Source: Trichosphaerium sp. ATCC 40318
Taxonomy: Eukaryota; Protista; Tubulinea
Assembly (NCBI GenBank): GCA_038496445.1
Contig: JALMLS010000516.1
Span: forward strand, 248,001 to 312,000
DNA: 64,000 nucleotides
Direction of reading: 5' to 3'
How positions within the stretch are numbered: position 1 is the first letter of the stretch; every line of letters begins with the position of its first letter. The notes under the pieces are model-generated. The model ran no database searches, was not told the origin of the DNA, and was given only the letters and a program-made list of their open reading frames with translations. The translations under genes were made by a program, and so were the position numbers. Below, in pieces: positions 1-64,000 of the stretch.

Positions 1-452
1 CTCCTAGCGCAGCGTCAACAAGCAGCTATATAGAGTTAAAATCTATTCATGAGCTTAAAGCACTTCAAATTCTGTGTTCGCAAAAAGTTAGGACAACTCA
101 AAAGTTCCTTTTCGGAATTGGGTTGTCAAACGTGGACTTCTCACGTGACTATTGTCATTTGTAAATAGTTGATAGCACCTTCCGTGGTTGGGGTGCAAAA
201 GGTTCCTTGTGTACACACCCGACAAGGGTCGTAACAGTAAAAAGTTAGGATTCAACATTATTCATTAAATGAACATTTCACAAAAGCATACTGCAAACAC
301 TTTTTTTGGTTTATTGTCCTTTCAATGCCAATGTTTTCCGAAGTTCAACTGCACACTTACGCATTTGGAAGTACTGGCACAGCAGATTTTTACACATAAG
401 CCAAGTTAAGTTACTATGACGTCTACTGATAATCGCAGCTTGTAAAGCATCA

Positions 453-1361
453 ATGAGGCTAGATAACCGCGTAAAGATAGCATTATTGGGCGCTTTACTC
501 ATTTTTAGTTTAGTACGCATAAATAAAACCGTATTATACTGAAAATGCGTGTATGTTGTCTTCTTTCCACAAATCCGAGCGAATTATACATTTGAACCGC
601 TTCCAAACCATAAAACATTTAAAACCTTGAGCAGGTGGACACTAACATCCCCAACACTCTTTCTTACCTATTGAAACAGATATCTCACTTTTAACAGTCC
701 ACCTCGTGTTGCTATTGAACGACATGCAGTAAAGTTACCAAGTGGTGAAGTAGAACCAAATTGGCTCTGGGTACGCACTACTGAGCGAATAAAATGATAT
801 TGAAGGTCTTCTACATAGATTGTTACACCTCCTTACGTTAATGTCATGGCTGTTACGGAACAAGGAACAGTTTTAGTATTCAAACAAGAAAAATATGCAA
901 CAGGCACGTGATTATTTTTTTGTGTCATGGTTTAACCTCTTCTTACTTTGGATAAGATGGGGTTTCGTTGGCGGCCTGTGGAGGATATATTGATGAAGGA
1001 GAGACTCCATTAATGGCAGCTAAAAGAGAATTAATGGAAGAAACAGGGTACAAAGCCAAGGAATGGACCTTCCTTGGTACATATGCAAGTGATGCTAATC
1101 GTGGTACGCTAGCACTTTGTTGTTGAGTTCCTAAACACGACAGGATCTGGCACTGGTCATCTTTTCTTGGCTCAAGGCGCCTTCAAGGCAGACAAGAAAC
1201 TCGTACAAGCTGATGAAGAAAGTCAAGAATTGATGGAAATGACATTGAGCGAGCTTGAAGATGCCTTAGCTGAAAACGAGTTTAAAGTGACATCATGGTC
1301 GCTCACATATGCATTGGGTCAAGTACACATGAAGAGAAAGCAAAAACAAAGTAAAAAATAA
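453..1361 (+). CDS. Nudix hydrolase (ADP-ribose pyrophosphatase-like), multi-exon, possible N-terminal signal anchor
   Basis: Spliced translation gives the Nudix box GGYIDEGETPLMAAKRELMEETG (~980-1050). Needs GT-AG introns plus a GC-AG intron at 904-956. First exon MRLDNRVKIALLGALLIF is hydrophobic; the exon 1/2 junction is uncertain. Confidence 0.85.
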
Positions 1362-1607
1362 ACATCCTGTACGACCAAAGAGCTCGAGTAAGACTTGCCT
1401 TTCGATGACACGTGGAGATGTAACGAAGAGTCAAATATACAAATGTGACACCTTTGACGCCAGATTTGGTCGTCATAAAGTTTTTGACCGAGTTTGGGAG
1501 CACTAAAGCATAAAATGATAAGTTTAACATGCAATACGTAAAAATGTTTCATTTCGCTCAAGCACACTGCTGAGGGTGTTATTTACAAGTTGAGAGTGTT
1601 TTGCGGT

Positions 1608-1997
1608 CTAATGCATCTGTTGTGTTGCGCTTTGAAGCGCATTTAATCTTTCCATTATTTTAGCGAGAGTTTGGTTCACTTTGGCCATTCTCTTGCGTGC
1701 TGCTATAAGCTTGGCAACGTACGGCGCTAGAACAGGCACTTCAGAATACCCCATAAACTTTTCGAGTGCTAGTTACGTGTTAAACAGTATCATAATAGAG
1801 CAGTTTATCGTATTACCCGCAGATAACTGGTCAATCTGATCTGAAAGTTGTTGCTGGCTCATAAATACACCTTTAATACGATCATCGCATTCAGTGACCA
1901 CTGGTGTTAATAATTGCATTAGCCCATCGGCAAAAACTTCTTTGGTTGGTTTAGGGCCTTCTTCGCTCGCTTTTGAGTCGGTTGGAGCGTCAGACAT
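1608..1997 (-). CDS. Snapin / BLOC-1 subunit-like coiled-coil protein, 2 exons
   Basis: MSDAPTD...FADGLMQLLTPVVTECDDRIKGVFMSQQQLSDQIDQLSA / LEKF...LAPYVAKLIAARKRMAKVNQTLAKIMERL matches the Snapin/Pallidin pattern; one GT-AG intron. Confidence 0.75.
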
Positions 1998-2220
1998 TGT
2001 ATGTATCGTACCAGCGTTTCCAACTGTTAAATTCAAACTACGTCAAACGGAAATTTGAACTAGAATACACAGGGCGTTAACACGCAATAATAAACACCAA
2101 CTGGGCAAGTCTCGATCCTGTGGCGTACATTGCCACCTTTCCGTTTTGTTTTAGCTCAAACAACACGCACAAGAGATACGACAGCGCTACTTGACGTAAT
2201 TTAATAAAGCAAAACCGGAA

Positions 2221-5200
2221 ATGGAGTACCGTGATGGAAAAACCTCCCAAGGTACGCACTATCGATACTTGCACTTTTGGGGACCTACTATAGCGATTTT
2301 AAATTTTTTGAGCCATGCTTCCGTTTTCAGCCTTTCTTATGATCGTTCAACGCAATACATTTCTGACGCTAGCTCTATGCATCAACTCAATACGGCGTCG
2401 TTTGTTGTTAGGAGCTTTTGCTTTTTTTTTCAAAGTAACGTCAGTACAGCTATTAAAACCAATGTATAGGTAGTCCTGATAAGCCAGTACGCAAGAAATC
2501 TCAACAAAGTGAAACTTCTGGCAATACAAAGACGAAAAGGACGCAGAAAGGTTTCAATATTAAGCAAGGTAAGGCTACATTATGCTTTTTGGGCGAAAAC
2601 ATCGACAAAACAAAGTAGGAAAAAGCGTTATCAGTTTTTGTTCACCGTTTTACATTCCGCGCGTGCTACGTCAAGGCTAGCATACGCGTCTTAAATGTAA
2701 CCATCAAACGAAACAGTTTTTATTTACAAAAAACTTGTAGTTATCTCGTTGAAATCGCCTCGGTTCGGCAAGTCTAGCAAGAAGGATCCATTTCGGCCAA
2801 GGAAAAAGTCCAAAAAAGCTAAAACATCTAGAAAGACACGATCAGCCTCGTGGGTGTTTGGATCTGTTAGTAAGAAAAATGCACCATACACACATAGGGA
2901 TACAACGTCAAATGCACCAGGAAGACCAACGGGTGATCGTCAACGTCCAAGGACAAAGTCAACGAATTGGTCTGCTGGCACTAGCAACAATCGCTCGACT
3001 TTTGTTGATCCTATAGACCCTCAGAGTGATAGATATGATGAATTACGTTGTATGTTACAACGTGATGAGCTGCTGGGAATGCAATTTGCCCATGATGGAA
3101 GCAGTACGTAGGCCTTCATTAGGACTAACATTTTATTCCTTTTTATTTTTTTTTCTCCATTTTTGGAGGGAATTGGCACAAAGTTGTCTGGGCGATTTTT
3201 AGTCTGTATCGCCTTACTTTTTTGCGTGATTTCCTCTTTGTTAATTAAGGATAATTTTTAGTTAAAAATGGTAGCGGTAGCGAGAAGAGAAAAAAAGAAA
3301 AATCTCCACGTGCTGTAAGTCAGCCTGTTTATAAAATTGTACCAAGGATACAAAACATATCTCCTGCGCTTTCTGTGAATAGTACAAAGCAGTCTCCTAG
3401 CAGTACATTCACTTCAGGATCTATTAATGATCAATATGTCAGTGACGTTCGCACGTTCTCTGATTCTTCGTCTACATTTGAACAAACCCGGTCAACGTAT
3501 ACAACAGATGCAGATGGAGGCTTTGCAGATTACTATAATAGACCATTATCACCAATTACTACAGTTGATAGTAGTGATGATACATTTTCTGACTTTTCAG
3601 CTTCTATTGAAGAGCATCTCGGTGTCCATATCACAGTTGAGAGTCAAGGTACGTATATAGGTGTAAATCGTGTTTGCGTTAATTTTTTTTAAAGATGAAG
3701 GTTCAATAGGCCGTTCAGATCCAAAACCGTACAGTGTAGCAGCGTCTGTACCTAAAAAGTTTAAAGCAAAAATGCCTCGAACTGAGTGGGAGCCTTATAA
3801 TAGCAGCACGCACAGCGATATTGTTGTGCAAGGCAGTGAGTCTATTGGTAGTGATAGTCTCAGCGATAAAGTTGAAGGAACTACTTCTTCAGAGAGTATA
3901 AACAGTAGCCACGATGTACTCATGGAAACTGAACCAACTAACATTAAAAGTAGCGAAGTTGCCAATGATAATGATTCTGATTCGCGTACGTGGAACAAAC
4001 ACCAACACGAAGCAGTCCAACACAACTCACTGTTATTTTTCTAGAATTCGAGAAACCTGAAAGTGCAAGTGTTAGAGAGTTATTACAGTTTGCCAATAAC
4101 ATAGCTATGATAAGAAGAAATTCTGTACACTCTAAGGAAGAACAATTAAAGGTTCGAAGTAAAGAGAATCTATGTACGTCTAAAAAACATTCTCAAAAGT
4201 CTGACTTTTGTTTCTTTTTGCTAACATTGTCGACTTAGTTGCAGTGATTAAAAGAGAAGAAGGGTCATTCTCAAAACCTCATAAAGACCAACAACAAGAT
4301 AAATACACTGGTGGCATTTCTATTAAGCGTCATTCATTAAAAGTAGTTAAAGCTAGCTCTAGCGTTAGTAGAGTTCATATCAACAATGTTCTTGGAAGAA
4401 ATAACTCACAGAATCTACAAGCTGTTGTGTCATCAATAGCAGCAAAGGGAGGAAAAAATAATGCGACAAAACCTATTGTCAAACTAGATAAGATCCTTAT
4501 ACCAAGGATAAACTTTAACGCCGAAATGTCGACTGAAAGTTCATCAACGGAGAGCAGTAGCTCGGATTTAAATGACAGTGATATTGTTTCTGGTACTGCT
4601 TCATGGCATTCTACTTATAATGGTATTGGAGAAAAGTTAAATATTGGAAGCACATTTCAAAGTGCTTATGATCATAATATACCTAAATCACGTGTTATTG
4701 CTTCACAAAGTGCTATAACACTTCGTTGTAGTGATGAATCTTTTACATCATCTTTCTCTTCTACATCATCTTCTGATGATGCTATGAGTCTGGAGTATAT
4801 TGCTGGTAAGACTATTGCTTCTCTAAATGTAGCAAGGAAGCAAAAGAGAGGTATCTCCAATGATAAGTCAACGTTGCTTAGCGAAGAAGGTATGGCGGTG
4901 TTTTTTTTTCTTTTGTTTTTGATGTTCTTGTTAACAATGGTGTTCTTTTAGATGACTCTTCTCAATTTAGCAAGCCTAAACAAATGTTAATCACCCCTAC
5001 ATTAGATGTTATTCGAACTAAAGAGATACACGGTGGTACTTTCTCGTCAATTCAAAGTGGATCTGTATCACAACCTCTAAGTGAATCAACTATTTCATCT
5101 GACTATTCAACTGAAGATGAAGAGTTATCACTAGATGAGAGAGCACGTGCTCTTCAAAGTAGGCGCAGTATAGCTATGTCTTTAAAGATACAAAGAAAGT

Positions 5201-8200
5201 CACCAGGAAGTAAGAGAAGAATCGTATCACCAAATAATCAAAAAGGCAGAGGCTCTGTAAGTTCTTTCAATTCAGATACTGCATCTCGTAGTGTAATTGG
5301 CCAACCAAAAACGTTCAATATTAAACAACAACATCAAGAACAAGCTAATCATTATCAGTGTAAACCTACAGGTAGTGAAGTAACAGGAACGAAGGTGTCA
5401 AGAGTAAAAATGTCTCTTAAACCGAAAGAAAATAATAAGAAAAGAAAATGGGTTCATGGTATTGTATCAACAGTTTATGTTGAGGAGCCACCTGAGCGTG
5501 ATTTAACCTGGAACTTATCGTATGATCCCAGAAGATTTGCTAAATTGGATAATACCGGAGATAAAGAGCATATAAAGATTGCTCTTGGTATTGATAAAGC
5601 TGAAACTAAGAATGATGTTGAACAGGATTCAACTTCAACAAAAGAAGAAAAAAGTGAGATGAAGTATCCGCACACAACAAAGTCTCCAAGACCGTTGGGT
5701 AAACTTTTTTATAACACACAGAAACGACAAGGTAAGAACCATTCTCGAAACAAGAAAAATTCGTTGATTTTTTTTTACTTGTTTTTTTCTCTTCCTTTGT
5801 TGAGGTCTACGCTATTAGGAGTTTTTCTTCGTTTTCATAAATATATCTTCTAATACTCCATTGTCATTATTAGAATTTTCATGTCAGTAAAATCATTTTA
5901 TAGAGCCCTTAATTTAATTCCTCTTTTTTTTTTCCTTCATTGTTTATAATCGTTTTTTTTAGACAGTTTGAGTGTTCCTGAAAAACCTGACAATACAATG
6001 ATTTCAATAGACAGTATGTATTTTTATATAATAGTTTATTAGAGGCTTTGAACAGTAACCAAAAACAATAGGTGAAGGTGATAGGATTGATACTAAGCTT
6101 GAAGAGTATGATGATTTCACTGATTCTCAACCAACAAGTGGAAGGTTTCAATTAAGTCAAGTGAGCCTTCCTACTAGTATTGAAGGAACGTTTCAAATAG
6201 TTCCTACACTTAAAACACAACTATCACGAAGTAGTAAAAACTGTGATACTCCTGCTGCACCTACTGCAATGGAGGTTGAGATAAAGTCTGGATTGCCTTC
6301 TGAAAGAAGCTTAACACTAAGTTCTTATTCGGATAGCTTTGAACACCCTGATACTCCAAAAGAGGAGATTAAAAGTCAGAAAGATATTTCTTCTATAAGA
6401 GATAAACCTCTTGCTTTTGGGAAGTCTACAAGAGATAATAATATCTCACGAAGAATGAGTTTAGGGTGCGTTTTTCTGTTAAAAATAAGAAAAAGTTTGA
6501 GAAGATTATTTGCTTACGTTCTTGCTTAGTAGTGATATTGACAACTCTGATGGTGATGACAAGCGATACTCGGGGATTCAAAAGCGTGATAAAGGTATAT
6601 ATTTTTCTAGTTGAGTTTGTGGTGCAACGAGCACTCAATGGAAGATAAAAGCGTTAATTTTTTTTTTACTAGGATTATTACATGTTTGTATATCAAAAGC
6701 TAGAGGGCTTGTTGATGAAGATTTAAACGCATACTGTCTTGTAAAGTTTGGCCAGTATACTGTCAAGTCTTCTCCAGCATGTAGAGATTGGCAATTCTCA
6801 GTTCGTTTGCATGTGTTAGCTACATCTGATCCAAACGTTGAGGTACAGAATAATTTTTTTAAAAGTTTTGTTGACAATGTTTTGTAGATCCAAATATGGA
6901 GTACAGATACGGGATCAGATGATGTATTTATAGGCCAATATAAATTCAATATTGATGAGGTTATAAGTGATCGTAGAGAAGAGAATTGGTTTGCTCTTAG
7001 TGGTCCTGAAGGAGCCGAAGAAATAAGTGTTTATACAACTTTTGGTTGGCTTCCTAAAGAAGTAAGTTTTTGCCTTGTGATCATATGCATGGTTTAATAT
7101 ACTCTCTTAGGATCCAGAAATACGTAGTGGACTAACTCTGGCATCTTTACGGAACACATATGAACGCGAACTTGCGGAGATGGCATTGAATCTGAAAACG
7201 GATGATTTGAACTTGACTATTTATAACCGAGCTTCTGACGCAGAAGAAGAAAGTGATGTTTTCAATGAAATGTCGTCAAGTCCACCGCAGACAAGTGTAG
7301 AGAAACTTCAAGCCGGAATAAAACTTCTTTCCGTGAGTAGAACACCTTCAAGTCGGATATGGTATGCGAAGAAACAGATGTTTTTCTTTCTCATGATCAC
7401 GTGATTAATGCGTTTTTTTAGGAAGATGACGTCTCTTAATACTGATAATCAGATTAATGGAAATACAAAACAAATAAGTGTTTGTGGTGATTTCAAGTTA
7501 TTCGTACTTGACCACACTGTTGTGAAATTGAAGCATGACAACAAACTTCATAATGTTCGGTTTTTTTCTTCTTTTGCTTTTTTTGTCCCTCTGCTATGCA
7601 CTAAAAGGATGTGTTTTCTTATGTTTCCTGTTTAGATATTTAAAATACTTATAAAGAAGGATTCGTCATCTTGGTCAGTATACAGGAGATACTCTCAGTT
7701 TATAGAGCTACAAAAACAAGTGCGCATTTTGATCGATTATTGTTGTTGTAACCTTATTTCTTTAGTTGGTCAAGCGTTACAAGGGTATGTTTCCTTTAGC
7801 CAAGTTCAGTAAGCGTAGGATACATAACCTGAGTCCTCATAACGTTGATAAACGTCAACAGAAGCTTGAAAATTGGTATGTACCTCAGCGAATCTCCACG
7901 AACTCCTAGGTCCTAATTTCAGTTGTAGGTTAAGAAGTATTGTTAGTGTTGATGTAATTCTTAATGATCCGAATGTACAACACTTCTTTACACTCAACTG
8001 TGCCCAAGAACCAAAGTTAATAACTACAGAGCATGTTGGACATCTATACCGTATAATACCACGTAAGTACTTAAAGCCTGAAGTACGTAAGATATGGGTT
8101 GCTCTTAGAAATGGTGTTTTATTTAAATATAAAACAAAAAAAGAAAAACACCCGTACAGTATGACAGACTTGAAGAGAAGTACAATTCAACGTCTAGAAC

Positions 8201-8478
8201 AATCAGATAAGTCCGGATTATTACTAGGGCCAAAGTATAATACGCAAAGCGTATTCAGTATTGATATAAACGGTAAAAGTTATTATTATGCTGGATCTAA
8301 GCCAAGTACAATTGATAAGTGGCTTAAAGCTATTCAAAAGACTATGCCTCAAGTTAAAGGAAAGGTTCCTATGGATATATATGATGACTCAAGTGATGAT
8401 AAAGAAGATTCTTATAGTGATGATGGCTCTGGAGAATCACAATTCATAGGAAAAAGAAAAAGAGTCCTAATAGCATAA
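2221..8478 (+). CDS. Large protein: long Ser/Lys-rich disordered region followed by C2, PX and PH domains
   Basis: C2 (LLHVCISKARGLVDEDLNAYCLVKFG...IQIWSTDTGSDDVFIGQ, ~6670-7060), PX (IFKILIKKDSSSWSVYRRYSQFIELQKQ...ILNDPNVQHFF, ~7640-7990) and PH (VRKIWVALRNGVLFKYK...IDKWLKAIQK, ~8030-8340). Start codon and 5' exons are tentative. Confidence 0.7.
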
Positions 8479-8685
8479 AAAAAAAAAGGAAGACGAAGAA
8501 GTGACACTGTGCTTTTTTTTGATAATTATTATTATGCAAGTGTCCTTAAATTAGTTTTGTATTTTAAAATCATGTAAAACAGCGCTTTATGTACCATAAT
8601 TGCAGACAAAAAATAAAATCTGTGCAAAAATCAAAGTCCTTGTTCACAGGTTTTGTCGTCTCACTTGACATTCGCAACACAACAT

Positions 8686-11600
8686 ATGAGCCAATACCTC
8701 TCAGTCCTTTCTACCGAATCAGACCTCCCGTTGGCGAAATTTTGCTTTCTCGTACTGTACTTCTGTTCAAGTTTTCTAGCTGAACTAATTATTGAAAATA
8801 ATGAGATTTCTGTTGACAAAAAGGTAAATTACACAAAATACGATTTAACAGCGTTGAATTCGCAACAAGTTGCAAGTTGTAGTACCTTACGCGTGTTTAT
8901 ACAAAAGAAGGACAGATCAAATGTCGTTGAACCCGTGGAGAACGTCGGATATCAAAACCGCAGAAACAGAGTATTCAAACAAGTCTAAGATCGCAGATGG
9001 GTAAACAGCATTTAATTCTCATGAATTGGTTTAATTTGTTTGTAAAACGACTATTTTGCGCGATCATACGCTAGAACACCTTATGTACGCTGTATTTACG
9101 TTATTTACAGGGGTTTTGGTGTTGTTTATAAGGCAAACAGTAAAAGTATTGGCGGCGTAGTTGCTATCAAGGTTATACAGATCAAATCCAATATGGAGGC
9201 TAGTCTTAGAACCGAAATAGATTTTATGCAAAAAGTACAACACGCGACAATAGTACATTTTATAGATGCCTTTCAAGTTAGTGACTCTGATTTGTGGGTT
9301 GTAATGGAATTTATGGACAGAGGTACAAATTTAGACAGAAACCCTCTTTTTCGTCCTACAATTATCGTAACCCCAAAGCTTACGCTTACATGGCATGAAT
9401 GTACTCATAAAGTCTGTAGGTTGCTTAACCGACTATTTATTCCCGAAAGCTGGCGTCGTTATGGAGGAAATGCATATTGCCTACGTAGCTTCAAGGGTAC
9501 GTAATTGTCTAGCCTTCTTCATCAAATTCTTGTTTTTTTGTGCGATAAAACAACCACCAAAACCATCTCATTCTCTGTAGATGCTAACAGGATTGGCGTA
9601 CTTACATTCACAAGGGAAAATACATCGTGACATAAAGAGCGATAATGTGCGTAAAAATCGCCTAATATAGTCGTAGATGGTATCTAACGTTGTGGTAGAT
9701 ATTATTGAATAGTAAAGGAGACGTAAAATTGGGTATGTTATGAGTTATGATGCATTTGTATTTTTTAATTCAACTTTTTTTGAGAACTTGATACAAACAG
9801 TCTGTTTTCTCGTATGAGTACTTCTACAATGACCCTTTTGCCTTACCATTTCTTAAATAGCTGACTTTGGATTCTCTGCTCAGCTCACGCCTGAACAGAG
9901 CAAGCGTACAACAATCGTAGGAACACCTTTCTGGTACATAAATTTTTAATTGCGATTATGTCAATTGGTAAAAGTATTAATGCTTGGACTCTCTTAGGAT
10001 GGCTCCTGAGTTACTAGTCGGGTTGAAATATGACGAAAAGGTCGATGTATGGTCTCTTGGTATTACAGCATATGAAATGGCTGAGGGTATGTGCCGTTGA
10101 AACAAGTTTAAAAGTTTTTTAAAGTTTAATGTACAAGGCTTGTACGGATTGATTTCTGATTTATTTTAGGTCAACCACCTTTCTTTGATATTCCAGCGAT
10201 GCAAGCATTAGTTAAAATTGCAAGTGAAAAAGAAGCACCATCATTAAAGTACACACAACCACTTTTTTTGAGATTGCTAACATTTTTTGAAGAGAACCCG
10301 CTTGTTGGACAACGCAGTTTAAGGATTTCCTTTCTAAGACGTTGACAAAGAATGTAGAACATAGAGCGGATACAAAGAGTTTGTTGACAGTACGTAAAAA
10401 CTACGCTAGTTATCAAGAAAATAGTTATCTTTTTGTTCTTTCGTTTTTTTTTTTTGAAATTTATTTGTTAACACCTGTTTCTTTCAGCATCCCTTCTTAA
10501 ATTGCGCTTGTACTACGCCCCAGTGGCTTCAGTTTTTTGAAGAAGTTAGTGAAAAAATAGCGCAACAGGATTGTGTGATTCCAGAATCAATAATCACAAC
10601 TGAGACGCTTTATGGTACGTGTGTCGCAATGTGTCAAAAAAAAAAAAGCAGTACATTGGTAATAATTTGTAGGTAACGGATTTCATGGAAGGCCTTTATA
10701 TATTGGAGAGAATACATTTACTATATTCCCTCATGCTCCAGATAATACAGTTATTAAAGTTGAAGCTAATAGTTTGCATATTCGTATAAATGGCCCTAAG
10801 GAGAATCTTAACGTATTACACCCTTTTTAAAATTTTTTTTTTCTTTAATTAAGTTTTGTGGTAGGGTACACCTATAGCAAATGGAGATGGATCTTTTGAT
10901 GTAGTATGGAACCCTATATCATTGGGTATTCATGAGATTGAGATTTATAGCGATACATGCAGTCTCTATCCTCTTATTGTTACAGAAGTAACAGCCTTTG
11001 AAAATAGTCGCTTCACAATGACTAGTTTGGACGCTATACTAGATGGTATAGGTAGTGGTATATCAACTCCTCCTGCACCAGCTCCTACAAATGCTCCTAA
11101 TAGCGAACGATCTTTCAACCGTACAATGACGTTTTCAGAGCTAGGTACGATGCAGTGAGGGCAGTTCTTGTTAGAAATAACAGTTTAATAGAAAACGAAG
11201 TTGCTGATCCAAGATTTCAACCTCCAAAACCTGAAGGTCAAGGCCAACATCCACAACCTCCACCTGCCCCGTCACCAACAGTTGCTACTCCAGTTTCTTC
11301 GAAAGCGCCACCGCAAATTCAAACATCAGCAGCTCCAGAGATGGTATGAAAAACTTATGATATTTTGTGTTAACTTTTTTTTGTTTTTAGTTGTTTAATA
11401 ACTTGGACGATATAATGTCCAATTTTGGAAGCAACCAACCGCCTTCCGGTAATGGAACTAAGCCTCCACCTACCGTAGGAACAAAACCTGCACCTTCATT
11501 TTCAGGACAGACAAAGCCTCCTCCATCTATCAACGTTGGACAGGTAAACCACACCAGTTCACCACCTCCACAAGTATCAGAAGCATCTTCACAGAGTATG

Positions 11601-12860
11601 TTCAGGTGATTAAATGTCTTTGCTGACTTTCATTCTCTTAGAAGCTGATGCAAGTTATGGTGAGACTAGACAACAAAAAGAAACACGTGAGAGAGAACAA
11701 GCATTGAGGGAATATAATCAAAGATTACTACGTGAAGTAGAACAACAAAAGAAAGAGCTAGAGAAAAAAGATTTAGAACTTATAGCTGAAAGAGAGCGTC
11801 AGCAGCTCATTGAACAAAAGAAACGAGAAGAAAAAAGGTAGGCGCCCTAATTAACCCATAGTATACACAAACAGTCTTTACCTAACACTCTAACTAGGCG
11901 TGAACTATTTAATGTAGCAAAGAGTAAAGTAGGCTCTCATTTTCTAAAAAAACAAGATCAAAAAAGAATGCAAAAAGAGGAAGAAGAACGAAGGAAACAA
12001 GAAGCAGAAAGGAGAAAACAAGAAGCAGAAAGAAGAAAACAAGAAGCTGCTAGACGCCAAGAGGCACAAAGGGCTTCTATGAGAGTACCACAGCAACAAT
12101 ACCAACAACCAGCGTGCGTGTATCTTACCAAAAGAAAACTGACACGCTTTTGTTATTTGGTTTTACTTTAGTTTTGACGTTTTGTTAAGCTCTCCTCATG
12201 GCCATACACCACAATATAACTCCAACACTTCTTATAACAATCAAGCGCACTATAGTGCGCCTGTGCGACAAACAAGCGTTCCACCACCAAACTACAATAG
12301 CAATTCTACAGCACCTGCTATTCCGCGTTCACCAAGTTATAACAATTCAGTTTACCCTAATAGTAAGAATCATTTCTTTTCTTTATGCTTTCGTATTCCA
12401 TTCTAACGTATCGTTCTAGGTTATGGCTCACAAGCAAACTACAATACAGCTCCTGTACCAGGACCAGTTCCAGGACCAACAACGAATTATCAATCTCAGC
12501 CTCAACAAGGAGTACAACGACACTCTAGTGTCATTCCTGGACCTGCAGTACCCCGAGCACATAGTACTGTTCCTCAGCCTTTTGGACAACAGCGCTCTGG
12601 TAAGTAGCTTTTTACAAAGCAGACAGTGTGTTTCTAGTTCTAACTACTTTTTAGCTGTGCCATTACCGTATAATACTAATCGTGGTGTTATGCCTGGAGT
12701 GTCTTATCAACATCCTCAAGGTCGTGGTATTGTTCCTGGACAGCATAATCCTGTTCCACAGCATCAAGGACAGTATCAACAGCCTGGTTATCGTCCTCCT
12801 GTTAATCAACAGCAACAACCTTATGGGTATCAATATAACCAAGGACCACCAAGATATTAG
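8686..12860 (+). CDS. STE20/PAK-like Ser/Thr kinase with a filamin-like Ig repeat, Pro-rich region, charged helix and Gln/Pro-rich tail
   Basis: Spliced motifs [75 protein letters not shown]. Ig-like repeat [22 protein letters not shown] at ~10880-10950. Confidence 0.9.
11986..12048 (+). repeat. 3x 21-nt coding tandem repeat (ERRKQEA)
   Basis: GAACGAAGGAAACAAGAAGCA / GAAAGGAGAAAACAAGAAGCA / GAAAGAAGAAAACAAGAAGCT inside the kinase gene. Confidence 0.85.
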
Positions 12861-13818
12861 GAAGAAAAAAGATCCTAAAAGAAAAACCCAACTCGTTCAA
12901 ACTTACATTGCTGTACCATTTCTACCTAACACTATTTGTTGGGGAGTTGAATTACGTGTACACTTTAAATATAAATTATTGTACATACACCTGACTGGAC
13001 TTCAACAAGCGCTGGACCACAGATATAACTGAACCCCAAAAAAAAAAAGAGATGAAAAACAAAGGTCGTTCCGAACACGCTGGGGCGCAATAGCTAAGTA
13101 CACCGCCAGTATTTATACGCTGTTAAATTTCGTAGATACTCCGAACACGGAGAATCTGTAACGCCCTGTATACTTCACAAACGTCACGTGACGGATCAAT
13201 AGTTCATCCGGGAAACTAAAATTGTCTATTTATCTACCTGTTGAGTATATCTACAAGGTGCTAAGTGTTTCACATGGCTTCACAATTGTTTTACCGTTTC
13301 TCTTATTTAACGCGGTTATAAAAGCAACAACAAGTGTCGTCTCAAAAATTTGGGAGATTCAAGCAATAAAACTCGGAAATGTCCAAGACACTGTGAGCAC
13401 TTGGATTTGCAGGAACCGAACGTGATCATGAGACATATTTAAGCCGTTAGAGCGTGTTTACCATAATTGTGAACGAAAGATAAGCATACATAAATAGAAC
13501 TGCTTTGGTTGTTTTTGAAGAGTATGTAAGCGCTTAGAGAGGTATTTAGAATACGCGTGATGCTCCTCAAAACATAGGAGGCTTCACTTAAAATCTAAAC
13601 AGCTTAACACCAAAAAGGCCTCAACGCGGATGAAACGCCCCTACGCTTATCATAAGATATACTCTACACATTAGCGTAACGATTAAGAAGTGATATAACC
13701 CATGACGGAGCTTCTCAACTGGTCTTCAATGGCATTTTGCCTTAAACGCTTAAACAACCCTAAATGCACTTCAGACGCGAAAAGAATGAGGCTTTCGCTT
13801 TGTTGTAGTGTTTCATCA

Positions 13819-14595
13819 ATGACTTTACATGATTTACCTTCAGAGCTCCAAAAACAGATATCAGAGTACAACGAACATGTGTTTAAAGCTTGGCACGTGC
13901 TTTCTAAAAAAGCAGCTACATCAACACGTTTCAATAAGAATTTAAGAAAAACTGGTAAATGGATTCGTTGGGATAAAGAAGGTTATCGTCGTGCAGAGTA
14001 TTGGATGCGTAATGGTTATAGGTATGGTACAGGAAAGCTTTTTTATAAAAATGGGATAGTTGAAGCTCGTGGTTTTTACGAAAATGGAAATTTAAATGGA
14101 AATTTAGACATTTTTTTCAAGAATGGTCAATTACTCAGACGAGTTGCTTATAAGGATAATATTTCTGTATCAAATAAAAAGTGGTATGATACGGGTAATC
14201 TTGAGTCTATTCAAATAGGAGGTTCTCACACGACATGGCATCAAAACGGTAATAAAAAATCAGAATTTTTAACGGACGAAAATTGTGATGGTGTGTTCAG
14301 AGAATGGCACGTGAATGGTGTGTTACGATCAAAAACTATTTACAAAAATGGTCTACGAGAGGGTGATGCTAAGAAGTGGCACTATAACGGACAATTAGCA
14401 CTTCATTGCACATTTAACCGAAACGTACATACTGGGGAAGCAAAAATGTGGTATTACTCCGGACAGCTTCACGCTGTATGTACGTATAAAAATGGTATAA
14501 GACATGGTATTTATAAGGCGTGGCATGTTGGAGGTAGACTGTATAGGCATTGTTACTACAGGCATGGCGTAGTGACGGAGGAGTTCTCGGTATAG
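13819..14595 (+). CDS. Intronless MORN-variant (YwqK-like) repeat protein with an F-box-like N-terminus
   Basis: MTLHDLPSELQKQISEY followed by ~24-aa repeats (W[YH]xNGxL...YKNGxRxG). The ORF is open from 13702; the Met at 13819 is the likely start. Confidence 0.8.
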   Translation: MTLHDLPSELQKQISEYNEHVFKAWHVLSKKAATSTRFNKNLRKTGKWIRWDKEGYRRAEYWMRNGYRYGTGKLFYKNGIVEARGFYENGNLNGNLDIFFKNGQLLRRVAYKDNISVSNKKWYDTGNLESIQIGGSHTTWHQNGNKKSEFLTDENCDGVFREWHVNGVLRSKTIYKNGLREGDAKKWHYNGQLALHCTFNRNVHTGEAKMWYYSGQLHAVCTYKNGIRHGIYKAWHVGGRLYRHCYYRHGVVTEEFSV

Positions 14596-14765
14596 TACTT
14601 ATTGAGTCAATCGAGACAATTGTATAATAGTGTAAAAATAATAAAGAAAGTATCTTTCATTTAGACGCACCATTTAAAGAGTAAACGATGTTGACAGCAA
14701 AGTCATCGTTCAGCGAACTGTAGGCTTAAGTGGCGTTGCCGTGAACCAATATTTACTTTACTGAC

Positions 14766-15608
14766 ATGGGTGGTAAACAAGCAAAGAACCTTTGCGAAAG
14801 AGACAAAACATCAGAATGGTCAATGCTTCCCAACGAATTATTCGTTCAAATACTCTTAAAATCATCTGTTATGACTGCTTTAATGCTGAGTACGCTAGAA
14901 ACAGAAAGTTTGGACTTGTTCAAAACAAACTTGTTTTGGCTTTAAAAAATAATGTTATTAAGGTGGTACTTGTACTACACTACGCGATAGAACGCTCAAC
15001 AGCTACTTTTGGCAGAAGAAGTGCGTACAATCTTTTCACGTTCGAGATTCTTTAAAAGAACGCTTTCCATCATGGTACAACGTACGATGCTACTCAAATC
15101 TGTGCTTTGTAGTCGTTTTTGTTGATGTGGTGTATGTAGATGTATGTAAATTTGGCACGTGCTCAGAAACTGAATATTGCAGTTTACTCCAGCCGTATGC
15201 ACAATGAGTTGACGAATTTGTTCGATATTGAAGACATTATTGACCCAGGATCAATGTCTGTTGAAAGTAATTGTGGTCGAGCATTTGGAGAACGTGTTCA
15301 AGATGATTTTGTCAGACATTGTGTATGGTTTTTTTTTGAAAAGCTTACAATTTTTGTTGATGTTGATTGATCTTCTTACATAGGTTGTTATTTCTGGTAT
15401 CTATGCATTGTACAATGATAAGTTAGTTAACGTTGAAGTGTCTATGTATCACGAGTTCACTGGTACTCCTTACGTGATGAGCACTGGGTACACCATGTTT
15501 CAATTAAGCTGTTGTTATTTTACTGGCGACTTTTTCATTGTAACTCAATTACACGTGTCCCACTCTATTCATTTAAATCCACGACGGATATATATAACCG
15601 TAATCTGA
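14766..15608 (+). pseudogene. F-box-like gene with an in-frame TAA (probable pseudogene or sequence error)
   Basis: MGGKQAK...WSMLPNELFVQILLKSSVMTALMLSTL...KTNLFWL*KIMLLRW; further exon-like ORFs at 15140-15608. Confidence 0.4.
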
Positions 15609-15712
15609 TATTCTTATGAATATGGGAAACCCATTTATGTAGAACTTTGTCAAAAAAAAGTCGAAAATTCAGCACACTAATTATCCTATATTATGCCATA
15701 GGAACTATTTAG

Positions 15713-15771
15713 AAAGCCCCCCCTTTCAGGGGGGGTTTGGGGGGGCAGAGCCTAGTGGCGACTGAGCGCCA
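15713..15771. other. GC-rich double-hairpin motif (C7-TTTCA-G7-TTT-G7-CAGAGC-CTAG, then TGGCG/CGCCA hairpin)
   Basis: Read directly; a striking GC island in AT-rich intergenic DNA. Confidence 0.6.
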
Positions 15772-16026
15772 TAACCCAGTTGTCTCCCTTTGTGGCGAAC
15801 AGTTCAATATCACTTTGACATTTTTTCGACTTTTTTTTCGACATTTTAGTACACACCATGAATATAATCTAATTTTGTTTTTAAGGGCAGAACATGTGGT
15901 GTTAAGGCGTGTTAAACCTGACTTAATTTTTTGTGATACTTGGCTTTTTTTTGGATTCAACTTAAGGGTAAGTGTGGTCACTGGTGTTTGATTATTTTCT
16001 AACTGTTCTTGTTAATAAAGAGAATA

Positions 16027-16429
16027 AATACTGGAGAGGAGGAACAGTAATGATGAAGGTGTTTTTTTTGAGGATCAAATAGAAAATCAATATGGGCATC
16101 ATTTTAAGTTTTCAGATACTATTTTTCAAATTCTAGAGTCCCTAATATCTTGGTCTTATCAAAAAGAGTTAAAAGATGACGCCATGGATACAACACAATT
16201 AACTAGAGCACGTATAATCCAAAAGGTAAATAGTCAACTCCGAAATATTGTTTTTTTTTGTGGAAGCCATTGTTTTTTTAAGACTTATTCATAAAAGGGT
16301 CAAATCAAGATATGTATTTATCTCAATCCAAAGACATTTGAATACAAGCAATTTGGTTTACCTCAAGATGTATTGATATACCTCAAAGAAAAGAATTGGA
16401 TTACAACACCACCCATAAGAATTACTTAA
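16027..16429 (+). CDS. Two exon-like ORFs of unknown function (gene fragment)
   Basis: ILERRNSNDEG...RARIIQK | GT..AG intron | GQIKICIYLNPK...PPIRIT*; no valid upstream start found. Confidence 0.3.
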
Positions 16430-16536
16430 AAAAATGCCCAAACTTTGATAATGTCTCTTGGAGAATAAATACAAGAAGAGTAGGGATTTCACTTTTTCAC
16501 TACTGTGGTTTATTAAGTTATAAATCTCGGCTTTAT

Positions 16537-17932
16537 TTAAAACAACATCATTATTCCAGCTCCAAAGACACCATAAAAAATTTGACTAATAGAACCAGAC
16601 CAAAAAGCAGATATGCCCTACAACAGTAATCAATACCAAAAAAGAAAACAACTTTTACAAGTATAAGCACATACGCCTTTGTTGAATATTTGTTGTACAG
16701 CTTCACCATGACCTGTTTGGTGTACAATCTGATATCGCCTATTGAGAATAAAGTTAGACATGCTTGTTACCATGATTGGACAGTGACTATTGAAGATTAA
16801 ATGTCACTTACCTTATTGTGTCAAATGGGTAGCTTACTAAACCAGCAAGAACAGCAAAACCGTATGCACTAGCAAATAGCCTAACTCCATCTATTCCTTT
16901 CATATAGTACCTTGCTAAATCATACAACCAGAAATAAGCTGCTCGATAAACAAAGATACCAACAGCACTAGCAAAGTATCCCTACATTATTAGAATCACA
17001 ATCTATAAATAGAAAAGGGTTTTCTGCACAGTGATGTACTCACGTTGTATAGGTCGGTGAATTCGATGTATTGGTTGTTAATAGAAGGATCAGCAATTGC
17101 AGCAATGGATCTAAAAAGGAGATCAAATTATCAAAACTTCAATCTTGAAACTCTGTTTACAAAACTCTTACCTTGTATACAAAGCATCGATCCAATACAC
17201 TGCACCAAGCACGATAGATCCTTGTATTCCACCTATTTATATCGGTTATATTACTAAGAGCGATAGTTGACCCTAGACTTAGCATCGTCACAAAAAAAGT
17301 CTTTGGAATGGACGTTGTCAGTCCTAAAAATAATCACGTGCATTTGGATAAATGAGCTAAAATTAGCCTTGTAATATTCTTTTGGTTCAATTCTCAAATA
17401 CAAACAAAAAATGCAGTCTACTACTTATGATACTGTCAAAAAAAAAACTCAAGTGGACTGTGCGTAACAGTACTAGACTTCCTTTTAATACATTCTCAAT
17501 TTGGGACGCACCTGAGAGTGTGCTACGCATATTCTTGCTTGTCAAGTTTAGGTTATTCACAAGACTGACACAACAGTCCTTCAGGAACTTATTTTTAGTA
17601 GCGTACTTGTAAATTGTATTAGTTGGTTTCACTGGAGGTTTACGTACTGATGAAGTAAAATGTCGTCCAATCTTCATTAAAAAACCTGTCCACAGGGCTT
17701 GATACCCTCCGCCGTTCAGTACATCTGTCAGAATCGTATAATAACCGACAAAGCCTAAAATGGTTTACAAACGTCATAGTAGGCGTATTTATTACGCCTG
17801 AAGCTTACCTTCGTATTTTCCAAGGTTAACTTGCTTTATAATTCTAATAACCTCAAACGGCGCAGTCACAGCTTTACTTACTGCTCCAGACACGCCCGAA
17901 ATAAGCACCGATTCAAAAAACGACAAGGACAT
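16537..17932 (-). CDS. Divergent mitochondrial carrier (SLC25), ADP/ATP-translocase-like
   Basis: SGVSGAVSKAVTAPFEVIR, GYFASAVGIFVYRAAYFWLYD, AGLVSYPFDTIRRYQI, GISAFWSG: carrier PX[DE]XX[KR] motifs plus the ANT-like YRAAYF motif. Confidence 0.8.
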
Positions 17933-18493
17933 AGAATACAATGAACAGTCGCTGTTGTTGAACGTTTCAAGTCAGAACTTAACCAATAATATAAGTCAGT
18001 TCAATGAAAGTTAGCTAAAACCTGATCTACAGCATACACGCTTCTATTCCATGTATATTTAACTTCTAGGTTAAAAATAATATGGTACAAAAGCAACGAG
18101 GCAGGTTTGGAGGTAGACTTAACGTCTGGTGGCTCAAACAAAATGAATCTCATACTTTTCTTATTTTTTTCTGGTCGCATTGGTACTATTGCTACCTGGT
18201 TTATCGATGCATAAAATCACTCTATACCTCATGGTATTTCGAGCAGTGATCTCATTTTCTTCAGTGACGCCAATCCTTGGGCGAAATTGTACGAAGCCTA
18301 GTGCAAATAAACAATATTTCCCATTGTTTTTTTGTTGAGTAAGCTGTCTCTCCGACACTCTCTGGAGACGTGTAATCTCTCGTAGGGATTTACGCGATAG
18401 CATCACTGAATAGGCAAACTTTTCAAAATGTGGTGAGAGCAAATGGTAAAGTATAATAACTAGTTGTTGAATAGCATATTTTTTACTAACTAC

Positions 18494-19808
18494 TTATACT
18501 AACAAGTACACGATAACTGACAATACTACATATACAATAAATGACGAAACTTTTGCTTTATGTCCGTGAGAACTAGCGCCACGCCCGGATGAGCGACTGA
18601 TAAATAGTTAGAAAAAACTACAACGCCAAAAATGACAACTTTAGGTGGGACAAATCACAAAACGCTACGTACCAATTATGTCTGCATCCTCTTGAGACAA
18701 GACTGAATAAACACATTAATTACGTATAACGTTACTATCGAAAGTACTTACCAATGATCATCAGAAGTACCACACCAGCCATACATAGAGCAACAAAGAT
18801 TATTGGCACATGGATTCTAAAAAAGAAAGTTAAGAAAAAAGAGTTTTTCCAAAAATTTTCTCGTTTTTTCGTACCCCTGCGTGGCAACCGAATATAGTTG
18901 CTGGTGTTGGAGTAGTAGTACTCATTGGTTGCGGAGGTGGTGTTGTAGGAGGTGGAGTGCCCGTAGGAGGAGTACCCATAGTAGGATTTTGCGGTGTCGA
19001 TGAGACTCTGAAGTTCTCGGCTGAATAAAAAGTTGCAAAAGTACCAGCGTTTGACACCAAGTTTGTTGCTTCGATAACATTATTTATAGCTCCATTCTGG
19101 GTGAACCTCATACTGATAGGGATATTATAAGGCTTCGTTCCACCATTACAGTAGTATTTTCCTCCATTTCTTGTACACTGAGCCCATCCTGAGGATGTCT
19201 TTATTTCAGCTTTATCAACAACACCATACCCAGCGACACGATCAAGTTTGAACTCATAGTACCATAGATTAGGTGACACTGTTGTCAATCGAATACCGCT
19301 AGTAAAGTCACATGATACTCTTCTGTATAGTACTTTAATACGGCCACAAGCAGCAGAAGCAATCTGTGGGTATGTCTCGATGTTGATATCAAAATTCTCG
19401 GCTGCGCCGGCAAGATCAACGCCTTCAACGATGATCGAGTCCGTGGTAGCGCAAGAACACTGTGCGTTTCCTATTGCAGACCCTCCGTCGCATTTTATCT
19501 CAAAGCATGTACCACATCCAGCTCCGCCGTCGTGAAGAGATGCGCTCAACGCCGTTATACGACCGAAAGGGAAAGAAGATGTAGGAAAAGGGTCGCTTGA
19601 CACAAAGTTTTCACAAGCGGTTGTCGAGCCTGTGAAATCGTGTTTCGTCGCGGTAGCTGGTTTCCAATCGCCAAGAGGTACAGCTAAAACAGTGATAACG
19701 TCAGAACAAGGAAATAAACCGCAGGTAGCTGTAAAATCACGTGCCAGTTGATATTATACAGAAATGTGCTAGTACAAGAGTAGTTAGATATACTAGTCTT
19801 GCTGTCAT
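18494..19808 (-). CDS. Expansin-like protein with Pro/Thr linker, hevein-type chitin-binding domain (CBM18) and GPI-like C-terminus
   Basis: Signal peptide; DPBB motifs (ITALSASLHDGGAGCGTCFEIKC, FDI, GRIKVLYRRVSC); second expansin domain; PT linker; CANNLCCSMYGWCGTSDDHC; hydrophobic C-terminal tail. Confidence 0.85.
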
Positions 19809-20410
19809 GTTGTTACGTCGTTGTAAAGTATAAAATAGTGATTCCAAACTATGACATATTAAGCCAATGTGCTACGTTTTAATTTGAGGACAATGCCAGC
19901 ACTATTTAAACAACATAAGGGAAAGAATACTTCATTTTTTCGTTGAGCTAAAAACGCTTTTCTCGCCTAAAGTTATCCTCATATACTACTAAAGTTTGTC
20001 GTTTATATTTCTACGTGCTTTTAAAAATTGCATCTTTGTGAAGCGTGCACAAAGGTGCAATTTTTTTCGCTAGCGGAGTAGGAGACAAAACACTTTTTTT
20101 TTTGTTTTTGTAAGAAACCTCAACATCATTTTGCACACGTGACCGCTTCATTTGTTGCACTACATACCTCAAGCTCGTACTTGCAGGTGTTGAGTTAGCA
20201 TGTAAGCATCAGCGCTATATTTGGATAGGTAAAAACAAGTTTCGCTTTCTTTCGCTAGCAAGACTGCACACAAACTGGAGTATTCTTTTAATAGGTGCTA
20301 ACCAGTTTTGAACACGTATAACAAACCCCTCCGCACCAAATTTGGTGATAGCACGTGCTCAACCAGATACTAATGTTGCAACAATGAAACTTTTTTTTTT
20401 TTTTTCGTTT

Positions 20411-23400
20411 TTAACCAAAAACAACAGGGTTAATGACATAAGTGAATGGACTTCCTTTACAGTGCTCACCGTTAATCAAAAGAGAAATACTAAAACAAGA
20501 AATTAGTTCTACTAAACACCTAATACATCAAAAGTGGCTGTAAACCAAAAAAAAAATGAAGCGTAATTTTTACATCGACAAAATCCCTTCGGGTTGGTCT
20601 TAACGTACGTATAGCTTCCTGCAGGTGGTGAAAATTCAATAAAGTAAGTACCATCCTCACGATCAACAACATTAATACCCTCTAGTGGACCTAACAATGC
20701 TGTCAGCAATTGAAACAAAAAAAAAAGTTCAGGGTTACCTTCTTCACCAGCAACCGTTACTTCAACTTTATCACCACCTTGAGGCTTTTCTTCGCCTTCT
20801 GATGTTAGAGCTCGAACGACAACACGCTAACAGAGCATATAAGAACAACCAACGGTCTTAATTGTAATCTAACGTACCACTGTTTGTCCAACATCCATGT
20901 TACAATTCTCTCCCTTTGCGCTAGTCTCAACCTATTGAAAGCAAGTTTAAGAAAAACAGTGCCTTCATCTGAACCAACAAATGTTGACAAAAATAGGACG
21001 TACTTTCACTGTATAAGGGGATTCTGCCACGTCCATACCGTTCAATGTGACGGCACAGTTATATGTTTGTTCACCTTGCTCAGGCTTCCAATTGGCACTG
21101 TAAGTACCATCATTGTTATCTGTTAATTCAACGACTTGGTCGTTGAATGCTAGTGAGAATTCGTTACCACCTCGTGATAGTTGTACACCATCTAATAAAA
21201 AGTAAATAAACGTGATCTTTGAGGCTTTCATTGTCTTGTACCATCGTCTTTTGCGACAACAACAATGTCTAGGCTATTACAATCAAGTAACTTATCTGTT
21301 AACCCATTAACTTCACAATTCTTTAAAGCAGGACCTGAGGAAGAGGTTTAGACTTAATGGTTTAAACTTTAGTATAGTACCAGGTTGAACATCAACAACT
21401 AATGGTTCGCATTGTGATGATTCATCGCCAAATACTTTAACAGAGACTGCATGTTCTCCTTTGGCTTGTGGACTCCATGAAGCAACGATTTTATCATCTT
21501 CCTTTGTTACAGTAGCTGTAACACCCTCACCAGGACCTTCAACGCTAACTTCAACATCTTCAGGTTGTAACCGGTTCAAAGCTACACCTTCTTCATCTGT
21601 GACAGTCACAACGTGACGGACTAAGTCTCCTAGACTTACAGCATCTCCTCCGTCCAAGGATACAGTAGTTGTTTCTAATAAGGCATAAGAACAAACGTTG
21701 TAACAAAGTACAAAAAGTAATCAAAGAAATTTGAGTACCTGGTTTTGCTAGGATTGTGAATGGACAAGATGACATAGAAACGCCATCCAACTCAACTTTG
21801 ATTTCATGTTTACCATAATCAACACATGTATATGTTACATTATATGTACCATCGTTATTATCAACGACATTAGCAACAACAGGTCCTATAGAAAAGCATC
21901 AGAGAATATATCTTTTTTTGAAAGAAGCATACCTGTTGGGTTAGCAGTTTCTACTGCAACAGCAAAGGCATCTCCTCCGCTGACCTTTGGTGCACCTTTA
22001 AGGTCTACAGCTTTGATTACAAAGCTTGTTTCAGCGCCAACAATATGAGTGGGTTCTTCTACACCAGGGCCAGTAGCCGAAGAATTAGCAGCATCGGTAT
22101 CTAAAAAAAAATTAGCATTTCTTTACAACAATTTTTTATTTGCGTACCAGGTACAGCACATTCCACTGTGTATGGGGTATCACCAACAGGTTTATCGAAA
22201 TACAATAGCTATAAAGCAAGTAAGCACAATAAGATAAGGGGTTTGGATAAGTACCTCTACAGTGTATGCGCCTACAGATGGTGCTGTATAAACTGCCTAT
22301 GTATAAAATTACAGAGTTTTTTTTTGCGTTTACAAAGCTTACCGTTCGTTTATCGTCATCTTGGTTCCAGTATATATCAAGTGAGTTTCCTTCTTCATCT
22401 TTGACACTCATCTCAAAAGGATTCTCATCTAGCACCTTTCTGTTACCTTCCTAATAAGAAAAAATGAGAAATGATAAACCTGTATCTTGTAACAAAATGA
22501 CGTACAGCATCCTCTAGTATTACTGTAATATGTGCAGGTGTGTCTGGTACACATTTAGTTAATCCAGGACCCTAAAATAAAGGTTATTAATCTAAATAAA
22601 ATATATCACGTGATAAGTACCTCGCAAGAAGGTGTAAGTGCTTCTTCATCCTCAGCTTAAAAAATTATAAATTAAATCAATTACAAAACAAAAAGGTATT
22701 TCTTACATAACAGAAGATGAAGGTTTGTGGTTGTTGTAATGACGTTTCCTTCTACGCCAGCCTCTACAGTATACCAACCTGGTTTTGCAACTTCTGGCAT
22801 GTACTTAGCTGTGATGACGGATCCATCTTGCTCCAGTTGACACTTTTGTTTAAAAAGAGTTAGCGAATGGGTATTTATGTAATTTTCTGTTCACGTACGT
22901 CATCGACTACTTCACCATCAGGATCTTTAATTAAAAAGTCAACGAATAGAGTCAAATCTTCCTTTTCGATTGGTTCTCCTTTGCTGTCTTTGAGTTGTAA
23001 TTTGAACAAAGTAGGCTTTGGTTTTTCATCAACTGAGTGACATTGTTTTCGCTATCAAAAAGTTAGGTTATGCATGAACAAAGCTCCAGTCAAAGACTTT
23101 CAAAACAGCATAGAGCCAGGCACTGAGTGAGCTATGACTCTTGAAGTATAGTATAACGTTGTAAAAGGAAAAGGTCATCGCCAGTAAGAACGTGTAATTT
23201 ATTGCAATGCAATTACGTACCGGTTCATTATTGAATCCTGGACCAGTAATAACGCACTTTGATGTATCTGCACCAGAACCAGCTTGAAAGTGTATTAGTA
23301 TCTTACTTCGTAAGGTAATTTAATAATTCACTCACCATCTAATAGCTCTGCTTTTTGTTGAAAGTATGACAAGTATGTCAATAGAGATAAATCATCTGGA

Positions 23401-24751
23401 TTTTGTACCAAATCTAATAATAATAAAAAAAATGAGAATTTTGTTTATGATCTCTAAGAGACTCTGCTCTGGTTATGAAACTAACCAGTAGGTAACATGA
23501 GTTGTGGTATATTTAATTTATTCTCAGCAGCATCCATAGCACGTTGTGTATCTTCAATAGCATCATCCTTTGTACGTTGTAAGAAAAATCAAACAAAACA
23601 AACAAAAACAATAAAAAGAGGTACCTTTAATAAATCAAGAGGACAGCATCCTTTCTTCAAACTATCTGTGAGAGCTGCAAGTACTTTTCCGTTATTCCAA
23701 CTATAACATAAAAAATAAGTAACGCCTTCAAAGAGATACAGCAACAGTGACCGAACGACAAATTCAAAAAAAAAAAAAAAAAAGAAAACAATTAAAAGAC
23801 AAATAGGGTTGTCTATAGCTCTCTGAACGCAAAGTAATCAGGTAACGTGCCTTGTAGTAAGATTTTTACACTCTAAGCCATATGGAAGAACACGATTGTG
23901 GACCCACCTAGCATAAACGATAAGAATGTTTTGGGCACTCTAAAAACTTTGACGTACTCGACCACAACATGCTTTGCAGCTGCGCTACCAACCTGGTACC
24001 GTTGAATAAGAAGCCAAATTAAACCAAGGATGAGTTTAATCGTTCCAGAATAGATATCTTAGGGTGTATAAGTGAATTGCATGAAATTTGACGAAAAAGA
24101 AAAAAACAATCAAAAAAAAAAAGAACTTTCGTTCTCCGATTGCATTAAAAATATGTTTGTAGGCGTCAATTTAGAGCGTACCGTGTGATGAAATATTCAA
24201 TACGTAAATTCCTTGGTATTTTATGAATTTTAAGGCCTGAGAACGTTAGTTTGAAATAAAAATGTGTTGAGAGATTATTAGGAATATTTTAGACGTCATA
24301 AGACAATAAGAATCGTTTGTTCGATCATTTTCTCTAAAATAGAAATTTAGACTTAATCTTTGTACCTGTGTGATGTTTGAGAGTTTGTGTATCTTCATTT
24401 TTGGCTTAGGGCTCCATCTTGGTACTTTCTGTTCAGTAATCTGTTCTAGCAGCGTACAAAGTATAACGCCGCTTTGTAAGTCTCTTATTTTATAATTAGA
24501 CGCGTATTGATGAGCGATATCAAAGTTCTCTGACGCTTACAGTTCAAGATCATCAATAGTAAGTGAATGCTCTAGTAAGTGTTGATTGCACCACTGGGTA
24601 AACGTCTACTAGCGTAAGCGTACATTTTAGATAAAAAAGCTTTTATGGAGCGGTACAGGTACTCAGCAAAGCGTGTACGTACATGTTTTTGGGTTAGAAC
24701 CCATCCAGGTTGCTTTACTTCAGTCTTTGTTTCAGGCCTCACGTCTGCCAT
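20411..24751 (-). CDS. Filamin / gelation factor (ABP-120)-like actin cross-linker
   Basis: Tandem CH actin-binding domain (WVLTQKHTFTQWCNQHL, DLQSGVILCTLLE, IKLILGLIWLLIQRY, SWNNGKVLAAL) followed by ~6 filamin Ig repeats (DNNDGTY, GSPF); >20 introns. Confidence 0.92.
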
Positions 24752-24939
24752 CTTTAACGAACCTCTGTTAGTATTTTTCTGTACCAGTGCCTGTTAGATG
24801 GTGTTAGTTACCTTTTGTTGCGAAGGTGGCAAGTTTTTGAAGTTAAGAAATTTCTGACTGCGAAACTTAATAGTTTGCGTACTAATAGCGTCTGGGCGGT
24901 TTCTTAACGCAGTTTATCGACTGTGAGCGATATTACCTT

Positions 24940-27900
24940 ATGAGTGGAGATACTTACACATTGAGTTTGGGTACAAACCGCCAAGCAAGCCTGAAATCGC
25001 TTGTTATTGATGTAGAGATTGTTGGATGGTTCGCTAGAACAACTGTAACATTGACATTTGTTAACAAATCGGTTAACGTCTCACAAGGAGAGGTACGGCT
25101 CAAATATAACCACTCAAATAACATAACAGCAATAGCTTTTGTTTTCTTTGCCAGAAGAGGCTACGCTATGCTCATACGCTGCAGATATATCAGGTGTACT
25201 CGTTGACGCGTCGTTAGTAGAGGTAACGTAGCCTTTACTAGTTTGAATGTTAACAGAACAAACACAGAAGGAAGACGCTAGAGCAGCGTTTGAACAAGAA
25301 GCACGGAGTGTAGATAAGCCACAAACATCAATGGCACAAAAAGTAGCAGGTAAGAACCGAAACTAGGCCTCCAGATCGCCAGGCTAAAAACAGTTTTTCA
25401 TTGAATGGTCCCAGCTCACTGTTGAAAAGGGAACATGTTTAAGATGAGTATATCTCCTGTTAGGAAGAATGTACCGCGCATCATGCGCGTATCGTACTTG
25501 GAAGAACTGGTGTGCCTTCAAAATGAGTCAAGTGTTTACAAGCTACCTCTTTGGTTTAAAGATAAAATTCCGTCGTTGGAAATAAAGGTGATCTCGTTTA
25601 AACACTATGATTTTGTAGCATTGTTAACGTGTTATTCAGGTATCAGCTCTATGTGTTAAACAGATATTCATCAAGGGAGGATTATTGAATACTAAAACAC
25701 TAACAAATCAATATGGTGATATTGTTCATAGTTATGAGCAATCATCTGCTACACTGCAACAGTACGTTAGTTGATACTAATTCTTTTAACAGTGGAAGGG
25801 ACTTGGACGTTGACATAAAACTGCAATCTCGTTCTATTCCTACATTCGATGGCACAAACTTCTTTGTTGCAGCATCAGACAGCGTTTCTGGTCTGAGTGG
25901 GTCTACAAATAATGCTGTATGGAAGAACGTCTGTGTTCTGTGGGATACTTCGTACTCAAGAAAGGCTCAAATAACAGCTGACAAGGATGTGATGAACGCA
26001 ATATGGAACAAAAAGGTATGCTGATCAACTTATTGCGAATTTACTAGACAAGAGATTAACGTTGTCTTAGTTATCCAGATCTCATGTATATCTTATGCCT
26101 TTCTCAGTAGATACCGACCATGGTGTGAGATTTACTCGAGGAACCAGTTTTACAACATTTTGGAATCACGTGTCAAAAATGGAGTATCTGGGTGGCACGA
26201 ATTTAGGTACAAGACGTATTTTTACTATTTCTTGCTACCTTTCGTGTAGGTTCATTGTCTTGTAAGCAAACACTTAAAGGTACTACTATCGATGCATATA
26301 TTCTATTTTCGGATGGCATGCACTCTTTCGGAAGCGAGAAATTCCCTAAGGACCTAGAAGGTAGCAATGCATACACTTAATTCTTATTCAATAACTTGGA
26401 TGTAGTGCCTGTTTATGTCTTTTCTACGGCGACGACAGTAAACACTATGCTTCTCAAGAAAATAGCGCGCCAAAGCGGAGGATCATATCACAATCTTGCC
26501 ACAGTACGTAGACTATAGTTGAAAACTAGTAAATATCATGTTAGAAAGGACAACTTGATAGTATTGTTTCAGGTATTGGCAAAGAAGGATTTGCATTCAC
26601 AAGGCTAAAGAATAGCGATCTTGAATATTATCCGTCTATTGGAACAAAAATAACATCAAGTACTTCGTATTTTACTGTACTTACTAAGAGTACCGAGCTT
26701 CCTTTACAGCTACAAGGGGTAAAGTCCAAAACAATTTGTTTAATAGAATTCACTGATCCTATTCAAAGGTGTACCGAGATAATAGCAGAGGTCAATTGAA
26801 TGAACGGGTAATAAGTGTAAATCAAGTAAGTTATTAGTTTCATGGCGCGAGTAACTAAAGTTGTACGCAAAAGGGCATTATCCGGACAGATATCATTGCG
26901 AAATGTTGGGCACTGAAAAAGATATCACAACTGGAGTTATTGGATGAGGCCAAAGCAAATGTCAGCGATATAATTAGTGTACGCTCTTTGCTTTATATGG
27001 CTCTAATATTCATTGTAGGTCAGTAAACAGTACGGCATTGTGAGTAATTACACGTCCTTCATTGTTTTAGAATCACTTGACAAGTACTTGAAATGCACGT
27101 GCATTATATATTATTGTTGTTAAGTTGCCTCGTTGCTAATTTAATATTAAGATGATATCGAGCCACCTGCTTCCTTGCCTTTAGTAAGGAATCAATATTT
27201 TGCTATCAAAGCCGATAAGGCTGCTATTGAGAGGGAACACAACAATAACAGGATTTTCACAGTTCAAAATCTGTGGCAAAGGTATTTCTTTTTTTGGTAA
27301 AATAGTATTAATGATTAAAGGCGTGTCGCTTGGTGGAATGAAGATACAACTTGTCCTGAGTTTACTATGTCTCATCAATACTACCATTGTCACAGTTATC
27401 CTAGCACCAGCACTGAATACGAACACCTTGCTTTATCTTCAGTTCAACCCAAACAAAAACAGATTGGCACCCCTGTCGTTTTGGGTAAGTTATTTATTCG
27501 GGTTAGAAACAACTGATATTCTTTATTTCAAGGTGGATGGATATTAAAACAACACACGGGAGTTATAAAGTCTTTAAAGAGGAGATACTGTAAATTAGAT
27601 GAAAATAACATTACCATGCACAGGGGAAAAGACTCAAAGTCTTTGACATCAATACCACTCAACAAGGTCACAGATGTGAAGATTTCTAACTTGGCAACAA
27701 AAGAACTTTCAATCATTACAGAGGGAAGAACATATAGTATGAAGCTACCAGATGAAGACCCTCAAATGTGGATAGGTGGAATACGAGCAAATTCAAAAAG
27801 AGCACGTGAGAAGGTTGAGCAAGAGAGTGTCGGTGAAGACCCATTTTCGGACTTTGGTTTAGTTGATCTGTCTGCTCAAAAGCGTGACACTTTTAATGGG

Positions 27901-30900
27901 ACATCAAAAATCGCAAAGGCTCTCCGTTTAAAAGTATCAAAATCTAAAAGGAGATATGTTGATGAAGTTGATGACAATCTGTTCGGGGGGTTCACGTATA
28001 ATACAAAGGCAGCACAAGACCACAAAGACTCGAGACAAAAAGCAAGAGTTAAAAAAAAGAAAGAAATTAAACAAGATTCTTCTTCTTCTCCTTCTTCTAC
28101 AGATGATTATGACCTTTTAAAAGTTATAGGTAAAGGCTCTTTTGGAAAGGTATGTTATTTTTAAACAAAATTTGTCGTTCTTAGATAAGGTCTAACAAGG
28201 AATGAGTTTAGACATTGCAAGTACGAGAAAAAAGCACAGGCAAAATAAAGACAATGAAAGTGCTTAATAAAAGAAGCCTTCCTGGAAATTCAGTTTCCCA
28301 AGAATTGACCGAGAAGATGAGCGCTCCTGATAACCCGTTTGTGACAAAAGTTGATGTACATCAGTATACCACTATGAGCACATTATTAATCTTTTTTCTT
28401 TAGGCAACTTTTGAATCAGAAGACAAAATGTATATTATTGAAGAAGATGTGGACGGAGGAGAACTATTCTATCATTTACAAAAGAATGGTCGTATGTCTA
28501 CAACAGATACAAGGTTTTATGGTGCCGAGATGCTGGAGGGACTTGATGCTCTAGCCAAAACAGGTGTTAACAAGTAAGTTACAATACATATCGGCACCTT
28601 TTTCTAAAACGCTACAGAAAGCTATCGATGGACAACTTCAGGCTGGATGGTGAAGGCCACGTCAAGATAGATAGTGTGACAGAACAAGATATCGCTAGAA
28701 ATGACGATGATTCTAGAACAGCGACCTTTTGTGGGACTCCTGAGTACGCTGGATTTTTTCAAAGAAAACTCAGAGTTTTTGTTCAACTTTTCATTATTTC
28801 TTAATCGTTCAGGTACCTTCCACCTGAAGTATTAAAAGGAGAAGAACATACAGAAGCAAGTACCATGTATCAGTAAGAATAACCTAAATTCATGAAAAAG
28901 AAAGTACTGTAGGTTAATAGTTTCACTTTAGATATGGCAATATCCTTTATGAAATGATAACCGGTTTACCTCCACATTACGACACTCAAGTTAACAAGAT
29001 GTATGAAAATATATTAAGGAAGGAAGTACAATATCCGAAAGACATAGATCCTAACGCAAAAGACCTACTGTCAAAGGTAAGTATTGAAAACAACCAAAAC
29101 AACCTGAAAAGTCATTCAAAGACACTTATTTTTTTTTAGCTGTTGGATAAAGACCCTAAAAAAAGAGCAACCACTGATGAAGTACGCAATCACCCTTTCT
29201 TTTCAAGGGTTGATTGGAAAGACATTGTTGAAAAGAAACAAGACGCTCCTATAAAAGTTCGAAAAACAGAAGCACTTGACACGAGCTACATAGATCCTAT
29301 GTTCACCTCTGAACGTGCGTCTCAGAAAAAAATAAGAAATAGTGTTACTTTGTCAATCTCATCTTCTTTCAGCGATAGAAGCTGACTTATGCCTCGATTC
29401 ATTAGAGGACTCGTACGACAATGCGTTTGAAGGGTTTACGTATGTTTCCGAAAATACTACGGCTTCCAAACCCTCTGGACAGACAAATAACCTTGATGGC
29501 GACTTTTCTGGATTTACATACCAAGCAGCACCTGCTGCTGAATTCCAGTCGTTAAAAACACCAAAAGATGATAAATTAGATGTTTTCCAAGGATTTACAT
29601 ATGTTGCAACAAACGCAGAAGCTCCAAAAGTAGTCAAGAAATTTCCCAAAAAAACAGTGTTGCAACACCGCAATGGAAGGAGTTTCCCGCAAGTTTCAAA
29701 TACACCAAAACTAGGATTAAAATTATCAGCGGATTCAAAAGACACAAATCAAAGTACTTTATCACTAAGAGCAAACAAAGTGAGGGTAGGTGGAAAGGGA
29801 TCTGTTAGAAGAAAACAAAAAAAAAGAAAAAAAAAACCAACTTTGAAAAAAGGTATAGCAAACTCTTTGATAGCGCTTCTCTAATCTTAATTATAGAGTC
29901 CATCAATGGTAGCACAAATACATCAGAGTGTGTACAGGGTAAGAAGATAACAACGGCAAGAGGTTTGTATCAGTTATGTTTTTTCTTAATCCAACACATT
30001 TTCATAGAGTCAATAACAGATCTATTAGATATTCCAATGTTTCCTGATGTAAGCACTCAAATAGCAAATTATTAACCTTTGAGCTTAGGAAAAATACTTA
30101 CCTAGCCTAACTGAAACAGATCTAGAAAGACTTGTCTTTCTTAATCTTCCAGTAGATGAGACACTGAGTGAGGATACTAACGTATGCTTGACAACTCATA
30201 TTATGCCAGGTACTAATTTGACTTTTAATCATGTGCTCTAACCATAATTGTGTAAGTCACAGATATCAGTGTTTTCGATCAAGCATCCACTGCCAGCAAA
30301 ATACAAATTATAATGAATGAGGACTTGAGGGTTTGTAAATCTAACTTGTCTACTGTTTACCTTGTGACTCTTTGTACAGTCACAATATGATGTCTCTACT
30401 TCTGGTGAGGACTATGTCGCAAACGCTGTCTCTTCATACAAAAGAAACCAACCCAAAAAAGCATTAAGGTACTTGTCTACTCCACTTGATATAGACTTGG
30501 ATAATGCTGCTCTATTGCGTACAGTATTGTTTCATCTACAAATACATGATACTCTAAAAGTATGGGAGAACGTCCAACGCCAGCTCGTGGAAGCAAGACC
30601 AGAAGATCCTGTAGCAAAAAGAGACCTAGCTGCTGTACTAATAGAGCAAATCAAATCAGAGCCCGACAGTAGTGTACGTCCACATTTAACACAAAAGACA
30701 AACTATCCGTTGTGAGGTTGAGACAGTGCTAACATTAAAAAAAGGAGAAAAAGAAAAAGTGTATTGAAGAAGCCATTGATCTACTGAATAATGTAATCAA
30801 AGGTAAATGGGATGTTAGGTTTGATCAAATTCAAGTGATTGCTCTATCCGATCTTTCAAAAATACTTGCCACAAGCAAAGACATGAACAATTTCCATTCT

Positions 30901-31510
30901 ATACAAGTACGCTATTGATTTGTTAAAGACTTTTTCTTTCTTGTTTCTTGATTTTTTTGTAAAAAAACCGCATTTGGTTTTACCGTTTGACTTGGTTTTA
31001 TAATCAAGAAGCGAACTTGTTTACGTAATTTACTACAAATGGCTCATGCAATAATAGGCACTTGTGGATTCAAGGTTAATTGTCGATAAAATGCCAGTAG
31101 ATATTCGTATTGTTATTCAATGGTCAACACCAAACACAAACATAGAGCTTCATGTCACAGAGCCGACAAAAGAACGTTGTTATTCCTTCAATAACAAGAC
31201 AAGTATTGGTGGTATGTTAAGCAGAGATTCTAATCATATAGGCCCTGTAGAATATGTGATTAAAAATGCACCAGTTGGAAACTACAAAGTTGAGGTGATT
31301 GAAGAAAACACGTGATTTTTGCTGAGTTTTTTTGTTTTTTAGGCAGCACTTTGTCATGGTGTACAAACAAGACTTCCTTGCTATGCTTTGGTACAAATTT
31401 GGACACATTATGCCACACCGCTTGAGAACAGCACAAAAGCCATCTTGAGGTTCACAAAAGCTTCTGAAACAATCAATGTTTGCACTCTGTCTACGACAAC
31501 GTTTCTTTAA
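24940..31510 (+). CDS. VIT-vWA-[PH-AGC pseudokinase]-TPR-DUF2135-like chimeric protein
   Basis: VIT (IDVEIVGWFARTTVTLTFVN), vWA-like (VLWDTSYSR, YILFSDG), YGIVSNYTSFIVLESLDKYLKYDIEPP, LWQRRVAWWN, then in-frame PH and kinase (LLKVIGKGSFGK, TFCGTPEY), then TPR-like helices and MPVDIRIVIQWSTPNTNIELHVTEP...GPVEYVIK. Confidence 0.8.
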
Positions 31511-32425
31511 CTTGGAGGATTATGTTCGCGTTACTTTGCTTTTACTACTAATAAAGTGACCTTACAGTTACAACACTTCCTTTTATGTACATCCAAGTCT
31601 TACATCCAAGAGATCAGAACAGCGTAATCGCATTCTTGTAACCGAAAAGACTCTAGTTTTACTGAGGCTAAGGGTTTTTTTCAGAAAAAAATAGGCAAGC
31701 TTCTAGAAGTTTCTATTTGTAAATTATATAGGTTACTCCAACCATGACGAGCTTTGACTTAAATAAACGTTTGGGCTACATAAAGAAATGTTAAAAACAA
31801 TCTACTACAATACGATTGAAGGAGAAGCTAAGTTACAAGCGTTTCTAGTGAATCTGTGCACTTTTGTCTTGCAATAAAATAGCTACAGCTACTTCAATGA
31901 CTGTTACAAGGCACGTGATATCATGGAACAATTTAATGTCCGATTCAGTTGATGGTCTCCTTTCTTAAAATAGTAGTGTATCTATTGACATAGACCATAC
32001 ATTGTCAGACACATAGATATAATCGCATCTCTTTCAGCTGACATGATACTTTCTTCCGAGATTAATGCCTTGTCGAGCGCAACATTGTAATCATTGAAAT
32101 CTAAATAAAGCAGAATCACTTAACTTTCAACTCAGTCGCAACAGCTCTTACATACATAACCATGGCAGAAGAGTACAAGTATCTCAATAAAGATATAACC
32201 AATTTGAACGTACGTCAACGTCAAAGTGGTTTAATTACGCTTAAATAACCGCTATCGTAGTGTTGGACAGTATTGGAAGGTTCACAAACTGCATCTACCG
32301 TTGTACCCAAACAAGTGATCAAATTCGTTAACCTATTGTCCGTTAAGCATTGCGAGTGCGTCTAACACGAATATAATTACCTGTTAAACAGTTTTGCAAG
32401 AGCATTGATCAAAGAGGCCGAAAAT

Positions 32426-34529
32426 ATGTCCAAAACGCTCTCTAACGCGTCTAGTGAGTATGTACGTATGTTTTAAGTCTATACGTAACACACTAGTCCG
32501 TTTCACCAATCGAAAAACGTAGAATATCAGCGCTGGGATACATATCAGCAAATTTGGATTTCTGCGATTTGCAGCTGACTTGGCAACAGAATTTAGTACC
32601 AACGAACCAGTTGATGTATTTTCAAAGCTCAAAATACATGAAGCGTTTTACCCTGCGCACGTGTACATCATCAGTACGCTTAAAATATTTTGAATCTGTA
32701 TTTTTTTTTCACTTTAGTCTCTCCATTATTGTGGATTCCACAGTTATCTTGTTAATTTCTTATTTAGAGAATAATGGCACTGTAGCAAGACCTATTATTC
32801 ATAGAGATGACATTGATTTAACAATGAATATATGCCTTGGAGGCGATTTTAAAGGTAAGTCAGAATTTCGCAAAAGTTTTGCGTTTTTATGTCGTACAAG
32901 GTGGCGAGTTTGTTGGTAGTGACAAGAGTGTTATACCTCAAAAACAAGGAACAGCGCTCGTTTATGGTAACTTCATTGAAGGGAACAATCCCTTGGAAGG
33001 ACATAGGTTAGAACAAAGCCAATACCAAAGTAGTAATACATACAATGTTAGCTACAATTTAATTGTATACTTCAAGCGCTGTCTATCATTCAACACATTT
33101 GCATCACTTCCTGAAGAGATGTCACAACGTGTTCTACTATCTCTAGACATTGATAGTTTGTTGAGTTTCTCTTCTGGTTCGAAAAAGACAGAGGAATGGG
33201 GATTGGTATGGAAATCTGGAAAGTCTCATTTTTTCACTTTTTAATCTTGAAACAAGAGTATTGTTAAACGATTGTTATCTTCAACAGAAGCTTCTCTACT
33301 AAATCAACCATACTTCAAAGAAGCTAAAACATTGAGAAGAAAAGCATGTATTTATAGCCAATACAAGAAAGAGTAAGTAATACAGATACAGTTTTTTTGT
33401 TTTGGTAGCTAAAGCTTGTTTTAGATCTAAACAACCTGAGGCGTTTCATCGCAATTGGAAAAGATTGGAGTTAATTCTAAGAGAAATCATCCAGACTGAG
33501 AAGATGTATTTAGATACTTTAGAATGCGCTCAGGTACCACATATCCTTAAAAGAACTTTCAGATGACTTTTTTTTTTAAAGGCAGTGGCAACGAAGAGCA
33601 AGAAGATGATGTCGAAGAAGAATCATTCTATTCTTTTTAGTGGTATTGATGGTATTACTGAATGTTCAAGATCAATAATACAAGTATTTGCGGCACATGA
33701 TATTAGTACCAAAGAACTACCAATGCTATACAGTCTTTTAATGGAGCTTTATAACAAGGCACGTGAAAAGAAATAACAAAAAAAAAAAAAGTTAACTTGC
33801 TCGTGTTTTCGTTGTTTATAATGATACTGTTTTGTTCTTTTGTGATCTTCTTTGTCTTATATGTTGTTAGTGCCATCTAAAGTTTCATCCCTACCAAAAG
33901 TTTGTAAAAGACTACGGAGAAAGACAAAAAGTTATGACAAAACTCCAGAACAAATCGAAGTTTACTTCATGTGTGTCAGCCATTAAACCAGGTTTTACAA
34001 TTGAATCTATCATGGTTTGCCCCGTTAGTCGTATTCCTAGATATATGCTCCTTGTGAAAGTACAACAATTCATCTACATCTCTATTTACTTACCTCGAAA
34101 TTCTAGGAATTGCAAAAGTGGTGCGGACCTTGTCTTCAAGCAATTTTCGCCAAGGTAAGTTATGGTTCATGTTAATTCATTTATGTGGCTGACACTTTGT
34201 TTACAAAGATTAAGAATCAAATTCAAGGTCAAGCCAATGTGATTAATCAAGCAGTGAGAGATCAAACCACACCGTTGACTTTTTGCTTTGCACTTCAAGT
34301 CAACATTGATGATCAACTTGTGTTGCTGAGTTTTTGTGGTGATAAAAAGATTGTACAAAGTGGTGTGATGGTTGTAGTTGATGCGATACAAGTTAAGGAA
34401 GGTCTTTGCATTAAGTTCAAGAACGCAAACGAAATCAAGTTAGTAGACTTGACTAAAAACGAACTAAATCGCATTCTATCGTGGTTTAATAATAACGAAT
34501 ATGGTCAACAGAGTTGCACGCTTCTATAA
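32426..34529 (+). CDS. RhoGEF (DH-PH) with N-terminal 2OG-Fe(II) oxygenase-like and F-box-like segments
   Basis: IIHRDDIDLTMNICLGGDFKGGEF; FASLPEEMSQRVLLSLDIDSLLSFS; DH motifs LILREIIQTEKMYLDTL and IESIMVCPVSRIPRYMLLVKEL. Confidence 0.75.
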
Positions 34530-34629
34530 GGACAAAGTTTAAATAACTTTGTTACCACATAAATAAAATAATTCAATGCACGTGACTTCAACTGAGTGCA
34601 AGTTGACTGATTTTATTGTTTGGCGACTT

Positions 34630-35902
34630 CTATATTCTGAACATTACATGCATAGCAGTTGTTCTACGAGGATCGGTACCCAAATACCTTATACGAGGGT
34701 TACTTCCTGAATCACATTCAATCTTATCAGCAGGTATTGTAGACTGTCCGTTGAACTTTGAATCAAAAATGTTAATTGTAACTTTATCGCATTTTGAAAT
34801 CCATATCAAAGAACCCTTTCCATATCCACCTCTATTGTTTATCTTACTCTTTACAATATAATGTGGTCCATCTCCCCAGAATCTGAGTGTTCTATGACCT
34901 CTTCCGAAGGTTTCAAGGCGAACAAGTTGAGCTCTTTTTGCCTTACAATCAATCGCAGAATCAGCGTTCCAATCTTGTATTGTGACATCCAACGCGTAGA
35001 AATTCTCTGCTCCATCGAGTACAATACCGTCATAATTAGTAGTAGAGTATCCTACCCATCTAGTTAAAGCAAATAAGCGAACAAAAGAACACACCACGAT
35101 TCAAGAACAAGCCGACATACCTTGGCCAATTTGGTCTTATAAACACATTTGACATCCAAATGTTAGTACCAGGAAATTGTCTGTTTGTCAACACACCTCC
35201 ACCGAATGCGTCTGTACTTCTCAAATCAACGATCCTTGTATTGACTACACCCATTTTACGGGTCTTAGGATTTTGATTATCATAACCAGCGAAGGCGTAT
35301 TTGCTATTACTGTTCCTATGGATTTCTCGATAAGAATACTTTTTTGAAAAAAAAATCACGTGATTGTACCTTGCGTTTTTCACCAAAATAGGAAGCTCAA
35401 CATTTTGCCTTGACGAGAATGTACCAGTAATACTTGGGAAATTCTTGAAGTGATCTAATATCCAGGCTGTCCCTCTCAATGCTCTCTTGCCTTTACTAAC
35501 AAATAAATTGTTCTCTAGAGTCACACGAACGCTTGTATCAACTTCTTTTCCTTTCAGTAGCGGCTGGGCATCCAAAACTATCTCGCTGCCAGAAATGCCA
35601 TTTGTTACAAAGCAATTTGATGTTTTGTCATCACCACACGCAGTATAAGGTGCCGTAGTGTCGTAGAATGTAGTATGGGAGCTGTTTGACCCTTCTAAAA
35701 ACGTGAAGCGCACTTCGTCATAAATGAAAGCGTCGCATCGAAACTCTACGTTGAAGCTTCTTAATGAAGAGATATCAACTATTTCTCCAAGTGAAACATT
35801 CGCTATGAACACAGTGCCACTGTCAGTATCGATAACATCAAAATAACTTGTAGCTATGACGGCTGTCAAAACCATGAGAAGCAAGGAAACGCTGTGGTGC
35901 AT
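34630..35902 (-). CDS. Secreted protein of unknown function, possibly beta-helix fold, 2 exons
   Basis: Signal peptide MHHSVSLLLMVLTAVIA; long ORFs 35060-35932 and 34630-35097 joined by a GT-AG intron; beta-helix-like segments (NYDGIVLDG, ADSAIDCK). Confidence 0.6.
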
Positions 35903-36215
35903 TGTGGTGATGTGCCTTGAGTTTTTGACCAATGCTAGCTGCGCTAGTTTATGTTTTGTGCGAGATTGACCACATGTTGTTTACGTCATTCCGGGACATC
36001 AGATCACTTCAACAGCTGACAAAGGAGAGACATGATTTTCAAAAACTTTCCTTGCCTACGCACAATTTTCTCACCATCGTTAGTCTCAGAGATCAAAGTC
36101 GCCTCGAGTCAACAGGTTTTTGGCATTTTAACGTTAAATAGGGAGGTCACTTACCTCCAAGCCAATACAAGCCAGATCGAGCCGAACAAAAAGAACTCTC
36201 TGATTTCGCTTTTAA

Positions 36216-39200
36216 ATGGCTGATGTTGAGCCTTCTCAAGTGCGTATTGGCAATGTACCTTATGCAGTACGTAACTCCACTAAAATATCATGCGGTCACT
36301 CACTGCGGTTTAAGGCCACAAGAGACACTTTACTTAGTTTTCTTGAACAACGGTATGGTATTATTGTTCTAGAGGTCAACATTATAACTAAGGGGTAAGT
36401 TTATATCTCTCAAAGGCGAAAACTTCGATGTGTTGATACAGTATGCAAAAAAACTGTAATTTGTCTCTGAGAGATGTACATTTTTGGAAGTTAAGTCTTT
36501 TTTTTTGTAGGCGTAGATGTTACGCTCTTGTTATTGTCACTGATGCGTCTATCTTATTGCGAAAAGGAAGAGACAAGTTTTTGAACCGCATGGTACGATA
36601 TCTTATCAACAAAACGAAAAAACGCTTAAAATCATCTAGATTTACTTTAGTAGAGTCAGAACACGTGCGAACCTTTTTGGTGTTTTTAACGACAATGGCC
36701 AGCAAAAGGGGATAAAGTTTAGTGTTAGCTCTTTTTCTATTGGGAGCATGAAAGATAAAACAATATTCTCACCTTGCTCCGTGTTTTGGAAAGCAAGTTC
36801 GAATGGAACTGAAAGCGTACTTAAGTTCGACAAGAAGAAAATCGTTTATACTATCAACCATCCACACCTATCGTTTAATATGAAGTATTCCCAAGTGGAT
36901 AAGATAGACTTCCACGAGAAGGGTCCTCATATGTTTGATGTTCTAGTACACGTGAAGTTCCCTCCCAAGCTGATTGCTAAGAAACAGAAAATAACAATCT
37001 TTGATTTCTTTACAAAGGACAAATATTGTCGTGCTGGTCCCACGTGGTTGAGACAAAAAAAGCTTAAACAGCTAAGTGGAGAGCTTGTATACCACTTTAA
37101 TACTACAATATATGCATTCAATATGAGCATGTGGGGTCAAGAAGAGACCGCAACGAGCGTATCGGATGGAACTATTGAAATGTTGTTTGCAAAATTGTTT
37201 GAAAAAGTAGGATCAAATACTAAAGTGAATCCCGTCAGCTCACTGCATATTACATCAATTAATCCAAGACGGTTCGGTTTATGCAATGAGTTTCCTTTCA
37301 AGGTTCGCTTTGCGTTAATGAAACTTGAAACTTGGGGCAATATCACGCTACGACTGGCAAGCGCACAGTTCTTTGCTATCATTTATGACTACCTTGAACA
37401 GTAAGTAACATTGCCTACGTGCGTGAAACTTACTTGTTGCTTTCTTTTGCTTAGAGGAAAAGAAGATGTCCTTGTAAATGCGTTGGACGAAATGTGGAAC
37501 TTCGATCAGTATATTGAAGATCCTGTTAAGGAGTTGACGTATTGGTTAGGGCAACCTTTTGTAAAACCAACACATGCACCTAACATGTGCTTGACGTACA
37601 GGTAATCAATGAATGCTTGTTCTAAAGTCCAGCTTAACTATTTCAAAGAGCAATTGTGACACATTTTAAAGTCTACCTTGTTGGTCCTAGGTGGGAACAA
37701 TCTAATAGAATACTACGAGAATACAACAGATTCCAAGAATACTTTTTGAGGGTATCATTTGCAGATGGTACATTTGGCATAGCAGTAGGTCAACTGTTCG
37801 CTTATACTCATTTAGACGACTTCAGCAAACTCAATTGCCGAGATTTAGGCACGTGTTTATTGCACTCGAAATGCTTGATGTTAATTAAGTACTGAGTATT
37901 GTATAGAAGATAACTGGATGGACATAAGGTTTCGTTGTGTTTTGAAGAAAGGTACTACATTGTTGTTGGATTTAAGGTTTTAATGTTCTTTAAGGATTAG
38001 GATTATGTGGGAGACTTTATAAGTTTCTTGCTTTTTCAACTTCGCAGCTCAGAGAAAATTCCTTTTGGATGGTTAGTGATAATGAGAACCATGCATTAAA
38101 CCCTGATATCATACGACTACAAATGGGAAACTTCGAGAATATTAAAATAGTAGGAAAATACGCTGCAAGGTAAGAACATCATGTGATTTGTACTTCTTCC
38201 CAAAAACACGTTTTGATCATCTATCCTTTCGTAACCATTGTTAGTTCTTCTTTTTTTAATTATAATATTAGGATGGGTCAGTGCTTTTCAGGAACCAACG
38301 ATACTATTGTTCTATCTGAAGATGGTGTAAAGTATATAAACGATGTTAAGATTACTGTTCCATTACCTAAGAAGGAATATGAAAAGAAGCTTAGAGAAGG
38401 TAAACTAGACGAACTGCTTATAGAGTATGTATTCTCTGATGGCATAGGTACATGCTAGTTTCAGCGATAGTACTTAGCAGTTGTAAAGGAAAAATAAGTA
38501 TGAAAACAGCTGAGAAGGTGGCTGCCAAACTAAATGTCAGAGAAGGCCATGTACCTTCCGCTTTTCAGGTATTACCCACAGCAACGTTAACCATAATTTA
38601 CTTGATATTCTAGATACGATTTGGTGGCTGTAAAGGGGTTGTGTCATTAGATCCTAAAATGAAAGACTGTGAAATCGCCATCAGACCAAGCATGAACAAG
38701 TTCCAATGTGAAAACAGACATTTTGAAGTATGCAGCCACACAAAACCCAACGTGATGTACCTCAACAGACAACTCATAAACTTGCTCAGTTTTCGAGAAA
38801 TTAAAGATGAGGTACCATTGAACAATCGAACCATTGTTTACGAATGTTCTAGGTGCTACTCGAAAGACAACAGTCACTGCTTGACAGTTTGGACAGTATT
38901 CTAGTTGATAGAGAGCAAGCAATCACTCTTCTAAATGGACAAAATACACAATATCTCATATGTAAGAGAGCGTTTGAGGCTGGCTTTGATGTGAATGATG
39001 CTTTCTTGAATGCAACACTAAAAGTATTGAGATACAGGCTCCTCAGAGACCTCAAGAAGAAGGCGAGGTATGTATACGTAATGTTTAATGTACTAAACTG
39101 ATTTCACCTTAGACTTCCAATACAGCCAAGTGAAGGCCGCCTTTTAATGGGTATCATGGACGAGACTGGCACTCTTGACTATGGACAAGTGTACATAAAT

Positions 39201-40733
39201 GTTACAAAAGATATACATGCAGATGTTCCATCGTATGTTGCCATCACTGGAAATATCGCTGTTGCCAAAAACCCAGCACTGGCTCCTGGTGACATGAGAG
39301 TACTGACTGCTGTTGGTAAAGTTGAAGCACTAGATCACTACAGAGATTGTATTGTCTTTCCATCAAAAGGTATAATAGTAAACTGATTGCTTACATTTTA
39401 CAGTGTTTGTAGGAAAGCGTCCACATCCAAGTGAATGTAGTGGTACGCTTAATTGATTCTTCAAATTCCATTCATATGTTGTAGGATCGGATCTTGATGG
39501 TGATATGTATCATGTTCTATTTGGAAAAAATCAGGATACTTCCAATCACTTTGGATCGAACCTTGTGCCCACGTATTGATACCACACGATAGAAGAACAA
39601 TAACCCTGTTTAGATCTCCAAATCCTGAAGCATTCTCGTATCAGAGCGCAATTCCTCCAGCACTGACAGAAGTTACAATTGACAGGGTTTGTGACTTCTT
39701 CGTTGATTTTGCAATGAACGAAAACTTGGGTGTCATTGCGAATGCACACGTGCGTTCCTCATGAAAGTTTCAATCTGATATTAAAGAAAAATAGCTTGTT
39801 CTGGCTGACATTTATGGGCTGGACCACGAGAACTGTATTCGCCTGGCAGAGCTGCACTCAGACGCTGTTGACTTCCCAAAGTCAGGCAAACCTGCCACAA
39901 TGCCTACAGAACTCAAACCCACTAATTATCCTCATTTTATGGCAAAGAAGGATAAGGGAGAATACAAGAGTGAAAGAGTTTTAGGGAAGCTATACGACCA
40001 AGTCAAAGTGAAAAAATACGATCTACCAAACAAATATGATAAAGACTCTATTGCTGGTTGTTTTGATAATGACTTTAAAAGTGCGTAACACTCTTATAAG
40101 ACAACTCAACCTGATATGATATATTTCTTAGAGCACGTGGATTTCAACGTGCTTTCTGAGGCACAAGTTGTGTTCAGAGGATACTTAGAGAAAATAAAGA
40201 GGTTGATGAAACAGTTTGGTATTAGACATGAAGCAGAGATTATTGTTGGTGATATCATACGTGCTCATGGTGCCTATGTACGTCTTAAGCACAAACATTG
40301 GTCTGTTCGTAAGGAAATTGTGAAGGTACCTTATAAACTGAGTGTATTTCTGAATAACATCGTAATGTTTGTTTCAATAAAGAGCTTTCATCCCATCAAG
40401 AAGTCAGCACAAAAGCAGTTTTGGAAACCATTCCGACAACAGCTCGCTTCTAAGAATCTGGGAGAACAAGAAATTGGAACCATGGCATCAGCGGTACCAA
40501 CACATTCGTTAATAAGTACAATATATCTGACTTGTTACACTATCAAGATATCGGATAGAGCTATCGCATTCTACAATGCAGCGTACCGTGAATGTGAGCT
40601 ATACAATCGTAGTCACACGTCGGTGTTGAGTTTTCCATGGGTTGCATGTGGTCGCGTCATGTGCCTGATAAAGAAGAAATCAAAGCCAATTGAGTTTGTC
40701 AACCTTGGTAAACTCATACGTACTGGTTTATAA
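36216..40733 (+). CDS. RNA-dependent RNA polymerase, cellular RNAi type (RDR/QDE-1 family), copy 1, apparently intact
   Basis: SNRILR, FLAFSTSQLRE, KYAARMGQCFS, FSDGIG, PSAFQIRFGGCKGV, LMGIMDETGTL, KNPALAPGD, RPHPSECSGSDLDGD, LAELHSDAVDFPKSG. A final intron after ~40708 could extend the CDS to ~40871. Confidence 0.95.
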
Positions 40734-40941
40734 ACATTCAATCTCAATATATTCTCAACATCAACGCAATACAACTCACATCTAGAAAACTCCTTCAACT
40801 GTGCATCACATATCATTGCTTCCACGTCAACAACTAGTTTCTTAGCTCTCTATCGTCAATTCAAACAGTAAAGAATATGTGTAGTAAGCCAATAAAAAAA
40901 ACAAAAGATTTCTATTTCTGAAACTATTTATTCTACTGTCC

Positions 40942-42428
<1,487 letters not shown>

Positions 42429-42648
42429 CACTGCTTATGGTCACTCGGTCACAAAGGCGTAATATTGTGCAATTTTTGACTTCTAAAACAAGAGCGGAGA
42501 CAATCATTTTATCTGGCGTCAAGTGCAGTCATTTTCTGTTTTTCTTGATCAATACCAGGTTCATAACCATTTGTTTTGAAGAAGAGTTAGCTCGTTCATC
42601 ACAAAACCCGCGTTGGTTGTGTCTTTGTGAAATACACTAACAATAGCA

Positions 42649-45357
42649 ATGGAAACCCAAAACGCGAAACTGAAGCTGTTAAACTTCTTTTTGAAGTTTA
42701 AAAACCATGGAGAACCATCTGTAGAGGATATTATAACAATATTACGCCAAAGAGATAGAAGGCGTTCTATGTCCAAAATGTCTATTTCTTTGCCTAATCT
42801 AAGCGAATTTATAAGCACACAGGTATCAGAAGGTACCGTTAGTGAAAGATCTATTCTCGTTACTTTTTACATTCTTACGATGACACGCCCTTCACTTGTA
42901 CTTCTCATTACTTACTTTTATCATAGTGAACGCAAACAACTTGCATGGGAAATTCTGTGGCGGCACTTTTTATGGCGCTACAACGAAGGGAGTAGCAACG
43001 GGTGTACCTGATACGTTGTCAGCTCCTGCGCCAAAGATATCAAAGAGGCATCGATCATTTAACGTTGAAAAAAAGCAAAACGACGCGGAAGGTCCGAATT
43101 TTAAGCTTCTAGCACAACGGTTGAAGCAAGCAAAGAAGCGTAAAGAAGAAGCCGCAGCTGCACACGCAGAGAAAAGAAAGCGCCTTCGTAAATCGGTCCG
43201 CGAAACGAAACTTGTATTTTTGCTCAACAAAAACTCTTTCTTTGTATTTCTTTCGTATGGTAGCGTTACGTTGTAGATTCTAACGTTGAATTTTAGTCAA
43301 AGGTAAGGCGATTAACAAAGAGAAGTAAGAGACAATCAATGCCTGCTCAAGTACCTCGTTCACGAACAATGGAACCCAAAGGATGGGAACCAGCTAGTAA
43401 ATCGCTCAAGTTGAGCATTTCAAAACGGTCCAAAACTAAAAAAAAGTCTCCTGAGCCATCAGCGAGGAAACAACGTTCAGTAAGTTTTTTCCCTTGCTTT
43501 GAAGCAATACATATTCTAAAATACCTGTTTTTTTCGTAGCAAAGCACTGTTCCGCCAAAACTAGGCCATCACAAGCATAAGTGGCGCTCAAACACAAGCC
43601 TAGTGTATGATAAATCTATGCATAACAAAACTGATCTACTGCGATATCTGGAGTCTTCGGAAGGTGCGAATATTTTTTATTTTGTTTTAACAAATTCGGT
43701 TTCTTTTTTTGGATAAATGCTCCAAAAGAACTGGAGTTCTCCAGAAAATAAAGCAATGGTTTGTTTGATTTTGCGTTCTTTACCTAACCTATGCTCTTTA
43801 TTATAGATTTGTCTCAAGTTCATGTTGCTGACATGAAGACGCTTATTTTATTTGCTCTCAAGTCTGGAACGAGTAAATCGTTTTGTACGCACCCCTATTA
43901 AAACGAATGTTGTACACGATGTTGCTTACAGTTCGTTTTAGATAAAAGTCTAACTAAAATTATTTTGTTGACATACAACAAATATATGAGCTCAATGGAG
44001 TTCTTAGAATATCTTATTACACTATTGGAAGCTGATCTTGTTAAAAATAAACAAGAGAGACAGCATTTTAGCTTGGGAACGCCGTTTCGGTACAAACAAA
44101 CGATTTTTTTTTGTGAATACTCAATCACCTTTAGTATTGCGCAAATGATGGAGTTATGGGTTTCTACCCATTTTAGATTTGATATGCTCAATAACAAAGC
44201 ACTACTAGATAAGATAGGCAACCTTGTAAAGGAGAATGTTGCTGTCTTTGAAGTGATTGATATAGCTTTAAAAGAGGTAATAAACGATAAGAAACATAGT
44301 TACATATCATTGTTCAACGTAACTGGCAACTAGGAAATAGAAAGCGCTGATAGTATTCTACAAGTGCCAAATGCTTATAGAAAAGCTTTAAAGCACAATA
44401 AGCCACCATCCCTACATCAAGCACACAAATGTTTCTCTAAAATAAGTGTTGAGAACGCAGCACTACAACTTGTTCAGTTCGAAGCATTGCTGTTTTCTGC
44501 AATGTCTTCTAAGGAATGGGTTGAGTACGCTTACGCTAAACCAAAGGAAGAAAACCTTTTACGCTTGTTCACGCAGTGGTCAAACAAGGTACGCCCAATA
44601 ACCAACGCGTTGGGTTTGCTTTATTTTATTTTTTGTAGTATGCTTTCTTTTTTGTTACTGTTGCTTACCCTTACCCTACTGTAGCTTTCTGCGTCGATAG
44701 CTACGCTTGTTGTCTCAGGTAAAACTTCACGTGTACGCGCTCAATTGATAAAAAAGTTTGTTGATATCGCACTCATGTGTCGCACGTATAAAGCGTACAA
44801 CGTCGTTATGGAAATTGTTGGTACGCATTTTTGTTTTTTTTCCTGACGCGTAGTCTACTCGCTTACTAACGTGCTCTGTTGTAGTCGCAATAAATAATCC
44901 TGCAGTATCGCGTCTGTCGAAAACACTTAAGGCAGTGCCCTCTGAGACGAAGAAAAAGTTGAAAGAGCTAGAAGAGCTAGTATCTCCTATTAATAACTAC
45001 GGGAAGTACCGTAAGGCGCTAGATGGAACAGTAGCAGTAGTAATTCCATTTGTCGCCTTGTACATAAAGGATTTGGTACTTCTCAGCGAAACAACTGATC
45101 CAACCGTTATGGTAGAAGGAAAACGGTGTTTGAACCTAGAATGGCCACAATTACTCACTAAGATCATGGCTGATATCGAAGGACATCAAGTAAAGTCCAG
45201 AAGATACGAGCAAGTGCTTAAGAAGCATATAATCAGGACAGAAGGGAGGTTTATTTGTCCTGATACGAAAAAGTACTTTACAAATCTCGCCACTTTGGAT
45301 GAAGATAAATTATGGGACCTATCACGTCTACAAGAACCTCCTGTTCGTAAAAAATAA
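42649..45357 (+). CDS. Ras guanine nucleotide exchange factor (REM + CDC25 domains)
   Basis: ILLTYNKYMSSMEFLEYL, AALQLVQFEALLFSAM, RAQLIKKFVDIA, YNVVMEIV, INNPAVSRLSKT, LVSPINNYGKYR, VIPFVALYIKDL, LWDLSRLQEP. Confidence 0.9.
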
Positions 45358-45888
45358 TCAGTGACCAGTGACCCCCTTTTTTGTATTGATTTTTAAAGAT
45401 CAAGATCAAGAATTTATCAACAAGGTTGTCACAAAATGTATGTAAACAAATAGAAACAAAAGTACCATAAATAAATTACAACAACAAATATTAAAAGAAA
45501 GTAAAAATATCTTACTCTCTCTTTCGTCTACGCGCTTTTGTGGGTCCGCATTTCTACGACATTGTTTTACGGCGCTTGTCACGTGACCAGATGTAAAAAA
45601 AACTTGAGAACTTTTTTACTTGAGGCTTTGAGATAAAACTTTTGACATCACTTGAGTACATTTTGGTGGATGTCAACATAACAAAAACATACATCTTTAC
45701 ATCTATTAAGTATAGAACCTTTGATACCCTTACTATACGATAAAAAAACTAAGTTTAGTGGTGAGGTAATGTCACTATGGGAGTAAAAAAATGTTGATGA
45801 TGTCTTTTTTTTTTTATTTACAATTTGAAAATAAGATATTCTGTACATGAAGTTATCGAGTAATAAATATCACCATCGCATTTCGCTC

Positions 45889-46905
45889 TTACGGTATTAC
45901 CGTTTTGTTTTTACAAGTTAGCGTAAGCGATGAGAACACGGTATAGCTGCTGTGAATCAATACTCGTGTACTCAGGAAAGAAGTACTGATGCATTCCACA
46001 ACTGTACCCTGAAATAGGTACGCCTTCAACATGTTGGAGTGTTTGTTGTATAAGATTATAAGCTTTCCTCCATTCTCTATACTTCTTTGGTAGTATCGTA
46101 AAAGTCCATGGTCTATCTTGTTTTCTGTTATCATTGATTTTAACCCATCTACGATAAGCGTGTTAGCCCAAAATAGCTTTATTTTTGTAATCGTATCACT
46201 TGATAACAAAAAAAACTTGTGAAGCAAAAAAAAAACGTAGGGAGCGAAATGCGATGATGATTTTTTTTTAGGTTGTCAAAGTAATAAAAAAACAATTGTT
46301 ACCTTCTCATGGCTTTGTATCGATGGTAGTCTGATACTTGTGTAGTTTCTTTTTCTGACAAGAATACGCGAAGGCTAAACATAAATAATTTGTGATTCCT
46401 AGCAAGCTGTTAGCGCTATCAATCGCGTAAAGAGTATAAATGATGCGATAACACACTTTTTTCACTAATGTTTTTTCCATTGTTTTTTTTTGTTGGTGAC
46501 AAAAAAACTTTCGATGTTAACGTACGATACTACAAAAGTGTTTTCGACATCTGTTGATTCCACACCCAATTGATGAGAAATAGCCATATTGAGAGCATAT
46601 AAAACTGGTGCTGGACTTCGGCCAAAAAGATTTACACAAAAAGGTTTGTAGATTAATTTGAAGTCTTTGTTAGAAACAGGTTGCTCTGGTTCTTCATGGC
46701 GTGGTGGAGGCTCGATAAAGAATACAGGAGAACTCATACGACACGTGGATGCTTCTTGCAAGTCTAGTGTATAAGCTTGAGTGTAGTACTAATTGTTGTT
46801 AGCATCAGAATTCTGGCAGCTTTTAAAGTGTATATATTTTATTATTATAAGTGCGTATGTACTAACCTTGTTTGTAGGGTACTGTGGGTATGTGTTATAG
46901 TCCAT
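45889..46905 (-). CDS. Multi-exon hypothetical protein
   Basis: Exon-like ORFs at ~46520-46765, ~46303-46374 and 45889-46201 joined by GT-AG introns; no family recognised. Confidence 0.45.
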
Positions 46906-48788
46906 AGATGATTGTTCTTGAGGTGCTTTCTTGATGAGGTAAGAAGTTAATTAACAAGGGTTCCCGGTGACAACATCGGAAGTTCTCTAAGTGTTGCTGC
47001 GAACGGAACTTCGAATGCACATAGAACGATTTTTTCATCACGTATCACGCCAGTCTGAGTACCAAGCGTTTAGTAGAGTATTATTAAAGGCGTCTAATAT
47101 TAGTGTTGTGCAGCATAAAAGTATACTGCAAAACTCCACTAAAGCGTTCGCTTGTGCTTACGTGTTTGATCATCTTGGCCATTTTTATTGATAGATACAA
47201 AAAAGAAAAAAAAAACATGCGAAGTGCCAAAGAATAAATTGTCAAGCAAAAGTCGCAATCGTGAGAGAAAAAAAAGGAAGCTAGAGGTACACTAATAATA
47301 AAAGACGTAGATAGGAACACTTTGGTTTACGGCACCCGAGTAAGGTACTTTTTATTACGTACTTGGATGCTGCACACGTGAACTGTTATTATTTTCAATG
47401 TTATAACGCGTAGGGGACAGTCTATGGGGTATTATTAAGGTTGTTTTACCATTTTTTAGTCAATATTCTCTTTTTAAGTTTACGGAAGTACCAAAAAACA
47501 TGTTTAGGAACAAATAGCACAACATTAATGTAATCCTAATTACGCCTTTTTTTTTTTTTTCCTTTTGGCCAATCACGTGATATTTTTTTTTCAAGCGTTG
47601 TTTGTTAAAGAAATAGGAGGTTTTTGATTCTTTTGTTATTCCTAAGTGTTATAACGCTATACAATCGCTTATACTCAATGAATCTTTTGGAGCTTCTTCA
47701 AAAAAACTAAGACTCTGTGCAGGTTTTTAGGGTGCTTCCGAAGTTTTTGTTTAACATTGTTGTTGGCGAATCTAAGACAACTGTTGTTCGGGAGCTAATA
47801 CTTTTTTACCCTACATGTCTTCCTGAGCCCATCGCAACAGCTACAGGTAGCGTACTTCAGCACTTAACGAACGATAGTAAAACTATGAAGGTAAAAAAGT
47901 GTATTGGTCATGAGTGAAAGAAAAAGTCCATAACAACTTTTCTGAACATATTTAGTGATGTTTTCCGTTTTCGCCATGGCTCACATGAAATAAGGTTCAT
48001 TGTTATAATTCTATTGTCATCAAAGCGTGTTGGTTGGGGGAAGAAACATAGATGCAATGGGATCATCAGAGAACGTCATTAGATTTGGTATTGTTTCTTG
48101 TTGTTTAAATGTTAACTGTCCACGTTAACACGTTTTTCCTTTTGCAGAATTCTACAAAAAATAACCCCACACACGTTAGGATATTACTATGGTTAAAAGC
48201 GTTTCTGCGTGTGGTTAACGCTCACTTTGAAAGACGAGGCTTCTATGGCAAAAGTCACAGACGTGCAATTTTATAAGAGTGCGAATCAGGCTTATCAAAC
48301 TGCTCCACCTTGCGAACAACACGCGAAACCAACACGTGAAATATGCGCTCTGAAGTATGGGGTTGTACATTATTATTTAAATGCTGAGTGAAGTCGCAGA
48401 ATGATTTGCAATTGAGTGAATTTTTTGATTGATAAGAGTCCTTGGTTAAGTTCAGATGATGTTTCACTTAGTAGCCATTTATTCAAGTGCACATCAACAC
48501 CAAGTGTACTCTACAACATACAGTACGTTATATCCACTTAAACAGCTTTTACAACGACCTATCTCACAAATCAAATATTTCGTTTTAATCAATCACTTTG
48601 CAATGTCTTTACAAAAAAGACGTTGAAAATAGTACTCAGTGTACAACCGTTTCGTTTTTGACATTTTCACTTTCGTTAAAACCGTTTTTGAGGAAAAGTC
48701 AATTTTTTTTCACACAAAAATAACAAATTATTCCTTTTACAGTATCAAAACTCTTTTCTGTTGCGCGCACATTGTCTTTGTTATCCCA

Positions 48789-51700
48789 ATGGAGTCAATA
48801 AGCAAGCTCCAGTTCATAGGGATGAGGGTTAAAATTTATTGGCCCGCTGAGGGTATAACCAACATTGCTTACCTTCATTACGTCCAAAAAAGCTAATGCA
48901 CCTTTAGAAGCGTTTTTTAAAGGAACAATAGTTGCATACGGTATGAACAAGTCTAACAAGCGCGGTTACTACAAAATAGGTACGTAAGAGAGCCTTAAAC
49001 GCTCTTGGACGAAATTATTACCACTTTTTATTTACACAGTCCTTACAGTCTACGACGATGGAGATACTTCATACGAGCGTCAACCAGTACATCCAAGTAC
49101 GTAAAGCAAAGAAAAAGAAAATCAATCAGTTCTACGCGAAAACTCCTAATACTTTCATACACACCTATTAAACGGCCCAGTAGCGTGTATAAGTATCAAT
49201 ACGATTTGCGTAGTCTGTTTTATTTTTTTTTATATTCTGAATACCGCTTACACTTCTTTTTCAGGCCGCGGAGAACGTTTCCTTGACGAGAATGATATGG
49301 ATATAGACGCAACAAATTGGCGCGAGATTGAAACTTTAATGCGCAACAATCCACCAAAAAGGTCTAAAGAAGAGTTTTTTGATTTATTCGGAGACTCTGG
49401 TTCTGATAGTGCTGGTACTTATTTTATATAATACCTACGTTATAAACTAATATATATACGCTATTTAGAAGCATCTCCAAGCAGAAGAGAAGTCACAAAA
49501 CGAAAACAGAATTTCAAAAAAAATTCGAGACCATCAAAAAAACAACGTGTCAGGTAGATTAGATTTAACTCTCTATTGTCTTCGTAGTACTTACATTACT
49601 TCTTGTTATAGCACCACAACGCACGTGAACCGTGAAAATAAAACATCACCAAAGAAGAAGCTAGTTCGCATTGACATAGACCAATCAAGCTCTGAGAGCT
49701 CTGGAGAAGAATGGGGTCCCAAAAGCGTTCAGCTCGCACGAAAAAGTAAGAAAAAAAAATCCGAAAGCTTTCCTTTCTTCCTGCGATTTTCTCACTCTCT
49801 TTAGAACAAAAGCTTGCAAGGAAGATGCAACAAGGTCCCCGTATCTACAAGAGCAGCTACAAAGACAAAAGGAAGCTCGACGAAGCCAAAACGAGTTGCA
49901 GCACCAAGTTGGTTAGTAGAAGACTCACCAAAGCAACCTTCATTGGTAAAGTTACGAAAATCGTTACCACGTACAAAGACAGTTGTCAAAAAACACGTGT
50001 CTTCCTTCGATGATTACAGGCGTTCTGAACCATCTCAGTCGCACTCTCCTCGATCGTACCCACCACAGGAAGCACGTACAACAACACCACGAAGGCGACA
50101 ACAACAAGTGAGGTTATTGGATATAAAACCTGAACCAACAGTAGTCAGAGAAAGTGTTCGTGACCTAAGTGTACCTCAAAGACTCAACAGAGAACAACCA
50201 CTAAACTCTATCAGCTATAATACTGATACCAGACGTAAAGAACCAGACACCAAAGCCAGTATTCCAGCGATAAACCAGAAATTAACTTCTCATCCTCAGT
50301 TTTCAAGAATTTGGGGTAAACTGAAAAACTTTGATCCTAAAGCAGCTAGAGAAAAACGTCTTACCAAAAAACAGAATGATGTGAATAGTAGTTGGGCTAA
50401 TCAATCACATTATAACAAGAAGCCTATAAGTGGATACCAAGGACTAGGAAGTCACTTATCACAAGTATCAGGTGGCGGTAGTGGTAAGACCTCTTTTCTT
50501 TTTCTTTCTTTTTTTTTTTGATCAATCTTCCTTTTTTTTGTTCTTTGCTCTTACTTATTTTTTAGTTGCTTATGCTGCCCGTCACACACCAAATGTAAAT
50601 TATAACAGACCCCCAGATGCACCAGTAGACCCGTCTACATTATATCCACCACCGTCGTCATACAACAACAGCAATAACAACAGGAGACAATCAAGCTCGA
50701 ATTATTCTCAAAATTATGAGCCAAAAAGAACGTCTCCTCCTCAAGTTCAGCAACCAAAACCAAAGCGTAGATTATCTGGTATAGATGCTAAGATTGCTAT
50801 TATACAGAAGGAGAGAACACGAATAATCCAAGTGCTCAATATTCCTCCAAATGTGACTGCTTTGGATGTTGAGCTATTTTTCGCGGAATGTTCACAAAAG
50901 CCATCCACAGTTAGAGTTAATTTAGATAATGGAAAACCTTCCCAGCTATTAGTAGAATTCCAAAGCGTAGAGGTACGTACTCTTACAAGATTTCTAATCT
51001 TGATACGAGGAGCACAGTATACTCTCTTTTGATTTTTTTTCTGATTTCTTGGATTTAGGACACAATTATTGCAACGAGAACAGGAGATAATAAAGAACTT
51101 CTCCCTGGAACTCGACCTGTAATTATCTTTCCTGTAAAATCTAGTGATCACAGCCGTAAACAAACCAAAGTTCTACCACCTTACGGTCTCGGTAAGTTCA
51201 CTAAAAACGAAACTTTTCAAAAGTTTTTGTTGTACAAATCTAACAAAACTTTCTTCTCTAGGCAAGTATTCTCTTAATGCTTTCAAAGTCAATGTACGTA
51301 ATATCGCAACAAAGACTACACGTGCAGATTTGGTCGATTTCTTTGAAGAGTATGGCTTGATTGTGTACGTGAATACAGAAGAGATTATCAATCGGAATAA
51401 ATCAACTAACTTTTTTACAATAGAACTGCAATCTATGGATTACATGATACTTGTCGTGTTGCATTTGTTTATTTTGAGTCTGAGGACCATACAATAACAG
51501 CAGCATCTTTCAACCATCGTATGTTACACGGTAAATTACTAGTCGTACAACGAGTAGAACTAGATCCTGAACAAATAGCTGAGAAGAGAGATTTAGATGT
51601 ACGTTTTTTTTTTCTCTTTTTTTAAGTTTTTTTCTCGTGAAAAAACACGTGCCATGAATTCCCACAGTGTTAACTCTTTGTATACATCTCTGTAATCAAA

Positions 51701-51913
51701 TCCGCTGACTTTTGTTTTTAGGAACGTATTCATAACCTTCGTATCGCTAGATCTCAAGGAAGAAGAATACCTTCAATGCCTCGTACTCCTCGTCGTGATC
51801 CTTCCACTTCTAGTCATCAATATAGTAATATCCCTAATGAATGGGGTCTTGCTGGTCAATTATTTGGTGATAGCAATGATGACAATAGCTTTGCCAAATA
51901 CAAGCACTTGTAA
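48789..51913 (+). CDS. Tudor-like N-terminal domain, low-complexity linker and two RRM domains
   Basis: IGMRVKIYWPAE..FFKGTIVAY..VYDDGD (Tudor-like); IIQVLNIPPNVTALDVELFF...LLVEFQSVE and VNVRNIATKTTRADLVDFFEEYG...FNHRMLHGKLLVVQ (RRMs). Confidence 0.75.
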
Positions 51914-52219
51914 CACTAATTTTTTTTGAAATTGTTTAAAATAGCCTTCTAATGTACCATACCTCTAACCCCTTTGTGAAAAAATAAACTCCCTACTACT
52001 AAAACTGACATGTGTAACTTATTGACTACTATTGGGACAATGCGCAAAGCTACCTTCTGGGCTAGAAATGGCCTCGGAAAAGCAATCAAAACATAAACTT
52101 AAAGACAAATATGGACTACTTTTAGCCTGTCTGGAGGATAGTCAAATCCAGGCTAAAAACACAATTGACAATTCTATACTTCTTGCCTATCATGAGAACG
52201 TATTATTAAAAGGCAACCT

Positions 52220-53074
52220 TTATTTCAAAATGACTATTGAAAGAAATATAGAAGCCATACCACAATGAGAATATAGATTATAAACAATCAAATTATCATC
52301 TTTAGGAAGCTTCAGAAAATCAATGACATTGTCAATCTCATCTTGTTCTGCAACTTCAACACTTGCAATATTAACATCACCGTCATAACTGATACTGTTT
52401 TTTTTAATAAAAGAAATACCAATCAAAGGTCGAGTTTCTGTTATGCACTCACAGCAGTACTGATTTCCTTGCCATTTAATACAAGCCTCTCCACCATTAC
52501 ATAGAATACAATTTAATACATGCCACTTGCTTTCAAGGTCGTCTCTTTGGTCATCATTGCTTTTTTCTTCCTCTTCTTCTTTGGCTTCTTCAAGACAGTC
52601 TTCACATATTCCTTCTTCGCTATCTTCACGTGTTCTAACATTATACTCACACGTGGTACACAACATGGTTTCTGGGTACTTAATATCATCAACGTTTACA
52701 TGTTTGAGGCGATAAAGCAAGGGATCTACAAGTAAACTCCAAATGTCATGTTTTAATCGCGAATCTCCAGTTTCAATGAAAAGAAGTTTGTTTTGAAGCA
52801 AATGAGATACTATTTCTTGCTTTAGCATAAAACTGTCAGAATATATCTCTAATAGCGCTATTGACTTTATAAACTCTTCTTTAGCTATAGGTATTGCGTC
52901 TATAGTCGAGAACATGTCCTTGGATGTTAATTTTAAGTAAATGACGCTCTTTGCTTTGACGTAGAGCGTATTTCTTACTATCTCGCCTAACATGTCTTTA
53001 GATAGAGATAATAGCTTGTTTCCTGTGTTAATAAACAAATCATGGCCTGCCATTGCCTTCTTTGTAATGCTCAT
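52220..53074 (-). CDS. Intronless hypothetical protein with F-box-like start and CxxC pairs
   Basis: 284-aa ORF; LLSLSKDMLGEIV; CTTC...CEDC and CILC...CCEC possible Zn ligands. Confidence 0.6.
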   Translation of the reverse strand: MSITKKAMAGHDLFINTGNKLLSLSKDMLGEIVRNTLYVKAKSVIYLKLTSKDMFSTIDAIPIAKEEFIKSIALLEIYSDSFMLKQEIVSHLLQNKLLFIETGDSRLKHDIWSLLVDPLLYRLKHVNVDDIKYPETMLCTTCEYNVRTREDSEEGICEDCLEEAKEEEEEKSNDDQRDDLESKWHVLNCILCNGGEACIKWQGNQYCCECITETRPLIGISFIKKNSISYDGDVNIASVEVAEQDEIDNVIDFLKLPKDDNLIVYNLYSHCGMASIFLSIVILK

Positions 53075-53243
53075 GGCTGATCAACGAAAAAATAAAGAAA
53101 ACAAAATACACGTGCTTTGACCAAATGGGTTGTTTTTAGTACAAAATCTAAACGAATCTTTAACCAACTATTGCGTACAGTACAATACTCATTGTCATAA
53201 CGAGTCAAACTTATACTCATACAAGGTATTGTTTACTAAGTAT

Positions 53244-55258
53244 TCAGTTTACTCTTACATTGCGCGTTTCCGTATTTATGGCAGAACTACCAGCACGATG
53301 CAGTTTTGCTTGATAAAAGTATCCAGTACCACTTGTTGTACCGGACGGTACTCTAAAGCTAACAGACACAGTGCCTTGTGTATTTGCTGAAACAGATCGT
53401 CTAGGCGTTGACACTTGCCATTGATACCCTGGTGATCTGAAAAGAAGCACTTCTACCTCACTGCTCTGTGTTGCGCCATATGCAACATTAAAAGTATACG
53501 TTTGTCCCTTGTTGATTCTCATAGGTGGGTTTACAAGATTAACATTATTGGTAACTGGAGCTGAACATCCAGGAGCTTAAACAGAAGGGTAAGTTCAGGT
53601 TGTCAAGGGTTTTTTTTTAAATGTACCATATCTTGGTGGATTGTCATCAATCCATGGTACAAGAGGAGCTCCACCACAAGCCCCTTGTGCTCCGTTAGAG
53701 TTCTTTACAGTGTTGTATTTGTTTTGGTTCCAGGTTGAAGCATCAACTGCTCGTAGTGATGAGAATATCTGCCAAACGTCCCTTTGTATAAAAGTTAGAA
53801 GCGATCCTGTACAAAGATAACTGGACATACTTTCCCCAGTCGGTGTTGTCGTGAGTGCTGAAAGACGTTCCCCATTCTTGTTGAAATGCATGTGTAAAAG
53901 ATCCTCCTGGACCGTCTTGCGTACACAATGCATTAGCACTCCAATTAGTATCATCAACGATGTAAGCGCCATAGTGCTTGAGAGTCCATGCTAACATTCT
54001 TTGGAAAACCGAAAAAAGTCAGAAAGTACAGAAAAAAGAAGGAAACACTTCATGACTACTTACTTTCCTGGTTGGGTCCTATAATTTTGGTTATTGAGGT
54101 TCATCCACTTTGGGAGAGCAAGTAGAGATCCCATTAGAACATGTGGGCTTGATCCTCCATAAACTGATGGAGCATAAGAATCGGCTCTGTAAGCAGGCCT
54201 TGGAAAAAGAAGTGAGAATTACATTTGATACAATTAAATACTCCTACCAAGTGTATGAGTTCGTCCCTCTATTATATATAGCTTCAGCGGCATGCAAGTT
54301 AATCTTTAAAGCATGTCGAGGAGCTCCATCTTGACAACTCAACTCGCCAACTCTTAGAGTACCTGCAAGCCAAAAATTTAGTAACAGGGATATGGTACTT
54401 CGTACATACCTCCGATAGCTGATAAGCCTGAACCACCGTGAGCTCCAGGTCTTCCTTCTCCGTATAGATTCACATTTGGAAACTAGCGTATGGGTATTAG
54501 GTACGATATTGATTGCTGTCGACTTACTGTGTACTTTGCGGTTGGTTCACTGTTGGCTGTACATTTCGCAAAAGGTTGAACTTGTACAATAGTTTGACCA
54601 TCTCTAAGAAGGAAAGCAGCACCTGAGTTGGGCGTATAGCCTTGTCTTGCTGGTCCAGTAAAGTAGCTATTTGGTATTGGTATATTCGTCTTTATACTAC
54701 CTCCATGGACGTCGCATCTTGACCGACCAGACCAACCATCTTAAACAAACAGCTCAATTTAATAGAAAAAACAGGTCACAAACCGGCTACCAGGTTTTTT
54801 CGAAACGTAATAGTCACGTGCGCAAAAGTTAAAAAAGCGTAAATCACAAAATGTTACGTAGTGAAAATACAGCGAACTGCAGTTCGTGAATACACAAACA
54901 AGAGCGTGTTTTACGTACCGTTGTTGAGTTTAATATCTCGAAGCGGTGCGTTTTTATTCGTAAAAATCAAATCCTCATCGCTAGTCATTACTCTCTGGCG
55001 TGGCTTTGGGAGGTTTATGGATCGATAAGTACAATACGCTAGTTTCTATAAGTCGAAGAAGGAAAAAGCGAAAAACAGAATAAAAACTGCGAAAAGCGAA
55101 ATCTGCGAACAAACTTCTTGTCCTTCATACGTACACCCAATAGGTAGATTCCAAATGGAATTATCGGCAAAAGGTTGCTTCAAAAAATTACGTCCTGACG
55201 CATCTGGGAGTATTGCGAAAATGATGAAACATGTTACGAGCAACGCTTGTATTGACAT
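53244..55258 (-). CDS. Secreted protein resembling a bacterial uncharacterised family, with a C-terminal Ig-like domain
   Basis: Signal peptide; KQPFADNSIWNLPIG, TPNSGAAFL, GAHGGSGLSAIGGTLRVGEL, RHALKINL, LAWTLKHYGAYIVDD; about 8 introns. Confidence 0.7.
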
Positions 55259-55542
55259 AGTTATTTTTGTCAACTGCGCTAGTGAGCGTTTTACGATTAA
55301 GTCAATCCACGTGCTTTTTTGATGTTGGTAAAAATTATGCCGAAATGCAGTAATAAAGCGCTGTAGTAATGGGCACAACCAGTAGAGAAGACAAACCAGT
55401 GTTTTAAACGCCCGCTTGTTGAGTAAAGAGTTTAAACTGATTTTGGGTAGCAAAAACCAGATTGTGTTTTGCCCAAAAGTCCAGCGCTTTTTGTACCCCA
55501 CTTTGCCTACAATACCCCACGTGAACTACAAAGCGTCTAGCT

Positions 55543-56637
55543 ATGTTACAAAAGAGATTAAATGCCAAAAATAAAAGGTATGTGCATACTAGCGTATAAA
55601 ACCTATCGTCTAAGTGCAAAAACAGCTTTTTGGACCTTCCCACAGAGATTTTAGCTCATATCTTACGTCAAACAACGAAATCACGATTCGCAGCATGTCA
55701 AACGTGTCATCACCTTGCTTCTATTGTTCACGACATTGTCGGATACTATGAGGTTTATATTTCAAATATGTGGCAAGCTACAGCAATTCTAAGACATCCA
55801 AGTACCCTCCTACATACCAAAATCATTCTTAGTGCTAATCAGACACGTGATGCTATTGTCACAGCTTTTGCTGGTGTCCATCGTATTTATCTTGCGTATT
55901 GTGCATTCATAACAGATGAAGGGATAACAGCACTTGCTGGAGTGTATGATATTGATCTCAGTTTTACACACGTATCAGACCAAGGGCTAAAAGCACTTGC
56001 TGGTGTACATCAAATTAATATCTCTTCTACACGTGTAACGGATGAAGGGTTAAAAGCACTTGCTGGTGTACATCATATTAATCTCTCTGGTACATGTGTA
56101 ACAGATGAAGGGATAAGAGCACTCTCTGGTGTACATCATATTAACCTTACACGTTGTAGATGTATAACAGATGAAGGGATAAAAGCTCTTTCTGGTGTTC
56201 AGCACATTAATCTCAATAAAACATGTGTAACAGATGAAGGGGTAAAAGCACTTGCAGGTGTCCATCAAATTAATCTCTCTTGTACACGTGTAACAGATGA
56301 AGGGTTAAAAGCACTCTCAGGTGTACATCATATTGACCTTGCATATTGTAAACGCATAACAGATGAAGGGTTAAGAGCACTCTCTGGTGTCCATCATATT
56401 AATCTCACACATTGTAAACGCATAACAGATGAAGGTTTAAAGGCTCTTTCTGGTGCTTATGACATTAATCTCACTTGTACATGCATAACAGATGAAGGGT
56501 TAAAAGCACTTTCAAACGTTCATACTATCCATCTTTATGGTTGCACTGGAGTTACATATGAAGGACTAAAGGCTCTAACTAGTGTACAAGAAATTAATGC
56601 TTATAGCAATCTGCTACAAGGTTTGCGTAAAAAATAA
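55543..56637 (+). CDS. F-box / leucine-rich repeat protein
   Basis: MLQKRLNAKNK | intron ~55578-55625 | SFLDLPTEILAHILRQ, then ~10 LRRs (GVHHINLSxTxVTDEGLKALS). Confidence 0.85.
55870..56580 (+). repeat. ~72-75-nt coding tandem repeats (LRR units)
   Basis: Recurrent ...TAACAGATGAAGGG[TA]TAA[AG]AGCACT..CTGGTGT.CATCA.ATTAATCT... units. Confidence 0.9.
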
Positions 56638-59109
56638 ATTGTTTGTAATAGGATAAAACTAGAGGTGCCTTCTTAATTGTCCGGCCAAAGTTATTTTAAA
56701 ATATTGTACTTGCAACACTTTATCAGCTAAAGAATTGCATTTAAAGCCACCCTTCAATTTATAGCTGAGTGTAATTACAATCATTGTAAGCCTGAGCCTG
56801 TTGTTATATTAAACTCTTTCTGTAGTTGACAAATTGCATGAACACTTGTAGTTGTTTTCAGTTTTATTTAAATTTACATCTGTTTGAGAATATATTGGGA
56901 TTGAATGTTTTATAAACCAGTACGTATGAGTTTACCAAGGTTGACAAACTCAATTGGCTTTGATTTCTTCTTTATCAGACACATGACACGACCACATACA
57001 ACCCATGGAAAACTCAACACTGAAGTGCTCTTGCGATTATGAAGCTCACATTCACGGTATGCTGCATTGTAGAATGCGATAGCTCTATCCGATATCTTGA
57101 TAGTGTAACATGTCAGTTATATTGTACTCTTATTAACAGATGTGTGTTGGTACCGCTGATGCTATGGTTCGAATATCTTGTTCTCCCAAATCAGGGGCAG
57201 AGAGGTGTTCCCGAAATGGTTTCCAAAACTGCTTTTGTGCTGCTTTCTTTATGTAATAAAATCTCTAACGTTTGATACAAACGTTAGTATGAAATAAACA
57301 AATCGAATCTTATCTGTGTACCTTTACAACATGAGCACGCACGGACCAAAAGTTGTGTTTCAGAGGTGTATAGGCACCATGAGCATGTATGATATCACCA
57401 ACAATAATCTCTGCTTCATGTCGAATACCAAACTGCTTCATCATCCTTCTTATTTCTTGTAAATACCCTCTGAATGCTATTTGCGATGCTTCCGCCAGGG
57501 AAGGATCTATGTTGCCTTATGTACAGGTTTAGGAATAATCCTTAAAGCCATAATGGCTAGTACATACCGTTGAAGTCAGGGTCAAAACAATCAGCAACTT
57601 GCTTCTTTGTGTATTGTCTTGGGAGATCATACTTTTTCGCCTTTACTTGGTCATACAACTTACCTAGTACCTTTGTACTATCATAGTTTATTTTATCTTG
57701 CTTAGGCATGAAATGTGGATATTTTTCAGGTCGCAATTCAAAAGGCATTTTAGCTGGTATGCCGGTTTTTGGAAAGTCAACTGCGTCCGAGTGAAGCTTT
57801 GCAAGGCGAATACATGACTCATGATCCATTCCAAGCAAATCAGAGCGAGCAAGCTTAATAGACCTATTAATAAAGATGGCTTTCCACTGTGAAAACGCAC
57901 GTGCGCATTCGCAATGACACCCAAGTTTTCGTTCATTGCAAAATCAACAAAGAAGTCACAAATTCTATCAAATGAAACATATTCAGGTGCTGGTTTAGTG
58001 CTTTGATATGAGAATGCTTCAGGGTTTGGTGATCTAAACAACATTGGTAATTTGTAGTCCATTTGTAACTTTCAGTACGTTGGTACAAGGTTGGATCCGA
58101 AATAACAAGACATATCTCTACTGCATCCAAATAGAACGTGATACATATCACCATCAAGATCCGATCCTACAACATTTGAATGGAAGTTTTGAAGACTCAA
58201 TTAAGCGTACCACTACATTCACTTGGATGTGGACGCTTTCCTACAAACACTGTAAAATGTAAGCAATCAGTTTACTACTATACCTTTTGATGGGAAGACA
58301 ATACAATCTCTGTAGTGATCTAGTGCTTCAACTTTACCAATAGCAGTCAGTACTCTCATGTCACCAGGAGCCAGTGCTGGGTTTTTAGCAACAGCAATAT
58401 TTCCAGTGATGGCAACATACGATGGAACATCTGCATGTATATCTTTTGTAACATTTATGTACACTTGTCCATAGTCAAGAGTTCCAGTCTCGTCCATGAT
58501 ACCCATTAATAGGCGGCCTTCACTTGGCTGTATTGGAAGTCTAAGGCAAAATCAGTTTAGTACATTAAACATTACGTATACATACCTCGCCTTCTTCTTG
58601 AGGTCTCTGAGGAGCCTGTATCTCAATACTTTTAGTGTTGCATTCAAGAAAGCATCATTCACATCAAAGCCAGCCTCGAATGCTCTCTTACATATGAGAT
58701 ATTGTGTATTTTGTCCATTTAGAAGAGTGATTGCTTGCTCTCTGTCAACTAGAATACTATCCAAACTGTCAAGCAGTGACTGTTGTCTTTCGAGCAACAC
58801 CTAGAACATTGTCATCAACATTAGTTTAAGTGTTGTTCAGTGTTACCTCATCTTTAATTTCTCGAAAACTGAGTAAGTTTATGAGTTGTCTGTTGAGGTA
58901 CATCACATTAGGTTTTGTGTGGCTGCATACTTCAAAATGTCTGTTTTCACATTCAAACTTGTTCATGCTTGGTCTGATGGCGATTTCACAGTCTTTCATT
59001 TTAGGATCTAATGACACAACCCCTTTACAACCACCAAAGCGTATCTAGAATATCAAGTAAATTATGGTTAACATTGCTGTGGGTAATACCTGAAAAGCGG
59101 AAGGTACAT

Positions 59110-59981
59110 TTTTTTTTTTTAGAACAAGAGGCAGCGCGCTAGCGCCTACTTTATTACATATAGGGGGTTTACATGGAAGACGACTTACAGATTAACATGC
59201 GTGTACAGAAAGTTACAGGAGGACATCATGTCATGGAACAGAACCAATCGTACAGATGAAAATAAAACAATTTCTATTCTTTTGCACATTTTTTTTTTTA
59301 ACCAACCTTGTCGTCCGGCATATGCGTATGTTCTATTAATGGTCAGCAATTTGATTATGGTTCTGAGGTTAACGTTTTCATGGACAATTTGTTGCTATCC
59401 GTTTGATTACTGTATTGCTCAGGTGCATATAGAAATGGTCCAGCCCAGCTAAAAAAGAAATGTTCCTCATAGCAAAGCTATCTACACTTGTGGAAACATA
59501 TTCATTGCGCACGTGATTATACGAAAAGGAAAAAAAAAAAAAAAAAAAAAATTATTTCAAAAATCTGACCTTGCTATCTTCATTGACATCTAGTTTCATT
59601 ACCTGCTAATAATGTTTGAGTTACAAGCATGTTCAGTGGCCGTAAATGTAGAAATAGTGAGGTGTTCCTTTAGGAAGTTAGTTTATTGCTAAAAAGCGGT
59701 GAGAAAGGTAAAATCGAGTTAGTGTAGTTGATTTTAGCGTGTAAAAGCAGAATAGAGAATTAAATCAGATTACCAATGAAATACAAAAGAAAGGCCAGCA
59801 GTGTGACTAAAAGTACTTTAGCATGTCAAACAGAGCTATAGCATTAAACTGTGTGCGCAGGAGTGCTTTGGGCCCGTCATGGGCGTAAAGGGCTCTGGAG
59901 AGTGTAGAGATAACCTAAAGGTGTAAAATAAAAGATATGCTGAAGAGAAGCTGCATTCACCGCACAGTTAAGCCGGCCTCC
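59110..59981 (-). mobile_element. Non-coding poly(A) retroposon (SINE-like or 5'-truncated LINE)
   Basis: 17-bp TSD AAAAGCGGAAGGTACAT at 59093-59109 and 59982-59998; A11 tail on the minus strand; AATAAA and a GC hairpin upstream of the tail; single empty site in RdRP copy 1 at 38549-38565. Confidence 0.9.
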
Positions 59982-61061
59982 AAAAGCGGAAGGTACATGG
60001 CCTTCTCTGACATTTAGTTTGGCAGCCACTTTCTCAGCTGTTTTCATACTTATTTTACCTTTACAACAGTTGGTTAAGTAATTTTTGGTAAAAGATTTTT
60101 ACGCACCTATGCCATCAGAGAATACATATTCTGCTACTAGTTCTTCCAGTTTACCTGCAAAAACCTTCCGTCGGAATTCAGAAGGAGACATGGGCACTCG
60201 CTCAACTATTGTAATATCGTCAATGTACTTGACACCATCTTCAGATAGAACAATAGTATCATTGGTTCCTGAAAAGCACTGACCCATCCTAATATATTTC
60301 AAAAAAGAGGATAAGATGTGGTAGATGATTGAAACCTGTTTTTTGAAGAAGTAACGTTACACGTGATGTTCTTACCTTGCAGCATATTTTCCTACGATTT
60401 TAATATTCTCGAAATTACCCATTGCCTTTCTTATTTTGGCGGATGTTAATCCTCCAGTTGGTGCAAACATCCATAACGAACTTTCTCGAAGTTGCGAAGA
60501 AGAAAACGCTAAAAAGTCATAGTGTCTTCCACAAATATCCATCCCTGTTACGTGTTACTTGATGTCCTGGTACTTGTACTAGCACAAACCTTGTTTAAGG
60601 CATTCGCGAAAAGTAACGTCCATCTCATTATTATCTAATAAGGGTAAGCGTAAGTAATTAGGCTGTTTTCCGTACTGAGATCACGAGGATTTAGCTTGCC
60701 AAAATCATCTAAACACAGTAAGATAGGACAATTAACAACTATATACCATCAGCAAATGATACCCGAAGAAAGTAGTCTTCATGTTCTTTATATTGTCTCA
60801 ATATCCTATTTGACTGCTCCCACACTGGACCAACAAGATACGTTTTGAAGTGAGTAACAATCACTCTATAAAATACTAAATAAGTCTCAACATTTTTTTG
60901 TTCACTTATTTACCTGAATGTCAAGCACATATTAGGAACTTCTTCAGGAAACGGCTCAAACTCTTCCATCAACCATAAATCAAGCTCGTTTGTTGGATCA
61001 CTGTAACAACCTTCTTCCCGCCACATTTCCTCCAAAGCATTTAGCACGTGCTTTTCGTTAC

Positions 61062-61138
61062 TGTCGCGTACTAACCACTACGCTATACAAAACGTATTAA
61101 CACACTCACTCTGGAGTATGGTGGAACCTTATACGACA
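61062..61138 (-). repeat. 3' LTR of the TRIM
   Basis: Exact direct repeat of 61305-61381. Confidence 0.95.
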
Positions 61139-61273
61139 TACTCCCCTCCTTAAACAAGAGGTCGCCCTCGACCGTTCCGTGCCGGGGTCTCTTTGCTAAG
61201 TCAGGGAGAAGGTATTACCGCACAGTACAATCGTGCACACACCCGTAGGTATAATTCAAATCGGGCCGATCCG

Positions 61274-61328
61274 GGGATCGAACCCACAGCATCGTGTCGC
61301 CATATGTCGCGTACTAACCACTACGCTA
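61274..61328 (-). promoter_or_regulatory. tRNA-type Pol III internal promoter: A box in the LTR, B box in the internal region
   Basis: Minus strand: A box TAGCGTAGTGG (61328-61318) with D-arm GCGT/ACGC; B box GGTTCGATCCC (61284-61274); 33-nt spacing. Confidence 0.75.
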
Positions 61329-61381
61329 TACAAAACGTATTAACACACTCACTCTGGAGTATGGTGGAACCTTATACGACA
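61305..61381 (-). repeat. 5' LTR of the TRIM
   Basis: Exact direct repeat of 61062-61138; followed on the minus strand by TA and the PBS. Confidence 0.95.
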
Positions 61382-62801
61382 TTACCCCTAAGTAAAAATG
61401 AGGAGAACTTTTACAAAAAAGTCCATGCTTTTCGATTTCCTTGCGTATCATGGTTATGAATTTTTGATCAGTTGTCCTCAGGTTTACATTACCCCAAGAG
61501 TTTAGCTTCTGTATAGCAAATTGTACTCTAAAGGGAAGGTCATCAAATTTTACACGTGGCCAACTTTTAATAGGTTCAATAATTATTTTATGTTTGAGTT
61601 GCTGGACTCTGAGTTGTTTGCGTATTTTCTCCATGGTCTCACCAAATAACGCGCTTCTTGAGCCATTCGCGATATTGCCATCTGTACTTCCAGACAAGGT
61701 TGCCTTAAAACAATAAACTAGCTCACCACTCAGAACCTTGCCGAACTTTTTCTTGAAATAGGTTGCTCCAAATCTAGCTTCTTCTCCAACTGATCAGAAT
61801 TTGCTTCTTTTTCTCCAATGAATTTTGGAGGGTGCTTCACATGTAGAAGTATATTGAATGCGTAACGTGACACTTCGTAAAATTCTACAAGATATGCTTG
61901 AGCGTATCCTATTTCGCACGTGATTTTCATTGTTTTGTTTTTGTAGCTGATATTTGACTTCAAAAACTGTAGAATACTGTTCGATTTGTTCTGGATTTCT
62001 CCACTCCATAGCTCAAAATCAGGGGAATAACTTCCGCTCTTCGTCATACTACCAATGTAAAACGACGTTACAGAGAATACTAGACTCTTTTTGTTTCTTC
62101 CAGCGTCCGCTATGGCGATTGGTTTGTAGTTCTTGGCTTTATTGGAACGCTTAAAATATATCTTGACAATTTGTTAGCGTAATCAATAGAGATCATAGCA
62201 ACGCACCTCACGTCCCATGAAAGATGCTCTTCCCAGAAGCACCAATAAGTGGCTATTTTTTATAGTAGCGAAGGCGAAGCACTTTCTCCTGAGCGGAGAA
62301 ATTATCAGAAAATGCTCTCAGAGATAGTTTTGGAAAGTGTAGGTACTTGCGTTTAAAAACGCTGGAGAATTCCAGAAAAATTATGTAACGTACCCTTTCA
62401 TAATCTTTTTCACTTTAACTACTGTTACGCCTTTGGTTTCTAAAAACGTCTTTAACGACGCGGGCGTCGCCTGTTTAAGGGGGTAAGAACGCAATGTACT
62501 AAACTTTGAGTACGTTATAAGGCACGTTACCAATGTAAACTTCAAAAGCTTCCATTTGATGAACCCTAATATGTAACGTATTTTAATGCTTAGAAAGAAC
62601 GAGTGGCTTTGCGAACTGCCTTTTACACAAGGAGTCAACTCCAGTAAACTGCATGACATTAATGCACGTGCGAGATAGTTATTGTAGGTTTTACCACGTG
62701 ATAAAAATGGTTGCTTGTGTATAGCTTGTAGATTGATAGTTAATCCGTAACTCTTTATTTACAATCAAACTAGTTGGTTCTTCACTTAGATATTTTAAAT
62801 A

Positions 62802-64000
62802 TCAATCTCGCGTGCATTTTGCTAGAACTGTATTACCAAGCTGTAGTTAGCATATTAACGTACTGTCTTTTCTCTCTTGAACGGCATTACAGTCCTTCTC
62901 AATGGCTGAAACACAAGTTAGAAAAAGGTGTGTGTAAAATTTGTTTCTTTTAAGACACGTACCTTTACATAATATACCACTGCTGTAATTATAATGACAA
63001 TAGCTATAACACCAAATACAATTATTAGGGCTCCCCACCAACGTATCCCGCCAACCAGATTCTCCTGGCAAATGTCTTTGACTGCAAAAACTACAGACAA
63101 TGTTGTTTCGGTATACTCTGAACTACCTATTGTAACGTTCTTACAATTATCTTCTGACACTGTATGGATTGTTGAGAATTCAGATGTCAAGCAATTGTAC
63201 TCAAGCAAATCACGCTTTTCTCCGTCCTTCGGAGGCGTACCAATCTTTACCAGAAGGGTTCCATCCTGAGAATCAAGGCAGCCTTCAAAGGAATTTGGTT
63301 AGGGATACTAAAAACCATCACAGCCATACCGGACACTGTAATAGTAGCATCATCGGTAACTGTCAGAGTGCTATTTGTTACATTAAGGCCACCTGATATT
63401 TCCGTAGGTATAATAACGAGAATATCCTCATCAATGACTATGTCAATCTAGCAATTTTATTAATTCCATCAACAAGTATTAAGCTCACTTTTCGAGGTTC
63501 AGTGCGATTTACAGGAACAAATTCGTTAATAACTTCCTCTGCTGAAGATGTAGAGTCAGATTACAATTGTGTAAACAAAGAGAGGTATTATACCATATTC
63601 CATAGCCTTCTGGAGTAGTTGACGTGTTGATTGTTTGATCATCTGATCATTTATGAATACTGTAGCATCGCCAATAAGAATAACCCTTCCTTTGCCTGTT
63701 TATTGTTAAGCCCACAACACGACACATGAAAAACGCGTACCCAATTCAACATCAACTATGGCAGCATCTTTTTCATCGTCTTTGTATGTTGCCACAACGC
63801 TAGCGTTTGTACTTATAGAGAATCTCACTAACTACTATAAGTACAATACTGAGAAAAATAAATAAACAGTACCTCTATCATTGACAAACTCAGGATTGTC
63901 AGATAAGCTATCTACTATCGGATGCGGAGGGTCTGGAATATACACCTAAGTTCATTTAATTCTTCAAAGCGCAAAGTTAATACTAGTACCTCGTCTCTTC
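62802..64000 (-). CDS. 3' part of a multi-exon single-pass membrane protein (continues beyond the window)
   Basis: VVATYKDDEKDAAIVDVE..GKGRVILIGDATVF (GATase-like fold segment); TM segment WWGALIIVFGVIAIVIIITAVVYYV; stop at ~62802. Confidence 0.65.

Follow-up and report, generated by a model that had tools for sequence, protein, structure and literature searches.

PARP4 (vault PARP), which is intracellular, combines VIT-vWA with a domain of enzyme type, and the plant NLR integrated decoys and pseudokinase baits are inactive copies of host signalling proteins, their recognised features kept, that sit inside larger multi-domain proteins. Nearer in lineage to the case considered here is Dictyostelium Vwa1, a cytoplasmic VIT/vWFA amoebozoan protein that is thought to be a binding hub and that co-purifies with an SCF E3 ligase (PMC10539598). 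This was the one relevant paper to emerge from a search of the literature on VIT/vWA proteins, integrated decoys or pseudokinases in amoebae. The same literature yielded no description of the architecture treated below, and the term ‘DUF2135’ is absent from the papers searched, in agreement with the original prediction, which knew of no such description.

The window, the whole 64,000-nucleotide stretch of Trichosphaerium DNA that was analysed, contains at 24940-31510 on the + strand a locus (Table 1) in which an Akt-like cassette of ~770 codons occupies the variable linker of a scaffold of bacterial type. Removal of 28 short GT-AG introns, one of them possibly GC-AG, gives one ORF of ~1,650 codons. 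The single frame first obtained by splicing by hand survives every splice option: all alternatives tried give one ORF of 1,644-1,660 codons that opens with the ATG at 24940, closes with the stop at 31508-31510 and has 0 internal stops, and the frame is kept whether exon 11 ends at 27094 (GC donor, 57-nt intron) or at 27115 (GT donor, 36-nt intron). The gene is present once in the genome, with intergenic spaces of ~1-2.5 kb around it. Our best explanation, which we hold as a whole with confidence a little better than even, is that this is one gene of 29 exons encoding a probably cytosolic scaffold that displays a non-catalytic Akt mimic.

Table 1. Features of the locus, in positions of the window
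Feature	Positions	Strand	Evidence
Exons 1-4: start codon and VIT domain	24940-25092, 25136-25222, 25268-25349, 25430-25639	+	Pfam, bacterial profile, splice candidates
Exons 5-8: vWA-like region	25732-26015, 26071-26206, 26250-26360, 26406-26503	+	Bacterial profile, motifs
Exons 9-12: remainder of N half, to ...NLWQ	26545-27281	+	Bacterial profile, paralogue matches
Exon 13: junction exon	27321-27484	+	Family motif, splice sites; no RNA found
PH domain, from first codon of exon 14	27533-27849	+	Pfam PH
Hydrophobic-motif copy 1, FGGFTY, in PH-kinase linker	27982-27999	+	Regex scan
AGC kinase domain: end of exon 14 and exons 15-20	28100-29314	+	Pfam, identity to resident AGC kinases, introns common with C23
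Exons 15-20	28212-28349/55, 28404-28573, 28618-28743, 28813-28872, 28932-29076, 29140-29314	+	AGC kinase domain
Exon 17: degenerate catalytic loop, DSV, TFCGTPE	28618-28743	+	Alignment to PKC/Akt structures and C23 gene
Exon 21: AGC C-terminal tail, hydrophobic-motif copies 2-4 (29426-29443, 29504-29521, 29585-29602), lysine-rich end	29373-29852	+	Pkinase_C, motif scan, RNA
Four small linker exons, cassette to C half	29897-29962, 30008-30048, 30089-30209, 30257-30330	+	RNA contig L025
Exons 26-27: TPR region with ARPEDPVAKRDLA motif	30380-30673, 30745-30906	+	Bacterial profile, RNA contig
Exons 28-29 and stop: DUF2135-type beta-sandwich domain	31058-31294, 31343-31507, stop to 31510	+	Bacterial profile, RNA contig
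3' untranslated region, to limit of RNA contig	31511-31600	+	L025 alignment to window

The scaffold belongs to a VIT-(vWA-like)-TPR-DUF2135 family that is widespread in bacteria and expanded in this amoeba. A profile built from 16 full-length bacterial VIT-TPR-DUF2135 relatives, all uninterrupted ORFs of 951-1,168 amino acids in which Pfam recognises VIT, TPR and DUF2135, is colinear with the window: its positions 48-619 fall on 24979-27387 and 754-1008 on 30413-31492, with the cassette filling the gap. The flanks had been proposed from the first to be the two halves of one bacterial-type family, and so they prove. The N-terminal VIT domain gives a Pfam match on the exon piece 24940-25203 (E 1.5e-4), its 22.4 bits lying under the cut-off of 26.5 owing to the introns that divide the domain, and over exons 1-4 it matches profile positions 48-194 with E 1e-7 to 8e-7. 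The amoeba protein has no hydrophobic leader at its N-terminus, and its location is probably cytosolic, as read from the sequence.

That the next region is a vWA domain, as had been claimed, is supported at the level of profile and motifs. The window exons here map to profile positions 228-480 (exons 5-8 to 228-419) and have the MIDAS-type motifs DTSYS, GGT and SDG, the DxSxS motif thus being intact, and positions 41-544 of the family profile align to the VIT-vWA module in ITIH4 as well as in PARP4; however, the Pfam vWA models match neither the exons of the window nor the paralogues, nor a bacterial relative, and formal membership of the Pfam vWA family was accordingly set aside. Exons 9-12 continue over profile positions 421-602. 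Beyond the cassette the TPR region, on 30413-30912, corresponds to profile positions 754-883 (E 1e-13 and 2e-10); the family profile matches solved TPR proteins and the RPEEPQSHRDLA-type motif is present. Exons 28-29 match profile positions 880-1008 (E 1e-27 and 8e-4) and have ~17 paralogous exons in the genome; Pfam DUF2135 itself has no direct match to the two exon pieces and sits on the corresponding part of the bacterial relatives. A model of the DUF2135 domain (pLDDT 84) gave no significant match with Foldseek; VIA-align matched it best (Z 6.6) to the beta-sandwich at the C-terminus of a subtilisin (1WMD), followed closely by TerD and collagen-binding domains. As far as the model goes, this shows a common beta-sandwich, uninformative on function. 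A suggested likeness to the vault-binding end of PARP4 was dropped, the fold search with this model having given no PARP4 match.

The cassette, found in the genome only in this gene, has the domain order of Akt/PKB that it was originally credited with: PH domain, AGC kinase, and C-terminal tail with hydrophobic motif. Pfam PH matches the exon piece 27517-28161 with 27.9 bits (cut-off 25.1), Pkinase the pieces 28404-28574 and 28921-29136, and Pkinase_C 29140-29382 and 29336-29881. The best solved relative of the PH domain is the C-terminal PH domain of TAPP1 (1EAZ); from that kinship and the sequence motif K..(n)..KRRY, in which the basic KRRY is conserved, lipid binding may be inferred. The catalytic-loop exon finds its best solved matches in PKC, PKN, Akt and SGK. 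Its loop nevertheless reads NKKLSMDN vs YRDLKPEN, so that YRD has become NKK, with the catalytic aspartate replaced by lysine and the loop lysine by serine; DFG has become DSV, and DWW of alpha-F is TMY. The alignment is anchored to the intact PH-kinase gene on contig C23 (L034) by a common phase-2 intron in the R/K codon and by equal segment length. With replacements at the catalytic aspartate, at F and G in DFG and at the aspartate of alpha-F, the kinase is a pseudokinase, catalytically dead by prediction; ‘dead’ is to be taken as a sequence prediction since some pseudokinases retain unusual activities. Kept are the glycine loop, the VAIK lysine and the activation-loop threonine site in TFCGTPEY. 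The hydrophobic motif (FxxF[S/T]Y) is not just kept but multiplied: FxGFTY occurs four times, and in a regex scan of all six frames of the window for F.GFTY, 4/4 matches lie in the frame of this gene. It is because the residues of phosphotransfer are lost while the PH domain, TFCGTPEY and the four FxGFTY motifs are kept that we read the cassette as a displayed mimic.

Where did the cassette come from? It has seven or eight introns, three of which have the same position and phase as introns of the C23 gene. Because of these three the cassette derives from genomic DNA and not from a retrocopy, an origin that its seven or eight introns, with the three common to C23, led us to reject. In our reading the module in the variable linker is a DNA-level copy of part of a resident PH-AGC kinase gene, of Akt/PKB type and with introns. 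With a multi-exon module, introns in common with a source gene and insertion in the variable linker of a host gene, this is a clear case of exon shuffling. Identity between the exons of the cassette and the genome's own AGC kinases is 37-47%; among the intact resident AGC kinases it is 50-78% in the catalytic core and 32-39% in the two terminal segments.

The chimera of the original view is not a one-off: paralogues in the same genome bear pieces of other host proteins at the matching linker, often as multiplied short motifs: a histone fold with GKGLGG repeats (L014), 11 Pol II CTD heptads (L015), 6 motifs resembling the tail of the ribosomal P-stalk (L016), and a G-patch with KH (L024). An orthologue, or the same architecture elsewhere, was sought with the PH exon among 1.84 billion representatives, giving 4 matches, all with E >3e-4 and none useful; a word search for an orthologue likewise found nothing useful.

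On the 3' side the fusion is seen on RNA. A public spliced RNA contig (L025, JGI 3300016894), the only one found, is ~100% identical to the window, covers exon 21 from 29570 on, and carries kinase tail, TPR region and DUF2135 on one mRNA with eight introns removed. This provides, for the 3' half, the single mRNA for which the original prediction had called, and corrects that prediction in detail: in place of one intron of ~550 nt between 29853 and 30379 there are five short ones (44, 45, 40, 47 and 49 nt), with four small exons between them. For these exons, at 29897-30330, homology was detected neither with paralogues nor with the bacterial profile. In each of two A-runs, at 29647 and 30454, the contig has one surplus A, reading A8 and A7 against A7 and A6 in the window, and because of these it cannot, as assembled, encode a continuous protein. 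A second genomic copy was considered as the source of the differences and rejected, since the genome has none.

These A-runs are among the grounds for asking whether the gene is a neutral or decaying chimera, an accident of exon shuffling that is still transcribed, has no function of its own, and whose kinase is eroding. The RNA contig has two frame-breaking differences, the catalytic residues are gone, the cassette is more diverged than the resident kinases are from each other, and the orthologue search came back empty. Against decay, ~1,650 codons in 29 exons stand open in the genome and the scaffold retains its invariant MIDAS, TPR and DUF2135 residues; and the loss is selective, catalytic motifs having disappeared with recognition motifs kept and one of them four-fold, in a family whose paralogues likewise carry multiplied host motifs. 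We consider a functionless chimera unlikely, and prefer the displayed Akt mimic.

Whether the N half belongs to the same polypeptide turns on exon 13, bordered by introns at 27282-27320 (39 nt) and 27485-27532 (48 nt). It opens with the family motif RRVAWWNE, for which a paralogue (L023) has KRRVAWWNNN at the matching place and the bacterial consensus is WxERVxWWE, runs into unconserved linker and closes with a GTAAGT donor, from which splicing to the first codon of the PH domain keeps the frame. The junction first drawn here, LWQR to RVAWWNED and VVLG to GWILKQ, stands as to frame and quality of splice signals, but RNA across it was not found. Metagenomes scanned first with the junction exon and then with the PH exon returned nothing, which is weak evidence of absence, since records very close to this genome may lie outside such scans, and no RNA contig came to light over the 5' junction (27282-27532) or the kinase core. 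That both halves form one polypeptide is suggested by the continuous ORF and, at the 3' junction, by RNA; the 5' fusion is one that we infer from the anatomy of the sequence.

That no spanning RNA was found speaks for two transcription units, a VIT-vWA gene ending at ~27.3-27.5 kb and a separate PH-pseudokinase-TPR-DUF2135 gene from the in-frame ATG at 27367, which would permit a shorter product without the N half. The unspliced donors do both run into in-frame stops, so that the first gene would have its stop at 27298-27300 or, if the intron stays in, at 27514-27516. The PH exon for its part has no in-frame ATG ahead of the domain, the first, at 27616, being inside it. Such an arrangement would, however, leave a gap of just 67 nt vs the 1-2.5 kb spaces around the locus, and RRVAWWNE shares a single exon with the donor leading to the PH domain; moreover, the N and C halves are united in one protein in 16/16 bacterial relatives and in the paralogues, and the C half is fused to the cassette on RNA. 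Two genes are thus distinctly improbable, and one gene remains our preference. As for the initial proposal of a working kinase coupling phosphoinositide signalling to the VIT-vWA module, i.e. an Akt-like enzyme recruited by phosphoinositides and phosphorylating targets bound by the scaffold, a PH domain above the Pfam cut-off with its basic lipid-binding motif, the G-loop, the VAIK lysine, a probable alpha-C glutamate, the T-loop site and the hydrophobic motif all speak for it, but the replacement of catalytic-loop Asp and Lys (in an alignment fixed by the common intron), of DFG and of DWW, residues that are all present in the genome's two intact AGC kinases, makes it very improbable indeed.

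How might a displayed, non-catalytic Akt mimic work? By analogy, and from the pattern among the paralogues, it would be a bait or adaptor. Its PH domain, with a KRRY motif typical of 3-phosphoinositide binders, would bring the protein to phosphoinositide-rich membranes, where the mimic would serve as binding partner or substrate for anything that recognises the loop and hydrophobic motifs of Akt. Candidates are kinases of PDK1/TORC2 type, or foreign proteins that target either those kinases or the Akt loop and motifs themselves. For the remaining contacts the protein would have its intact MIDAS-type site, TPR region and DUF2135 domain. A bolder thought, offered on analogy and with low confidence, is that the scaffold family of this amoeba may serve for surveillance or capture, its linkers displaying multiplied recognition motifs of central host proteins (histone tails, Pol II CTD, P-stalk tail, Akt T-loop and hydrophobic motifs), with this gene baiting binders or modifiers of Akt-family kinases, including proteins that intracellular bacteria inject or giant viruses make, and the scaffold leading on to trapping or signalling.

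Should the cell make this protein in the form modelled, Nature has performed an experiment in separating the recognisability of Akt from its catalysis: a dead kinase would be equipped with a lipid-binding PH domain, an activation loop open to phosphorylation and four docking motifs, and the whole attached to an adhesion module that depends on metal. Along with the paralogues whose linkers hold pieces of histone, Pol II CTD, ribosomal stalk and splicing factor at the matching place, it points to an undescribed eukaryotic use of a scaffold of bacterial type, possibly for decoys, sponges for modifying enzymes, or adaptors.

Set against the known systems, the resemblance to plant NLR integrated decoys and pseudokinase baits is by analogy only, in that different family members bear different host pieces; the scaffolds are unrelated and the likeness here is one of sequence pattern, not of immune output. 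The alignments of the family profile to ITIH4 (22-593, E 2.6e-21) and PARP4 (614-1180, E 1.4e-12) each form a single stretch, their VIT-vWA module, but PARP4 and the inter-alpha-trypsin inhibitor heavy chains are without TPR or DUF2135, and the enzyme domain of PARP4 precedes its VIT domain and is active. Dictyostelium Vwa1 is of another subfamily (VWA5A-like), has a mass of ~112 kDa, and is not reported to have an inserted host-protein module (PMC10539598). Akt/PKB, the resident C23 gene included, has in common with the cassette the PH domain, AGC kinase, C-tail hydrophobic motif and TFCGTPEY, and with C23 three introns identical in position and phase, whereas the cassette differs in its replaced catalytic residues, in having four hydrophobic motifs, one before the kinase, and in being embedded in another protein. 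Close counterparts of the whole are the bacterial VIT-TPR-DUF2135 ORFs, for example those of Aquimarina (L055), Achromatium (L039) and Myxococcales (L048), which have in the same order VIT, a vWA-like region with DxSxS, the W..R..WW motif, TPR with RPEEPQSHRDLA and a C-terminal DUF2135; they, however, have a short variable linker with neither PH nor kinase and, in consensus, a hydrophobic leader, where the amoeba gene is split by 28 introns, lacks the leader and holds a cassette of ~770 codons.

The window DNA is eukaryotic (G+C ~37%, from a 70-Mb assembly; G000:C29:248001-312000), with short coding stretches separated by introns of 39-150 nt. The gene at 24940-31510 on the forward strand was modeled as 29 exons by listing frame-compatible GT-AG pairs between adjacent coding stretches and then selecting among them by homology and RNA. 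Every combination of the undecided splice sites gives one ORF of 1,644-1,660 codons that opens at ATG 24940, closes with the stop at 31508-31510 and is otherwise stop-free. The original observation of a single frame running through scaffold and cassette is borne out, and the 3′ fusion is also present on RNA. Exons were joined solely for this examination of frame continuity; family, profile and structure searches were run on separate exons. The intron following ...LDKYLK is without a normally spaced GT donor, being either GC-AG of 57 nt (27095-27151) or GT-AG of 36 nt (27116-27151); the latter choice would insert seven Cys/Ile/Tyr-rich codons, and the frame is kept with either. A 257-aa ORF elsewhere in the window (18830-19603, reverse strand) resembles expansin or double-psi beta-barrel proteins in its Cys pattern and also has a Pro/Thr-rich tail.

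Searching with an alignment of the TPR region led to 23 loci in bacterial genomes, including those of Planctomycetota, Achromatium, Bacteroidia, Verrucomicrobiota, Bdellovibrio, Myxococcales and Aquimarina. Sixteen of these matches sit in unbroken ORFs of 951-1,168 aa, and each of the three ORFs scanned has a Pfam VIT match N-terminally and DUF2135 C-terminally, with TPR models matching two of them. When a bacterial profile (16 proteins, 1,010 positions) was searched against all stop-free stretches of the locus its order was strictly kept, positions 48-619 falling at 24979-27387 and 754-1008 at 30413-31492; where the bacteria have their linker, ~3.0 kb of genomic DNA separates the two blocks. 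The amoeba gene has the N-terminal VIT, TPR region and C-terminal DUF2135 of the family and retains the invariant residues of the scaffold. On sequence grounds, the flanks of the cassette are the two halves of one bacterial-type protein. In one stretch the profile also aligns to the VIT-vWA module of ITIH4 (residues 22-593, E 2.6e-21) and to that of PARP4 (residues 614-1180, E 1.4e-12), and it matches solved TPR proteins; the DTSYS, GGT and SDG residues of the amoeba gene are invariant columns in the bacterial alignment. Pfam vWA models matched none of the scaffold-family members scanned (window exons, paralogues, bacterial relative), and so the predicted ‘vWA’ label has support at the level of the profile and of these residues only, and not at that of the Pfam models. 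The bacterial consensus has a hydrophobic leader-like start (first ~35 columns) and, as the amoeba proteins are without it, the protein is probably cytosolic. That the amoeba proteins lack the leader of the bacterial family suggests that the protein changed compartment once transferred to a eukaryote. The predicted structure of DUF2135 (pLDDT 84) is an eight-stranded beta-sandwich whose likeness to subtilisin C-terminal domains, TerD and collagen-binding domains is only middling (Z <= 6.6), and such model similarities offer no lead to function.

For the 3′ junction, a word search with the kinase-tail exon yielded a 202-aa protein of JGI sample 3300016894. An RNA contig from this sample, L025 (1,544 nt), corresponds almost base for base to window 29570-31600 less eight introns, and thus one spliced mRNA runs from the AGC tail through four small linker exons to the TPR region and DUF2135. 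RNA settles this junction, and there is very little room for doubt about fusion of the cassette to the C-terminal half; the long 3′ intron originally envisaged is nonexistent, the contig having short introns and the four small exons instead. Compared with the genome, L025, the only RNA contig obtained, has one extra A in the coding region at 29647 (A8 versus A7) and at 30454 (A7 versus A6), and it differs by 2 nt in the 3′ UTR (31568). Translating it as assembled takes three reading frames. The corresponding three segments lie in a single frame in the genome, and it is precisely in this frame that the 200-codon middle one stays open, for which reasons the genome version of the A-runs is taken as the functional one. 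The extra bases could stem from faulty assembly, from divergence between strains or from slippage; the genome has no second copy of the gene that might explain them.

Over the 5′ junction no RNA was found in the representative library, by word search or among JGI contigs (a set that possibly does not include records very near this genome), and PH exon queries gave no useful match in any of the three. Anatomy is informative here. Exon 13 (27321-27484) starts with the family motif RRVAWWNE (KRRVAWWNNN in the paralogue L023, WxERVxWWE in the bacterial consensus), is open for 54 codons and ends with a GTAAGT donor, from which a 48-nt intron, its acceptor rich in pyrimidines, leads in frame to the very first PH codon. 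Directly before that acceptor the frame of the PH exon is closed by a stop, and the exon's first ATG (27616) is within the domain. Two genes could be drawn instead, the stop at 27298-27300 ending the first and ATG 27367 starting the second, but their separation would be 67 nt only, versus ~2.5 kb to the neighbouring gene upstream and ~1 kb to that downstream, and the family motif of exon 13 shares its exon with the donor leading to the PH domain. Because of this motif, donor, in-frame join, lack of an ATG ahead of the domain in the PH exon and gene spacing, a single gene is considered the quite probable arrangement.

The cassette has the PH, AGC kinase and hydrophobic-motif C-tail order of Akt/PKB. 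Its intact relatives in the genome are L034 on contig C23, a PH-kinase gene, and L027 on contig C187, which is SGK/S6K-like. With the C23 gene the cassette has three introns in common by position and phase: one follows GKGSFGK (phase 0), one splits the R/K codon of the catalytic loop (phase 2) and one lies between DLLxK and LLDK (phase 0). These shared introns rule out a retrocopy and show that the cassette was derived from genomic DNA, its source being a PH-kinase gene of C23 type. GVIY-R-DLKPEN in the catalytic loop of the C23 gene is GVN-K-KLSMDN in the cassette, TDFG is IDSV in the DFG region, and AVDWWSFG is ASTMYQYG in the alpha-F region, where the segments are of equal length. The common catalytic-loop intron fixes the alignment, thus placing lysine at the position of the catalytic aspartate and serine at that of the loop lysine. 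The cassette retains its glycine loop (GKGSFGK), activation loop (RTATFCGTPEY) and DPKKR, along with the VAIK lysine (TMKVL) and what is probably the alpha-C glutamate. Per-exon identity to the two resident kinases is 37-47%; between those two it is 50-78% for the catalytic core and 32-39% for the pair of terminal segments compared. The hydrophobic motif D-x-F-x-G-F-T-Y is present four times, the first copy being between the PH domain and the kinase, and matches to F.GFTY in six frames of the whole 64-kb window are exactly these four. Closest to the PH domain is the 3-phosphoinositide-specific C-terminal PH domain of TAPP1 (1EAZ, E 1e-4); K...KRRY is kept, and the domain would be expected to bind lipid. 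Judged by its residues, the cassette shows selective loss of catalysis, with recognition features kept or multiplied. While the bacterial-type halves and the Akt/PKB order were correctly foreseen, the active kinase was not to be found: because the catalytic residues were examined and are absent, the gene does not, as read from sequence, belong with active Akt-type kinases.

Is this insert an isolated case? The DUF2135 exon has ~17 paralogous matches in the genome, and at many loci Pfam DUF2135 and VIT matches are 3.3-5.4 kb apart on the same strand. The N and C halves of the 11 paralogues fetched match the gene under study, and among the seven whose linkers were scanned, six hold pieces of other host proteins. 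The seventh, L023, is the paralogue matching most exons, junction exon 13 included. Several of the inserts are short docking or modification motifs in multiple copies, a pattern that the four hydrophobic motifs fit.

Features of the gene (window positions) and of paralogue linkers (locus, then position within it)
Feature	Position	Strand	Content or basis
VIT	24940-25203	+	Pfam match, stop-free stretches scanned singly
PH	27517-28161	+	Pfam, 27.9 bits versus cut-off 25.1
Pkinase	28404-28574, 28921-29136	+	Pfam match, stop-free stretches
Pkinase_C	29140-29382, 29336-29881	+	Pfam match, stop-free stretches
Hydrophobic motif copies	27982, 29426, 29504, 29585		D-x-F-x-G-F-T-Y
Introns spliced out in L025	29853-29896, 29963-30007, 30049-30088, 30210-30256, 30331-30379, 30674-30744, 30907-31057, 31295-31342	+	RNA contig versus window
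L014 (C224) linker	G000:C224:22500-32499, ~3608-5607	-	H2B-type histone fold (Pfam Histone, E 1.4e-9), then a run of GKGLGG repeats like the histone H4 tail
L015 (C87) linker	G000:C87:131000-140999, ~2851-5370	-	Pfam Rpb1 C-terminal repeat, E 9e-18; 11 YSPxSP Pol II CTD heptads, with RS-rich and RGG-rich tracts beside them
L016 (C88) linker	G000:C88:113500-123499, ~4145-5182	-	Pfam 60S acidic ribosomal protein tail (Ribosomal_60s), E 1.7e-7; six P-stalk-tail-like copies, GGLFG-type (..DMGYGLFG / GGGLFG)
L017 (C73) linker			Pol II CTD heptads
L018 (C10) linker			H4-like fold, weak matches
L023 (C118) linker	G000:C118:125000-134999, ~3100-7100		~4 kb, mostly helical coding; no Pfam match
L024 (C4) linker	G000:C4:634000-643500, ~4498-5629	same orientation as scaffold	G-patch (E 1e-13) and KH

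The protein would be a non-catalytic mimic of Akt, drawn by its PH domain to phosphoinositide-rich membranes, where recognisers of the Akt activation loop and hydrophobic motif would bind or phosphorylate the cassette, with other contacts coming from the MIDAS-type site, the TPR region and the DUF2135 domain. Its role may be regulatory, with the mimic soaking up PDK1/TORC2-type kinases or serving them as adaptor, or one of surveillance, with the mimic as bait for foreign proteins. No paper was found mentioning DUF2135, or dealing with host-protein inserts in VIT-vWA proteins of amoebae; the component domains are known and the architecture is new. The nearest studied protein, for which no insert is reported and which is of a different subfamily from the scaffold here, is Dictyostelium Vwa1 (PMC10539598), a hub of the VIT/vWFA kind that is cytoplasmic and associates with an SCF ligase.

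Follow-up and report, generated by a model that had tools for sequence, protein, structure and literature searches.

The 64,000-nt stretch of DNA analysed here (the window) contains an RdRP gene region, a gene for an LRR protein that resembles giant-virus LRR proteins, and a TRIM that lies in sense orientation within the RdRP gene region. The resemblance of the LRR protein is compatible with an amoeba as the source, though not proof of it. The TRIM is 320 bp long, occupies positions 61062–61381 on the minus strand, and was confirmed there with the anatomy listed below. It consists of TG..CA direct repeats around a short non-coding interior, is below 1 kb in total, includes a primer-binding site (PBS) as well as a polypurine tract (PPT), shows signs of transposition, and has no open reading frame of its own. 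Its features, in window coordinates, are:

61058–61061, no strand: target-site duplication, copy beside the 3′ LTR; TTAC on the plus strand, GTAA on the element strand; recurs at 61382–61385
61062–61138, minus: 3′ LTR, 77 bp, TGTCG..CGACA; T4 at 61089–61092 and A-box copy at 61075–61085; no B box after it
61089–61336, minus: unit-length RNA of about 248 nt predicted under the Pol III model from the geometry, starting at 5′ LTR position 46 and ending in the T4 of the 3′ LTR
61139–61304, minus: non-coding interior, 166 bp, 55% G+C, without T4 on the element strand
61141–61151, minus: polypurine tract AAGGAGGGGAG, 2 nt before the 3′ LTR and followed by TA and that LTR
61274–61284, minus: B-box/T-loop motif GGTTCGATCCC, element positions 98–108
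61292–61302, minus: PBS TGGCGACACGA, complementary to the last 11 nt of host tRNA-Ser(AGA/UGA) including CCA; occupies the anticodon-arm place of the tRNA-like module
61305–61381, minus: 5′ LTR, 77 bp, with the same sequence as the 3′ LTR
61318–61328, minus: A-box/D-arm motif TAGCGTAGTGG, LTR positions 54–64, with the D stem GCGT/ACGC intact
61332–61335, minus: T4 run, LTR positions 47–50 (tRNA positions 1–4), proposed as Pol III terminator and R region
61370–61376, minus: TATA-like motif TATAAGG, LTR positions 6–12, in the most conserved part of the LTR
61382–61385, no strand: target-site duplication, copy beside the 5′ LTR, the same 4 nt as 61058–61061

The exact direct repeats, at 61062–61139 and 61305–61382, are 100% identical over 78 nt, one more than the LTR itself because one interior T matches by chance. 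The LTR length of 77 bp (TGTCG..CGACA, with TGTCGTAT as its first letters) was set with the help of the TTAC duplication, and both agree with the original prediction. On the element strand, a 2-nt spacer, TA, separates the 5′ LTR from the PBS. As a motif, TATAAGG could serve Pol II or TFIIIB, or form part of the end recognised by integrase.

A check of the genome for copies bore out the prediction of a mobile family. The genome holds two full copies at separate loci, which differ at two positions, both in the interior; the second is flanked on both sides by an ATGG duplication. About 40 solo LTRs are also present, many of them 100% identical, and perfect 4-bp duplications flank 16 of the 20 young ones. 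All solo LTRs end at the same CA, inside the tRNA-like module described below, and the interior beyond its first 30 nt occurs, genome-wide, only in the two full copies. The TRIM is real and was active recently. In an older LTR subfamily that is 80–85% identical, the A-box consensus TGGCGTAGTGG is kept, and so, in the consensus, is the T4 directly upstream of it. The expectation that the A box, B box and T4 would be conserved among copies was borne out for the A box and T4; for the B box, conservation is known from the two near-identical full copies (2 nt apart) and one truncated relative. Targeting of tRNA genes was considered and rejected: up to a distance of 1.5 kb, none of 38 LTR loci has a credible tRNA gene nearby, and ARAGORN made a single call there, a questionable tRNA-Cys whose intron would measure 373 nt.

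As had been anticipated, the PBS finds its match at the 3′ end of a host tRNA, but over 11 nt, one more than originally noted; six host tRNA-Ser(AGA/UGA) genes have a 3′ end that, with CCA added, is complementary to it. No host RNA matched the 25 nt that follow its TGG at up to three mismatches, and the PBS is therefore confined to the first 11 nt.

The part of the element that starts at LTR position 47, spans the PBS and reaches the T-arm motif aligns collinearly and without gaps to host tRNA-Thr(UGU). Identity is concentrated in the box positions (20/23, against 21/50 for the rest; Fisher p = 3e-4): all invariant A-box and B-box positions are kept, the loop consensus is matched perfectly (AGTGG and GGTTCGANNCC), and the stems and anticodon arm are at chance-level identity. 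The two boxes are separated by 33 nt, the figure given in the original prediction, and by 44 nt from start to start, which equals the canonical distance from tRNA position 8 to position 52. Positions 1–25 of the module, its 5′ third with the A box, are the portion inside the LTR; the B box, in the interior, lies within 16 nt that recur unchanged in the T arm of host tRNA-Arg(CCU). As had been proposed, a B box follows the 5′ LTR only, and the 3′ LTR and solo LTRs carry the A box alone. A genome-wide search with the A-box..B-box pattern returned just the two TRIM copies and no further family with this split architecture in the genome, and the reversed control gave 0 matches.

The module is not a functional tRNA gene: acceptor pairing is absent and 3 of 5 T-stem pairs form. 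ARAGORN found no tRNA at the junction, and neither the Rfam tRNA model (RF00005) nor an Rfam 5S search gave a match at E values up to 10. Judged by its sequence, the junction carries a genuine tRNA-derived module in which only the A- and B-box regions are conserved. Folding added little: the whole putative RNA is weakly better than shuffles (z = −1.67) and the module is no better (z = −0.48), and these values therefore give no support for a stable special fold. In the predicted local fold, LTR positions 53–59, at the start of the A box, pair with the last 2 nt of the PBS and the 5 nt after them, so that the pairing encloses most of the PBS. The result is a U5-leader stem of the kind that other retroelements form around the PBS, and it could account for some of the conservation with no promoter involved.

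On the element strand, T4 runs occur only at element positions 47 and 290, in agreement with the original prediction. The significance that it attached to a T4-free interior did not hold: 67% of same-composition shuffles of the interior, and 47% of those of the whole putative transcript, also lack T4, and the T4-free interior is statistically insignificant. Host tRNA loci provide a reference for the geometry. In 16 of 36 loci CAA directly adjoins position +1, a hint of very short leaders. Most loci use T5 or longer (T5 in 17 of 36, T4 in 7), and of the 30 loci with a run of at least four T within 60 nt, 7 have T4 as their first T run. Since T5 is the commoner signal, T4 may be a weak terminator. 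In the TRIM, T4 lies at the expected start or a few nucleotides downstream of it, and the R region would therefore measure 5–7 nt at most, to our knowledge far below any documented length (18 nt in Cassandra). Pol III would need to read through the T4 of the 5′ LTR yet stop at the T4 of the 3′ LTR.

A second family, with a 192-bp LTR, is related to the TRIM. It shares the first 8 nt of the TRIM LTR, the same PBS and 17 further nucleotides including the B box, and its A box, again 44 nt away, is degenerate. Its LTR contains TATA-like and AATAAA motifs and no T4, and looks like a Pol II design. One match to this family (C117) was considered as an autonomous partner and rejected, being a truncated 222-bp insertion made of the 192-bp LTR plus 30 nt; this truncated relative may be a recombinant.

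The autonomous Gypsy element with the same termini that had been anticipated was not found. Among 43 LTR candidates there was no LTR pair around a coding interior, and the TRIM LTR is therefore not shared with an autonomous element. One candidate pair (C563) proved to be a segmental duplication of LRR/ankyrin genes containing a solo LTR. A Ty3/Gypsy element (C130/C1, L102) encoding PR-RT-RNase H-IN carries a PBS for tRNA-Ser, is flanked by a 4-bp duplication and resembles the TRIM in the style of its PPT; as a same-LTR partner it was rejected, the LTR ends sharing only TGT..ACA. The pattern ACA-N(1-6)-TGGCGACACGA marks 20 further tRNA-Ser PBS sites in the genome. Two metagenome matches, both in G+C-rich contigs, were dismissed as chance, and no relatives of the TRIM were found in viral contigs.

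The explanation that we favour, with slightly better than even confidence, is a tRNA-Ser-primed TRIM transcribed by Pol III from a type-2 promoter split over the 5′ LTR/PBS junction; Pol III transcription, its start site, its terminator and the partner element are what we infer here. The most likely source of the RNA would be a type-2 promoter (of the tRNA-gene type) that stems from a tRNA-Thr-like sequence. In this promoter the D arm with the A box would be supplied by the final 24 nt of the LTR (U5), the anticodon arm would be replaced by the LTR terminus, 2-nt spacer and PBS, and the T arm with the B box would sit just inside the interior. Because the PBS starts where the LTR stops, a B box adjoins the 5′ LTR alone. 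Transcripts would end at the T4 (tRNA positions 1–4) of the 3′ LTR, near the start point in the 5′ LTR, yielding a unit-length RNA (about 248 nt) whose R region is very short; a leaky T4 would give a longer R of about 32 nt. A Ty3/Gypsy-type element probably mobilised the TRIM in trans. A simple origin can be envisaged from a Helenus-like element, in which the PBS moved into the tRNA-like module and the LTR was thereby redefined and shortened. The narrower proposal, in which the Pol III promoter is confined to the point of contact between 5′ LTR and interior and T4 doubles as terminator and minimal R region, is tentative, falling a little short of an even chance.

The placement of T4, awkward for a Pol III start, also suits a different account, in which this is an ordinary TRIM transcribed by Pol II or by read-through and the D-arm and T-arm motifs represent the remains of captured tRNA- or SINE-derived sequence without a present promoter role. 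Such an account is unlikely in our view, and it has concrete observations behind it: TATAAGG lies in the most conserved part of the LTR, the lack of T4 in the interior is insignificant against shuffles, and the 192-bp LTR, with its TATA-like motif, AATAAA, degenerate A box and absence of T4, nevertheless has the PBS and B-box block in common with the TRIM. The window copy is also sense-oriented in the RdRP gene region, and host read-through RNA is therefore possible. A neutral relic, however, should not retain the invariant box positions and the exact 44-nt spacing while its stems and anticodon arm decay, nor is it expected to preserve the A box and adjacent T4 in a subfamily 15–20% diverged; moreover, a 77-bp LTR without AATAAA leaves little room for a Pol II U3, R and U5.

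The conservation could alternatively reflect reverse transcription or packaging, with the tRNA-like flanks of the PBS folding into a U5-leader stem plus hairpins by which the PBS is offered to tRNA-Ser, or acting as a tRNA mimic for the Gag or RT of a partner. The enclosing fold described above fits this idea, as do the two hairpin-forming motifs that flank the PBS, the leader block that is 100% identical in the element with the different LTR, and the similar 6-bp stem that the U5 of that element can form by hand pairing. We nonetheless consider it improbable: the local fold does not exceed shuffles in stability, the motifs and the arms of the primer tRNA are of one sense so that pairing between them is impossible, and a structural role leaves the AGTGG and GGTTCGANNCC loop-consensus matches and the tRNA-like spacing unexplained. 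That the resemblance is due to chance, or that the feature is mis-delimited (for example, a tRNA gene interrupted by an insertion), is very improbable. The failure of ARAGORN and of the Rfam tRNA model to detect a tRNA would agree with it, but the same junction occurs at two unrelated loci with different duplications, copies that refute it; in addition, every solo LTR stops at the same CA within the tRNA-like module, and the control for the A..B pattern matches nowhere in the genome. Overall, the earlier interpretation is partly supported, and the split type-2 promoter is the reading that we retain.

LTR retrotransposons normally hold the entire promoter in the LTR, and every LTR, including 3′ and solo LTRs, is therefore a potential promoter. 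The few Pol III-driven TRIMs known to us (Cassandra, Helenus and Ajax) all keep the whole promoter in the LTR. A split promoter, if true, would be active in intact elements only, leaving 3′ and solo LTRs silent, and would permit an extremely short LTR, 77 bp then being the shortest known functional one. It would also mean that LTR boundaries can shift inside a promoter module when the PBS moves, and it would add an amoeboid protist to the range of TRIMp3 elements. The TRIM is, moreover, a test case for the minimal R length in first-strand transfer and for whether Pol III disregards a promoter-proximal T run, as happens with the 5′ poly(A) signals of retroviruses. If one of the alternatives is right, this would be a small TRIM family with a tRNA-derived relic, and still the first record of this type of element in this protist group.

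In the literature searched, we found no described family with A and B boxes split between LTR and interior, in line with the novelty that the original prediction had assumed. The closest known system is Helenus (TRIMp3), for which Kojima (2024, Biology 13:119, PMC10886601) gives lengths of 311–1263 bp and hosts among fungi, animals and Selaginella. According to the same article, several fungal Helenus families are tRNA-Thr-like, animal Helenus elements make 4-bp duplications, and conserved boxes with decayed stems are the pattern of SINE heads and Helenus LTRs (PMC10886601). It also presents Pol III transcription of Helenus as inferred from sequence only, as it is for the TRIM described here, and states the expectation that Pol III-driven TRIMs share no LTR with an autonomous element (PMC10886601). 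Like Helenus, the present element is a short non-autonomous LTR retrotransposon with PBS, PPT and solo LTRs, and its tRNA-derived sequence conserves mainly boxes A and B and forms no working tRNA. Unlike Helenus, in which both boxes lie within each LTR, it has the A-box third in the LTR and the B box in the interior, with the putative promoter at the 5′ LTR only. Its LTR measures 77 bp, compared with 120 bp in Helenus-1_SMo, one short Helenus LTR, and the reported hosts of Helenus do not include amoeboid protists.

Cassandra, as characterised in that article, has an LTR that contains both the promoter and the terminator for Pol III; its transcripts begin in the 5′ LTR and finish in the 3′ LTR, which gives an 18-nt terminal duplication (PMC10886601). 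The TRIM shares this arrangement of start and end, here predicted. It differs in that the Cassandra promoter is of type 1 (5S) and lies wholly in the LTR, whereas the present TRIM has no 5S match; in its predicted R region of at most 5–7 nt, against the 18 nt given there for Cassandra; and in that Cassandra elements are 565–860 bp long and their transcription was demonstrated experimentally, whereas here it is predicted.

Canonical TRIMs (TRIMp2 in Kojima's terms, including plant TRIMs and PbTRIM of ants) have in common with this element short LTRs, a PBS and PPT, a non-coding interior, duplicated target sites, numerous solo LTRs and reliance on an autonomous element, but they have no promoter motifs derived from small-RNA genes, and their LTRs are usually 100–250 bp. 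With tRNA-derived SINEs (SINE2), the TRIM shares a tRNA head whose A and B boxes survive as the stems decay, and a Pol III unit, here putative, of a few hundred nucleotides ending in a T run. SINEs, however, are without LTRs, PBS and PPT and are LINE-mobilised by target-primed reverse transcription; they have variable duplications and A-rich or LINE-like tails, in contrast to the fixed 4-bp duplication and integrase-type TG..CA ends of the element described here.

The element is a 320-bp miniature LTR retrotransposon (TRIM) at window positions 61062-61381, with the minus strand as its own strand. An exact direct repeat on the plus strand (61062-61139 and 61305-61382) delimits it; once the TTAC target-site duplication is taken into account, the terminal repeat is 77 bp long (TGTCG..CGACA), and the 78th matching base is a coincidence. 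Repeats, duplication, the primer-binding site (PBS) and the polypurine tract (PPT) all read as the original prediction had described them.

Features of the TRIM, in element order
61382-61385 and 61058-61061: target-site duplication TTAC
61305-61381, minus strand: 5' LTR
between 5' LTR and PBS, minus strand: spacer TA
61292-61302, minus strand: PBS TGGCGACACGA
between the LTRs, minus strand: interior, 166 bp
61141-61151, minus strand: PPT AAGGAGGGGAG, then TA
61062-61138, minus strand: 3' LTR

The motif TATAAGG at LTR positions 6-12, within the most conserved part of the LTR, could be a Pol II element, a TFIIIB element or a piece of the integrase recognition end. The TRIM lies in sense orientation inside or adjoining exon fragments of a gene for a cellular RNA-dependent RNA polymerase, RdRP (60099-61700, minus strand; Pfam RdRP PF05183 at 60099-60542), and an ORF at 61386-61697 continues open into the 5' LTR. 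Elsewhere, the window encodes an LRR protein similar to giant-virus LRR proteins.

Searched in full (70.3 Mb, 642 contigs), the assembly contains the 320-bp element twice at full length, in the window and on another contig (C9:251744-252063), and has about 40 further matches to the LTR only. The C9 copy has its own duplication, ATGG, and differs from the window copy at two interior positions, 131 and 201, which lie outside every motif. Solo LTRs at unrelated loci account for the LTR-only matches; many have 100% identity to the full-copy LTR, and a perfect 4-bp duplication surrounds 16 of 20 young-subfamily solo LTRs. Both the anatomy of the TRIM and the mobility of its family are established. 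The LTR:interior ratio of about 22:1 is unusually high, despite many solo LTRs (loci L003-L030) identical to the active LTR; it reflects either very fast recombination between 77-bp repeats 243 bp apart or direct integration of single-LTR DNA. Among all LTR matches in the assembly, no coding interior was found between any two. A pair of LTRs on contig C563 was rejected as an element, since LRR and ankyrin repeat genes are segmentally duplicated there together with a solo LTR (locus L037, C563:3000-12999; copies about 6.8 kb apart, each with LRR and ankyrin repeat arrays and one old solo LTR). Because no credible tRNA gene lies within 1.5 kb of the LTR at any of 38 LTR loci, insertion of the family is not targeted to tRNA genes.

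A primer search pattern in which a T loop precedes the PBS complement recovered six tRNA-Ser(AGA/UGA) genes. The 11 nt of TGGCGACACGA, one more than in the original prediction, are complementary to the 3' end plus CCA of all six, and pairing ends there; no host sequence for the 25 nt beyond the PBS TGG was found at up to 3 mismatches. A primer tRNA ending in ..CGUGUCGCCA had been predicted, and these six genes supply it, demonstrating the match between the TRIM PBS and a tRNA-Ser primer. ACA followed by 1-6 nt and TGGCGACACGA occurs at 27 genome sites, whereas the reversed control gives 2; LTR retrotransposons of this genome therefore appear usually to be primed by tRNA-Ser, in several families with 1-nt or 2-nt spacers. 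At two loci, L091 (C12:203210-203830) and L090 (C496:7010-7630), tRNA-Ser 3' fragments with an encoded CCA are followed by AATAT...; on the opposite strand each reads as an LTR-like end, then a PBS, then at least 40 nt of copied primer tRNA. Both look like relics of plus-strand strong-stop synthesis reading through the primer.

The A-box consensus TRGCNNAGTGG is matched exactly at LTR positions 54-64 on the element strand and the B-box consensus GGTTCGANNCC at element positions 98-108, 33 nt after the A box, just as predicted for an A box in the LTR and a B box inside. Across the genome, no sequence but the two TRIM copies has this arrangement (reversed control, 0). Around the B box, 16 nt match the T arm of host tRNA-Arg(CCU) perfectly, and the best overall match among 36 host tRNA loci is tRNA-Thr(UGU). 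MAFFT alignment of the latter with the LTR from position 47 onward is gapless, placing a run of four T (T4) on tRNA positions 1-4, the D arm on 8-25 and the T arm on 49-65, with LTR end, spacer and PBS filling exactly the 21 nt that separate the two arms. Identity to tRNA-Thr(UGU) is 20/23 in the box regions and 21/50 elsewhere (Fisher p = 3e-4, the reference tRNA having been picked as best match), and the three box-region mismatches all fall at degenerate positions. Acceptor pairing is lost and 3 of 5 T-stem pairs are left; ARAGORN found no tRNA in the window, and the Rfam tRNA model did not match the TRIM region even at E = 10. Rather than a tRNA, the junction is a tRNA-derived module that has kept only its promoter boxes; its tRNA origin is clear. 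Boxes-only survival is also found in SINE heads and in the LTRs of Helenus, a named TRIM family (PMC10886601). No special fold was detected for the whole RNA (z = -1.67) or the tRNA-like module (z = -0.48), and the folds lend no support to Pol III transcription. Locally, a 7-bp U5-leader stem is predicted around the PBS and could account for part of the conservation.

An older LTR subfamily (80-85% identical, at least eight solo copies) reads ..CGCTTTTGGCGTAGTGG.. at the homologous place. It retains two of the features whose conservation was to be checked: the A-box consensus as TGGCGTAGTGG, and the T4, which there overlaps the A box at its first base. The third relative, a family of 192-bp LTRs, is represented by old solo copies with 80-95% mutual identity, which share their first 8 nt (TGTCGTAT) with the TRIM LTR and end in ..CATAACA. 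These LTRs have TATA-like and AATAAA motifs, no T4, and in U5 a degenerate A box (TAGCACTGCAGG) lying 44 nt from the B box, start to start, as in the TRIM. In the copy on contig C117 (L036 4823-5044, minus strand), the LTR is followed by TC and then by 28 nt identical to the TRIM, comprising the PBS and 17 nt with the B box; this block stops abruptly at GATCC, and only a 3-bp AAT repeat flanks the copy. The insertion, defined as 222 bp by a paralogous empty site on contig C155 (L039), probably reflects either aberrant or truncated integration or recombination of two element families. The PBS/B-box block could have been kept by selection, or C117 could be a recombinant with a TRIM interior.

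The best-supported reading, to which we give a little better than an even chance, is a TRIM driven by Pol III (in Kojima's classification, TRIMp3), with a type-2 promoter split by the LTR/PBS boundary. Since two bases separate the LTR end from the PBS and the PBS falls between the boxes, the A box would belong to U5 and the B box to the interior, an arrangement that may have arisen when the PBS of a Helenus-like ancestor shifted into the tRNA-like module. In type-2 promoters the B box is the main TFIIIC anchor; because it is present only beside the 5' LTR, activity would be restricted to that LTR, leaving 3' LTRs and solo LTRs silent. Transcription would start at LTR positions 44-46, just before the T4 at 47-50, the equivalent of the host tRNA start. 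In the host, 16 of the 36 tRNA loci have CAA directly before position +1, which suggests very short leaders for host tRNA genes. With termination at the T4 of the 3' LTR, the RNA would measure about 248 nt and its R region at most 5-7 nt. The original interpretation stands for anatomy, mobility, primer match and the tRNA origin of the split module; Pol III transcription, its start, its terminator and the tiny R region we infer.

Several points weigh against this model. Pol III would need to ignore a T4 within its first 7 nt in the 5' LTR but terminate at that T4 in the 3' LTR, and an R of 5 nt would be far shorter than the 18 nt that PMC10886601 gives for the TRIM family Cassandra. At most of the 36 host tRNA loci the first T run is longer: it is T5 at 17 and at least T6 at 6, with T4 coming first at 7, all six tRNA-Ser genes among them. 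Were T4 leaky, termination would shift to flanking T runs, making R span LTR positions 46-77 (about 32 nt); this would ease strand transfer, but T4 would no longer be the terminator. The T4-free interior, originally offered as evidence for the Pol III model, carries no weight: T4 is absent from 67% of same-composition shuffles of the interior and from 47% of those of the complete putative transcript.

Among the host tRNA loci, the motif GCTTTTTGG lies about 45 nt upstream of many genes (loci L053-L093). Six tRNA-Lys(UUU) copies, which have a downstream tail in common and no T run of at least 4 within 60 nt, look like heads of a tRNA-Lys-derived SINE; if so, this would explain 3648 tRNA-like first-look candidates.

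The search for an autonomous Gypsy partner led to a Ty3/Gypsy element with protease, RT, RNase H and integrase on contig C130 (L102, ~1335-8302), present also at L103 (C1). The C130 element is bounded by 140-bp LTRs and a GTAC duplication; its 23-nt PBS fits another tRNA-Ser, and its PPT is of TRIM-like style (..AAGAGGGAG plus 3 nt, then TGT). An in-frame stop interrupts the integrase core between ORFs 4993-6828 and 6829-8043. The primer tRNA type and the duplication length are those of the TRIM, but the LTR termini differ beyond TGT..ACA.

No TRIM relatives were found in metagenome or viral contigs, two metagenome-contig matches having been rejected as chance matches. Full-text literature searched with TRIMp3 and TRIM plus Pol III box terms yielded no published element with boxes split between LTR and interior, nor any from amoeboid protists. 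The split-box architecture is new and testable, but the family is small. Kojima (2024) described Helenus, reported from fungi, animals and Selaginella, as TRIMs with tRNA-derived LTR sequence in which boxes A and B both lie in the LTR, and grouped it with Cassandra and Ajax as TRIMp3 (PMC10886601). The window TRIM is proposed to work like Helenus but differs in carrying box B outside the LTR, and for this reason we do not count it as a Helenus element.
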